A stretch of 64,000 bases of DNA from Perna viridis. Its lineage: Eukaryota. The notes under the pieces were generated by a model. The model ran no database searches and had not been told where the DNA came from. It worked only from the letters and a program-made list of their open reading frames with translations. The first letter of the stretch is position 1; each line of letters begins with the position of its first letter. Location of the stretch: the NCBI GenBank assembly GCA_037379345.1, contig CM074517.1:5642001-5706000 (forward strand), written 5' to 3'. Positions 1 through 64,000 of the stretch are shown here, piece after piece. Both the position numbers and the translations under genes were made by a program.

Positions 1-264
1 TTTACAAAATTTGATTTTATTTATACTAAAGACACTGACATCAAACACAAATTTGCAAGATGCTATTTCTATTGTATATGGACGACACATAACAGCCTCA
101 TATCACGAATTATGTGGTGTGTTTCTACATGTCATCAGTATATATCCAGTGTGCATGAAGGAGTTACGCAAGCAATTAAATATATTATTATATCTCAGCC
201 TTGACAAGTATTTCAAACTTGAGAAATTGGTATTGTTAATACTTCCTCTACGGTTGTATCTGAT

Positions 265-2375
265 AGAGAATCATGGCACCTTCAGAGAGAAGACACAGAG
301 AACGTTATCATACTGAAGAGCACACATAGCACCTTAAGTGAAGCCAATAACAGTGTCATCATACTAAGAATGAGACAAGGCACCTTCAGAGAGAAGCCAA
401 AACGAACGTTATCACACTAAAGAGCACACATGGCGCCTTCAAAAAAGTCGGAAACAACATCGGCATTACCGAGGAGAATATGGAACGTTCATAGAAGCCA
501 ATATCAACGTTAGCATTACTGAGTGGTAAATATGGTACATGTACCATCAAAGAAACTAAAACCAACGTCATCAATCTGAGGAGACGAAACCAACGTGATC
601 GTATTGAGCAGTTCACACGGCATATTCAGAGAAACCAAGACTAATAACAGAATTAACAAGAACACAAGGCACATTCAGAAAAGCCAAATGCAACGTCCTA
701 ATATTGACACCCTTAGGAAAACCTAAACCAGCGTCATCCGACTGAGAAGTACACATGCTCCACAGAAGCCAATACCAACGTCATCTCTACCGAGGTGTAA
801 ACATAGCATATTCAGAGAAGCCGAAGCAAACGTCATTGTACCTGGGGAATACACATGGCATCTTCAGAGATTAAATATGCCAAAACTAACATCATGATAC
901 TGAGGAATTGACATAGCACCTTCAGAAAAGTCTAAAACCAACATCACTATACTGAAAAATACTCATGGCACCTTCAGAAAAGCCGTTACAAAAATCAGCA
1001 TTATCGGGGAGTACACAAATACACAAAACACTTTCAGAAAAGCCTTAAACAACGACATCATACTGAGGAAAACACAAAACACTAAACTGGCGTCAGCTTT
1101 TCCGATAACAATTCACATTCAGAAAAGCCAAAACCAACGTATCGTACTGGGGAGTACACATGACTCCTTCAGGGAGCAGAAACAAATATCAGCATTTCCG
1201 ATGAGTACACATGGCACCTTCAGAGAAACCGAAACCAACGTCATCATACAGATGAGAACACAAGACTTTTCCAGATTAGCCGAAACCAACGTCGTCGTAC
1301 TGAGGAGTACACGCGATCCTTTCATAGTATTTGAAACAACGTCATTATATTGTGGAGAACACATGACACATTCATAAAACCCTTAACTGGCATTAGCATC
1401 TCCGAGTACACAATTCACATTTAAAAAAAACAAAAACCAACGTCATCGTACTGAGGAGTACACATGGTACATTAAGAAAATTCTAAACCAACGTAATCAT
1501 TACTGAGGATTACACATAACACCTTCAGAGAAGCCGAAACCAACGTCGTCATCTTTACTGGGGATTACAAATGACACCATCAGAGAAGCCGAAACTAACG
1601 TCATCATTACTTCGAGATGCACATGACACCCTCAAAGTAGCTTAAGTTAACACCATATTACTGAGGAGTACACATGACGCCTTCAGAGAAGCCGAAACCA
1701 ACGTCATCTTCACTGAGGAGTACACTTGACGCCTTCAGAGAAGCCTATGTCAACGTCATATTACATAGGAGTACACATGTAACCTATAGAGGAGACAAAA
1801 CAAACGTCACCAATACTGAGGAGTACACATGGAATATTCAGAGAAGTCAAAACCAACGTCGTCGTACTGAGTAGTATACATGATCCTTTCAGAGTATCTG
1901 GAAACAACGTCATCATACTGTATAACACATGGCACATTCAGAGAAGCCTAAACTAGAGACAGAATTTTCGAGTACACAATTCACATTCAGAAAACTAAAA
2001 ACGTCATCCTACTGACGAGTACACATGGCACTTTAAGACAATCCTTAACCAACATCATCATTACTGAGGAGTACACATTACACCTTCAGAGAAGCCGAAA
2101 CGAGCGTCATCTTTACTGGGGAGTACATATGACACCTTTAGAGAAGCCTAAGTTAACATCATCATATTGAAGAATAAACATGGCACCATTAGGGAAGCCG
2201 AAACCAACGTCATCAGCCTAAGGAGTTCACATAGCACTCTGAGAGAAGCCGATACCAAAGTTTTCATACTGAGGAGTACACATGACACCTTCAGAGAAGC
2301 CGAAACCAACGTCTATATACTGACGAATATACATTGCACCTTCAGGAATGTCTAAACTGACGTCATCAGACTGGG
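265..2375. repeat. Degenerate tandem satellite, ~51-bp monomer (TACTGAGGAGTACACATGGCACCTTCAGAGAAGCCGAAACCAACGTCATCA), ~40 copies
   Basis: CATGGCACC-like anchors recur at 272, 325, 376, 428 and onward (51-53 bp spacing) to ~2370. The short ORFs over it are repeat translations. Confidence 0.93.
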
Positions 2376-5300
2376 GACAACATGTACATAATATTTAGGA
2401 GCCAGCAACATGTGTTTGAGCAGCTTTTTTTTTTGGCAAGTACGTACATTTTATTCGATCGAATATTCGAACGGTTCAGCTATTGATTGATAGATGAATG
2501 CATATTTATTTGCGTTCCATCTCTGTGTCTCTCTGTGATTCATAATGAAGGGCTTTGAACTAAGTTATCACTTTATTTTTCCGACGCAGTCTCTTTTTAC
2601 CCTTTGCCTTAAAGACGCTCTTTCATGAAAACACAAGTCACCTGATCGCAATTCTGTTTCCCGATTGGCCAAATACTGATAACTTACTGGCGTTCGAAAA
2701 AAATGTATCGAAAATTAAAATTGCGTGCCATGTGTTATTTCCTGAAAGAAATATAGAAAATTATAAAGAACTACGTCGTCTCTCTTTATTTTTTATTAAA
2801 GATAATACTTGTTTTTATTGTAAGTTATTGAACTCTTTCTCTATTTTCCCTACTTGGTATAATTTGTCATGTTCTTGCAAATGAAATCCATTATGTTCTG
2901 CGGTTTAACTTAATTAAATAAAACACCTTGCGCCAACCAATTGTCTTCCTGGGGCTTCGATTATATAACCAACAATAAAAAGTAAAAACTGATTTAAAAA
3001 CAATTTTATTTATGGCAAGGGTATAATATATACAACAAATATTCGGACAATACAACAAGCCTTGTGATGAAAAATGTACTCGCTTAACAATAGATTCATA
3101 CACAATAATGTTAAATTCTGTTCACTCATAGTAACGCGATTAATTAATTAATTTCATTTTACCAAAGAGTACCAAATTTCGTGGTTTTGCGAAAAAACTT
3201 GTTCGTGGAATATAAAATTCGCGATATGAGAATACATTGTTGTTAGTAATCTTATTTATCTTAGTAATCTTATTTATCTTATTATCTTACAGGTAACCCC
3301 GAGAGTTGGTACTCACGAATGATAACGTTATAATACAATCTACTCATTGTTCTTGCATAAATTTATATTCTGGACTTTAGTTAGAGAAAAACTTCTTTGC
3401 AATGCTCTGAACAATGATAATTGTCTCTTTATTGTTTTGATAGAGGAAAATGTTTTGAAATACTGTAACAAACAGAATCATTACAAATAAAATACATTCT
3501 ATATTTAGTAAAAACTGTTTACAAAAGGATAATATTGCGTATTCACATTAATTCGTATATCATGCTGTACAAAATTTCTGAAATAAAAAAAAACAAAGAA
3601 GAATATTTAATTAGAATTAGTTCGATGATTCTTTTTTGATGTGGGTTTTCCTTCCATGTAAATTAATGCTAAGATCACCATTTATTTCATTTTCCAATTG
3701 TATCAATATTCCAGTATATCATATTTATCAAAATGTCTTCATGTAATTACATGCTTACTCATTGTGTTTTTTTTTTTTTTTTTCAAATGACATTTTCTAA
3801 AATGAGTTGTTTATATTTCATTTAAGGATAGTATTACTTCACAATGGATGTAGTACATAAAATTAAACTGATGAATGATTTGAACAAAATGTAAATTCAC
3901 GAACGATTGAATTATTCGGGTATTCTATTGTTAAAATAATATGTGAATTAATTATAAATTAGAAATAATATCATTTACTGACGCATGGGTATTGGACTAC
4001 AAACAATGCAGTCTGTCAAACGACACTTTCGCGTTCAATGCGGTGCAGCCGATGTAATGAGCACGCGTTCTCCCGCGAGGTAGGATTTTCATTCCTTGCG
4101 GAAGTGTACATTAAATATGCCCCTCGACTACCATAGAGGCTAAACTAAAAAAAGTTAGGAAAATCATAGTTATTCAAATAAGGCCTTCAAAAATGATTAA
4201 ATTATTTGAGAATGTCTAGTATAAATTTCTTAATTTTGTAAAACGACGAACTGATTTCATATACTATTAATTACTGGCATGCGCCGTTACACGTCGGTTA
4301 CAGGGTAGGACAAAGCATAACACTCTCTTCGAAAGACCGATTTTAGAAAAGAGAATTCCAGAAAAAAGGGGGTTCCAGGATTTTTAACCTTGCTAAAGAT
4401 AAGCGAAATTAACTGAGAATTCAAATAGGATGAATATTCCGATATCTGGAACATTCCCCCTTTCCCTTATATCTACAAATGAACCAGATACATGTAGAAT
4501 ATTCTGATGCATGTTTTAAGAAAGACAATTGGCTGTGAAAATTAATTTATATTATAAAATTAGCACATGGCGAGCCCCATGTTTTCCTTTTAGGAAAACA
4601 AGAATTGATATCTATTATAATTACATTTTAAAAGAAAATACAAACATTCATATCTAACAAACGCTTCCTTTTTCATAACAAGAAAATATTAAAAAAAGAT
4701 CCAATTAATAAAAATTAAAAGCTCATTTTGGAATTTGTAGTTTATCCTTTACCAGGAAGTTATGGTACATATGTGTATCGGACCAGGGCGAAGTTGGAAG
4801 GCCAATTCAACGGTTGTATAAAAACGCAGGTAAGGATGTCCTCCATAGTTATATTGCCACTATTATTGCACACACACTAAATATATAAGTTTTCAGTCAT
4901 TAGAAATCAGAATTACAGAAATACTGAACAAAAAGAATGAAGTTCCAACAATACAGCACCCTGTCTCTCTTATACTATATAAATTACGAAGAGCAGATGC
5001 CAGCCAAAATATTTTCTCGGAAATTACAAAGGAATGATTTCTGCACTCGATGCACAAATACAAATCGTTTCGTGTACGTCTTAAAACGATGTCTTATGGT
5101 GTCCAAGTGTTCGTCTCTAAAATTCTTATGTTATCAAACGCAGTCTTACTTTTCGTAAAATAAAATAAAAATCGTACAAACAAAGGAAAGAAATCTTCAT
5201 TCGGTGCAATTTTTGCTTTACGTTGATGCTTACCTGTTGTAGGTTTTTCCCTTGACCATTTCTTTCTTACTATGACGTATTATTTGTAGTGGACAAATGA

Positions 5301-6469
5301 CATGTGGTTGCGTGTACTGAAAAAGCCAATTCAACAACACTGTAAAAACCTATCTCTTTAATCCCAAGGGTGGGGAACTAACGTAATAGGAATTATAAAA
5401 TCAATTCGCATCTAGCAAGTTATCCCACCATAATTAACCTATTGCCCTTCCTTGCCAGAGTACTATGTAACACCCACAAGTTTTCCCAAGACATTTAAAT
5501 TATTCAAATCTGGATCGTCTAAATCCAACGTTAAAACATTAATGGGAAAAAACCTATTTTCCGTGATAATTATCACTCAATATACAAAAAATGTATACAA
5601 ATGAATCATGTTTTTATAATTAGATACACTAAAACCGATCCAAACTAAATTATCAATAACTTATAATGTCTCTAGGCAAAGTCAATTGTATATGAATTTT
5701 TTTTTGAAATTGTGAAAAGAAAACACGGTACTGCCTAAAAAAGACAAAGAATTCGGTTTGAACAAGTGTATTATGGTTATATTTTTTTAAGATAAGGGAA
5801 ACACAAGTAGACAATGATAGACATAGTCATAAGGGACTTGTTAATATTTAGGACAATGTTTCAGACGGTGAATGAAGTTGGTGGTTGTATGCTAATATGT
5901 ACAACCTCAAATAGTCATCCTCTCAGACCTCGAAGAATTTAATCAAATAACCATTCTTTACAAGATCTACAGAGCTTATATTGTTATATCGACTTTAAAG
6001 TTTACTTGACTTGACTTTTGTCATGAAAATTTACGTTTAGTAATACGTTCTGTTTTACTAACGAACATTTTTTTCTGTACAGCACTACTACTGTGTGAGA
6101 GCAGCAAAAGACTAAGTATTCAATCAAAAAACAATCCACGATTTTAAACTGTAAAAGTTATTATAGCAATTTATAAGTAATGTGCATACTAGTATTTATC
6201 TAAATTTTATCTCCATTAACTGTTGTTAATTCAAAAATTTATACCATGTTGCTGCTTAGATGACCATCCAATTCAATATCGGTCAATAAGGTTTCAATTG
6301 ATTTTAACTAAATATTCTATTGATAGCGTTTACATGAAATGATTGGAATAAGTTCAAAATATCTCACACTTCTTTGAACGATTTCACAAGTAGAACACTT
6401 ATAGCACTATACTTAATATTTTTGCATGATTGACCATTCATCTCAAATAGTTTCAGTTGTTCAGCTTAA

Positions 6470-6472
<3 letters not shown>

Positions 6473-6515
<43 letters not shown>
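6473..6515. repeat. (AC)n microsatellite, ~21 units
   Basis: Directly visible; ~0.8 kb downstream of the receptor stop codon. Confidence 0.98.
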
Positions 6516-6516
<1 letters not shown>

Positions 6517-7300
6517 TTAAACATACGTACGTATACATGCATATACAACTTTTACATACATCTTTGACTTATATTGAGTATAACAACTGAATGTCACATA
6601 AATTACTTGGAAATAAGTTCATCTATATCAGGCCAAAATAGCCAATAGCACTATTTACTGAATTGGAAACTATAATTGCGTGTAAAGATACTATGAATAT
6701 CCTATTTACATATCGACAGAATTAAGTAGCTGACCGTATTTGATTGTGATGGAAGAAAAACAGGCAATCCAAAAAAAAATAGATACGTGTCTCAGAAAGT
6801 GAACAAAACCTAATGTCTCAGTATGTTTAACTACATGTACACGTCTATGTGCATAAAATGTATTGATTCATCTGGCTTTTAAGTGTTGCTGGTACCTCAA
6901 AACGATTTTATTAATTTATTAATTTCAAAAAGTGGATTCCCTTTTCATAAAACATGTCCACTGGCTCTAGATTATATTTGCACGTTATATTTTTGCACTT
7001 TAATTTATATTTGAATAGAATTTGTCCACGGACTTTCCCTTATTTGTACCATCCACATTGCCAATTATCAATCTGCATTTAATAAAGAGAAAGTGGGGCT
7101 AATTCAAAACATTGTATCCTGAAGAAAGACAGGGCTACTTAAAACCAGTTCCAATGACACTAAAATGCCTTGAAATTATGACCGTCTTGCGTTTTTAACT
7201 GAGTAAAAAAATGGAAATGAATAGTAGTACTTGTAATGTACAGTGCATGATGTTGGATTGCCTGTTCGAAAAAAATATATATATACTTTAGGTACAAACA

Positions 7301-9370
7301 CTATGTCTTATGGAAGTCAAATCTCAAAAGTCGTAAAAATGTTCTTTTGAATTGTTGATTGGCAAAAGCGTAACAGAACGGGTTGACGGGACTATTTAAG
7401 TAACATAACCAGTATGTGAAACTATAGAGTATAACATTTACACAGTCAGCTTTGCCACAAACACCGATGATGAACACCATCACATGATAGGGTGTCCAAC
7501 AAAGCACATAAGCACCTAAGATGAAGCTTATTGTTCGTAAAGCTTTCCGTGCTCGATTCTCTGACTTTGACTTTCTATTGTCTGCTTTCTGCTTTTCGCG
7601 TTCTCTTTGTTTTTGTTTCGCTCGTATTGACTTGACAAGAGCATGAAAGGGACTCCCAAACTTGTGTGTCTTTTCACTGGTTTCTTCGGCGGTGAGTTTT
7701 TGTCCCATGCTTTGTTGTTTTACAAGACCTACGACATTGTTCCAGGTTTTGCCGTTAGCAGGCAACGGTTTTAAAGAATTTGTATTTGCCATTACTGTAA
7801 TGTTTGTACCAGGTTGCTCGTGCTCCTCGTGCATGTCAACACCACTATCTAACATAGAAACGCACGTGGATAGCTCTTCCGGTATGGGAATGGGAAGATA
7901 CTTGTCCTTACGTTTTTTCCACACCGGGGAGCTTCTATCGTCATCTGTGGAGGAAGCATATTCAATAATAGGTTCAGATAACAGTCGTATATTTTCGGCC
8001 GACTGTAATGATTTCAAACTCTCTTCATCTATGTATTTACATCCACACAAAATATCGTTCTCCAAGAGTGCATCGGTGGACTTCGGGGTGTTTTCCATGT
8101 GCATCACAGCGTTATGATAGTTATTAATTTCTTCCGAATGCTTTTCTACCGAATCACTCTTTTCTTTATCATCATCCGACGATGTTGGCGCAGTAATCGA
8201 TAGAGCTATTTTAGAAACCTGGTTGAACGATTGACCCAACATTCCCTTTAACGATGGCCGATATGTAGTGTCGGTTTGGACAGCACTATTTACAAAGCAA
8301 GTTTGTTCATCGTCTATATCTTCGTGTCTGTGTTTATTCTTATGAGATTTATGATTTCCACAAGCACCTTGGCTACTGCTATTTTCATCGTCTGATGCAA
8401 AAGCCGGAGAGCTTGATCGGTCCTCCTCTGGATGTTTCGTAAAGCTTGTTGTGTCTATATGTTTTGGATTTTGGTTGTCTACTTCATTTGCAGTATCATT
8501 TATGGTTGGTACTGTTAATGTTTTGTTGTTCTTTTTAGATTTATTTTTATCCTTTGATAAACCCATTGCAGTAGTCATTCGTTTTTGTTTAGCCTCTGAC
8601 TTTTTCTGCAACGAGAGTGCCACATTGTATATACCTGCATATAGCCCAATCATAACGGCAAGAGTGGTCCAATAGTAACCTATAGTCAACAGAAATGTAA
8701 ACAAAGGATCACTCATAAACTGCACTTCACATGTGTCCGGATCAACAGTCCGTTTTCCTACGAAATATTGCCATCCTATAATGGAAACGAAAAACACAAC
8801 AGAAGGAATAATCCATGTAAATGCTACCATTATCACGACTTTCCTCTCAGTCCGCCAGTTTCTATATTTAGCCGGTATTTTTACAGAAAAAAATCTATCT
8901 ACAGTTATGAAAAATACGGTATATTGCGACGCTAAACAAACAGTCCAATCTAAAGAAAGCCACAGGTCGCATAACATCTCTCCCAATGGCCAATATCCTA
9001 GCAACAAATATAAGGTAAAACAAGGCATAGAAAATGTACCAATCAAAAGATCGGAAACCGCTAAAGATGCTATAAAATAATTCGTTGGTTGTCGTATATT
9101 TCGTTCTAAAGCAAACGACAATAGCACAAGGATATTCCCGCCAATTGTAACGATAATCACAATGGCGGCCATTAATCCTAGAAGAACTGTCAACCATAGT
9201 GCATAGGGAGGGGAGTAGTTAGGTGTTCCTGATGTGTCAGTTAAATTTGTACATGTATTATTAACGATACTTCCGTTACACGTGCAGTTGTCAACAACAA
9301 CCAAACCGACATCACAGATTGCATCCATTGCCAGTAATACCACTTCCGATGATATGTTTGCTATTGCCAT
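7301..9370 (-). CDS. mAChR-B: Muscarinic acetylcholine receptor, invertebrate B-type (Drosophila mAChR-B / C. elegans GAR-1/GAR-2-like), 689 aa, uninterrupted ORF
   Basis: Seven TM segments with class A motifs: GNILV (TM1), LAVSD (TM2), CDLWLSLD with D3.32 = D141, DRF, CWTPY (TM6), YWLCYLNSPVNPFCY (TM7). B-type signatures: TVCLASQYTV, DRFFSVKIPAKYRNWRT, GYYWTTL without P5.50, WTPYH, ANQQFKRTF. Six N-glycosylation sequons in the N-terminus and a ~360-aa ICL3. Confidence 0.95.
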   Translation of the reverse strand: MAIANISSEVVLLAMDAICDVGLVVVDNCTCNGSIVNNTCTNLTDTSGTPNYSPPYALWLTVLLGLMAAIVIIVTIGGNILVLLSFALERNIRQPTNYFIASLAVSDLLIGTFSMPCFTLYLLLGYWPLGEMLCDLWLSLDWTVCLASQYTVFFITVDRFFSVKIPAKYRNWRTERKVVIMVAFTWIIPSVVFFVSIIGWQYFVGKRTVDPDTCEVQFMSDPLFTFLLTIGYYWTTLAVMIGLYAGIYNVALSLQKKSEAKQKRMTTAMGLSKDKNKSKKNNKTLTVPTINDTANEVDNQNPKHIDTTSFTKHPEEDRSSSPAFASDDENSSSQGACGNHKSHKNKHRHEDIDDEQTCFVNSAVQTDTTYRPSLKGMLGQSFNQVSKIALSITAPTSSDDDKEKSDSVEKHSEEINNYHNAVMHMENTPKSTDALLENDILCGCKYIDEESLKSLQSAENIRLLSEPIIEYASSTDDDRSSPVWKKRKDKYLPIPIPEELSTCVSMLDSGVDMHEEHEQPGTNITVMANTNSLKPLPANGKTWNNVVGLVKQQSMGQKLTAEETSEKTHKFGSPFHALVKSIRAKQKQREREKQKADNRKSKSENRARKALRTISFILGAYVLCWTPYHVMVFIIGVCGKADCVNVILYSFTYWLCYLNSPVNPFCYAFANQQFKRTFLRLLRFDFHKT

Positions 9371-9407
9371 AGTGACGCCACCTTTAGGTTCTAGGTCATC
9401 CTTTGCC

Positions 9408-9430
9408 CTGAAAAAGAATTAGAATTTTAA
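9408..9430 (-). promoter_or_regulatory. Splice acceptor upstream of the receptor coding exon
   Basis: Minus strand reads ttaaaattCTAATtctttttCAG|GGCAAAGG...ACT ATG: branch-point-like CTAAT, pyrimidine tract, CAG. The exon would start at 9407, 37 nt before the ATG. Confidence 0.75.
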
Positions 9431-11791
9431 TTTTGAAGATTTAAATTCTTCTTCATCTCTTTATGGAGTTGTGCATACATTTATCTTAAGTACTCATAAG
9501 AACAGAGTTGAGTTTTTGTAAATTTTGTTCAGGTACAGTAGTGGAAATTTATTATATCGCTGTGCAAAAGACATTATCTAATATGCAATAGACTCCTCAA
9601 AACCGGCATTATTAGTTGAAAATCTTGTAATTTACTTTGTGTTACAGCAAACCCGTTATTATGAAATAAAAACTCATGAACAAGGGTCATTTCGTATAAT
9701 GCTTAACAGAAGTCCATCAGCGCGTCCTTGTCATTACAATCATAATTTTTTATTCTTTTTTTCTATCAAGCTGCTTTCAGGTGATTAATCAGTGATGATT
9801 GTTGTGTGACTTCTTGGCATTTCAAAGTTCAAACTTAAAATTTGCTCCAAGATATACACATTCAACGTTTGCGTATTATTGTATAAACGGATGGTTCTTT
9901 ATGATGGATACATTTTCTCTTTTTTATTCATTTGTTTTGAATTTCACCTGTGAAATCAACACCCAACAAACTGTTGTATCCGACAATGTTTTTGGTTTAC
10001 TGGGTTAAACAGATTTCGTTATGTTTAGTTTTTTTTTTCAAATGCAGTTTTAGAATTCAAAATATACTAAAACAAAGAATTTTCTCTCTTTCTGGTTTAA
10101 GTCTACTAGCCTTTCAACAATGAATATTGTAATGAAAAATCCTATTCCTTTTTTATTCGCCCGAAAAGTCACAAAACTTAAAAAAAAACAAAAAACAAAA
10201 AACAAAAATAAACAAACAAACAAACAAAATTACGTCTGAGAATATTCTTAAATTTCATTTTAACTCTAATCAAAGTTTTTAAAATAAATCACTTCACAAA
10301 CAGTTCATAATTTTCTCAGAATTATTTTTCAAGTTTTGTGATGCTAGAGCCCGACCTTTTTATCTAAATACAAATTGATTTTTAACCCGAAATTAGGACG
10401 AAAAGACTGAGGGATTGAAAACGTTATGTCATAACACCTTCGCTAAAATTACATAAAAATATACATATACTTCTAAAAGGGGTCTACAACTGTTCAAAAT
10501 ATTATTTCCGACTTAAAATGTAAAAAAAAATAAAAATGCTGAATTTGGTATATTTATGAAACAAGACTTTCTTACCATGAAATTATAGTATTTTATATAT
10601 ATAGTATGAGTTTCTTTGCGCATGCACATGAATTCAGAACGCAAACCCATATAAAAGCTAATGAAATGTCAATTAGGAACTTTCACATATTTTTGTCTGG
10701 GTTGTTAACCTTACAAGTTTAGAACATAGACCTCTGAATCCTATTATCTCAATTATATTTTTCTCTGTCAAATGGAAGATGTCACAAAGAACGAAATGAA
10801 GAAGCATAAACATATTACACTCTGTAATAGGTTAACAAACGCAACTAGCGTTGAAACAGGTTTAATTCGACACACATTGTGATCGACCCAAATTATGTGA
10901 ATTAAGTTATTTGAATACAAATATGAGTGAACTCATAAGTTTAGATCAGTAAGGACATGGAAGATATGGATCTAGATAGCAATGTACTCAAACATAGGCG
11001 CCGCAAAATATCAGGAATACTTTGACGTTGAGCACGATGTTGCGTTAAATGTATCCTCCTAAATGTATCCAATAAAAGTAATAAGAAGGTTAAGGAAGCG
11101 GAGAAATATTTGACTGGTTGCATAGTTATATGTAGTGAACAAAAATACTCCCAAAACCTTCGTAACAACTGTTGTTGCTCAGTATTACCATAAATATGAG
11201 TTTCTAAACGATCTATGGATTTCCATGAATTTGACAAAATATTTTCTTTTTGGTATGTTTTTAAGAAAACCTCTAAGGTTTCTCTTGAATGATATAGTAA
11301 AGAATTCAAGAGCGATTGTAATTGGTTGCACCTTTTGAGTAATAACACAATCATATGAATTCAAGCTACTAAAATAAGCGAAAAATAATCATGTTTTGAG
11401 TGTATATTAAACTCATGTTAAAAACTGCATGAAATCTTAAGAGCAAAATAAACATGGCGGTGTCGTGTAGCTTAGGTTGTTTTTTGGCCTTTGAATTAGT
11501 TTAACATATTACATCTATATCAATCTTGCTAATATAATAAAGCACAAGCTTTCACTTATTCATTAGCAAACAAATATTTTCCTGCTAAATTATCCATTTT
11601 GTGTGCCTAACGCACATAAATGAATATTACATGACCATGTTTTAACCAATAAGAATATCTTATTTTTCTGTGATAGGAAATAACGATAACTATTTCACGT
11701 ATCCTACAAAAACTATATATTTTTTGTTAATACAGGTTTAACTGTAATAAGTCGTTAACAGCAACATTGTACTACATTGTACGGAATTATA

Positions 11792-12345
11792 TAAATACTA
11801 CATGTAGTGATGTTTTGTACGGAATTACATAGCTACTACATGTAGTCCTATTTTGTGCAGGATTACATAGCTACTACATGTAGTCCTATTTTGTACAGGA
11901 TTACATAGCTACTACATGTAGTCCTATTTTGTACAGGATTATATAGCTACTACATGTAGTCCTATTTTGTACAGGATTATATAGCTACTACATGTAGTCC
12001 TATTTTGTACAGGATTATATAGCTACCACATGTAGTCCTATTTTGTTCAGGATTACATAGCCACTACATGTAGCCCTATTTTGTACAGGATTACATAGCT
12101 ACCACATGTAGCCCTATTTTGTACAGGATTACATAGCTACTACATGTAGCTCTATTTTGTACAGGATTACATAGCTACTACATGTAGCTCTATTTTGTTC
12201 ACGATTACATAGCTACTACATGTAGCCCTATTTTGTTCAGGATTATATAGCTACTACATGTAGCTCTATTTTGTTCAAGATTACATAGCTACTACATGTA
12301 GCCCTATTTTGTTCAGGATTACATAGCCACTACATGTACATGGAA
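11792..12345. repeat. 38-bp minisatellite (TAGCTACTACATGTAGTCCTATTTTGTACAGGATTACA), ~14.5 copies
   Basis: Exact 38-bp periodicity (11830, 11868, ...) and high identity between units. Confidence 0.97.
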
Positions 12346-12540
12346 TTATATATGCAGTTCCAAACCAGACATACTAATACCTACCGGTATTAAATTATCA
12401 TGTTAACAAGTTTTTTTGTAATGATGTTACTAGATATGATATGGGCAAATTGAATTACCGATTTCCATTTACTTTGATCTAGGTACACAAATTGCCAATT
12501 ATTTTACTTAACAAAGAATGATCGAAATAGACGATATCAG

Positions 12541-12542
<2 letters not shown>

Positions 12543-12602
<60 letters not shown>
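12543..12602. repeat. (TA)30 microsatellite
   Basis: Directly visible. Confidence 0.98.
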
Positions 12603-12607
<5 letters not shown>

Positions 12608-14734
12608 TGTGGGGGGGGGTTGAGAAGGGCGTATTCTCGATACATGTGTTGTAGGAGGCGAATGAATGTAGTTTTCTGATATGAAGGTAGTGAATAGATA
12701 AAGCGTTAATGTAAATCAAATTCAATAGACAAATGCGTAGATTGGAAAGACAGACTAACAGACTCACAGAAGACATATTTTAATTTCGCTACTTTGTTGG
12801 TAAAGAATAGAGAAAAATCTAAGAATTATTTAATGTTTATAGTTGCTGAACTTGGCACAAAGAACGTGTTACATGCAATGTAAGCGACTATCGTTTCGGT
12901 ACAAAGTTCCAAAACATGTTTAGGACAGCTTTCGACTCCAATTAAATAAACATAGACAAAGCTTTGGAAAGTCAGGCAATGCTCTTATCAAGATAAGTTA
13001 AACAATTGATATTTGCTTTCAAGTGGTGGTCCCTGCGTAGAATGACAAGTATACAACTGAATTGCCATTTCAGTAATGCGCCGTATGATGTCTTTTTTCA
13101 TTCCAGTCAAAGTACCTTGGGAAATTGGCAGATAAAATTGCATTAACTGTCCTCATTCCCAATCATGGTTGTTGACATTTGATAGACACAGTAGAATACC
13201 TCAGAGTACCAAGACATCGTATTACAATCTGTCCGAATTAACCGTTGAATTTCAATAAATATTACAATAATTTGTGTGTCCTTGTCCTTATGCATGAATG
13301 ACACAGTAGAATAACTCAAGTATATTACAACTGGTCTGCATTAAGCAAGTAGTTTCAACTGACGTCTCCCAGGTGTAAAATAGGTCTGGCGGATAATTAT
13401 GTAAGCATCATAAAACATGATTGAACGAGCTGGAATTTTTATGATCGGGGCAGTGGTTTTATTTTTTAATTCGTGATTTAGAGTTAAACACAAAGCGAAA
13501 AGTGGATACTTATTAATTTTGTGCATGTTGTGGTTTTTGCTAGTTAACTGTACATGCACGGAACGAAAATCAACCTTTAATCCGAACAAATTATATCTTC
13601 TATTTGTCTTGTTCTTTTTGGTCTTGGTAGGTCAGAAGCGAAAACAAGTTTTTTTTCAACATAATTGAAACTGGACAGCACAACCATAATTTTTTGCCTT
13701 ATAAATTGATATTTGTTTCATAATATTTGTTTACTCCTGTTAAGAGTACATCGTTTAAAATATTTATAGAACCACAGAGAATGCGATAAACAATTGTGTT
13801 TAGTGAAACTTGAACAAATATTTGGACTTCGATCCTGGATATCTACAAATAGTTTGATCAAAGTTATTAAATTTGAACATGATTGTTACAAATCTTTTGT
13901 AAAAGTGATGAAATATATAAATAAAAAGCTTTGCACTTATAGAATTGCATGTCTCAAATTTCTTCTTTTTAGGAAGACCTGTATTCAAAGCTAAATGGAT
14001 ATAAAAGTAACACCCGTGTGAGGCTACTGCACAAAGTCCAGGAACTTAATATAATATCCCGTCTTCAGCTACCAACCTGGTTTGAAGTAGAAGCTAACCA
14101 AATATACAACCTACAGAAACCAACAACACCCGGTAACCTAAAATTAATTTCGATGGCATTTTAAAAGTAAAAAAATTACACTGGTAACGCTGACTGAAAA
14201 GCATTTGAAATACCCAGATCTTGAAATTAGGGTTTGCATAAACGACGAATGAGTTTATTTGGTAGAAACTTCTGACGTGAAATGAACAATTAGTTAAAGA
14301 GATAAGTATTGTAACTAACAGCAATACATACACATGGCTAATTGAAAGATTGTATGTACAAAAACTCATCAAAAGCCAAAAATGATATATGTAAATATAA
14401 TATTTCTATAAAAATCGTAAATAGAACTTTTAAATGATTTTGCGTTAATTTCATTTTTTCTCCTAAAACACAAATACTTACAAAACCCAATTAAGCTATT
14501 TAAAGTTTTAAACCAATAGAACATGTAATTTGAGGAATAGTTTTTCGTTTCTTATACTAAAACCCGTACAAATATTGAAAAGAGGAATAAGTTAAGAAAT
14601 TTGCAATTGGAAAACCATTGAATCTACGAGATATTTGGCCTCCGCAGTATAAATATTTTTAATGTCAAAAAAGACATCAAAAATAACAACGTCGTTTTTA
14701 AAACTATCTAAGGTGAGTAATTCTTCTATATCTT

Positions 14735-14893
14735 GTGGAGTCCGAGTTTCTCATTTGCTTTTGTTACTTTGTATGTATGATTTTAGTTACTTTATGTTCT
14801 TTGTTGTGTATGTCTGTTTTCCATGTCTGGTCTTTGTCCCAGGATTACATTCTTTTGATTACCGCTATAACCTTGGTTCCCTTGATTACTCTT
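14735..14893 (+). mobile_element. PLE family A, 5'-truncated 3' end
   Basis: Near-identical to the 3' UTR of the RT-bearing copy at 22191-22875; ends in GGTTCCCTTGATTACTCT. Confidence 0.9.
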
Positions 14894-17800
14894 TGAAAAG
14901 GAATGGTGTATCTTAACAAAATGGTTGATTTCAAAACATATTTTGAAAATAAATTCAGTTGAATTTACAGAGTACCTTAATGTTTAGTTTTGTTTTTTTT
15001 TTTTATTTGATTTGTTATGCTTTGAATTTGTTTTTAATTCTTGAACAAAAGAATCAATACAAGTGAATTATGCTACGAACAGCAGTAAAAAAAAATAAGG
15101 AAAAGATAAAAAAAAATCGTGTTCAAAAGTATCAAAGTGGCTGAATCTTCTTTGTTCAAAAGATGCGTCCATAGCACATTATCTTTATAAGTATTTAAAC
15201 ATTGAAAATTATGGCTTTTATATTATAAAACAACTCTTCAGAAACAAGATGAATGAGTTTCAAAATTTGATTTTTGTATGCAGAAACTGCAACCCATTAT
15301 ATTTTCCTTTGATGTGCAAAATATTAAAATCAGAAATCAATACACTTACTTTTAGAAAGTAAATAATTAATCCAAGTATCCGCTAAGGATCAATGTTTCA
15401 AAGATGGTCCAGATTAAAACACGAGATGTTCCGAGAATTGTTTACCAAACACGTCTCTAATCAGCAAGTACGACTTTACTGATGATCCAAATAGTGTTAT
15501 AACAGTAGCATTAGAACTAACGAAATCGTTTCAAAACGTATGTAAAACCAAGAGCTGTAAGCACACTGCAGATTCCACCATATTTTCAACTAATCTCTTT
15601 AATAGTTATATTTTATAAATAGATGAAATTCCAAGAAGCGTTGTGACGCCACAGCGTTTGGATATGATATTAAATTTGATATAACATTAAAACAATTCTC
15701 ACAAAAATCCGACGTATATGTGCATTTCGTGTTAAGATTAATGACTGTTTTTCCATTTCAAGTAAGCAAAAGCAGAATCCTTAGATATCACATTTTAGAG
15801 GACCGCAGATTTTAAATAAATGAAAAATGATAAGGAAAAAAAGATCCATAGTCAAGTTTATCACATATGGAACAGAAAAATAATTATTTCAAACGCGTCA
15901 ATTCCATGACTGAGTGGTCGAATTCCATCACAAAATATTTTCCTCGGTTAAAAAATCCTTTTATACGATAAATACGATTATTTAATCAATCAACAGTTGC
16001 ATTCTCTACCTCTCTCATCTTACGCAACTGATTTTCCAATAATTCAGAAATTGAACTCACTAGTATTTTATAAAATATAAAATCCGGAACGACAAGAAAT
16101 CCAGACAGCTTGTTTCCGCATCTTCCAATTGAAGGTACGTTTTGTCTAAGCAAAACTTGTTTAAAATACAATTTTGAGCCAATTGATTTGCTTTCTGTAT
16201 TGACAAGAAGAGAGCTATTGATGCCTCGGATTCACGGTTAACGGCTCGCTACATTAAACATCCGGCATCGGGATCGATGCAAGAGGATTCTAACAATTAC
16301 TTTGCAATTTCAATATTATACAATTTTAGAATCGATATGGAAACGCTGTTTTAGTTTTTATGCTTATCTTACGAATTTTCTCCATTCCTATTAGGAATCC
16401 TTCTTGCCTCTTTATATCTTTGTTTTGTTCTATTTATTACCTTAAGAGTGGTTTTTATTTCCACTTGATGTTTAGTTTATGTCTTATATGCATTCGATGG
16501 TTTCAAAAGCTCTAGATATTCCAACTACTGGGCATTAAACAGTCACAGAATCATTCTCCTATTTATTTATTCAGTTATTCACGTCTATAAAAACCAATAC
16601 AGTAAAACGTGTATAAACCGAAGCTTTTCAATGTATAGATAGTGTATAGGGGTATATTTGAGTTCATTGTTCTAAATTAATTACAAACCTAACAGGGAAA
16701 CATTTTCAAAATACAAGTTGGTTTCAAGCATCTCTTATCCCGGTTTATTCGGAATACAGAATAGATTTTTCTCTATTTATTTTCAGATTTATTTAATATA
16801 TATTCATACTATGAGTAACTCAGCTTTCAATTTATTTGGCCATGTGTTTGTTGGAATAATATAGTTCTGGAAGTTATACATTTAAAAAGCAGACATACAC
16901 ACCATTGCTACATCGATACATTTCTTAAAATACGCTCCCTAAGTTCGGATAAATCTAACCCTGACTTCCTGTTTTAAATGAGAATTCTTTACAAATCAAT
17001 GTACTTAAATATCTTCCGTAATGTCTCCATATTCAACATTTCAAACATTTAGATTTACAAATAATTCGTTTTAAATGTAAATCATTTTAATTCAGTACTG
17101 ATTATCCTACATGCACACAATACATGTAATATGCTTCCAAAATGGAGAATTCATGTTACATTATGCACATGTCAGTGCGGGCCGTCTGTTAGTTAATTAA
17201 ATTATCTTAAAAATTATTCGAATTCATATGATTAGAAAATATATTTTGTAAGAACTTGTAAGAATTACATACATGCTACTACAATGAATTTTATTTTTGT
17301 ATCTAGACACATTTATCTGGATAATAGAATTTTATATACTTCATAAGGAAGAAGATTCGAAAAACAACAGTTATTGTCCAATTCTAACATCCGCCGTTCG
17401 CTATAGACATATTTGTCTCAATTACCTTTTCTGAAATAAAGTTAGCTTTTTGAGAAAGAAATTTAATTCTAACACTTGACACCCATGTGTTTGACATAAA
17501 ACTTTGAAACTTCACGATAAAAAGGACTAAACACATCCAAGTTTGAAAAATGAAGATTGACAGATATTGACAAGTAGCATCACCAGCACTGTCAACAAAG
17601 TGGTAGTAAACTATATTTCTACGATCGACAAGTCGCAGACATGGAAATCAACGTTGCATAATAATAATATATTTATCTTTAACTATATGTTTTACTTAAA
17701 GCAGTAGTCGTCGGTGGATCTTTTTTCCAAATGTCGTAAAAAGAAAGTGGTAAGCAAATTTCAGTCAAAATTTGCCAGAGTATGGAGAGCAGTAACTGCC

Positions 17801-18675
17801 TACTATTTCCGACACTTGGAATGTCCATTCCTAAATTTTTCTTTTTCTTTTTCTTTTTTTGTTTTGTTTTGTTTTGTTTTCTTTTCTTTTCTTTATGTTT
17901 AACGTTGAAAAGAAGATAAGAATACATGTACATTTAATTACTTCTATTTCAAAAGGCACCATCTGCTTGGTATAAAAATAACGGTGAAAAATAGATTTTC
18001 AGTTAAACTCTTTGTTGATACTGACAAAAACCATGATTTGTTTACACCTATATTAAAAGTTTTATGAAGGTACAACTGCCAATCAGCAGTTGCGACCGAC
18101 TTTCCAAGACTCGAAATTGCCTAATTCGTGTAAATACGTTTTACTATCTTAAATTATTCACATGAAGACGGATATTTTTTCAACACAATCTAAGACCTCT
18201 ATAGGTAGACATAATCGTTTTTTATAATCCATCTTCGTAAATTCCTACAAAACTCCGGCTTTGGAGCCATATAAAGCTGAAAAAAAAGAAGCCACGAGAG
18301 AAACACATCGGCGGATTTAATGTCGCATTCTATGAGATTACATTGAAATTCTAGCCACATTAAAGACATGCCAGTAACGATTATTTTCACATCTGTCATT
18401 GTCCCTGGAGATCATGATGACAGAGAAATTAGAACCCAACAATTTATGATATTTTTATCACCTCTTTCCAAAGTATTGTCGCTAAATCCTGTAAATACTT
18501 ATGTAGTTGATACACGCCATTTGACTATTCCTCTCCTTTAGTACCGTGAACATGTCACTTGTAATTTTGTACATTGTTTGGTTATACGAACATTAGCTTA
18601 TGAAAAAGACTGTCTATCAAATGATGGCGTAGAATAGCGATGGAATAAAATCACTTCTGGGTCAATAGTTTTTAA

Positions 18676-18912
18676 TTGATTGATTGATTTATTTATTGTG
18701 GTTTAATGCATATGATAAAAAAAAACACAATGCTTGTTCTACAGACCGACACGCTGAGTCGGATTTTATTATGTTAGTCCGAGAACTATAAATCCGACTC
18801 GACCAGTGTGCTTTTACCGCGTGCTTAACGGATAAACATTGGATATTAAATGTGACTCGACCAGAAGCGAACCAAATATCTCCCGAGCAGAGTCCCGGAG
18901 ACTAACACTGCG
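18676..18912 (-). mobile_element. Decayed tRNA-derived SINE with (AATC)n tail
   Basis: Minus strand has a tRNA-like head with B-box-like GGTTCG near 18870 and an (AATC)n tail (gattgattgatt on +, ~18678-18690). Internal 11-bp inverted repeat 18756-18800. Resembles bivalve SINEs from recall; not database-checked. Confidence 0.6.
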
Positions 18913-21658
18913 TTTTTGAGACAATGTGCATACACGTGAATGTGTCCAGCTTTCACAGCTTCAAACATGCCTGAATTTAATGAAAAAACTCAAATTACTA
19001 AAAAAAAAAAAAAAAATTCCAGGTATCATGATGATAAAATGACACTTATTCCACATACAACTGATATGTTGAAATTTTGACCTTTTGACTCGCTACATGA
19101 CAATCTACAAACTGAAAGACAACGGCTAGAATTGATATTTCAATCTTTTCAACCATTCTTTTCATTGATAGTTTACAAATCGACAATTACGGAAAGAACT
19201 GACATTTCAACCTTTTGAAATACTCTGTTCCTTGACAGTGTAAAAATCGAAGAATAACTTCTAAATGATTCTTGATCAATATTTCAAGCCCCAACAGACA
19301 CATCAAGGCCGCAGTAACACTTTATTAACAAATTTCCAATAACATACCAGCTTTTACAATCTTAACATGGGGCTGACATTTTGCAGTAATTGTTTGCCTT
19401 ATCAATAGCTAAATGAGGAACAGAAACACAATTAAAAGTACGGAGATGTTAGATAAAAATTAAACCAGCGTGAGTTTCTGAAACAACTAGACTGTAAAAG
19501 TTCCTTTCGTTCAATCCGCACTTTCTAGACCACTGCATCAAAGCAGGGAAATTAGCAAGTACTATATGTGTATTTTCTTTTGCTTTTATCGAAAGTAGTT
19601 AAAACAATGTAGGTTCTTACACGAGTGAAGATTAAAGATCGAAAGACCATGAATTTCTCTAACGAGTGAAATATATGCTTTATCTTGAACGAGTATAAGT
19701 ACCTATTTCTTACATTAAAACATATACATTTTGTTTCCTTGTCCTTTTCATTGTAAGTTTCTCTTTCCTTAGTTTTGAATATACACTTTTAGGACGTTTC
19801 CTTTGTTAAGATGAGCGCGCATGACCTCGTTTTACATGGGTCGTCTCAACTCGCGAAGGGCCATTTCCGGAAGAACTTTTCTTCTCTGTCATCCACATCA
19901 CTTATTAGAATATGTTCTTGTATAACATTGAAGGAGCTTCGGCCATTTTAAGTCAGCTGCCTTTCTTCTTGGTGAAACATTTTAACTACATAATGGTAAA
20001 GTAAAACAGGCGCCATGAGATGTACGTGTAGTAAACATTGAAGTGGATATTAAGATTTCTGAGGAAAGTGAACAATTTTTGGCATTCATCGATTGATATA
20101 TATCCCGTCGCTTTTGTATTTTGCCACACGTTACGGAATGGCAAGTGAGAAAATCTTCTTACCTTTATTGGAACGTACTTTGGAGGTATGCATATTACCA
20201 AATTTCCAACTTAAAAGTGCTGAACTGTTCTAATTGTAGGTGCCTGGCAGAAAAATGTTATGCCAGACTCCCACATAAAAATTATCTATTATGTATATGC
20301 CTCGTAAATGCTTTCTAAAATGGCAAATTTAGTGAATACTTGCCATGTCCTACTTTTTTTGTTATACTTGATTTGTTGCTTGAATTATTTTGATATAGAT
20401 AAGCCTCATTTTGATCCAATATCTTTTTCTTTTGCCTCATGGTTGATTATCTTTCCCACATTGTAACTGTTCCGGCTCCGCCATCTCGATAAACAGATCA
20501 CGCAACCAGCATGAAAGAAGCATGCCCTTAAATTGATCCTAATAAAGATCGGACAAGTCAGATAATCTGGGTTTAATAAATATTTATTGTTGTCTGTTTC
20601 TATGAGGTCACCAAGGCTCATTTCTATTTGACCGCTATTACTGACAGTTATTTATTCTAGGCCGGAACAACAGTGTAAATATAGTAACATGAATTTCATA
20701 CATAATACATTTTTGCAATTACTGTACGGAGTGAATGTTTAATTAAGAGTCATCGATTGTATTTTATTGTTTATGCCAGAACATTTGTTGCTCGGCTTAA
20801 TGAAAGTGCTATCCATAAGAAATAAATGACCAAGCTAATTTGAAAATCTGATTCCGATAATTTGAGTACTTTCCTCATCATTGTTGCTTATTATTGTTAT
20901 AAAGCCCGTATAACGGCTTATTGTTATCTAATGCAGCGTTAATTTGTGACACTTTATATGCTAACTCTTGTAATCAAAGCTTCAATATTATGCAAGCAAA
21001 ACCAATTCAGAATACCAATACTAACACATGTTATAAGCATTAATAAACGAAACCACATAAAATGATGTCACCGATTTAATATTTGATACGTCAGCCTGTC
21101 GTTATTAATATATGACGTCATACGTCAATAAGTGGGTCAAGCTTATACGGATTTTTGTTATTGTAGTTTTGACTAAACTCATACTTTCATGTAAGTAACG
21201 GATTTTGATATGATTTCCTTCTTTTTATAATCATTGTTTCCAGTCTTTGTTATTCTTCTCTAATTATTGTATTGTTTTGTACGATCGTTTGTCTGATATT
21301 ATCATTTGTCGATGGTCACGTGACCAAAGATTCAATTGACCCGTAAGTACTTTCTCCAGAAGATAGTAGACGGTCTTGTAAAGTTAAATCAGTACTGATA
21401 TTAGGAAGGTGAACGTATAAAACTGAGCTCAATTGATGAACTCATAAAGAATTCATTTTACGAAGTGTAAAATTATACACCATGTTCAAACCATGACCTT
21501 GCATTTGGTTTCATACCATGTCTATGGTCATCCCTAAGAAACCATAAATGTGTGCAGTCTGGGTTGGTTATCTGTTATCTATTAAATCTTAATCATATAA
21601 AATTACAAATAAGCCTAAGAGTAATCAATTTCTTCCTAAATCAGTTGAATGGTTTAAT

Positions 21659-21882
21659 GGTGTTTCGAGAAAAGCAGAGGACGCTTACCCTACCAATGCA
21701 AGTGATTCATGCTTCAAGTTTTTCGTTGAGTCCGAGTTGCTCATTTACTTTTGTTACTTTGTATGTATTATTTTGGTTATTTTATGTTCTTTGTGATATT
21801 TGTCTGTTTTCCATATCTGATCTTTGTCCTTGGATTACATTCTTTTGAATTCCGCTTGAATCATGGTTCCCTTGATTACTCC
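21659..21882 (+). mobile_element. PLE family A 3' end, diverged copy
   Basis: AAGCAGAGGACGCTTACCCTACC...GGTTCCCTTGATTACTC matches family A. Confidence 0.88.
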
Positions 21883-22190
21883 TATAAAGTACTGTATTGT
21901 CCACGAGAGTGCGACCTCAGTAATAAAGTTCCGACGAATTTTTCAGCCCTTTTTTGAAGTAAGGTATTATTTTGCGATTTTTCGATTTTTTTTTAAAGCT
22001 TTGACAATTCTGTCATACTCAGTATATATATGTAGACAGACTTTATTTGACACTTTGCCAAATGAAAAAAAAATACAAACTTTAAATGAGAAAGAAATAA
22101 TAATTAGCCTTGAGCAATTCACATCTACGATAACAGAGGGATACATGTAAGAAGTAATTAAGATCTAAGAGTAATCCAGCTCTGGTAAAA

Positions 22191-22875
22191 AGTAATCAAG
22201 GGAATCAAGGTTATAGCGGTAATCAAAGAGTAATCAAGGGAATCAAGGTTATACCGGTAATCAAAGAGTAATCAAGGGAACCAAGGTTATAGCGGTAATC
22301 AAAGAGTAATCAAGGGAACCAAGGTTATAGCGGTAATCAAAAGAATGTAATCCAGGGACAAAGACCAGACATGGAATACAGACATACACAACAAAAAACA
22401 TGAAGTAACTAAAACCATACATACAAAGTAACAAAAGCAAATGAGCAACCCGGACTCCACTAAAAACTGGGAGCATGAATCAGGTGCACCGGTAGGGTAA
22501 GCGTCCTCTGCTTTTCTAGAAACAACCGCCCGAGTTGCTAATAAAAAGTCAAGTCCGGGGTAGACGAAAGAAGAAAGGAAAACTATGACACGTTGAACAA
22601 ATCGGTTTTCATGGCGCAGATGGATACACTGTAGCTATCCACGAGTTCATGATGACAATCATAAAACTTATGTAGTGATGACTTCAATCTTCTAGCAACA
22701 TAACCTAGTTCCACGAGCCTATTTGTTAGAATTCTAGCGCGATACAAAAAGTCTGCGTAGTTTCGGCACGCTCTGGCATAACGTATTAGCTGTGATTTGA
22801 ACACTCCATACGCAGGTGCTGAAGGGATGTTGTCACAGATGAAAGGAAAGTTGACAATTTTGAATGAAAAGTCAT
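22191..22875 (-). mobile_element. PLE family A (Naiad-type): RT C-terminus, 3' UTR and 4x 38-bp terminal repeat
   Basis: 22873-22583 translates as DFSFKIVNFPFICDNIPSAPAYGVFKSQLIRYARAC...DLFNVS*, a PLE RT thumb. The ORF stops with no C-terminal GIY-YIG, as expected for N-terminal-endonuclease (Naiad) PLEs. Confidence 0.9.
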
Positions 22876-25800
22876 TTATTGTTTTATGTCTTCAGAATTG
22901 AAATTAGGGTGAAAGTAACGGGGACTACAGTGATTGAGATCTGCTAATTAATTAATGTAGATATTATGAATGTGAAAAGTCCTTTTTCGTGTTTAACCTT
23001 GTTTGCTTTTTATTATTATCATAGTTTGTTTATTTTTCATTATTCAACATTTTTTTTCACTTGCCAAACATTCCCTTTAAGAATCATAGTTGTAATTAGT
23101 TAGCATGGTTATTTTTTCTTCCTAATGGTCTTTAAATTTATTGACTGAACACTGTTCAAATACAATATAGTTGTTCTTCATGTCCTGCCAAAATAATTTT
23201 AAAATTATCAATCTTTCTTATTTTCTTATTATCAATTATTGTGGCAACATATAGGTATTTAATATAAAGAAAATTATTAAATAGATGAAATAAAGCAAAT
23301 TAAATATACATACCCAAATTATTTATACCATTGGTTCGATCATCGCTTCATGTAGTAACCAACAACCTGGAAAACAAGCAATGATGAAGCATAAAGTTGA
23401 AATATTTATAAAGATGTAATTGGCAGTTACTGTAGTAAAAACCCAGCCCGATGATAGGTGGTAAACCCTGGTGTTATTCTGGTGCAAGGTGCAGAAACTA
23501 TTGCTTGTCTTAATTGTCAGAAATCAAATACATGTAAGTTGCCCGATACATGATAAATCTCCAAGTTATCCTGTTCTAAGTTGTAGGAACTTCCGTTAGT
23601 TTAAACAGTCAGAGAAGTCTACGTGAACGCCATTATTTATTCACGGGTACATGTAACTGAGAGATAACTGCGAAAATAGTTAAATGATGTTCGTGCAAGT
23701 GAGTAATGGATATAATATTTATTGTTTTTTGTTGGTTTTTCTCGTTTGTTTTTACTCATTTCTAATCTTTTTTTTAATTTTCTTGTTGCCTGTTTATGAC
23801 CCATACATGACTAGACAAATAGGTAATGTTCTGTATTTCAAGTAGGCAATTTTCAAAACGTCAGAAAACTTACTGGATTTATTGATTGAATCATCACGAC
23901 TGTTACGCTTCATGATGATTTAGAGCAGTTTTGAATTTCACCCTCTTCTCTACTGTATAAATTCAATATATAAAAATTCTACTATCGTCCAGTATTTTGC
24001 AACTCGTTTACCACTAGCAGGAATTAGTGAAAATTGAAAAATAATATTACAACATTTTAACTGAGTAGAATAGTCAACGTCCAGTTCTAGATGGGTTACA
24101 AAATTTTAAGTGGTTTACAATGAATAATACAATACCATAAAAGTGTTGAACAGAAAGAAAATTTATCTTTATCGTAAACACTGCAGACAATCCAATTATG
24201 TAATAACTCATTGAAAATGGTTTATGTTGACAAGTGAAAGGCTGCAATCAATGACAGATGGACTATATTACTGGATTTATTATATTAGTAAAGGTGCAAA
24301 ACAAATGAAAGCTATGCAAATTATTGATGCTAAAACTAAAGTTATCTTAAACATTAAAATTGAACTTTGATGTGATTAACACTTTAGTTATGTTTAATAC
24401 TCTATAATCAAACAAATACTAGGAAGAAATAATCATGAGTAAGGTGAAGAAACATTAATTTTGTTCAAATTGTGCATTTTGTTTTCTCGACTAGCGATCG
24501 ATCGTCTTTAAAAATAATGCACTTCATTTTCAAATAGAGTTTGCACACAAATCAAACATAAATCAACTCCAGTAAGGTTCTTACACAAAAAATCATTTGC
24601 ATAAAACATTTAAATACAGTCATGTTATTTTACAAAGTATTTCATCTGAATGGTGCACGGCTTTCGCTTATCGTGTAGCAATAAATGCTACACGTTACAA
24701 TCACTGTAAGATACAACTCGTGTTTAAAGAGCAATAATGAAATCGCACCAAAAGTTTAGATAATAAGGAAATAGACCTAATCAAACAACTGTAGATTACT
24801 ATGGGAACTTCGTGTCAATCTTTAACCCTCTATATATTTTTCAATTCATTTTGTAAAAGGAAAAGAAATTGGATTCCGTCTCAATCTTAAAAATAATCAC
24901 CGTGTCGATTTCTCTTGAAAATGTAATATGCAACTTCCGGAAAGTTATAGCCTCGTTATGAGATATTTAATGGTGACGTTGATAAACAACAATGATAAAT
25001 CAAATTTGGATTGATTTTGCTTTTAAAACAATACCGCTGGTCTTAAAGATGTTTAGCTTTCAATATCTTCATTTTTCCATTAACGTCTTGTGAATTCTGC
25101 TTTATCAAATTTGTCTGATCTCGGTAAATTTGACGTTGTACATTAAAAGCAATTTTGCCATCATAATGGACATAGTGGTATAAATGAAGACAAACAGCTT
25201 CAGGGTTAAATTTTTAGATGTCAAGCAAGGAAATACGACGTACAGTATTGAGTATTATTGAGTACATTAGTTATATTTTGCTTATTCGGTTTTAGACATT
25301 TACTACAAAACTACAATAAATAATTTGATGTAAAGTGATTTTTATTGCGTAAGACGCATGCCAAATAGTTGAGTGGCGTCTGCATATATGCCATTTTCAT
25401 CGCTTGTAAATTTACACTTATGCCACTCAAGACTTGTCGCTTGTAAAGTGGGACTTAATATGCACTATCAATGTTTAAAATTACTACTGACTTGTATTTG
25501 AGTATTACTCGACAGTAAAAGATATTGTAATGGAAGACTTTTCCCATCCTTTTAATATTTTGTTTTGTCAAGGTTGAACAGGAATGAAAACAAAACAGGA
25601 TATATTAACGAAATTTATTGAAGAAAGTGAAGTATATGTACACACATTTGATGACCAGTAAAATATAACGTTTTCAGCACGCGTCCTATTCATTAAGCTT
25701 TGCTAGTTTCTTTATAGTTCTTGCTAGGTCCAATTATATTTCTCATTTTAATGTAGCCAGTATTTTACAAACAAATTTGGTGACAGTTGTAATATTGTAA

Positions 25801-26699
25801 TAAAAATGACATGGAAAAGTGGCGTGATTGTACATATTTTTGCCGTGTCTTTACAAATTCATGATCAGTAGTTAATGGCGAAAATAAAAACACGAGAACA
25901 TGCGTAAGTAACGTTTAGAATATGGAAACTTTCAACACAAATGCTTGAGAAAAGTTTTGAAAGCCACCTATCGCGAAAATACGTACAATTACAGTATTTA
26001 TATAAATATGGAAAATCTTTGAAAGATATTGGGAATAAGAAAATATGGAAATGGACAAGTGGCTTTATGACTTTACCATTTATTAGATGTAAGTTCTTCG
26101 GGTTTTTAAAGTTTAGACTGGTTATATGCAACATGGCTTGCAAAATATACAGTATTGACTCCTGATATACTATCTTACTACATTAAAATTGAAAAAAAAA
26201 TCCTTCTTATAAAGAGGGACCATTGTATAGGTACATCTTATGTACTCTTTTCAGACAAATTTCTAGACGTATACAATGTTACATCCGTTACTTTGCTGTC
26301 TTTGCAAAGGTTCTTAACAATCTATTGTACCAAGGAAGTGGGATAACTGATTAGCCAGACGTACGAACACAAAAGATCATCAATTTATCTGTTAGGTGAT
26401 ACGGTACGATCTCCTAAATAAAACGTGAGAAAATTCAACAACCGCTTATAAAGATATAGTAGAATAGGAAATTGAGAGAATATTTTTAGCCTTCTGCATG
26501 GCAATGAATCCGTTATTTGGTTTAAATGGAAAAATATTTATCGACGTTGTATTATAGTATAATAATGTTAAACGCACGTTGTTCTATTTTTTTCAGTCCA
26601 GTATCAGACTTCGACCGATTTAGGAACTTTAACTGCTTATTTAATTTCCAAAATTTGAAAAAAAAAAAGAAATGTAAAGAGAACAGATATTCGTTATCT

Positions 26700-26982
26700 T
26701 ATATAATTTAATTTCATACGAAACACGCTTTCTGATTGGATAAAAAAAATTGTCCATCATCTCATAGACCAAATATTGTAATGTGACTGTGACGTCGTCA
26801 ACCTTTTTTGCTGATTTACTCCATAAATTTTCATACTAAAATTAAATTATAAGGAATGACTGTGACCGTATTTAAGTATATTTGAAATAAACTCAATGCC
26901 CGTGGTGCACACTTAAATTAACCTGTTACGCATGTTATTTAGCATGCACCTCGTGATTGAGGTTATTTGCTTATAGACAAAA
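26700..26982 (+). mobile_element. Non-autonomous element with a long subterminal hairpin
   Basis: Imperfect ~35-bp inverted arms AAATAAACTCAAT...GGTGCACACTTAAATTAAC / GTTATTTAGCATGCACC...ATTGAGGTTATTT (26886-26968), preceded by TCTGATTGG and GTGACGTC. Resembles a common bivalve repeat from recall. Confidence 0.6.
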
Positions 26983-27119
26983 CTAAGACCAGGTGTTTAA
27001 AATGGTATTTTGACTTCCTTTCTTTCTTTCTTTAATTTAACTAGGAGGAACGGGTGCAGTCGTTAGGTACTTTCGTTACTGTTGTAACCATTAGATATTT
27101 TGTAATTATCAATTGATTA

Positions 27120-27670
27120 TGGCTTATATCAGTCTATTTGGAAGTTCAGTATTATCTCAGTCATTACGATCTTCCTAATTATGGCAGCCTGTTGGGACGT
27201 TCAGTATTGCAGCAGTCCTCAAGTTCTTTTCGATTATTGCAGTCTATTTGGAAGTCCAGTATTGTCGCAGTCAGTAAGTTCTTCTCAATTATTGGTCTAT
27301 TGGGAATTTCAGTATTGCAGCAGCCCTGAAGTCTTTTGGATTATTGCAGTCTTTTGGGAAGTCCAGTATTGCCGCAGTCATGAAGTACTTTTGACTATTG
27401 CAATCTTTTTGGAAGTCCAATATTGTCGCAGTCATTGAGTTCTTCTTAATTATTGCAGTCAGTTGGGAATTTCAGTTTTGTCGCAGTCATGAAGTACTTT
27501 TGACTATTGCAGTCTATTAGGAAGTCCATATTTGACGCATGTACAATAATTAACTAATTCCAGATCGTTGCAGTCTATAACGAATTCATTCCAGTATTGT
27601 CGCATTATCTAATTGTTTATTTGGATTGTTGCAGTATATTTGGAACTCCAAAATTGTTGTCATTGCGAAC
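27120..27670. repeat. Degenerate ~54-55-bp minisatellite, ~10 copies
   Basis: GCAGTCTATTTGGAAGTCCAGTATTG-like units at 27130, 27186, 27240 and onward. Confidence 0.85.
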
Positions 27671-28704
27671 TCTAGTATAGTTACAGTGCTGCTTGTTGCG
27701 CTCATTTCAGTACTATAGTAATTGTATACTTATTGAGGTCTTTAGTATCGATTTTCCTATTATAATTCAGGAAAGATTATCCGATGATTTTGTGATCATA
27801 CATGTAGTATACGTCAGGACTTTTTAGGTCATTTGAAATTCAAGTATTGTTGAAGTCAATAAATACTACACCATTGTCACACCTATATTGATCTCTTTCT
27901 AAAGTTTTTCAAAAATGAAAATAAATAAATTTTCGCCTTTAATGCATTCCAAGGGAAGGAAAAGCTAATTTAACAAATAGAACATCAGTCAATGTAGACA
28001 TATCGACAAGATTTCATTCCTGTCTAGGGTATACAGGACAATGTCTTAATTCCTACGGTATTCAATAGATTCTCTAATATTAATCTTGCACCAAGTCTTC
28101 TATTTCCTGTAATACACCAAGTCCGCTTCATTCCTTCAATCATATTGATAGAAAGCAAATAGGCTTAGGCAACCAACAAATTTCATTAAATACGATATAC
28201 TAAAGATATCTGGACAATCAAGGCAACGGTTACATAACTAAATTGTTTTCTTATGCCACTCATGTCATTTGATGTTCGGAAATTCGTTTCTCATATTCGG
28301 AAATTTAATAGAAATGTTTTTGGATGGTATGAGCCAGTATCTGAAACTAATTGAATCATATTTAAACTGCGAAATGAGTTATGCTTGTGACTTTGAAGCA
28401 ATATTATGCTTTTTGATGTTGATAAATACAAATGCATATTTTGTGATAGTCGTTCAATATTTCAAATCCACTGGACAAACAGGTATATTCGTAGATGGAT
28501 TTATAAAGCATGAAATGGAACCGCCTATGGAAGAAACTTAAATTGCACATTCAGGCAGAAATTTTGCGCGCACACACAAACACACAAAGAGGGAGAGTAC
28601 ATACTTTATTTATTTGCTCAAAAACTTCAAAGAGAATTCAAATATTCAATTGATGACTTGAAATAAATGATAAAGAATTCTTTACTATGAATTCATTAGT
28701 ACAG

Positions 28705-28946
28705 GAGTAATCAAGGGAACCAAGGTTATAGCGGTAATCAAAAGAATGTAATCCAGGGACAAAGACCAGACATGGAAAACAGACATACACAACAAAGAAC
28801 ATAAAGTGATTAAAATCATACATACAAATAACAAAAGCAAATGAGCAACTCGGACTCCACTAAAAACTGGGAGCATGGACCAGGTGCACCGGTAGGGTAA
28901 GCGTCCTCTGCTTTTCTAGAAACACTCGCCGAGTTGCTCATAAAAA
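28705..28946 (-). mobile_element. PLE family A 3' end, well preserved
   Basis: Nearly identical to 22305-22547. Confidence 0.92.
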
Positions 28947-31211
28947 AAATCATACAAAATGATAATTGAAGGTTTTGACCAAAGTGACTGAAAGGAAAAG
29001 AAAGTATTGTTGACTGTGTGCTTTTCAACGAATTTTACTATTCAAAAACACATATTAAAAATGTATGAGCGCATCGAGTTTTGAATGTAGGTGATTATAA
29101 TAAACCGATGCGTCTCTATCTTTATTGATAATGTAATCATGTAATTGAACACCATGTGTCATTAACACATTTTCTCTTAAAATTACCACACCTGCTGTTA
29201 AAATGTAATTTTTACTTATCAATTATTAAAGTTAATTTCGTGATGTTCAAGGGTTTTAATGGAGATGTCTTCTCTTTCAAGGAAAATCGCTTTTTATCAA
29301 AGAAAAGTCATTTGATGTTTTCAAGGAAAAAACGTAAAAATACAATATTGTAATGTCTTAACATTATTAATTCACTAAACCCACAGTTTAATTTTTTAAC
29401 GTTTGCATAATAAATTATCCTTTTACTGTCAAATGACATGAATTAAGCAAGATGGTGGCGAATTTAAGGGGGCATGATATCCGATCTACTTCGCACAGGT
29501 TGCAATCGCTGCATGGATGTCAACTATTTTACACATCTACCATTCTCAGTATTAACTCTTTTTCCTTGAGTAAGTTAGTACAGTAGATTAGAAAAGTTTC
29601 GCAATTATTTATGAGTTTTTGATTTTTTTTTTTCATTCATTATTGAAAATTAAAAACATCAAAGTAATCGCATGCACGTAGAAAAGCATAACGTATTTGA
29701 TATCCAATAAATAAAATGAAGGGTAAAAAATATCGCAAAAAAAATAAGTTTGAATGCATCGTAACTTCTCCAAATACAAACATTCCATTGATGTTTGTGT
29801 CAATATTTTTATTTGAAATTATTGACATTATGTCAGAGATTTAAAAAAAAAATACCGTATTCTGAGCCCTGTTGAATGTGAAATCAGTGTGTCATTTGGT
29901 TACAATATATATTAAATCATGTTTATTACACACGGAAGATAAATATTGGTCTGTTAATTTTGATTAAGATACATAAATATGGATCATCAATTTTGCATAA
30001 GCTCAAGAAAAATATTTAAACAAATCGTTAAGTTACTCAAACAATGAAAATCAACTTTGCAAAATCATTACGTAATGCAAAAAATGTTAGTTCAAGGAAT
30101 TCAATTCGGATCAAATTCGTCAATAAATCATTCAGAGCTTTGATATCAAAGTGAATGCAGAATAAAGAGATGAAAACATTAAGAAAGCTGAACATGCTAG
30201 GGAACAAGCATAATGCCATAGAATGCTTTCATCAGAGAAGATAAATAATTTGGAAAATTACGTAATTTAAGCAAAGGGTGACAATTTGTATTCAAATCAA
30301 ACAAACACTTCAATGAATTAGAAGTGTAAGCAAAATTTGTTCACAAGGACGCTTGTTATGCTCCCAATTTCGTTTTAATCATGTTTTATCACATATGGAA
30401 AATCATATCTAGACTCTGTCTCATTCTTTTCGTGTTTTGTTATAAATCATTCTGAAGTGAAGTCAAATTGGCTGGATTCAAAGGCCACACAAGAGATACC
30501 AAAATTGATTAAATGTATCCAGTAAAAAGAAGTCAGCAATTTTTACTATGCTGTTCTTTTCACTCTTATCTGATTAATCTACAAATCGAAAGCTTTTAAT
30601 TAAACCACGAGAACAAGTCACAATTTATTATACGCCATATTCAATAGAAATATGAAATATAATATATCTTGTCATGGAGGTGTGATACTATGGGGTTTTC
30701 ATGGTTGTTCTACACCGTTTAAGTGACGGTGGTAACGTGTACGAAAATTGAGTTCCGAGAAAGCTGTTGGTGTTACAAGAAATTGATAATATATGTATGG
30801 TTTTTAAAAAATGTTCCATGTCAAAGGTTGTTATATTTAATATCATATACGTGTGTGGAGTAATATCTTTATTCCATATCAAAACTCTATGCGTATGACA
30901 TATATCTCGTAATTGTACATTATGAAAGTCATGTGCCAACATGTGGAAGCTAAATGTCAAAAGGCTGCCTACTTGTAGAGCTGAGGATGACATCTTGGAA
31001 TTGATGTCCGTTGTAACGTTACTTACCTCCTGTGTTTTTGAGGATGCATTAAATCAATTTATAACCTTGACTTAAATTTCAAAATAATAATCATTTCGCA
31101 GATGAAATAAATTTCAGTAGTTTTAAAACACTTTCTATAGAACCATGCGACTAATATTACTACAATCATGGGAAATCATTGTGTTCAAAATTTACCTAAA
31201 TATGATTTTTT

Positions 31212-31475
31212 TCATAAAATGTCAACCACGCCGCATTTTTTGTGCCTGTCCGCAGTCAGGAATTTCTGTATGTATTGTTTTCACTTTCAATTCTGTTTTA
31301 TGTTGCTGGAGAATATGGGAGTGGAAAGTATTGTTTTGGTGTCAATTGCAGTTTGTCCTGTGTTGTGAGGGTTTCTTCGTCATTTATTAAAAACTCTTTT
31401 ACGTGGTTTAAGCTGACTTGTTTCATCACGGTGAGGTTGTTGCCCTTTTGACATATTCACCATATCGATTCTCGT
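31212..31475 (+). mobile_element. PLE family B 3' end containing half of a twister-like motif
   Basis: Matches the reverse complement of 50845-51125 at both ends (GCCGCA...TGTGCCTG...CAGGAATTTCTG and CGGTGAGGTTGTTG...CATATTCAC). PLE assignment rests on the motif shared with the RT-linked copy at 41092-41187. Confidence 0.7.
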
Positions 31476-31509
31476 TATAAAGTAACATTTGCGAATATTC
31501 AGTGTTGAA

Positions 31510-31536
<27 letters not shown>
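31510..31536. repeat. (AT)n microsatellite
   Basis: Directly visible. Confidence 0.95.
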
Positions 31537-31541
<5 letters not shown>

Positions 31542-32835
31542 CTCACTTCATTCAGGGTCCATTTATGGGAAAATCTCTTCATATGTCATTTTGTTTGGCG
31601 CAATTTTCTAGCGCCTTTGAAAATGAATAGTCTAAGAGGATTGATTCCAATCCGGGCTACTAAATGGTAAAAACCAAATGGTTCAATTTCTAAACAGTAA
31701 AGTCAGCCTTAAGCGGTTTTGCTCTTAGTAAATTCAGAATGTAGAATATTGATTGATTTTTTCTAATAGGTACATTGACAAAATACGTTTTTACCAGGTA
31801 GAAAAATGCTTGAAAAGGTGTGTTGAATTACAAACCAGGGTTCCTTTAAAATATACATGTGCAGACTGTTAGTGAAGGTTCACCTTAAATGTCTAATTTC
31901 TTATCAACATTAAATCTTCTTGAAAATTACTTTTGTATTAAAAATATTTTCATGTGCCTCGGTTCAGTATTTAACTGGATATTTTGTTTTCGTTCCAACT
32001 TTTTTTTCAATTATTACATTTGTTCTTAAATTTACAATGGATCATATTGAATACGTCCATAATACTATGAAGGTTCACATGTTATAATGCCCTGAATGAT
32101 TTATAGGTGACATTATACTTATATGTTTTGAAATACAAATGTATCAAATCATAATAGAAATACAAGGTTGAATCAAATTCTTCGTGTTAAATCTAACGCG
32201 TTTGTATGCCTATATCTCATAGAATAATGTTGTAGTTACTTCAATACAAATGTCTAATTCTAAAGGCAAAATTCACCATTTTTGTGCGCATGAAATGGCC
32301 AGAGTATCGAAGTAATAAGGGATACTGAAACACGACACATATCCCATAATAGTTTTATTGCATGGATGTGCTATCAAATATACAGTGACCGAACAGGACG
32401 TGGGACTTTGGAACTAACCAACAATGAATAATTAACTGCTCTTATCCATAAACAGTTGATTGTCTGTGATATACTATCTTAATTATAGATTATTCCCATT
32501 TTTATCGACGATCTGAAAAAAAAACCTAATAATTTTGCCTTTAAAAAAAAGTAAGTGTACATAAAATACCACGGACGAAAAACGTAAGAAATACCAAGGA
32601 CCAAAAAAAAAACGCCTTTATCTTTTAAGGTTATATAAATGAGAAAAAAAAACATTTACTTTTTTACCGTGGCCAAGTACTTTTATAATTTACTTTTTAC
32701 AAAATAATCTGATGATAAATGATAACCTTTTCAACGAGTTTACAAAAAAGAAAAACACAAAAATACACATAGGATTTTTTCTATTACGTCATATCAATGT
32801 TACAAACCCTGCATTAATATTGTGGTACTTTGTTT

Positions 32836-33115
32836 GAGAGTAAGTAAGGGAACCAAGACCCAAGCGCAAATCAAAAGAACGCAATCCAGGGACAAAGACT
32901 AAACATGGAAAAGAGACAAACACAACAAAGAACATAAAGTAACTAAACTAATACATACAAAGTAACAAAAGGAAAATAGCAACTCGGACTCCACTAAAAA
33001 TGGGTGCATGTACCAGGTGCTCCGGTAGGGTAAGAGTACTCTGCTTTTCTGGAAACTCACGCCGAGTTGGTCATAAGAAGTCAAGTCCGGGGTAAACCAA
33101 AGAGGACACGTTGAA
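32836..33115 (-). mobile_element. PLE family A 3' end, diverged
   Basis: Aligns with 22305-22597, with an internal deletion near the ORF stop. Confidence 0.88.
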
Positions 33116-35022
33116 GAAGGATTAACAAAATTCTAAATAACAAAGTTATTATATTTATTTAAGAAAGAAAAAAACAACATTAAATATGTCAACCTAGGTC
33201 CCGAAGGTGTACAGCTTATCTTTCTAATAAAGATTTCCGGGCAAAAATAGGTATTAATTTTGTTGTCATAATCAAAATTTCATGTTTATACAGAAAATAC
33301 TCATAGGATTAGAAAATCATTTTGACTTTCATACAAGTTTTTTGAAAATGATTGGCTATGATCATCTCAGTTTGAAAAAAAATGTTGTTTTATACAATTA
33401 TCCTATATCCGCATAGGTATATTAAACAAAACGTATCCCTTAAAGAAGCTAATATACAGAGAACCTGAAGTCATCCGAAAAATTCATTTAAATTAACGTC
33501 AATAAGGTTATGTGAAAAGTACTCTTGCCCGAAAATTTGATGACGAGCTCGTCAATCAATCCCTGATTGATATTTTTATGTAGATCCAAACTATGTAATG
33601 AAGGTCATTTAGATTGATTTAATTAATCTCTTGTTAATACTAAAATTGTTTATCAACGTTCATCTAAATTCTTGATTAAATTCTGATTTGATTACATGAT
33701 AAATTTTGATAGCAATTTTGATTCACGGTTGGAATGAAATGGATAAGATTATTCCCATAAGAAGTATAATCTATAATTTATAGCATTCTTCCCAAAGGAA
33801 AAAGGTTGATTTGTGTTGAATTAAGTCTAACGCATTTGCGGTTTTTCTCAGTAATCTTCATTTGCTAGAGGTTTTATAATAGTGCTTTGTATAATGAAAC
33901 TACTGAGGTCATTTTTTAAGTGACGTCATAATGATATATTGACCCAAATGAATTTATTGCGTTTTTTAACGTTGATAAATATGAATGACATCATTTACAG
34001 TTAAGATGACGTCATAGTAAGCCAAATACAGTAGAAGTGACTCTGAAGTTGATATATAATATTTAGCTCCATATGATTGTCTTTATTTCAAAATAAACAT
34101 GAAGAATTTTATATGTTTGAATCAAAATCTATCAGTGTTGCTGTCATGCCATTTAAGTCCTACTGTGTCCGCAATCTGACCAAATGGTACGTTTAATGAC
34201 ATGTCAAAGCCATCATTTCTATAATTGATTGAAAATCAAATTATAGTTCCAATTTAACTAATTAACTGCTGCAAGTCAATAGCATTTCTAGTTTTAAGAC
34301 TATATTATGTAGTTTTCTTATATTATATTAGTTTCCTTTCTTTATTTTAATATCGAAATTAGATCATCACGAAAACCTAGTTTCACTACGAATAGTAGCG
34401 AACTGAGATTCGCCTGGCATTTGTATCTGTATTTCTTATAGGACTAAACACTTCTCGTATAGTTCCAATTCCAAACTATATGAAATGTATTTACCGTTTT
34501 TGTTTTCTTCGAGTCACTCATTCAGCGAAATTGACATAAAAATGGTGGAATTCACACGACAACGTGACATGGTTGTCAATTTCAATATTCGAAGTAGAAA
34601 GGTGTCACTGATAACCGCATTTTTAAAAATTATTGTTTTGAACATACGATGTCGATAAAGAATAGAATATAGCAGATTATATCGTAACACGCCTTTAATC
34701 TCTCTAATTAGTCACAGCGATGGTAACCATGTTTGTTTACGATATGTATATGGAATTTACGCTGTTGTTAAACCTGCCATCACTTAGGAGTAAAAGATGG
34801 ACAACCAATCATAGTTCACGAACAAGACATATGTTAAATAGATTGGAATTATACAGCGTATCATTCATATATCAAAAATATAACATAAATAAATCTCATC
34901 AATCCGTACTAGTTTGTCTAGTAGTATTAAAATCAAATAGAACCATAAATCATTTGATATTTGTTTAGACTTAATCGTGGTATAATTTTTAGTAATGAGT
35001 ATCGGTGCATTTTAGCATATTA

Positions 35023-35241
35023 TTAAGGAGGTAGACCTGTGGTAAGGAACATAATTCTTGAAATCAGTAATATGTTTGCATCATATTCAATTTCACCAAA
35101 GCCTATCAAGCTTTCATTTGATATAGAATGAAATCAATCCAAGTTACTTTGATGCTTGGGTGAGATTGATGTAAAATGTTTTACACAAACGTTCCAATGA
35201 TTTGGAAGAGTTATGTACCGTACCCTAGGCCTACTGCTTTA
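35023..35241. mobile_element. MITE with ~43-bp imperfect TIRs, TTAA at the left end (Kolobok-like)
   Basis: Left end TAAGGAGGTAGACCTGTGGTAAGGAACATAATTCTTGAAATCA versus reverse complement of right end TAAAGCAGTAGGCCTAGGGTACGGTACATAACTCTTCCAAATCA. Superfamily is inferred from TTAA plus purine termini. Confidence 0.65.
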
Positions 35242-38200
35242 GCTAAAATATAACTAGACCGATAACACGTCTGGTGATACGTCACCTTCGCATGCATATC
35301 AATACTAAGCAAATTAAAAAAAACAACAACTATTGTGCAGGTATTAACTGTTTTGAAATTTTAGGTGATTGAAAAAAAAATTGCAAATGGCAGAAAAAAA
35401 ACTAAAACTCGTGTATTTTTTAACCTTTAAGGCTGCTATACAAAACAAAATAAAAGTTAGTACCCCTTCACTGTGAAACGTATACTTTCAATCAATTTGT
35501 ATATGTCGGCGAATAAATCAGTATCAATGGAAAAAAAAACTACCAAATGTGTATGAATATTATCGCTTTAAGTTGGCATAAAATGTCTTGTTTAGTAATT
35601 TGAAAGGTCTTAAAGGTGATTTGAGACTTTTAATTCTATTAGCGACACTTTTAGTCAGTAAACATGCTGTTCAATGAGAGAAATGTGTCAAATTATAGTC
35701 AAAGATAAACAATTGTAAGCAATATAAGAATTTACACTTATCATTCGAATCTTCCTGTGTTTTAATACAACAAATAGTATGATCACTTTTTTCTATCTTT
35801 TTTCATATTTAGGTAGTAAGTGTATTTCTTTCATACTATGTTACAGTGGTTAAAATATCTAATGCAAAAACCAAATCTTGTACATTATACTCGCTCATCT
35901 GTCTAAAAAAAAAAAAGAACCTACGGGACTGTTTGTTTAGTGAACGCCTTTTCTTCACAACATTCTATAAACGTTTATTTTTCGCGAGTAGTGAATGTTT
36001 GCCAATTTCGTAAAAACTCGCAAAACTGAATAAAAAAGATCTCATTGTTACAGAAATCAAAACATCTTTAAAGGAATGCCAGACTCGAAAATATATGGCA
36101 GCAACTCTGCATTGTTATCCTTCATCGCAGAAAATAAATTGCTTAACAGTATATAAAAAAGTACAACAGATCATACGGAATAAGTTGATTTTGAACATGA
36201 ACGTTTTGTTTCACAGACCTTTCGTTATATAGTAGAAATAAAATTAATATCTTGTACAACATAAATTCAAATTATGTGACTCAGACTGATTAACCATTCT
36301 GATCAAGATCCTGAAAACTCAACACTTTTGAGAGTGTAAGACATGGAAATCATATACTCCTTAAGGAACGATTTGACATTTTCTAAATAAGACCAAGTTG
36401 TTATAAATGACGCAAAATGTAGTACACATACAATACAATATTATATTTATGCTCTATCCACCATTTTAACAGTAATTTCATCCCGTACATCGACTTCCGA
36501 AGTTAACTATTTCGATTTCGAGATTTCACAATTCGATGTTATGCAATATGAAGGAATATTTGGGTAAAACTTGGGAGTAGGAGTAAGAAAACAATGCAAG
36601 AAAGGGAAATGTGGCACTCGCCCAATTTAAAAAAAGATAATTATTAGGACATATATAAGTAAATATAATGGTTTGGGTTCGTTTCCAACAGTTTTCAAAA
36701 TTAATTTATAATTTAATATACATGGGTCAGTTTCAATTATTAATATGACACAGGAGGCAGTCAAGAGGATATAACTGGTAAAACAATATTTGCAATGTCA
36801 TTTTGTCTTAAATTAAACATAGCTCTTAAACTTATGGTGTCATAAAAGTGCCATATGTATTAACTTTTTAAAAAACTGCTATATTCTGATCACAATTTAC
36901 AAGGCTAAATGTATAAACCATTTATGGAAGTGTGAACTCATCAACTTAAAAGTTTATCCAAGGACAACATAGCACGATATTAAAGCTACTGAAATCAGCT
37001 ATACATAAAACTTAAATATATTATAAAAATCCAAAACCGGTAGGTAGATCAATTTCTATCGAATATTGCCTAACAAAGTAACTATAACTGTACGTATGCA
37101 TTTTACTGAATAATGTTTGGTCCATGGGTTATACCGAACTGTCCATATGCGTCAGACCTTATGCCCAATTCATCAATATTTTTATTAAATTATATGCATG
37201 TCAATTCATGTTATCTTAACCCAGGAATAATCTTTCAGAATATTAAACTGATTGATGAATAAAACTTGACACAAATGAATTGCTGCGCTAAGACAAACTT
37301 AATTGTCAAAGTTACCATCTTACATAATGTACGTTTTTTCTATGAGCTGGTTTAATTGAATCTGAAGTATTTCCAAGCGAACTATTTTCTCGTTAGTTAA
37401 ATAGGCAATGAGGCACTTCTTCAAAGGGGGCCTTCTTCATACTTAATGATCATTTTGCAGTATTGAAGTTCCTCTACTGTAAAATTTTTCTCTACGATTC
37501 TCTTTTAATACATTATCAATTATGTGCAAATTGTTGCAATTAAAGGCTTTGTTCCAAAGAATATTATCCGTATTAAAACTATTGACATATATACTTTTTG
37601 CAAGAATTAGAAAGAACATTGTATAATATCATGCATTTATTCGTAAACTTCCTTGTATTGAAATAAAATCTGTGTTGTTGAATTACAATTATTATACATT
37701 ATGGGATACTTGCTACATACAAAACCACACCAGGAAGAACAAACTAGATATCTACAGTTAAACCGAGTATAAAAATTGATGGTTTGGAATACAAAAGTAA
37801 TGTAAAATATGTGTTGGTTAACATGGGTTCAAAATGTTATGGAAAATAAGATTATTTTCGGTGTTTTTTGGGAGAAAATTCATGTGATTTAAAATCACAA
37901 TAACTAAAACTGCTATTTCGATGTTGGATGTTATCAAACGCACAGTGATTTGAATAGCATTATCAACTAAAGTTGCAAAGAAAACATTAATAAAAAATAC
38001 AATAACTTAGTTTACATTTTGACATTCAATTAAATGTGCCAGTTTCTCTAATAATTAGTTGTGAATAAAAAAGTAATAATACATTTGTCAAGTACTAATA
38101 CTGCATTCATGAACTGTAATTAAAACAGTGCATCAACAGCCTCATATATTCTTTCTGAAACGAGCATAATTATACGTACATTTGAAATTATGCGTCCATG

Positions 38201-41091
38201 ATTTGTGCTAAAATGGAAATGTCTTATGATTGGAGAGGCCAACTTTACTTCTGATTTGGTCATAGGACAACCGACTTATTATCTCATTAAAAGTAACTAA
38301 TCTGATGGTGGTTTCATTCCGATAGTTTTCTTCTAGTATAGAAAAAAATATTTGCAATTATTGTTATTGTTTATAATATATTTTATCTTTATTTTACTAT
38401 TACGAAGAAAATATCTATTAAGTCATTTTTGTCACTATAAATTTCTCAAGCAGTGATGCAAACAGCAGTCTCAGGCTTTATACTAGAATTACCTTATATT
38501 GTTTGCTAAAGTGTTGATTGGTGGTTCACAAAGCAGTACTTACTCCGGAACATTTGATTTATGATCTATTAAGGATAGCGATTTCAGCCAAATATTTCTC
38601 TCAGGGGAACAATTACAGAGGCTATTTTTACCCTAATCAACTTTAACATTTGAGATGCAATATAAATTGAGCAAACAAAAGCATAAAACTCAAATATATG
38701 TGTCAAGCGCTTTAAACATTGGAGTCAATTTAGTCACTTTGTTATGTCGTAAAATGGAGTAAAATATTTAATTTTATACTCAGAGGAAAAACAGTAATCG
38801 GACTATCACGTGATTGAAACACTTGTTACCTTTTATATGGGGAAAATTGTTTAACCGTAATCGGCATTCCGTTTTATCTTCCTCCTGATTGCCTCTGTTC
38901 ATTGCATAATAGGAAGTGCGGCGTCACATGCAATCTTACTTAAAGACTATATAAACTATTTCTGTTAACTTTGGAAAGTTTTTTTTTTCAAATGTCTGGG
39001 ATTTCCGTAGAAAATCATTGCCAATAACTTCTTTATTTGAAGACGTCTTTTATGGATGGACTATAATAGTAATTATTAAGGAAATAAAAATGTAAGAATA
39101 TTAACTAGCATATGAAGAAGAAGGGACATAATTAATAAACCTTAGTAAACCTTATTCATTACTTTCGACACATTTACCAATTCCTGTTGGAAACACATGA
39201 TAAGAAAATCAAAATTTAATCGCAAAACGAGATTCTATAGTTTATTCAGTAGTGCAATATTATTGCAAAATGAGCAGAAATGAAACAAAAAACTAAATGT
39301 GGTTGCTACACAAAGCTACATGGCCTACAAAAAATCATTTTGATCGATGAACATTATTAAATAGATTTTTAAAACTGATTTTTTTTTTAATTTTAAAAGC
39401 AAAGACAGGTCAGTGCTTTTCCAATGAGTGCATTTGTTCCAATTTTTAACACATTGTTTACCTTAAAAGGAGGCTAGATTGGCTTTGGACAAAATCAACC
39501 TCGGAAATTTAACATTAGTAGTTTTGTATATTTACGTTACCACAGACTGGTAATTGTAAAATTTATGGGAAATTTTGATGTCACAATGCTACTTGATATT
39601 GTCACATCATGAGATACGATTAACTGTACTCTTACGAGATTTTTGTGAAATTGGCGCAAAAAGACGAAAACATGTTGTACACATAATACTCAATCTTTTT
39701 TCCGTCAATATTTCGCATTAGTTGGTTAAAGAACTACAACTCCCATTTCTGCAATATTAACACCAACATTTTAGTCCTTGACTACAAAGTATCATATGTA
39801 ATTATCACTATTGTTATCATGCAAAGGAGACATAGCAAACAACAAGGTACAAAAAATAAATTATTCAAAAAAAAAAACCAAAAAAACTTGCAAACAGGTA
39901 CATGTTTCTTTTTGCACGTACATAAAGCAATATACGTTGCTTATATAATTTTTCTATGGAGTGGTAATCTATCAATCAATCGTAGGATATACATTATTGG
40001 TTTAAACTATCTGAACTTGAGTAACTGAAAGACAAAAACTGTTCAGTCATTCACACATAAAAGACAAAAAAAAACTTTCCAATGAATTACTCGATTGCTG
40101 TCACGCGAACTATATGTTTTTAAACAATCTTTGAAATTGATCAGCGTTTTACTCTCTGATCCTTTCCAATAAAATGAATTAAATATAAATTGAAATCAGA
40201 CTTGGTCCATTTCCCACACAATATAATATCAGTCATGATGCTGAAGAAGGTTTTGATTAATGTGTTTTGTCATTAGGTTAAGTGTAACTGACGGCATGGA
40301 AAATTTTCTTGGTGATGTAAGAGACTTTATATCGATTGGTCATCAGCACTGACGTGTCTGTGACAAATTAAGATGTGCTAATGTGCTATTTGTGTACTTT
40401 TGCGGTTTCGCAAGAAATAGTGTATATTGACAAAATCAACTTTTGTCAACTTATGTAGCATTTTTACTTAAACGCAAAACCCTGGGAAAAAGAAATATGA
40501 AAAAAGAACGAATAAGGCGAAACGAAACATGCACCAGCGTATAAAATAAATCCAAAATAGTAAATTCTTTCGGAAAGGATTAAAACACACTTTTAAGTAG
40601 GCTCTGAAAGGCCTGATAACAAAAGTAATAAATTACACGATAAAAAGACAACTATTCTTCAAAATCAAATCAAAAAGTAATATAGCGACAAATTAATGAA
40701 CAACATCTCCTGAATGAGGAACTCTGTATAGACAAAATAAGATATCAACTCATAAGATGCCCGTAGCTACAGAAAATTAGTTCAGGACATATTGAAGAAT
40801 GACAATACCATCAAAGCTAAGAGCATTAGAAATAATTGTCCACTACAACTCCAGTGGACTAAATTTGGAGTAGTAATGTCATGTACTAAATAAGAAGTAT
40901 TTGATGCAGCGCAATATTAAAAAAGACTTAGGGATGCAGTTCAGGGTCAAATATCTCTATTTGTAATATAAATCTAAAGAGGGCAGTTGATAAATAAGGG
41001 TAACCAAAAAAATCACCAAACACTAATCCGATTCATAACCAAATCCAAAATAAATCTTGCAAAATAGATATTACACACCGGAGCAGCCGGT

Positions 41092-41187
41092 ACCACAATG
41101 ATCATGATTTGACACAGGCATTTTAAACGAAATGGTTGGTTAAATCTAGGTTTTACAGCGCGCTAAACCTCCGTCTTCAATTGTGGT
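41092..41187 (-). ncRNA. Degenerate P5-permuted twister-ribozyme-like motif in the 3' UTR of PLE family C
   Basis: Sense strand: ACCACAAT...GA GGTT...TAA CCA ACC ATTT-cgttta-AAAT GCCTG TGTC AAAT CATG A...ATTGTGGT. Perfect 8-bp closing stem; core order matches twister; P2, L4 and P4 carry mismatches. Confidence 0.5.
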
Positions 41188-41279
41188 GTGAATAACCTGT
41201 GGTGATAAAGTAGCATTTTCATGCTATTGCGTCATAATCAGCAAATCAGCGGTCACACCAGCACAAAGAATAATTTACA

Positions 41280-42925
41280 AAATACAATCATTACGCATTA
41301 TTTTAGAAAAAACTGAGCATTCCTCAGCCAAGGATTGATATCTAAACAGAATTTGATAAGACCTTTTGAGATTCATTTCCTCATGCCCCTGATTCAGATG
41401 TATGTCACGCAGATATTTATGGTATTCAAGGAACCAGAGTAGTTAGTACTTGCTCTAGCGTAGCGAATCCATTGTGAAAAATAAACACAATAGACAGGAC
41501 ATGAAGGTATATTGCTGCACAGGTAAGGACAATTTATGATATTAAATTTAAAGTCGTCTTTTTTTTATCAAAAATCTTACTCCTGAGATGTCCACTATTG
41601 CCACATTCGAGATGTAGGTTCAAAAAGATGCAGAACAAGGTGTTTCTGTAAACGCCTGTTTCTTGAGCTCTGGTTGATATATTGAAGGTAACCATTTACC
41701 AAAAAAAAGGGTTTTGTTGATGGACAATAAATCTGTTTGTAAAGTTAAATGTTTTAGCATCTTGTTTTTAATTTTTATTCTCTACGATATTTTGAAGAAA
41801 CTCAGTCTCGTATGAATACAAATCGGCTAGGAGAGGAGCGTAGTTAGTACTCATTTGAATTGCAAACTTGTTGTTGAAAAATAGCTCCTCCAAACGTGGC
41901 AAATATGTTATCAATGAGGAAATCAATCATTTAGCCAACCTGATTTTCCATGTAGCACACTATGCCCTTCTGCAATGTTTTAGAAAAATATGTGGATTTG
42001 TAACCAAGAACAATATAATTTTTCGAAACTGCAAAAGATTTACGAATAAGTCCTATCAAACGAGACTTCAGTTTATCATGTGGCAACGTAGTGTAAGATT
42101 TGAGAAGTCAAAAGTATGGACGGAACCAATTTCTGAAAAGCTGCCGGATTTTAAATTTTGAAGTAATTTTTTGGAATTTTTAAGTAGCCAAATATGATTA
42201 CAACCACTACGAGAGTAGGTGGTATTACAACTAGCTTGCTTTTCACCCTTCACTGCAGACAATATCTTTGCAAGGTAAATTAACATGAAAATCCAGCTAT
42301 ATACTTTTCTTTCTATGGAGTTTTATAAAGTTTGGGAATCCAATACAAGTTAGATAATTCCTCACATTGTTTTGAAGTTGATAGAAGACATGAAAGACTT
42401 GTTGTTGTTAAGAATTTCATCTTTGTCAAAAGTTGTGCGTTTGTATGTGGCATTGTGGGATTTAACTACCAATGCCCAATTCCTTTATAAAGCATTTGAG
42501 GTAATGAGCTTTACAAACAAATACAATGTTGTTTGAAGGTTTTTCCGCAAGAACTATATTATATTTCTCTTGTAGTGAGAAAAGCATCCAAGTGCCTCAC
42601 GATCATTGACACGAACTTGGGTCTTTTACTGACATATTTCTTGAGATTGTCAATACGATTCCGTACCAAAGATGGTACGTATCCATCTGACAATGACTTG
42701 TCCTTTGTCCTTTTCTCTCTTTATCCATGATGTGACATAATTTCAACAGCAGTCATTATGGTTTGGAAATTTATTTTCCAATTGAGGCGCCGTGGTTCCC
42801 TGAATTGTGGACTATGAGAAACGACCTTTACATAGGAGTTCATTTTAACTGATATTCATATCACCAGTGATGACATGACCAGAAGGACTGTAATTCAACA
42901 GTGATGAAGCATAGTTACATAAGTA
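41280..42925 (-). pseudogene. Decayed Naiad-type Penelope-like reverse transcriptase ORF (family C)
   Basis: Manual translation across frameshifts gives CNYASS..YSPSGHVITGD (42919-42860), PQFREPRRLNW, IVLAEKPSNNIVFVCK, LYWIPKL (42345-42328), TFDFSNL/YTTLPH (motif A, 42115), FLIDNIF..FGG..FQQ, IQMSTNYAPLLADL (motif B, 41860), FNFTNR/DLLSIN, KIFDKK/DDFKFNIINCPYLCSNIPSCPVYCVYFSQWIRYARAS. Confidence 0.92.
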
Positions 42926-42949
42926 TTCTATGCATCGGATTTTAATTGA

Positions 42950-43165
42950 AAATATGTGCTTTGTATATTGCCGTGAGACCGTATAAAACGGTAAAAAACT
43001 TCAATGTTTTAAAAAGTGTGTGATATCGAAACCTTTGTGGAAAAGCTTTGCTAAGAGGAATCTTTTACGTTCAATAAAATCTGACACTTTCCTACAAATA
43101 CGAGCAAAATGAACCAGTTTTGAAATGTTAATACCAAAGTATCACACAGTTTAGTATGTAGACTG
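42950..43165 (-). mobile_element. RT thumb fragment of another PLE family (D)
   Basis: Translates as LHTKLCD/FGINISKLVHFARICRKVSDFIERKRFLLAKLFHKGF/RYHTLFKT, homologous to but distinct from the family A and C thumbs. Confidence 0.78.
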
Positions 43166-44472
43166 TATTGAGCTTTTATGACAGGTACTCTAATGCCTTT
43201 TACGATATACTTCACCTATAATACAGATCTCTTTTAGAGAAAAAGATGTCGACCTATAACGGGCTCTTGAATAAAAGGGGTGACCTTCCTAGTTGAGTTG
43301 ACTGTTTATTGACTGTTGACTATTGATTTAGAAACTAAATCCACAATTTCTAACAATGCATCTGTTTCATAAGAAATAACCAGATGATATGGGATGCATG
43401 AAGCATGATATTATTTCTCAAAAGAATCAATAACATGATAAAAGATGCTGTACGATCGCAAATACAACACAATAAATATAAGCACTTGGGCTACATTCTA
43501 TATCATTATCCTCAATAGATTCTAGAAGAGATAGCAAAGGACTAAAGTACATCATTAAAATAACCCTTCAAATACCAGGACATACGACTTATGATATAAA
43601 GTACAAAAGTTCAAATCAGGGAACTAGTGTGTAACATCACTTTTTTATCGATATTGCTTAATGTACTGACACTTTTAATATACAGAAAATAAAATTACAA
43701 TTTTTACTTTTTGAAAAAAAGAAAAGTTTTTTTTTTTTTTTTGTTTTTTTGTTTTTTTTTTTTTGTTTTTTAATACCAAAATTTATTAATAATTCCTGCA
43801 ATTAGGGGTTCCCTGTTTTTACAACTCTCATATCCAGGAAATGTATGAGAGTTACTCCCGTTTCTTAATTTGTATACCATTATCCTATACTTTTTAAAAA
43901 TACTATTTCACTCATGTCAACCAAACGTTCTATAAATTATATGAACTGTTAGAGAATCATATATAAACAAATTAATCCAAGGACCGTAGAGTATCAATAA
44001 TTGACCGTTATCTGAGGCACACAGACTTAAATTTCATGCATCACTGAATTTGACAGTGTAGATTGGAGCACGTGCCTGATACTTTTAAAAGTGTGTGGAT
44101 ATATTATTTCAAATTATGTAAGTAAATTCTATAATGATGAAGACTTAACTTATACAAAGGTATCAAACAGATGCACAATAACATGCCTAACCTGAAGAAA
44201 CCATTGAAAACAACATATACATGTAGGGAGTATTGATAACCTCTGGTAAGCTACAATAAATGCTACCCGTTCTTATACACGTGTAAAAACTTTACAAATT
44301 GCATGATATATGTCATCGCCTAGTTCGTAATTGACGATATCTGAGAAAAAAATCATATATTATACCAGAGTCCGAACTGTGGAAGAAAAGTAAAAAGTAT
44401 TGTTTACACTTTAAATACTAACTGTGCAAGATATATGTATATTAAGTCAAGGAGAAAAAAATAAATACTGGT

Positions 44473-45745
44473 CAATACCAAACAACCAAGGCAACAGATA
44501 CCATAAAGTCGCAAACAGCATGAAGGGTAATAACAATACCAAACAACCAAGGCAACTGACACCATGGAGAAGAAAACAGCATAAAGGGTAATAACAATAT
44601 CAAACAACAAAGGCAACAGATACCATAAAGACGCAAACAACATGAAGGGTAATAAAAATACCTAACAACCAAGGCAACAGTTACCATGGAGAAGAAAACA
44701 GTATGAATGATAATAACAATACCAAACAACCAAGGCAACAGATACCATAAAGATGCAAACAGCATGAAGGGTAATAACAATACCAAATAACCAAGGCAAC
44801 AGATACCATAAAGACGCAAACAGCATAAAGGGTAATAACAATACCAAACAACCAAGGCAACAGATACCATAAAGTCGCAAACAGCATGAAGGGTAATAAC
44901 AATACCAAACAACCAAGGCAACTGACACCATGGAGAAGAAAACAGCATAAAGGGTAATAAAAATACCAAACAACAAAGGCAACAGATACCATAAAGACGC
45001 AAACAACATGAAGGGTAATAACAATACCTAACAACCAAGGCAACAGTTACCATGGAGAAGAAAACAGTATGAATGATAATAACAATACCAAACAACCAAG
45101 GCAACAGATACCATAAAGATGCAAACAGCATGAAGGGTAATACCAATACCAAATAACCAAGGCAACAGATACCATAAAGACGCAAACAGCATGAAGGTTA
45201 ATAACAATACCAAACAACCAAGGCAACAAATACCATGGAGAAGGAAACAGCATGAAGGGTAATAACAATACCAAACAACCAAGGCAACGGATACCATGAA
45301 GACGCAAACATCATGAAGGGTAATAACAATACAAAACAACCAAGGCAACAGATACCATAAAGACGCAAACAGCATGAAGGGGAATAACAATACGAAACAC
45401 CCAAGGCAACAGATACCATAAAGACGCAAACAGCATGAAGGTTAATAACAATAATTAACAACCAAGGCAACAGATACCATGGAGAAAGAAACAGCATGAA
45501 GGGTAATAACAATACCAAACAACCAAGGCAACAGATACCATGAAGACGCAAACAGCATGAAGGGTAATAACGATACCTAACAACCAAGGCAACAGATACC
45601 ATGAACAAGGAAACAGTATAAAGGGTAATAGAAATACCTAACGACCAAGGCAACATAAACAATGGAAACATTGTGAAGGGTAATAACAATACGTAACAAC
45701 CAAGGCAACAGATACCATGCAGACAGAAACAGCATGAAGGGTAAT
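44473..45745. repeat. 61-bp minisatellite (AATACCAAACAACCAAGGCAACAGATACCATAAAGACGCAAACAGCATGAAGGGTAATAAC), ~21 copies
   Basis: Exact 61-bp spacing (44474, 44535, ...). Confidence 0.97.
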
Positions 45746-46139
45746 GACAAAATTACCGAACTGATTAAGGCAATATATTCAAATGGAATGTACGTAAAAA
45801 AAAATGGCACTATCATGATACAAACCGTAATGTTGGAAACAACCGCAATACTCCATGTGAGACCGAATATTTTTAAGGACCGCAACATACGTGTAACAGG
45901 AAACTAGAAAACCTGCCATTAAAAGTTTGATATTACTTAAAAGAGCAGTTTTCGTTCTGTTTTTGTTTATATATAATATAATATTTATATATAATATTGA
46001 CTTGTTGTGACATGTATCCTACATAACAGCACCTAGATGAGCTGTACCGTACTATTACGTCGTGTACCACTTTACAGCCCTAGATTAATCCTACGAGGAG
46101 GAATGATCCGCCCAGCGAAAGCTATATTTTATATAGCCT

Positions 46140-46260
46140 AGCTGGCCGAGTGATCTAGGGCGCTGTACATTGTGCAGGTGGCGGTGCCATAGAAGTCACA
46201 GCGTTACGAGTTCGAGTCCTGCGGAGTGAACAACCAAACTTCGCAAATTTGACAGTTCTT
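46140..46260 (+). mobile_element. tRNA-derived SINE head
   Basis: A-box-like TGGCCGAGTGA (46143) and B-box-like GAGTTCGAGTCC (46208); no clean cloverleaf, so not called a tRNA. Confidence 0.6.
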
Positions 46261-46933
46261 GCATCGTTTTTCAGACCCTTCTACATTACCTTCCCTTTAT
46301 TAAATTGATCCGGTGGAGCAGTATATCGAAGTGAGTTGTCACATTCAGAGACGTTTGTATAATAATGATTTTTTGTGACATGTATCGTTAATTTTATCAT
46401 CTATCCTCCATAAAAACACCTAGATGAGCTACCATACATAGTGTACTAAGTTACAATCCTTGATTAACCCTACGGGGATGAAAAACTTGGCCAGAGAAAG
46501 CAATATTTTTATATACCCTATCTTAAATACAGGATTTAGTTATATGTAACGCTTTAAGTTTGCAATTTATTCTCTTGCATTTCTACATGTATCCTATAAA
46601 GCTAATACAACGTAATTTTCGCGTATTGGCTATTTTAAATGATTGTGAATTTTCCCGTTTTACAGTACACCCATTTTGTTGGTTACAACATACACAATAT
46701 TACAATTAGTATTTATACGATGTATGGCAGGTGATGCTGTTTTAAGTAAACTCTTTAATCTCTTTTACACTGAAATATTTTGTCCAGATAAAAAGTAGAA
46801 TACACATATACCTTTTTTAATTTATTGGTTAATGATGTAACAAAATCCGTAGAAAGTATTAAATAATATCTTTTATCTAAAATAAATCGTCATATGTCTT
46901 ACTATGTGTACTATAAACAACCCTATCAAAGAT

Positions 46934-47127
46934 TAATCAAGGGAACCAAGGTTATAGCGGTAATCAAAAGAATGTAATCCAGGGGCAAAGACCAGACATG
47001 GAAAACAGACATACACAACAAAGAAAATAAAGTAACTATAATCATACATACAAAGTAACAAAAGCAAATGAGCAACTCGGACTCCACTTAAAACTGGGAG
47101 CATGGACCTGGTGCACCGGTAGGGTAA
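46934..47127 (-). mobile_element. PLE family A 3' end
   Basis: Nearly identical to 28708-28900. Confidence 0.92.
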
Positions 47128-48510
47128 AAAAAATAAAGTTACTTTTAGTGGTTATTATGACTTTCTTTTTGGTTGCTCATTATTGTTTTATATTTGTACA
47201 TATTAAAAATATGGGTCGTATAAGGTTTCGATCGCAGTGTAACATTTTCCCAAAGTTTGTAAAAGAAAGTTTTTTCACCTCTTTCTTAAAATGATTATTC
47301 TAGAAAATTCAGTTAATCATCGAAAGTTTTTGTTTAATCAATTTTGTAGAGAATGAAAGAGACGAAACCAATTTGGGACGATTTAATATTTAAAGTGTGT
47401 GTTTAAACCGTTTCTTTCCCTGATATTGTACCCGATAAAGACCGATATTTACGGTCCAATTTAAGTTCTTTATATAGACATTTTGAGGGTTATTGAGTCA
47501 ACCAATATGGTAAATGTGTTTGCAATGTTATGAAACATTGACTATTATGATTTGCATGTATTTATAATGCATTATTACGGTTATTATTATGATATAAATG
47601 TGGAATGAGAAAACAACAATGAAACAGGTCTTTTGAAATAACATTATCCTTATTTTACTGTTTATTAACATCTAAAAAGGATGTCCACGTTTGATACATC
47701 ATATGAGCAAAACTATAAATGAGCAACTCCTACTATAGTTGGATAGCTGGGTTACTATAAATCCCTATCATTTGGATAGCGAGTTACAAACGTCACACAC
47801 GTCATAGGCGTATTTTATTGCATGTACACGTCATAGAGTCTTGTTAATGTATATTTCGTGTATGCATATTCATTGTGTATGTTTAAATCATGTTTATTTA
47901 CTCCATATTTGCATGATATTATTTCATCTCAAATATTGGTATATAATCGTAACAGTAAGACTTATTATTGTCCCCTTTCTTGTTACAGTTAATCTTCTCA
48001 AATGGTATAAAGATAAAAGAACCATAATAAAGTGATGACTTTAATTGACTGTATGAAATGAACCCTACCTGTAAATTTCGATAATTCACATGTATAATTT
48101 ATTTTGTACTTTTACTCTCGGTCTTTCTACTGTTACAACGTCACTGCACTTTTCCTTTGTAAAATTGCTTTACGTCACCGGTGCTTTGGAAAATTTATTT
48201 GAAAATAACACTTTATTATTGAGGACATCTATATAATAAACAGAATAATCATTCCATTATCATGAATAACAAAAATTCAGTTATGCCGAGAACAAAACAA
48301 GTACTGCACATCCACAAATGCTTTGTCTTCTTGAATTGTGATGATATTTTAGTTTCTCCATCCCATTAATTATGCTATAAATAATTGACTCATTTGATAA
48401 TTGAAAACTTTCCTTCATGTTTATTGATGTTTAACCTTTTCCTCTATTCATCCTCTATCTGATGTCTCGATTTTTTCTTTAAATTTAGTTTCAATATTCA
48501 TTTTCATCAT

Positions 48511-48664
48511 TTTTGTGCTGCGCTAAACTTCTTACAATTAGGCTTCTGGAACAGGGTTATGTTGCTACAAAATTGAAGGTATCATTACAGAAGTTTTATT
48601 GTCGTCATTATGAATCCCTGGATCGTTACAGTGTATCCCTCTACACCATGAGAACCGATTTTTT
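48511..48664 (+). mobile_element. PLE family A RT C-terminal fragment
   Basis: Translates as LCCAKLLTIRLLEQGYVATKLKVSLQKFYCRH..., matching the 22583-22804 ORF. Confidence 0.85.
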
Positions 48665-49408
48665 TCTTTAATTTTAGTTTCAATATTCATTTTCATTACC
48701 CGATTTTTAAACATTAGTTGTACTATCCTATCCCCAAAGACATCAAACTTGCACGAATAAATTTTGGAAAACCCGATTCATTATATAATACATGTAGTAG
48801 CCCAAGTGCTAGGTTTTATTTTAATTTTAGTATTATTCATCAACAGGTTTTGAATATATTATTGATAATATTTTACCAAATAAAGTAACCGTCGACATGG
48901 AATTACTAATATTCTTTGATAGGGTTCAATATACTCAATGAAATTACTCAACGCATGTCTTTGAAGTCCTTTATTGTATGCACATTTTTCAGGTTTACTT
49001 TAATTTCATGCTTAAATAACTAAGTTAATAAAAGGTCGGAGTAATTATTAGGTAATAGAGGTAGAAAAAATATCAACTATTTAGTATGTTCATACTAGAG
49101 TACTTATAATGTTAATTTTTATTACTTTTGATGATGTGTGATGACAGGATTCAAATAAACGAAACACCTTTACAAGACAATTTTAAAAAATACATGAAAA
49201 ACAAACAAAAAGAAGGAGTCAAATGCACTATGATAGCTGTTAATAAATATGATAGCTCTTGATAGTATTTCGTAGCAATAAAAATACATTACTGATCTTT
49301 TCAAACGTGTCGCAAAAGAACGCAACTAAATACTTCCTACATACATGGGTATAAAATTTAAATTGTAATATTTTAATTCCTGACGATTTGGTTTTTTACA
49401 ATTTATTT

Positions 49409-49592
49409 CATGCCAGAGCTTGCTGTAACTACGCGTGCTTTTTGTATTGTGCTAGACTTCTTACAATTTGGATTCTTGAACAAGATTATGTTGCTAAAAA
49501 ATTGAAGTCATCACAACAGAAGTTTTATTGTCGTCCTCATGAACTCGTGGATCATTATGGAATATCCATCTGCACCATGAGAGTCGATTTTT
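49409..49592 (+). mobile_element. PLE family A RT C-terminal fragment
   Basis: ORF 49388-49606: HARACCNYACFLYCARLLTIWILEQDYVAKKLKSSQQKFYCRPHELVDHYGISICTMR. Confidence 0.87.
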
Positions 49593-50844
49593 TTCTTCAA
49601 ACTTAGTTTCAATATTCATTTCATTACTCGTTTTTTTTTAAAACATTAGTTGTAATATCCTATCCCCAGAGATATTAAACTTGCACGAATAAATTTTGGA
49701 AAACCCGATCCACTATATAATACATGTAGTAGCCCAAGTGCTAGGTTTTATTTTAATTTTAGTATTATTTATCAACAGGTTTTGAATATATTATTGATAA
49801 TATTTTACCAAATAAAGTAACCGTCGACATGGAATTACTAATATTCTTTGATAGGGTTCAATATACTCAATAAAATTACTCAACGCATGTCTTTGAAGTC
49901 CTTTATTGTATGCACATTTTTCAGGTTTACTTTAATTTCATGCTTAAATAACTAAGTTAATAAAAGGTCGGAGTAATTATTAGGTAATAGAGGTAGAAAA
50001 AATATCAACTATTTAGTATGTTCATACTAGAGTACTTATAATGTTAATTTTTATTATTTTTGATGGTGTGTGATGCCAGGATTCAAATAAATGAAATATG
50101 TTTTTAAAACAATTTAAAAAAATTAATAAAGAGAGTCAACTGTACTATAATAGCTGTTTATAGTATTGCGTCGCAGGTAGTGTTTTAGTGTTTGTTTCTA
50201 TGAAATTCGAGTGTAGTAAGTTTTGTTTTTATTTTTTATTCTTTATATCGTTGTTATTTATGGCGGCGGATTATGTCAGTTGTTCTTAAAGCCTTTTAAC
50301 TATGGTTGGCATTTTACAGTCAACAAAATATATAACCAAAGATTTGTTGACTTGCGAGGTATACTTAACTTCTCATTTATGGATTAGATAATATGCTTTT
50401 AGTTTCGTGTGTTTTTATTGTTCGCCAACACAATTTAAGAATTTGCAGGTTCTGTGTGAACGTTCAGTTGAAATACGATATTTTGATATTGAATTAATTT
50501 TATTTATTCAAAAGACTTGATGTCGTAGTGTTTCTTAAAGAATGGGGATGCTTTCATCTCCCAAACTTATCTTTCAAGGCCAACATATTTGTCAAGTGGA
50601 GTATTATAGTTGATACCTTTAATGATATGGAAAATGGTCGTTAAAATTGTCATAATTTTTTAATGCAGGAAATGAAGAAAAAAAGAAGAAATTTTATTAT
50701 CCGTATGAATGGGCCCGTAAGGTTCACGTATGTGAAATGTCGAAATAACAGCTTTGACATTAGAAATAAAAAATCCATTTTAACTTTTTTTCGTGACAGT
50801 TAAAACTGTTCCAATATGGGTTTAAATGACTATATTACATTATA

Positions 50845-51160
50845 ATGTGAATGGAAATAGTGAATATGCCAAAGAGACAACAACCTCACCGGGATGGAAA
50901 ATGTCTGCTAAAGTCACCCATGGGTCTTCAATGTCCTCAAACGACAGGGCAGGCTGCAGTTGGCCCCAAAACAACATTCTACACAGGTACAGCGAAATAG
51001 TTGCCCTATATACGTACTCCAGCTACAGAAAAGTAAACCGAAATGAAAACGAAACAATACATATTGTGACCAGAAATTCCTGGCTTGGAGCAGGCACAAA
51101 ATGAATGCGGCGGTGTTAAAGTATTTTGGCGAGATTAGAACCCCCTACCGTCCCTTAACA
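50845..51160 (-). mobile_element. PLE family B 3' end
   Basis: Homologous to 31212-31475; contains the best-preserved twister-like core. Confidence 0.72.
51078..51149 (-). ncRNA. Twister-ribozyme-like motif (permuted)
   Basis: Sense strand: GGTA GG GGGT...TT TAA CACC GCC GCA-ttcattt-TGT G CCTG CTCC AAGC CAGG A. Compare the rice twister core UAA CACU GCC aau G CCGG UCCC AAGC CCGG A ... AGUG GA GGGG. Confidence 0.65.
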
Positions 51161-53103
51161 TGTTTATATTGTGTGAATTGTACAATTTCTCCGTTACCAA
51201 ATTACACAACATAAGATACACAATTTCCCTGTACTACGTATACACTGCATACAGAGTTTTAAGTGTTATAATGTCTTTTCTATATTTGCCTTTGTGTCCT
51301 AATTTCAAGATTTTTTTTGCAGCGCGATTTTTTTTCAGTTAGTAATAAACTCAACAAATGTGACACGTATTTTTCAAAGCTCAAGGGTGTGAATGACGTC
51401 CTCTTTTGTTATTTAAAGAAAATTAGTGAACAAATAGTAAAATAAAGACATTGCTAATGATTAGTTTACAATCATATTACAAAATCTTCAAATTACAAGA
51501 CACGTCCTTAATTTACTCATTTTTTTAATATGTTAATCTAATATGTAACTTATTTTTAAAAGACATATAATACTTATTGTACAAAATCTGTAAACATGAA
51601 GATCATTTGATAACAGAAAGGCAAGTAATTAGGCCGCAAGCAAATTGACCATCAATAAGTTGACTGGAATGTACGAAGTACAAAGTGATTGAAATAAACA
51701 ATAAATCCTAAGTTTGACTTCCAGCAAATTATTAAAATGTGGAGACAAAATGAAACAAAGAATTAGTTAGCTGCAATATCTGGTGAAAACATATCACTGT
51801 AATTTCCCGTCATTTTTATGACTTCCCCAATTGAAATTATGTGGCGCAGCAAATGGAAAAAAATCAAAGTATTGTTACAAGTAAATTGATAATACTCATG
51901 AAATCTTTGCTTATATTGATGTTGTTATTTTTTATTCTGTGATAAAATATAAAAGCCTCCCAATGACAAATACAGGGTTTTAACACTGAGAAAACGTATC
52001 GTTGATTGATCATAACTCGCAAGTCCCACACAAAGCGTAATTTTCAATTAAAACAGTGTTGCAGAAGGAAAACGTATTTACAGTAGCCACGCAAATTTCT
52101 ACTATAAAATTATTTTGACATTGACCTTGATATTGAAGCATGTTATTCTAATAAAGTCAAATTACTTGATGTCTAAAAGGTTATACAACTTGTCTATGCA
52201 ACAAGATCTGATACTTTAAAAGGACGACCATGTAGGCCACAAAAAAGTATTATTAAGTAAGTATTGAAGTCACCAAAAATATATTAGCTAATGATAACTT
52301 TATTAGACGTGACCAAAACTTCACATTTCAGGTTTGTCAAGTGACCTTACCTTATGATACTGCTATCAAAAAATGCATATCAGTCAGGACTACAAACATC
52401 TGTTTTAAAAGATGGGAGTATAGTTGCCATGGAGACATAAAAATAGTATAAAACTGTGTTCAAATAAAGCAATGAGAAGGTACAATGGTTTAAATCCATA
52501 CACCTCGATGTTTAACAAATAAGACTAAATCATATAATTCATTGGAGTAGCCTCTTTACAATGGCCATTCGGACTATACTTACACGAGGAATGTATGTAT
52601 AAATACGTATCAATCAACAGATGAAATTTCATCTTGTTACAAAGTGGTATTAAGTCACAAGGTATTTGTATAAATAAAATTGTTTCATTTGATGTCTAAA
52701 CTATTTATCGAATTGAAAAGAGATGATATTGACTGGAAGGTTGAACTTGAGTTCAGTGGAGTGTTTACATTAATACGACCTCAAAGTAACTCGTGTCAAG
52801 ATCAGAGCAATTCATTACTAGATCTTAAAGTATAAGTCTATGTCAATGTGTAGGGTATTGGGGTCACAACATATTTTGTAATATGGATAAAGTTACCATT
52901 TTTAATTGAATGGTACTTCTAAAACCTAGGGCTGTAATAGTAATTCGTCTTGTGCATTTAAGCTTCCTATCATTTGAAGAAATAATGCATCACTGACCTG
53001 TTTAAATGTGTCACAACAGAACTAAATACTTCCTACATACATGGGTACTAAATTTAGATTATAATATTCTGATTCTTGACGATTTGGTTTTGTACAATTC
53101 ATT

Positions 53104-53567
53104 TTATGCTAGATCTTGCCGTAACTACGCAGACATTTTGTATTGTGCTACAAATGTAGACATCTTACAGTTAGGTTTTTTGAACAGGGTAATGTTGCTA
53201 CAAGATTGAAGATATCATTACAGAATGAATTCTAATTTCGTCATCATGAACTCATGTATCTTATTGTGTATCAAACTGCCCCATGAGAACCGATTTGTTT
53301 GCCGTGTCATATTTTTTGCTTTCCTCTTTCGTAAACTTAATGTGGGTGTTTCTAGAAAACCAGAGGACGCTTATCCTACCGGTGCATCTGGTCCTTGCTC
53401 CCTGTTTTAAGTGGAGTCCGGGTTGCTCATTTACTTTGCTTCTTTGTACATGTTATTTTGGTTATTTAACGTTCTATGTTGTGTGTGTCTGTTTTCCCTG
53501 TCTAGGCTTTATCCTTGGAATCTGAACTTTTAATTTCCGCTCGAATGTTAGTCCTCTTGATTACTCT
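53104..53567 (+). mobile_element. PLE family A, RT C-terminus plus 3' UTR, diverged
   Basis: YARSCRNYADILYCA... followed by TCTAGAAAACCAGAGGACGCTTATCCTACCGGTGCA...CTTGATTACTCT. Confidence 0.88.
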
Positions 53568-54309
53568 AGCAATGCATTAATTGTAATACAAAATCGTATT
53601 TGTTTTCTTTTATAACAAACCTTGAAATTACCATTCATACATTAACAAACAATTCTGGCAAGTTATTAAAACATGTGTAATAGTACATATTCTTGACACG
53701 TAACCGGCAAATACACCAAGTATAGGAACAGTCAGCTGATCGTCAGCGTCACTCATATCGTGCGTTTGAGTGATTAATACTGCGTTACGAAATATTTTCG
53801 AGGATTTTTGTGGTTAAAGACAGTAAAATTATATTCTCGAAGCTACCTTGCCTTATCGTAATAATGAACGAAATGAAGGGTGTAACGGATATACGGAAAG
53901 TGTCATCTTTTCCAGCTTTATTGTTGTACTAGTGTTATTCAAATATCAGCCCAAACTTGCTTACAAAGTAAAAAATGGGATTCCAATTTAGTAATTTTCA
54001 AATGTGACCGTGCTATATATTAATAATGTATGACATGAACGATATAATAACAACAATCGGATTAAAAACCTTCCACAATTCTAGGATCTAGTAATTACTC
54101 CATTAACTTGGTATGCTTGAAAAAGCATGTCCATAATGCTAATAGTTGGGTACGTTTGGGACAACACATAACGGCAGATACAAGTACAACTATGAAGATG
54201 TAAATATTGAGTAGAGGCATACTCATCATGCAAAAATTTTTATTTAAAGTTTATGAATTTATCAATGTAGAAGATAAAAAATTATTATTGTCGTCACTTC
54301 TAATCAATT

Positions 54310-54872
54310 AGATTAAACAGGCAACCAACAACACAACAAATATTCCGGAACAACATAACAGAGATCTCTGAATAATGCGACCAAAAATCCTGAACAAAAC
54401 GACATATTTCCCTTAACAACCCGACAGACATTACAGAACAACAAAACAGGCATCCCTGAACAATACGACAGACATCCCTGAAACCATGAAAGACATTCTT
54501 AAGAAACACAACAGACATCCCTTAAAACACGATACTTATCCCTGAACAACACAACAGACATCTTTGACAATACGATACACATCCCTGAACAACACAAAAG
54601 ACACCCCTTAACAACACAATAGATACTAGTAACCCTGAGCAATTCCACAAAAATCCCTGAAAAACACGACGGACATTCCAGAACAACACGATAGACATTC
54701 TTGAACAACACTACAGACTTCCCTGCAAAATATTACAGACATTCCCTAACAACACAACAGAAATTCCTTAACAACACGACAGACATCATGAACGGAACAA
54801 CAGACTTCCCTGAAAAACACAACAGACATCCCTTAATAATACGACAAACATCCCTGAAAAACATGACTAACA
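54310..54872. repeat. Degenerate ~22-bp minisatellite (AACAACACAACAGACATCCCTG), ~25 copies
   Basis: Recurrent ACAGACATCCCTGAA(C/A)AACAC units. Confidence 0.88.
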
Positions 54873-55440
54873 TCGCTGCATTTGAATTTATTAATCATTT
54901 TCCAATAGCACAAGTGACTAGTTATGACTCCCTCTGTTCCATAATATCCTTAATGTGAATTATTCAAAAGTACAACTCACTAAAATTTGCGAATCTCTTT
55001 ACGGTGTACGTTACTTATTTACATAGAGAGGTGTAGTCTACTACTGAGCATGACAGCGATGTTCAAATTTTGAAATTGAGAATATAAATGAACCACTGCG
55101 GAGGATATTATAAGTTATCTAAGTTAGCATCCGTAGATATGGAGATTTTAAATCCCTAAAATACGTTAGTACCCTAAGGCGAATCCGAAGGGTGTACGGT
55201 AGTACTGAGGTGTTTTGTTTGCCGGTGCTGGGTGCAAAGCTCTTGGCTCTTTTATCGAGGATTTCACTCGAATCGCTTCGCCATCTTGGACGCTTTCAGC
55301 AGTGCGCGTGACGTTCCCCGAGGAAATGTCTAGCAACCCCCGGTGATATGGCTTAGCAAGGTCCGGGGATATGGGATTTTGAGCGACGTGTAGCTAACCA
55401 ATCAAATTTCAGTATTGATACCCAGCCGGGGTTAATGACA

Positions 55441-55597
55441 CAGGTGCAACTGGTCCACGCTCCCAGTTTTTATTGGAGCCCGAATTGCTCATTTGCTTTT
55501 GTTATTTTGTATGTTATGTCTGTTTTTCATGTCCGGTCTGTCCCTGGATTACATTCTTTTGATTACCGCTATAACCTTGGTTCCCTTGATTACTCTT
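55441..55597 (+). mobile_element. PLE family A 3' end with internal deletion
   Basis: CAGGTGCAACTGGTCC...GATTACCGCTATAACCTTGGTTCCCTTGATTACTCTT. Confidence 0.9.
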
Positions 55598-57426
55598 TAA
55601 CAACTTCAAAGATGTACGATAACAACGTGATACACAATGTAGCCGTCACACTTTATGAACTAGCAGATGCAGGTAACAATACCCGACAGAATTCACGAGG
55701 GAAAGAGACCGGAAGTGCTAGTCTAAAATTGTAAATATTGTAACACTAGAAACAATAAAACAAATGAATTGGGTAACAGTACATAGCCTCGGGAATTACG
55801 TAGATACTTTGCAATGTAAATATGCACGTTTGTTATAAAGGAACATTTGCATTTAAAACAACGGTTTTAAATGCCATAGAAGTACCATATATCCTGTTAA
55901 TTTATTAATCAAATAATACATTGATTGCTTCTGTGTTTGTATATATCTTATGTGAAGAGTCTGGTTTTGTGCTTTGTTCCTTCAGTTATTTACAATGCAA
56001 TACTGTTATTTCGTGTACAAAGTCGTTATTACGATTTTATGGGACAGATAGTTCAAAAGGACAAACGAAATGGACAAGAACGAACGAAGAATGAAATGAA
56101 AATCGTTCTTTATATTATATATGTCTGCACAGAGTGCAAAAGGTTCAAGCATGATACTTTTGAAACTGGGCAGAATCTTTTCCGACAAAAAGCAATTTCT
56201 CGACTGAATGTCCCGAGTAAGTTTAGATGCAAACATAGATTAATCTGTGTCTGCGGCGAGCGCTTCAATTATAGTGCTGATACCGTAACTAAATGTCATC
56301 GATATATCAGTGATAGTTAATTTTCTTTTCTCTAATCAAAGACTGGAATGACTAAAGAAAAAGTCTAATTTTTCGAAAAATTTAAATATTGAGACAAGTC
56401 AAACACTTACTCATGTAATATTTCAAATAAGATTAGCCAGTGAAATGATTTGACATTGATAATTTCAGATATAAAACCCTAACTAACTGAAAAACAGTCT
56501 CTCAACATAAATGAAAGCGAAAAATATTTTCATGCGAGCTTTTGCAGTATGTATGTTCTTTTGTTCTTAAATTGGTGCATATATAATAAATAAACATGCA
56601 AGTATAGTGTTTATACTTATTAATGCAAAAACCATTTTTGAATCGGTATTATTATGCACACATTTCATCTTGGCACGTGCATTTTTCCAAATTTGATAAT
56701 TATAGATTATACTTGCATTTACTATATCGACTCTTGTATCAACATGAGACTTCCATATCTGATCGAGGCAGAGATATGTCGAAGGTCGATGCAAAGGACG
56801 ATATAAATGTATTGAACAAAACAATGTCATAACTTTTTTATCACTTGTTAGTGTCATTATAAAAAAAACTCTAGATGGCTATTCAGAGTCATATTTGAAT
56901 TAGATTCTTCATTTACAAAATATTAATTTGTTGAATTACTTTCATAACTGATAACGTTACCATTGACGACGATTTGATATCGATGGCAATGCTGTTGACG
57001 ACCAAAAAAGCATGCACATAAATTTATCGTTAGAAAATGAATTAGCAGAGGCTGAGGTAGGTGATAATACAACTTGGATCGAACTCGCAACACTAAATTA
57101 GTACAAGAAATGATTTTTTAACTATAAATGACATAAATATAAATGCATCAAAATGTCTTGGTTCAACGTTTTCAATCCTTCCAGATGTTCTACTAGAAAT
57201 GAGACAATTATTATTTATAGTTTAAATAAGTAACGATAAGGGACAAAATTGTGGTAGTAAAATTATGAAACCTGTTTTTATATTTACTAGAGTTAAATTA
57301 TAAGCTATTGTTCTTTCTTGTTTTGTTGATACATTTTTTGTACATTTATTTACAATTTTAATTAAGTTTATGGTCATCATGCATTTCTGTCTCAAGCTAT
57401 AAAAATGTGATAAGTTCTTTACATTG

Positions 57427-57515
57427 TATTTTCAATATTGCCTTGGTACCACCCCTCGATCTATATCAGAGTTTGACTATGTCTCTGGTTGATACGGAAG
57501 GCGATATTGAAAATA
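57427..57515. mobile_element. Short palindromic MITE-like element
   Basis: TATTTTCAATATTGCCTT ... AAGGCGATATTGAAAATA, 17/18 inverted match. Confidence 0.6.
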
Positions 57516-59092
57516 ACTTATACTTATTTTTTCAAGTTCTTTCGATGCATTTATACCCTTACAAATAATCGTTTCTCGAATAAAGCCTTCTCTAAACACA
57601 CAAAGAATAAAACAATACATCAATGCAAGAACATTTTCAAATAAGGTTTTGTAGTCTAAACTCCATGCCGCTAAGACTTGGTGAAATGTTTTATCTTCTT
57701 CTCAATGCTAGATTGTTTTAAAAAGAACTTTATGCATCGTCGAGAATATCGGACACTCATCTCGAAGCACCTTCTAGAATATTGGAAAGTTCAAATTATT
57801 GATAAGAAATTGATTCATGTTGGCTTTCAGTAATAAACTTGCTAGATCATCATGATTATATCTCATTTAAAAGATTACGTCAAAATTCAGCGACATGCAA
57901 GCCACATTGTGACTCTTTAAATCATTTAAAAACGTTTTACTGTCCCCTGTGTGATGACAAAAATAAAATTAATTGATATTTTTTGCAGTTGTTAAGCACA
58001 TGATAATGCATTCGACCTTTAAGACTTCTAACAGGTGCGTGTGACACGCAACTTGAGCTGTAATTGCCAAGACGTGATATGTTTCAAGAGCCATTATGAC
58101 GCTACTTTTTAGAACGAATATCCGCTATCACTATCTTAAAGACCAATTTGGTATAAATGTTGTTCGTAAAAGCTTACAAATAACTTATTTTTAAAACGTC
58201 TTAATCGAATAATACTACCTTTACATAGAAAGACGAGTTGTGCTCAGATGTAACAAAACGAACGCTGCATTAATAGGATGTAGTTTCTCCATAATAACTG
58301 TTCTCAACAATGCCTCTCCAACCGCGAAATGAAGCCATTAGTTCTTTTCTCAAGAAGAAACATACTTTTGAGACAGTGGCTACGCATACGAGCCAAATTT
58401 AATTGAACTCTTATATTGATCACAACCAATTTAAGTATTATGATGAATCGTTAAAGCCGATGCCAGAAGCACTCGGAAATAGTATGGTAGGCTACAAGCA
58501 TCGTCATTATAAAGCCTCTGTAAACTGAAAAACTTTCAGAATTTTCATCTTGCTAACAATCACGCGGGTCGGATTATGGGTTTCGAGTGCCGTAATTAAG
58601 AGGTTGTCGTAAAAAGAAACACTTTCTGATTGTCCATCATGGTAATAATCTTACAGAGTCGATTTACATTGTTGATAAACACTTAAGAATAAACACTTTA
58701 AAGAAAATTACTATTTATCGATTGCTCCTTACTGAAATGAGAAAAGAATATTAAGGCCACGCAATAAAAAGTTGTGTTCCGAAAGAAAAAAAATCAGTTC
58801 ATTCTAAGGTATAATTGATGATTGTTCCTATCATATAATTTGATCTTTTCCCATCGAAATTGTAATGACACATTTCTGTTATCAATATCTATTTTAGCGG
58901 AATATTGCGAGATAATTCTGATTTGTGTTCATCATATTATGCTATTTTAATTCATATTGGAACACTTGTGAAATTCGTATATAGCATATAATTTTTGCCA
59001 GGATAAAATTAGCCTCTATTGGAAGATAAAAACTGTACGTAACAGACTGCCATTTTCAGCTCTAGTTAATATTATCAGCCATTTATTTTAGG

Positions 59093-59398
59093 AACGATTT
59101 TAAATAAATAGAAAGGGTGAGAATGGCATGAAATATCGGTTAAAGGTAAATTAATAATACCGTTTACTGTCATAGACCATAAGTTGTCGTAGAATTGGAG
59201 GACAATGACGCTTTCGGTACATTACAATTGTAATAATAAACTGACTCATTTTCCACTTCGTCAGTTACGCCATATATACGAATCACTCTCATACCAACAA
59301 AAATAGAAAACGATTTTGCGTTCCAAACACATTCTGACATTCAAACAAATAACCCTAATGTTCACCATTCTCCGTCTTTTCTATTTATTGGAATCATT
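59093..59398. mobile_element. MITE-like element with ~36-bp imperfect TIRs
   Basis: AACGATTTTAAATAAATAGAAAGGGTGAGAATGG versus reverse complement of CCATTCTCCGTCTTTTCTATTTATTGGAATCATT. Confidence 0.55.
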
Positions 59399-61506
59399 TA
59401 TTCTCCGGTATTAATACCGTAGGTTACATGTATTCAACCGCTTAATTTATGATTGATAAAGGATTAACTGTACGAAAAGGTTTTTAACACAGCTACATTT
59501 ATTTTGTGTTGATAAATACTTACAGTTTACGGATAATTTTGTTTTATCTTTACGTCATTTTGTCCTTAGGAAGTCAACCAAATACCTGAAAATAATAAAG
59601 AAACAAGTACATTATTCCATTATTTGAAATATATTAATTTGTTCAGTGAGTTCATTTCGTTTGATGAAAAAAATCAAATTCACATTATCAGGTACGTATT
59701 GGGAGATACGGCTGGCACCGTACCAATAATTGTCCTTGGTATGACATGCCGTACCTGAAATTCCTGTCAAACATTTTTTTAAAACCATGATATTTTACTC
59801 TATCATTAATTTAGATAGGTTATAACATTTGAATGAGTCCTTCCCGCAGAACCAATCAAGATTTGGGCACTAATGTCATCGGTTTCTGAAGTAAGTGTTT
59901 TTATCATACATTTTGGTTACTTTTTTTTCACTTCTGGGAAAATTTCAGATAAAATTCTAAATTTTGTGAGTTAAAGAAATTAATCAATGTCCGAAAAAAA
60001 AATTAAATCCGACTTTAACCAAATCTCAATAAAACCAAAGAAGAGAGCCTAGTTAGCTCTAAATATGCAATTTCTTTAACTAACTTTTTACTCAATAAAG
60101 GTTAAAAACAAATGTACCGAACTGATAAATTCTAGGCAAAAGTCAGTAGGATTAGTCAAAAAAAGTACGTATAATATACGGCAATACCAATATTCAACAA
60201 TGATTCAGGCGACAGGCTTTACAGTTACTGTTTAGTTCTAAACACTCCTCATTGCTTGTCAAAATCATTAAACGAAATCTTGTAAATGTAAATAAGAAAA
60301 CCTCTCAGGATATGGTTTTATAGTTTTGAAGTGCTAAGCCAATTATACGAACAGCGATGGCGTAATTTTAAAGTCCTGGTGGAAAATTGAAATTCCATAA
60401 GAAGACCGTTACATGAAACTAAATCTAGAATAATCTTATCTTTCGTATTAAAAATGACCCTGCTTAATGCCGTTGTACTGGAAATTAATCATGTTAACGT
60501 CATTTATAAAGAAAATATTTCTTAATAGTCGTGGAGATCTCATGGCGTTACACTTTATTTTGTTTTTATTGTAAATGGATTAGTCGTAAGAAACATAACA
60601 AGTTGGTTTAATGACATGGGTTTTGTTTTGATATTTTGAATACAATTTATCATTAGCATAACAGATACTTATATAAAAAAATAGTATCGAAGCACAAGTC
60701 TTATAATAAACGTACGTTAGAATTAGCTGACACGCATCTCTAATATACATGAAGAGAGATTTTGTAAAGGAAAGGGCGATCCATCAAATTATATTAGAGG
60801 ATCCCAGACTATCATTTGCTCAGGCTATACTTTTAATAACAGATCGGAGCAAAATGTGTACATTAGAATGTAAAATCATTTTATTCTCTCATTTTATAAC
60901 ATTATTATGAAAATGAAGAATACATAATTTTATTTGTGTGTTGTGTATTCTATATTTAATTGCCCTTAATGTTTCAAATCTAATTTCATAGTCTTGCAAC
61001 TTGGTGTCTTCTTTTCAGTGGAAACTGAAAATGCAGAAATAATGTGCAACATCCATGGAAGAAAAGCTTGTCAAAACCATTTGTTGCATAGTTTGTATCT
61101 GAACACTAGTTAATGAATATTTTTTTTAATCAAGACATCTGTCTGCAGATTGTTGTCTTAGGTACAATATATCTGGTTTCCTTAATAGCTGTTTTCGGAT
61201 ATTTGTATAACACGAATGTTCTTTATATACAATTGTATTCTTTGTAACAAAAAGTAATATATTCGGTCACATCTTCTTAGTTTATCAAAATTACACTTTA
61301 CATTGCCACCAGTAAATCATAGATGTAACAAGGAAGTTTCAAAGACAAAATGGGAACAAACGCAAATGACAAATGATGTCTCGCCCATTTGAATTTGTAA
61401 AAATAATGATATACAAATTACATTCTATGAGCGTACAAATAGTTTTCTTCTTCCTTGTTCCATATAACAGCCATCATAACTCATTGAGTGATTCCCTACC
61501 AATCAT

Positions 61507-61778
61507 GCTGGAAGACAATAAATTTTCTCACTCTACCGTTACCTTAGTCAGTTCTTGAAACAAGAAATTCTTACTCTACCGATACCTATGTAAGTGCTGG
61601 AAACAAGAAAATCTCACCCTACCGATACTTTAGTAAGTGCTGGAAATAAGAAATGTTTATCCTACCGATACCTTAATCAGTGCTGGAAACAAGAAATTCT
61701 TACACTACCGATACTTTAGTCGGTGCTGGAAACAAGAAAATCTCACCCTACCGATACTTTAGTAAGTGCTGAAAACAA
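61507..61778. repeat. 43-bp minisatellite (TGCTGGAAACAAGAAATTCTCACCCTACCGATACTTTAGTAAG), ~6 copies
   Basis: CTACCG at 61533, 61576, 61619, 61662, 61705, 61748. Confidence 0.95.
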
Positions 61779-64000
61779 AAAAAAATTGTTATTGATAAAG
61801 ATTATCAACTTCGGCCACACAAATTTGGTTTTTAATCAGCCAGCATTCAGCATTACTCTTTATATGATAGGGTGGGTCAAAGATGAACATGCTTCCTTTA
61901 GTCGTAATAATATTGTAATTAAATGATTATATATAGTGTGTTGTTTTTAAGTATTTGTCAATCGAGAGTCAGCAACTTTATGGGCGATGCGTCAACGAAG
62001 TTACTTAATGGATAATTGCGACCGTCAAAACTGAAAATCTTCAAATACAATGCAAAAATTTCCATTTAGATACTATTGTCGAAAAAATATCAATGACAAC
62101 CACAATTAAAATCTATATAATAATGTATGCATATGCGTAAAATATTGATAAGACGAATTGTGGAATTTATTCCCTGAAATTGACTACGAAATTCAACTTT
62201 AAATTAAAGGTTGCATTGAAAAAAAAACAGTTCGTTTAATATTATCTACCAAAAAATATGTTATATATGAACACAGTTGGAGAGCTGTTTTAGGAATAGG
62301 AACAGAAAGAAAGATTACTATGTTAGTGAAAATTTTGATGATTGTTCATTTGCATATTATTACACTGTACATTATAAAGATCTTGTTATTTCAAGTAGAT
62401 ATTGTCTTGTTGACCGTTTGTTTAAGCTATATCTGCTTCTATTCAGATGATAGTCGTAATATTCAAGCCATGAATCACAAATCATGATTCACATTAGAAA
62501 GATTGTTGTCAAAATGAAAAATTCATTTTAAAAACAGCAAGTGTTAATTTTTTGTGCTTAGATTTGCTGAACTGCAAGTGTTGTAATACAGATAAATAAT
62601 TATGACTTTTCATTTATTCCATAAGAAGAAATTGAATACGGAAGTTAACTTAGTATGGCGCCAGGCAGCTTTACTAGCCTTTTCAAAAGCAAGACAAATG
62701 TTTTGAGAATACATTATACAGGGTGACTACGTGGAAGGAAGGTATTCATTATATTGTTCTATTTAATCAATTTTCACAACTATTATGTCAAACACCAATT
62801 TTCTCAGCAGTGAAGCGTGTTAATTAAAACAACTTAACGAGATTTTCAAGGCATCAAACTAACGTTCATACTGCTTCTAGTAAATTAGATTATCAGCTAT
62901 CATTCACAGATGCACTTTTCGCGAAAGAACGTATTCAAATCACGCTATTTTCTGATGCGGTGGAATTTTTCGTTTCAAAAATTCAATTAATTAGTCTAAA
63001 AAAACATTTAAATGAATCACATTTTAATGAAATAACTCAATGCGAATTCATTTATGAATTATTGGACTTGATTATATCAGCTTGAGTCAAACTATCTACT
63101 TTGCGTTGCATCTTTACATGTCATGAAGCATACATTGAACTATTAGCGTGTCTATATTTTATAAGCTTGTTAGACACGTACATTGTGTGTTCACTTATTC
63201 TAAACCAATTCAGGGATGACTTAATTTTGTTTTGTTTTTGTTTTTCTCTGAATTGGTGCGAGAGAAACAAATATTTTATGGCGCCGCGCGAAATATACAG
63301 ATAATTGATATGTTTTTATTCTCTACTTAAAGTCAAAACAAAAACAAAGCGAAACAGTAATTTATTCAATAAATTGTATTTTTCTGTAACATTTGATAGA
63401 ACAGTATAAAGCACTTTTTATTGCATGTTATGCCATTTTTTCTATCCATAAATATTGTATTTCAAACTATCCTACTTCTAGGTTCTGCAGTAACTGTAAC
63501 ACTAGTTTACAGATTTTTGTTGTTTTGTGGGAACATAGATTGAAGGGTATATTACATAAATATGTTTTCTTTGGTCTAAGCGACATACGATGTCTAGGGT
63601 TTACGGTTTAATATTATTATCTCCCTTTACCATATATCATATGTGCTATTAATTACATTATCATACAGTAACGATAGATCATAACAGGACATTTCCCTCA
63701 TGTATTTCGGGGTCAATAACGTTAATATTTATTCGTGCTGAAAATCTCAAAGCTCAGACTAAATTATAAACAGGAACAAAACAAAGGTGATCGATTGTTA
63801 TTTTTTTTTTTTTATATATTCAAATAGTAGATGGACATGTTTTCTGTATGAATGGTTTCTGATACTATTGTAAAATGTATTATCATTGCAGTTTTAAACA
63901 AATGTTAAAGAACTTGGAGCCAAAAAAAAATAATACAAATCAAAGAATAACAGCATAAAATAGGACGCAATAATATTTTTATTCAATTGTTTAACATGGT

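Follow-up and report, generated by a model that had tools for sequence, protein, structure and literature searches.

Does the stem-closed RNA motif that follows a decayed Naiad reverse transcriptase (RT) in Perna viridis belong to the retroelement, and is it a self-cleaving ribozyme of the twister class? This question arises at positions 41187-41092 of the window, the stretch of 64,000 nucleotides that was analyzed (GenBank assembly GCA_037379345.1, contig CM074517.1, positions 5,642,001 to 5,706,000). Among retroelements, Penelope-like elements stand closest to telomerase; to our knowledge, hammerhead ribozymes occur in nearly all of them. Naiads lack canonical hammerhead ribozyme motifs (Craig et al. 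2021, PMC8557442), and the Naiad/Chlamys branch, without canonical hammerhead motifs, has yet reached tens of thousands of copies (PMC8557442).

The window copy and its family

On the minus strand, positions 41187-41092 form a 96-nt domain closed by a stem, P5, in which ACCACAAU (41187-41180) pairs perfectly with AUUGUGGU (41099-41092). The original prediction had placed a perfect 8-bp stem about 100 nt past the decayed RT on the same strand. The stem was confirmed and the gap is 88 nt, because the last RT ORF fragment (41376-41275, minus strand; C-terminus, assigned from the ORF list and C-terminal homology in sister copies) stops at 41275, its stop codon being at 41277-41275. Between this stop codon and the domain lies a 6-bp hairpin with a GNRA tetraloop, UAGCAU-GAAA-AUGCUA (41226-41211), which is conserved in family C, the family of this copy, with GCAA as the majority loop. 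Downstream of P5, a tail of about 100 nt (41091-40990) leads to the 3' end of the element, which is common to all aligned copies.

Inside the stem, the minus strand reads GAAGACGGAGGUUU, AGCGCGCU and AAACCUAGAUUU|AA (U at 41142, A at 41141), then CCA-AC and the part that holds P3 and P4, namely the hairpin CAUUUC-GUUU-AAAAUG, CCUG-UGUCAAAU-CAUG and a final A. These parts were assigned by alignment to the family and to the twister consensus. The 3' strand of P2 is CGG at 41173-41171 (GGG in the family majority) and is followed by A and GGU (41170-41167), the 3' strand of L1 and partner of pseudoknot T1, where the canonical sequence is GAGGG. Palindrome 1, AGCGCGCU (41164-41157), stands in place of the 3' strand of P1, as cross-lineage comparison also indicates. 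A tract resembling palindrome 2, AAACCUAGAUUU (41153-41142), has a CUAG core and ends at the nucleotide 5' of the predicted cut. The scissile bond is predicted at U41142|A41141, in the UAA of L1, by alignment to the twister consensus only. It is followed by the 5' strand of P2, CCA at 41139-41137 (CCC in the majority), and by AC at 41136-41135, the partner of pseudoknot T2 (canonical GC). The P3 hairpin (41134-41119) keeps the conserved C-G closing pair and has one C.A mismatch. P4 and L4 occupy 41118-41103, where the majority has CCUG-UACCAAGU-CAGG. Outside P5, CACCAC-UGGUA (41204-41193, minus strand) can pair with UACCAG...GUGGUG (41092-41074). This outer pairing would extend P5 by two helices around an 8-nt bulge, and it is kept in the family C majority and in an environmental relative, L109.

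The copy is mutated, as had been claimed for several core positions: it differs from the family C majority at 12 of 98 positions, in P2, P3, P4 and L4. The competing pairing AGGUUU/AAACCU that had been pointed out also exists, and the window copy adopts it in its fold of minimum energy. The window copy is certainly dead as a ribozyme, and the chance that it cleaves is close to nil. Positions 41187-41092 represent an inactive, mutated copy of an RNA domain of about 100 nt that is integral to the Naiad 3' UTR. Just upstream of the decayed element, the minus strand at 44404-45888 contains overlapping long ORFs in which a hydrophobic unit, LWYLLPWLFGIVITLHAV, recurs; the region has the appearance of a minisatellite or tandem repeat rather than of a gene.

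Stems of 8 bp with loops shorter than 100 nt are common (we estimate about 100 per 64 kb), and therefore it is the family and not the stem that exceeds chance. Searches of the 723-Mb assembly gave 2278 family C candidates with a 221-nt query and 3567 with a near-majority copy as the query. Thirty copies were aligned. Each is 83-86% identical to the window copy, and they have variable start points and one common 3' end (at about 40990 in the window). Majority sequences were taken as column majorities over the non-coding 100-270 nt only. The family C majority (n=30) consists of P5 CCGCAAUGG, AAGA, GGG, A-GGU, 24 nt plus U-1, |AA, CCC, AC, C-AUUUC-GUUU-GAAAU-G, CCUG-UACCAAGU-CAGG, A and P5 CCAUUGCGG. 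Every helix and both pseudoknots are restored in it: P2 is GGG/CCC, P3 is a perfect 6-bp helix and P4 is CCUG/CAGG, while the loop UACCAAGU supplies T1 (ACC:GGU) and T2 (GU:AC), which pair in 88-93% within the family. The original prediction had foreseen exactly this P4 and this loop, pairing with GGU and AC, for the family consensus. Of the cells in the family C alignment (A1), 90.5% form pairs under the proposed structure, compared with 24-40% when the partners are slid.

Within family C, no covariation beyond that of shuffled alignments was detected, as expected for neutrally decaying copies. Changes of G4-C95 to A-U in P5 were considered as compensation and rejected, as they represent CpG decay at the expected rate. 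The register of P2 is ambiguous in this family: GGGAGGU opposite CCC gives 3 bp without an unpaired G, or 2 bp with the catalytic G. A short UUAG/CUAG helix, if formed, leaves three extra nucleotides before U|AA.

Relation to twister ribozymes

The canonical twister has the order P1, UAA, 4-bp P2, GC, C[P3]G, CCGG-UCCCAAGC-CCGG, GUAAA, P2', GAGGG and P1', and its P1 is not essential (PMC8501958). We took the consensus from an Infernal alignment at an unrelated locus and from Table 1 of PMC8501958. The order of the parts in family C is the type-P5 permutation of the twister, and its two deviations are compensated (ACC with GGU, GU with AC). Type P5 itself is already known, as are twister variants at the 5' ends of RTE/Perere-3 elements (PMC8501958). 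The Naiad domain shares with type P5 (Rfam RF02684, clan CL00120; Roth et al. 2014) the order of elements, UAA, P2, a P3 closed by C-G, P5, the 4-bp P4, the 8-nt loop U[C/A]CCAAG[U/C], the two pseudoknots and (G)AGG(G/U). It differs from type P5 in that two palindromes replace the P1 hairpin, P2 is shorter in family C, T1 and T2 contain A-U pairs, the A-rich strand is not GUAAA and the Rfam scores lie below threshold.

A second family in the window is nearer to the canonical core. The same arrangement at 51078-51149 had been attributed to a different family, and this turned out to be a second Naiad family, B, whose copy occupies 51149-50840 on the minus strand (diverging upstream of about 51143) and which has at least 1362 candidates in the genome. 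The family B majority is a near-canonical type-P5 twister: P5 GGCCAGA/UCUGGCC, UUUAAAA, GGGG(G)AGGG, U|AA, CCCC, GC, C-GCA-U5-UGC-G and CCUG-UCCCAAGU-CAGG, with T1 as CCC:GGG and T2 as GU:GC. A diverged RT lies upstream of some family B copies. The twister P4/L4 feature (U-CCC-AA-GC) is present in the family C and family B majorities and mutated in the window copy, and T1 and T2 are present in both families, with compensatory changes across lineages.

We then have the 18-mer over P4 and L4, which occurs 855 times in the genome, while its reversed control does not occur. At least 120 metagenome contigs contain it. Many of these carry canonical type-P1 twisters (AUAAA-UUGG-GAGGG), some are GC-rich and bacterial-looking, and about 15 are type P5, like the Perna viridis copies. 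In three of the environmental contigs (L097, L109, L123), the type-P5 motif is preceded on its own strand by a Naiad-like RT (38-61% identity, E 1e-140 to 1e-167); these contigs contain intact natural versions of the domain at L109:262-385, L097:726-849 and L123:336-459. L109 is a relative of family C in which 27 of 27 modelled pairs are intact. In L097 and L123, CCCC/GGGG is followed by GAGGG. U|AA, a 4-bp P2 and GAGGG with the catalytic G are found together in L097, in L123 and probably in family B, and these three match the twister consensus (UAA or CAA, CCCC/GGGG, GAGGG, GC or AC, UCCCAAGU) except in the A-rich linker. This strand, canonically GUAAA, is UUAAA(A) in family B, AAGA in family C, UAUA in L097 and AUUA in L123. 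As a separate observation, dozens of contigs among L081-L157 (e.g., L086, L088 and L113; contigs Ga0056xxx, Ga01263xx and Ga0209xxx) carry near-identical canonical type-P1 twisters with the exact P4-L4 18-mer, followed by a conserved GGCAGGAAGGGCAUCC tract. These probably mark where a retroelement of the sampled animal host has its 5' ends.

In a cross-lineage alignment of 15 sequences, 89% of cells pair, compared with 30-45% when the partners are slid, and 22 cells are changed on both sides where 11.5 are expected, a value reached in 0 of 500 shuffles. The third pair of T1 is C-G in five sequences and A-U in six. The T2 pair is U.G in eight and U-A in seven, compared with C-G in the canonical consensus. 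In the three clades, P5 and P3 are helical throughout, with sequences that are unrelated from clade to clade. P4 is invariant in this alignment because it served as the search sequence.

Rfam models do not detect the domain at their thresholds. No match was found in the window at gathering score, at 38000-53000 with E<=10, or in a family B copy (L057), and no twister match was found at 20 family C loci (E<=10). A search of the genome with RF02684 returned one unrelated 22-bit site only. When the near-majority family C copy L007 was searched in a 146-nt space, twister-P1 was the best of 4227 Rfam families, over P3, P4 and L4; this was a local match only, of 12.7 bits compared with a gathering score of 67.2. 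Separately, L031:1516-1572 (plus strand), near G000:C3:2746868-2746916, contains a type-P1 twister-like sequence, CCGG-UCCCAAGC-CCGG ... GGAG-GAGGG, which scores 32.1 bits against Rfam twister-P1 (E 1.4e-5, 171-nt search), also below the gathering score of 67.2, and resembles the variants at the 5' ends of RTE-type elements.

We also used a strict type-P5 descriptor that combines the L4 core, the 4-bp P4, a P3 closed by C...G, T2, UAA, P2, A and T1. Random sequence (30 Mb, with the dinucleotide content of the window) yielded 2862, 76, 3, 0 and 0 matches at successive levels. In about 0.6 Mb of real sequence, searched on both strands, only three family C copies matched. By extrapolation, fewer than 0.1 full matches per genome would arise by chance. 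A hammerhead was rejected, as there was no Rfam match and no CUGAUGA...GAAA core by eye on either strand. A SECIS element, which some Naiads carry, was rejected by eye because the AUGA/GA kink-turn pattern is missing.

The domain is a real, twister-derived part of Naiad elements; we hold its derivation from a twister to be very probable. Judged from its sequence, it most likely works like a twister as well as descending from one, with scores below those that Rfam requires of members. Catalysis by the twister-derived domain appears likely, and for the intact versions we would put self-cleavage at somewhat better than an even bet.

Palindromes in place of P1

A conventional P1 is absent from the domain, with at most 3-4 weak pairs at the cut site. 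The 22-24 nt at its expected place consist of two self-complementary tracts, whose sequences differ by lineage and stay palindromic. The layout is the same in every lineage: GA-GG(G/U), U, palindrome 1, 1-3 nt, and palindrome 2, which ends at the nucleotide 5' of the predicted cut. Palindrome 1 is GUGAUCAC in family B, UGAGAUCUCA in L097, UGGGAUCCCA in L123, AGCGCGCU in family C, GGCGCGCC in L109 and UGGGCCCA in L148, with double changes in four of its five pairs. Palindrome 2 is AAAGUACUUU in family B, AAACAUGUUU in L097, AACUAGUU in L123, AAACUAGUUU in L092, AAUC-U-GAUU in L095 and AAAAU-U-AUUUU in L142; in family C it has a CUAG core flanked by AAA/UUU, with two C.A mismatches.

The central four bases of palindrome 1 are self-complementary, and therefore an intermolecular duplex explains them and a hairpin does not. 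The two tracts are not complementary to each other, so that P1 cannot form, and from this we infer pairing of two domains. By analogy, this suggests that the palindromes that replace P1 serve dimerisation. The replacement itself is a new feature that the original prediction did not contain. A preference for the dimer of 8-15 kcal/mol in RNAcofold was discarded as evidence, since any hairpin-rich RNA shows it by strand swapping.

A domain of comparable shape was observed in the 3' UTR of another Naiad family, Y/A (window 28841-28941 and 22545-22450, both minus strand, and L044:5298-5402). It has a 13-bp closing stem, 77 enclosed nucleotides, the palindromes UUUCUAGAAA and GGUGCACC, and a pairing of GAGGA with a UCC...loop. 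It shares with the family C domain the place after the stop codon, the long closing stem, a near-equal enclosed length and the two palindromes, and it differs in having no UAA / UCCCAAGY / GAGGG core. Model R1 aligned only its outer stem. Either its fold is a different one, or the domain is a descendant that has changed greatly.

Our best explanation, to which we assign a probability of about 0.6, is that the 3' UTR of this old, high-copy Naiad ancestrally contained a circularly permuted type-P5 twister, which paired through its palindromes and cut at U|AA. In this structure, P5 would enclose the A-rich linker, the 3' strand of P2, (G)A-GGU, the 24-nt segment, U|AA, the 5' strand of P2, AC, P3, and P4 with UACCAAGU, whose ACC and GU would form the two twister pseudoknots with GGU and AC. 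Two domains would pair through the palindromes, either on two RNAs or in the tandem units that are typical of Penelope-like elements. The paired form would cut at U|AA, which would trim tandem or read-through transcripts to unit length; a role of this kind has been proposed for the dimeric hammerheads that other Penelope-like elements carry in their pseudo-LTRs. The narrower statement that Naiads carry a 3' UTR or pseudo-LTR twister whose P1 is replaced by two palindromic strands and which is active only as a dimer is more tentative, and we place it somewhat below even odds.

Several findings bear against activity. No Rfam twister model reaches threshold, P1 is missing, the A-rich strand is variable, P2 of family C is short, and AGGUUU/AAACCU can mask the T1 strand. 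Every genomic copy retains about 150 nt on the 3' side of the predicted site, so that the templates must still have been uncut at this point when they were copied. Logan contigs (assembled contigs only, of runs whose RNA nature is a guess) extend over the domain and across the predicted cut site. A 543-nt Logan contig that occurs in two runs starts 5 nt before the predicted cut; we did not count it as evidence of cleavage. It is possible, then, that the domain is a twister descendant that no longer cuts and has been kept as a folded, dimerising module of the 3' UTR, used for the start of target-primed reverse transcription by the RT or for pairing of RNAs. The retained sequence 3' of the cut, the missing P1, the varying A-rich strand and the failure of the Rfam models fit such a module, as does the family Y/A domain, which in the same place encloses 77 nt compared with 76 and has two palindromes without a twister core. 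We nevertheless consider it unlikely, although it is the most serious alternative. Several lineages retain positions that matter for nothing but catalysis, namely UAA and, in B-like copies, GAGGG with its guanine. Compensatory changes have preserved the pseudoknots, and copies of the hammerheads of other Penelope-like elements also span both sides of their cut site, yet these cleave.

The reading as a paired, cutting twister has two parallels among retroelement-borne ribozymes. The T-variants at the 5' end of Perere-3/RTE in Schistosoma mansoni are also retrotransposon-borne twisters with a weak or dispensable P1 and a proposed role in processing of the element RNA (PMC8501958). They are type-P1 ribozymes at the 5' end of a LINE-like element, and their P1 strand comes from the target site (PMC8501958), whereas the Naiad domain is a type-P5 form with palindromes, located in the 3' UTR of a Penelope-like element. 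The minimal type-I hammerheads of Penelope-like pseudo-LTRs (Cervera & de la Pena 2014; Lunse, Weinberg & Breaker 2017) share the host class and the position in the 3' part or pseudo-LTR. There, a reduced self-complementary stem lies beside the cut site and two units must pair; according to Lunse et al. (2017), these hammerheads cleave as dimers. The Naiad domain belongs to a different ribozyme class. The palindromes in place of P1 mirror the dimeric hammerheads, and dimerisation would therefore be a shared and testable feature of mechanism, which perhaps amounts to a sensing of tandem or paired RNAs.

Our literature search found no paper linking a twister with Penelope-like or Naiad elements. 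If the proposed reading is true, this would be the first dimer-dependent twister, and Penelope-like elements, in molluscs and in other samples, would have recruited a pairing-dependent self-cleaving RNA a second, independent time. A twister in the region where other Penelope-like elements have hammerheads would imply that the Penelope-like class requires self-cleaving RNA in general and that the structural class of this RNA is interchangeable. It would also widen the known sequence space of twisters to A-U pairs in T1 and T2, a missing P1 and a variable A-rich strand, and current Rfam models would be missing thousands of genomic copies.

Linkage to the Naiad reverse transcriptase

The motif had been tied to the RT from one decayed copy, and the wider comparison bears this out. 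The RT C-terminus lies just upstream of the domain in 18 of the 30 family C copies, and the gap from ORF end to domain is 80-98 nt where the ORF end is kept. When loci were found by a 140-aa RT fragment alone, all 12 carried the domain, with 55-110 bits against model R1. A 727-aa open frame (L044:3076-5256) from a related Naiad family served as the query for tblastn, which aligned its residues 60-674 to window 43138-41427 on the minus strand, where the decayed, 5'-truncated RT remnant also appears as RT-like ORF fragments. The related family and family C are 55-57% identical over the C-terminal 140 aa of the RT. In the family C copies examined, the ORFs are all broken.

The RT had been called a Naiad RT, and the diagnostic motifs agree. 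Naiads are characterized by an N-terminal GIY-YIG with a Zn-finger-like motif, CxC, GxKF/Y, a change of DKG to DKA and a C-terminal RT (Craig et al. 2021, PMC8557442). The intact related frame contains DCSC (CxC), GPKYREP (GxKY), ADKA (DKA) and FRYIDD. Upstream frames of the related family (L047) contain a CxxC finger, a GIY-YIG core (LIYGLEC...LIYIGE) and the catalytic E/N block. The RT fragments of family C are homologous to the related family, for example in a decayed NNIVFVCK block, and no EN part is seen in family C itself because the copies are truncated. Pfam gave nothing useful on the decayed ORF pieces or on the intact related ORF, and therefore the Naiad identity rests on the diagnostic motifs. 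More than 35,000 RT candidates were found in the genome, and the aligned family C copies have variable 5' ends and a fixed 3' end.

Most of the family B copies examined have no RT upstream. This would fit an independent element, short and non-autonomous, or a host ribozyme gene whose position behind the RT in the window copy is incidental. We consider this very improbable: copies without RT result from variable 5' truncation, the distance between ORF end and domain stays within 80-98 nt, the domain was present at every locus found by RT alone, one continuous block of homology runs from the RT to the common 3' end, and the same order is found in three environmental contigs. A chance twister resemblance of an ordinary hairpin-rich UTR, which the lack of a significant Rfam match and the commonness of 8-bp stems might suggest, is already disfavoured and the least probable of all, as the descriptor has no match in 30 Mb of random sequence and the same architecture, with compensatory changes, occurs in at least three lineages and in other samples.

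Known traits of Naiads include high copy number, 5' truncation, partial tandems and a 'tail' of 30-40 bp (PMC8557442). The 64-kb window contains four further C-terminal fragments of Naiad RT, at 22586-22876 (minus strand) and at 48498-48665, 49409-49594 and 53128-53256 (plus strand). At L004:1780-1823, 44 nt are repeated after the normal 3' end as a 'tail', starting a few bases past the 3' strand of the twister P5. Two 3' parts lie in tandem, 324 nt apart, at G000:C3:25339476-25340046. At G000:C3:46030786-46078905, at least 14 Naiad units follow one another head to tail with a period of 3410 bp, and every unit contains broken ORFs of 255 and 269 aa.

Follow-up and report, generated by a model that had tools for sequence, protein, structure and literature searches.

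A relic of a probable type-P5 permuted twister, with two palindromes in place of P1, from the 3' tail of a Naiad-type Penelope-like element in Perna viridis

Does a clade of Penelope-like elements that is reported to lack canonical hammerhead ribozymes carry a ribozyme motif of another class in its 3' tail? The question is raised by a locus of Perna viridis at positions 51063 to 51171 of the window (the whole 64,000-nucleotide stretch of DNA analyzed here), where a reading made from the letters of the window had proposed a permuted twister. Among retroelements, the nearest relatives of telomerase are the Penelope-like elements. Hammerheads, the role of which is unclear, occur in nearly all of their clades, and the exception is the Naiads, which are the most abundant Penelope-like clade in many marine invertebrates. 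A study of the Naiad clade identified CxC and DKA as its diagnostic motifs and described its members as being without a canonical hammerhead (Craig et al. 2021, PMC8557442); no ribozyme was reported, and the word twister is absent from that paper. The Naiad exception was used there to argue that the ribozymes of Penelope-like elements are dispensable or merely parasitic. Canonical Penelope-like elements possess minimal hammerheads in which helix III is reduced and palindromic, and which are described as active only as a dimer in tandem transcripts (PMC4209133). Twister variants, on the other side, are found at the 5' end of RTE-type LINEs, e.g. Perere-3 of Schistosoma mansoni (Liu et al. 2021, PMC8501958; PMC7761336). 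On comparing the locus with its relatives within and outside the genome, we consider it probable that it is a relic of a Naiad 3'-tail motif, the intact form of which would be a type-P5 permuted twister with dimer-assisted cleavage between U and A.

The letters of the minus strand are as the sequence-only reading described them. UAA (51118-51116) is followed by the P2 3' strand CACC (51115-51112), the T2 strand GCC (51111-51109) and a P3 hairpin with the arms GCA/UGU (51108-51096), and then by G 51095, the P4 strands CCUG (51094-51091) and CAGG (51082-51079) on either side of the loop CUCCAAGC (51090-51083), and the conserved A 51078. The loop holds the partner strands of both T1 and T2, and ends in AAGC, as against AAGU in the family majority. 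Three bases after A 51078 lies the P5 3' strand, UCUGGUC (51068-51074, minus strand), the 5' partner of which is missing in this copy. On the other side of UAA, alignment with family copies places the T1 G-run (51145-51141) and, in place of P1, a decayed insert of 22 nt, together spanning 51119-51145 of the minus strand. Remnants of two palindromes can be discerned there, CUAAUCUC at 51138-51131 and AAAAUACUUU at 51127-51118, and these correspond to the intact forms GUGAUCAC and AAAGUACUUU, respectively. The U 51118/A 51117 step, which had been predicted as scissile, coincides with the U/AA (the slash marks the putative cleavage site) that stands 5' of P2 both in family copies and in the lineages from outside the genome, and is also aligned with the UAA of the Rfam twister-P1 consensus. 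Cleavage at this position would be expected by homology.

The window copy has suffered heavily. A covariance model of the family (R1), built from Perna viridis copies only, matches the whole decayed motif end to end on the minus strand (51063-51171; 65.7 bits, E 1.7e-13). BLAST against 29 other copies gives homology from 51143-51151 down to about 50841, and the sequence upstream of about 51145 is not homologous to other copies. The locus is a 5'-truncated, 3'-terminal fragment of about 300 bp (50841-51145, minus strand) with a sharp 3' end, derived from a Naiad-type Penelope-like element. A placement in the 3' region of such an element had been suggested before; the fragment does stem from such a 3' end, and the part of the suggestion that fails is the element itself, for what is left is an isolated piece of about 300 bp. 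No open reading frame of at least 80 amino acids occurs on the minus strand of the window between 51150 and 56000, and the motif is therefore not within a recognizable element in the window. The strand GGUA-GG-GGGU, earlier taken as the partner on the 5' side, does not hold up: P2' is missing here, and GGUA is flanking or badly decayed DNA, because homology to other copies begins only at about 51143-51151. P2', GA and the 5' strand of P5 are all lost. Twelve of the 44 features scored are gone, which places the copy among the worst and makes it a relic, in keeping with the earlier suspicion that it might be inactive; the locus is probably a dead, 5'-decayed and inactive one. Likewise, the GG found in place of GA turns out to be a defect of this copy, since the family has GA. 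A second partial copy, even more decayed, lies on the plus strand of the window (31177-31276; R1 match of 48.2 bits). Its homology begins at about 31224, near the cleavage-site position, with the BLAST match starting from reference position 74, i.e. A(+1).

A search of the 723-Mb genome with a 161-base query around the motif returned at least 809 BLAST candidates, and those scored are 79-83% identical. In a genome scan with R1, all 150 places that were scored reached at least 97 bits. Copies sharing the twister-P5 majority sequence number in the thousands in this genome. Some extend further upstream than the window copy. Their 5' ends are scattered and their 3' end is fixed, with a sharp stop about 290 nt downstream of the motif, which is the signature of 5'-truncated retrotransposition. 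Longer genomic copies contain broken reverse-transcriptase (RT) frames, including a VPADKA motif, and CxC and DKA are found in related proteins from public data.

The majority letters of 45 aligned copies spell out a complete type-P5 twister layout, with GA, P2 and T1 restored as the sequence-only reading had predicted. The structure opens with an 11-bp P5 (ACAG.GGCCAGA pairing with UCUGGCC.CUGU) and a short linker, and continues with the P2' strand GGGG, GA, the T1 strand GGG, the 22-nt insert, U/AA, the P2 strand CCCC and GCC. Next come P3 (GCA-loop-UGC), G, the P4 strand CCUG, the loop UCCCAAGU, CAGG, A and the closing strand of P5. For one good family copy, the predicted fold has -38.3 kcal/mol (z -3.1) and contains P5, P2, P3 and P4. 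A strict core descriptor that requires pairing and comprises P2'/GA/T1, UAA/P2/GCC and G/P4/loop/A was applied to the 105-nt motif in the majority letters given by the aligner. The majority sequence passes, and no match was found either in real sequence (694,052 bases) or in 20 Mb simulated at the composition of the window.

What individual copies can tell is less. None of the 58 genomic copies inspected retains every core feature, and RNAalifold returned no structure on the 45 genomic copies. Pairing within the genome alignment stands at 86%, compared with 43% when the partners are slid; pair counts in the same 45 copies revealed no covariation beyond that of shuffles. Dead copies decay neutrally and are thus unable to test selection, and for that reason foreign lineages were used. 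Taken by itself, the window copy makes a weak case against chance; the case made by the family is strong.

Outside this genome, the motif was found on at least 16 contigs, most of them of marine metagenomic origin, in which the sequences of the helices differ. Protein representatives were queried with a 108-residue C-terminal piece of the open reading frame of copy L071, and three of the hits led to the ENA contigs L082 (a Tara Oceans metagenome scaffold), L083 and L085, all of which have the motif downstream of the homologous reading frame. A scan with exact patterns added 15 more metagenome contigs with the motif. Where the Naiad-type RT is present on a contig (L082, L083, L085, L091, L093, L095, L096, L102 and L104), it has the same strand as the motif and ends about 500 nt before it. 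R1 matches the foreign contigs end to end with 38-80 bits, and two more distant contigs with 21-25 bits. The foreign types of palindrome are represented in the Perna viridis genome by one exact copy only, and the foreign lineages therefore come mostly from other organisms.

Across these lineages, the helices change and the pairing is kept. P5 falls into at least five sequence classes of 9-14 bp, e.g. CCUUUGACC/GGUCAAAGG and GGCUAGAGG/CCUCUGGCC, with a helix of 14 bp in L082; in the five classes, the 5' and 3' flanks pair best with their own partners (-16 to -25 kcal/mol). P3 occurs as GCA/UGC, ACA/UGU and ACAUG/CAUGU. In P2, where the GGGG-GA-GGG strand pairs with CCCC, changes on both sides are seen in three of the four pairs. 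T1 appears as GGG:CCC, GGU:ACC and GGU:ACU, with pairing in 94% of the cells and compensatory change in two of the three pairs. T2 keeps its C-G pair, and the other pair is G.U in the family of this genome or A-U in eight foreign copies; within the 16-sequence alignment the change in T2 is thus one-sided only, from G.U to A-U, and the canonical G-C form is confined to two own-genome copies outside the alignment, namely the window copy and L073. P4 and its loop (G-CCUG-UCCCAAGU-CAGG-A) are invariant or nearly so in the 16 sequences.

As a whole, 93.5% of the pairing cells in the 16 sequences are paired, compared to 78.8 ± 1.0% after shuffling, and both-sided changes affect 22 of the 32 pairs, compared to 9.5 ± 1.7; neither value was reached in any of 500 shuffles. 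The covariation score is 0.380, as against 0.139 for shuffles (again reached by 0 of 500) and 0.04-0.08 with the partners slid. The alignment was fitted by the model to nested helices, with T1, T2 and palindrome 1 left outside the model, and T1 and palindrome 1 covary though absent from it. Covariation had been named as a check on the twister assignment, and P5, P2, P3 and T1 do covary across lineages. The P5-type permuted layout that had been read into the window is borne out by the full strand order in the family majority and in the foreign lineages. The architecture and its conservation with covariation across lineages are established here.

How well does the motif fit the twister class? 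The positions that are kept invariant are those of the twister catalytic core: UAA, GCC, GAGGG, the CCAAG of the loop and the A after P4. The Rfam twister-P1 consensus shares UAA, P2, GCC, P3, P4 with UCCCAAGC, P2' and GAGGG with the motif. Compared with the type-P5 twister (Roth et al. 2014; RF02684; clan CL00120 with RF03160 and RF03154), the strand order opened by P5 is the same, and both have U/AA, P2, GCC, P3, G, P4 with an 8-nt loop NCCCAAGY, A and GAGGG, with T1 and T2 able to form. The motif differs from that type in having two palindromes, within an insert of about 22 nt, where P1 would stand, in the U at the end of its loop, in an unusually long P5 (9-14 bp) and in scores that lie under every Rfam twister threshold. 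The loop pattern tested for was the 8-nt NCCCAAGC, and the form found in the family and the foreign lineages is UCCCAAGY. The loop closes with U in most members, the window copy and one further copy having C there, so that nearly all members have AAGU for the canonical AAGC and one T2 pair is G.U or A-U. Before P2, UAA is present in the family majority; of the 15 representative copies, 11 have it, too, and four (L083, L093, L088 and L101a) have CAA. No conserved intramolecular P1 is found next to the cleavage site in the representative copies.

The Rfam models respond in part. In the window copy, for which a search with twister models had been proposed, no match appeared at the gathering score, nor, in the 351 bases that surround the motif, at E<=10. 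In the family and its relatives, matches were confined to the core: RF03160 (twister-P1) aligns the core of L085 with 24.4 bits (E 0.0021 on 161 nt) and that of L102 with 20.3 bits, both below its threshold of 67.2, and RF02684 (type P5) finds nothing on family copies and one unrelated 22-bit match genome-wide. No twister model reached its gathering score in the window, 20 family loci, one good copy or eight foreign contigs, and membership by score is therefore not claimed.

The most unusual part of the motif is the insert of about 22 nt between GAGGG and U/AA, which consists of two self-complementary tracts and no conserved hairpin. Palindrome 1 is a perfect 8-mer that occurs in seven versions (GUGAUCAC, GGGAUCCC, UGGAUCCA, GAGAUCUC, GAGCGCUC, GGCAUGCC and UAGCGCUA). 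Palindrome 2 occurs in four self-complementary versions (AAAGUACUUU, AAACUAGUUU, AAACAUGUUU and AACCGGUU) and ends exactly at the putative scissile nucleotide; the second tract of a distant clade reads AAACC-A-GGUUU. As a monomer, the insert is predicted to be unstructured (0 to -1.8 kcal/mol), and as a homodimer it gains -13 to -17 kcal/mol (ddG), compared with -6 ± 3 for shuffles. The centres of the palindromes are always self-complementary, which favors a duplex of two copies over a hairpin loop. P1 has been reported as dispensable in mini-twister constructs. Its replacement here by covarying palindromes suggests a ribozyme that might work only as a dimer.

The mechanism that we envisage starts from the intact motif, in which the long P5 would close the structure and bring P2, GAGGG, U/AA, GCC, P3 and P4 with its loop to their canonical relative places, and in which the T1 (GGG:CCC) and T2 pseudoknots could form. 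When copies are transcribed in tandem, or when two RNA molecules meet, the palindromes would pair and thereby supply the missing P1-like helices, whereupon the twister would cut between U and A. Multimeric or read-through transcripts could in this way be trimmed to unit length, a role that has been proposed for dimer-dependent hammerheads. We infer such dimer-gated cleavage because the palindromes can dimerize and because the hammerheads of canonical Penelope-like elements set a precedent; catalysis, dimer dependence and biological role alike are deduced from sequence. That a Naiad lineage carries a twister deprived of P1 and endowed with two covarying palindromes, and that its activity requires the encounter of two copies, be it in a tandem transcript or in an RNA dimer, is a tentative proposal, to which we give somewhat less than even credence.

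Traces of cleavage were sought in two kinds of data. Contigs assembled from public runs, most of which are only guessed to be RNA, bridge the site in many cases, and such contigs cannot show RNA ends. Among genomic 5' ends, 151 exact anchors (17 bases after the site) were found; about 1-3 of the 100 listed begin at the site or within 2 nt of it, and in about three copies of the same 100 the start is that of palindrome 2, at most a weak excess.

The host could be read from three foreign contigs, L091, L095 and L097, which contain units of about 4.03 kb with overlapping ends and hence represent tandem or circular copies. A single long frame in these units encodes, in this order, a GIY-YIG-like motif, CxC, DKA, the RT and a C-terminal extension. 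The GIY-YIG-like motif reads IIYLLT-U-NKPGCGIQYVGETGR...RTQEH...PLGLND in all three contigs and is weaker in L071; Pfam gave no GIY-YIG match on the endonuclease pieces, and the identity of the endonuclease thus rests on the reading of this motif. CxC (CNC, CSC) lies between the GIY-YIG-like motif and the RT in L097 and in the homologues P0038 and P0100, and VPADKA is present in L091 and L097 as it is in the Perna viridis family copies. In the reading frames of L091, L095 and L097, every internal stop is TGA, and the frame is closed by TAA. The TGA codons replace the Cys before GIY-YIG, fall 8 residues after DKA and lie in a Zn finger, as read in these foreign relatives. SECIS_1 is matched with 23-32 bits (threshold 35) after the stop codon and ahead of the motif, from which a hairpin of 28-32 bits is separated by about 190 nt, and the tail accordingly runs from the stop through a SECIS-like hairpin and the twister-like motif to the 3' end about 250-290 nt further on.

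These features agree with the selenoprotein Naiads of clams, Naiad_Mmer and Naiad_Scon (PMC8557442), which have the same domain order and the same UGA sites (the Cys before GIY-YIG, the Cys 8 residues after DKA and the CCHH finger); the likeness is to their published description, in which no ribozyme is reported. A Naiad host had been proposed from the window alone, and the relatives confirm it with DKA, CxC, UGA at the described cysteine positions and, N-terminal to the RT, a GIY-YIG-like motif. The position of the motif in the element and the identity of its host are established by these observations, and the sequences support a Naiad-type Penelope-like lineage with apparent selenocysteine codons that matches the clam type. 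The motif is not a general feature of Naiads: a related family with longer reading frames in the same genome (L079-L081) has another 3' UTR without it, and the twister-like motif is therefore lineage-specific among Naiads.

Conservation and covariation prove structure, not catalysis, and the motif might instead be a cis-element of the 3' tail that has a twister-like fold and does not cleave, either as a structure for RT recognition or priming, or as a palindrome-based module for RNA dimerization that promotes template switching and tandem insertion. Its location would suit such a role, for it lies in the region that is copied first by target-primed reverse transcription, with copies ending about 290 nt downstream. 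The palindromes, moreover, yield a stable homodimer, P1 is missing, AAGU stands for AAGC, some lineages have C at -1, and the 5' ends are at most weakly in excess at the site. We nonetheless regard this explanation as unlikely. The invariant positions are exactly those of the twister core, a set for which a scaffold alone has no need, and neither pseudoknot is lost, T1 being maintained through compensatory change and T2 through the one-sided step from G.U to A-U. Dimerization and cleavage are, besides, compatible rather than exclusive roles.

The selenocysteine codons point to another possible function, in which the motif would serve selenocysteine recoding, as a SECIS or as an accessory to it. 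In-frame UGA codons are present in the lineage, a SECIS shares the same 3' UTR, and palindrome 1 of the own genome contains GUGA followed by a run of A, which superficially resembles a SECIS core. However, GUGA is not conserved, its place being taken by GGGAUCCC, GAGAUCUC, GAGCGCUC and GGCAUGCC in other lineages, the SECIS_1-like hairpin is a separate structure about 190 nt upstream, and the motif matches no Rfam SECIS model, so that a recoding function appears highly improbable. A chance likeness, i.e. a repeat family that happens to resemble two thirds of a twister, would be suggested by the window copy, which is unconvincing when viewed alone and has no Rfam score, and by the very large amount of sequence read, in which partial look-alikes are to be expected. 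Against it, the family restores GA, P2 and T1 as predicted, the strict descriptor has no match in more than 20 Mb of control sequence, and independent lineages hold the fold through compensatory changes; chance is scarcely credible as an explanation.

The reading that we prefer, a type-P5 twister assisted by dimerization, has parallels in two known systems. Like the hammerheads in the pseudo-LTRs of Penelope-like elements (Cervera and de la Pena 2014, PMC4209133), the Naiad motif is a small ribozyme motif in the 3' or pseudo-LTR region of elements that insert in tandem. In both, the helix adjacent to the cleavage site is reduced and palindromic, and an active fold would need two copies. It differs from the hammerheads of canonical Penelope-like elements in its assignment to the twister class and in residing in a Naiad host with an N-terminal GIY-YIG-like motif. 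With the Perere-3 twister variants (PMC8501958; de la Pena et al. 2020, PMC7761336), it has in common that both are integral parts of multi-copy retrotransposons with a presumed function in transcript processing. The Perere-3 type, however, comprises truncated P1 forms upstream of the reading frame in APE-type LINEs, whereas the Naiad motif has the complete P5-permuted layout and is located in the 3' tail of Penelope-like elements with a GIY-YIG-like motif. We found no paper linking a twister to a Naiad in the literature searched, the coverage of which was incomplete, and prior publication is possible. The twister class itself is known; new here are the Naiads as a host clade and an architecture that bears palindromes instead of P1.

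If the assignment is true, Penelope-like elements would have their first twister, and a conserved twister in Naiads would weaken the argument that ribozymes are dispensable or parasitic in these elements. Self-cleavage would then appear as a recurring requirement, which another ribozyme class serves from the same position, again with an apparent need for a dimer. The motif would also be the second, independent case of dimer-gated self-cleavage in this class of retroelements, convergent with the dimeric hammerheads, and a natural P1-less variant of the twister that could be useful for work on ribozyme structure and function. The current Rfam twister models pass over this family with its thousands of copies per genome.

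On four metagenome contigs with the twister-like motif downstream of a Naiad-type RT ORF, a hairpin resembling SECIS_1 lies between the ORF stop and the motif (L091:1018-1082, L095:469-533 and L093:614-678, all on the minus strand, and L083:811-875 on the plus strand). These hairpins scored 23-32 bits against SECIS_1 (threshold, 35), and conserved cysteine positions of the ORFs are occupied by in-frame TGA codons. These contigs are selenoprotein-type Naiads.

The two ends of the whole contigs L091, L095 and L097, all from marine metagenomes, have 77-145 identical bases in common, and the overlap gives a unit length of about 4.02-4.03 kb; the element is therefore present here either in tandem arrays or as circular molecules. 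In the Perna viridis genome, a copy at G000:C8:37533948-37533981 (minus strand) has sequence resembling the 3' tail (GACATATA...) joined ~5 nt before the predicted cleavage site of the motif, and may be a tail-to-site junction that arose from a tandem or circular template.

A different Naiad family of this genome (L079-L081) ends in a distinct, conserved 3' UTR (~285 nt), from which the twister-like motif is absent; copies of this UTR occur at window positions 53283-53560 (plus strand). Searching by tblastn with P0038, a homologue with the CxC motif of the Naiad clade, located further decayed Naiad-type RT remnants in the window, at 41561-42919 and 22589-22876 (minus strand) and at 48495-48665 and 49409-49594 (plus strand).

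The same genome contains at least 56 matches to RF03160 (Rfam twister-P1), including L032-L036 (G000:C2:53654043-53654103, C10:24851628-24851687 and others), with the canonical P1/UAA/P2/GCC/P3/P4/GAG layout. The best reached 57.5 bits (E 7e-10), short of the gathering score of 67.2. Several have flanks in common and A-rich tracts precede them; another family of retroelements may have these matches as its 5' ends, in the manner of the Perere-3 twister variants.

Elsewhere in the window, an uninterrupted 689-aa ORF (7301-9370, minus strand) matches 7TM receptors of the rhodopsin family (188 bits with Pfam 7tm_1), and a minisatellite at 44473-45750 (61-bp unit, 21 copies, 86% matches) accounts for the strong AT skew and stacked overlapping minus-strand ORFs there.
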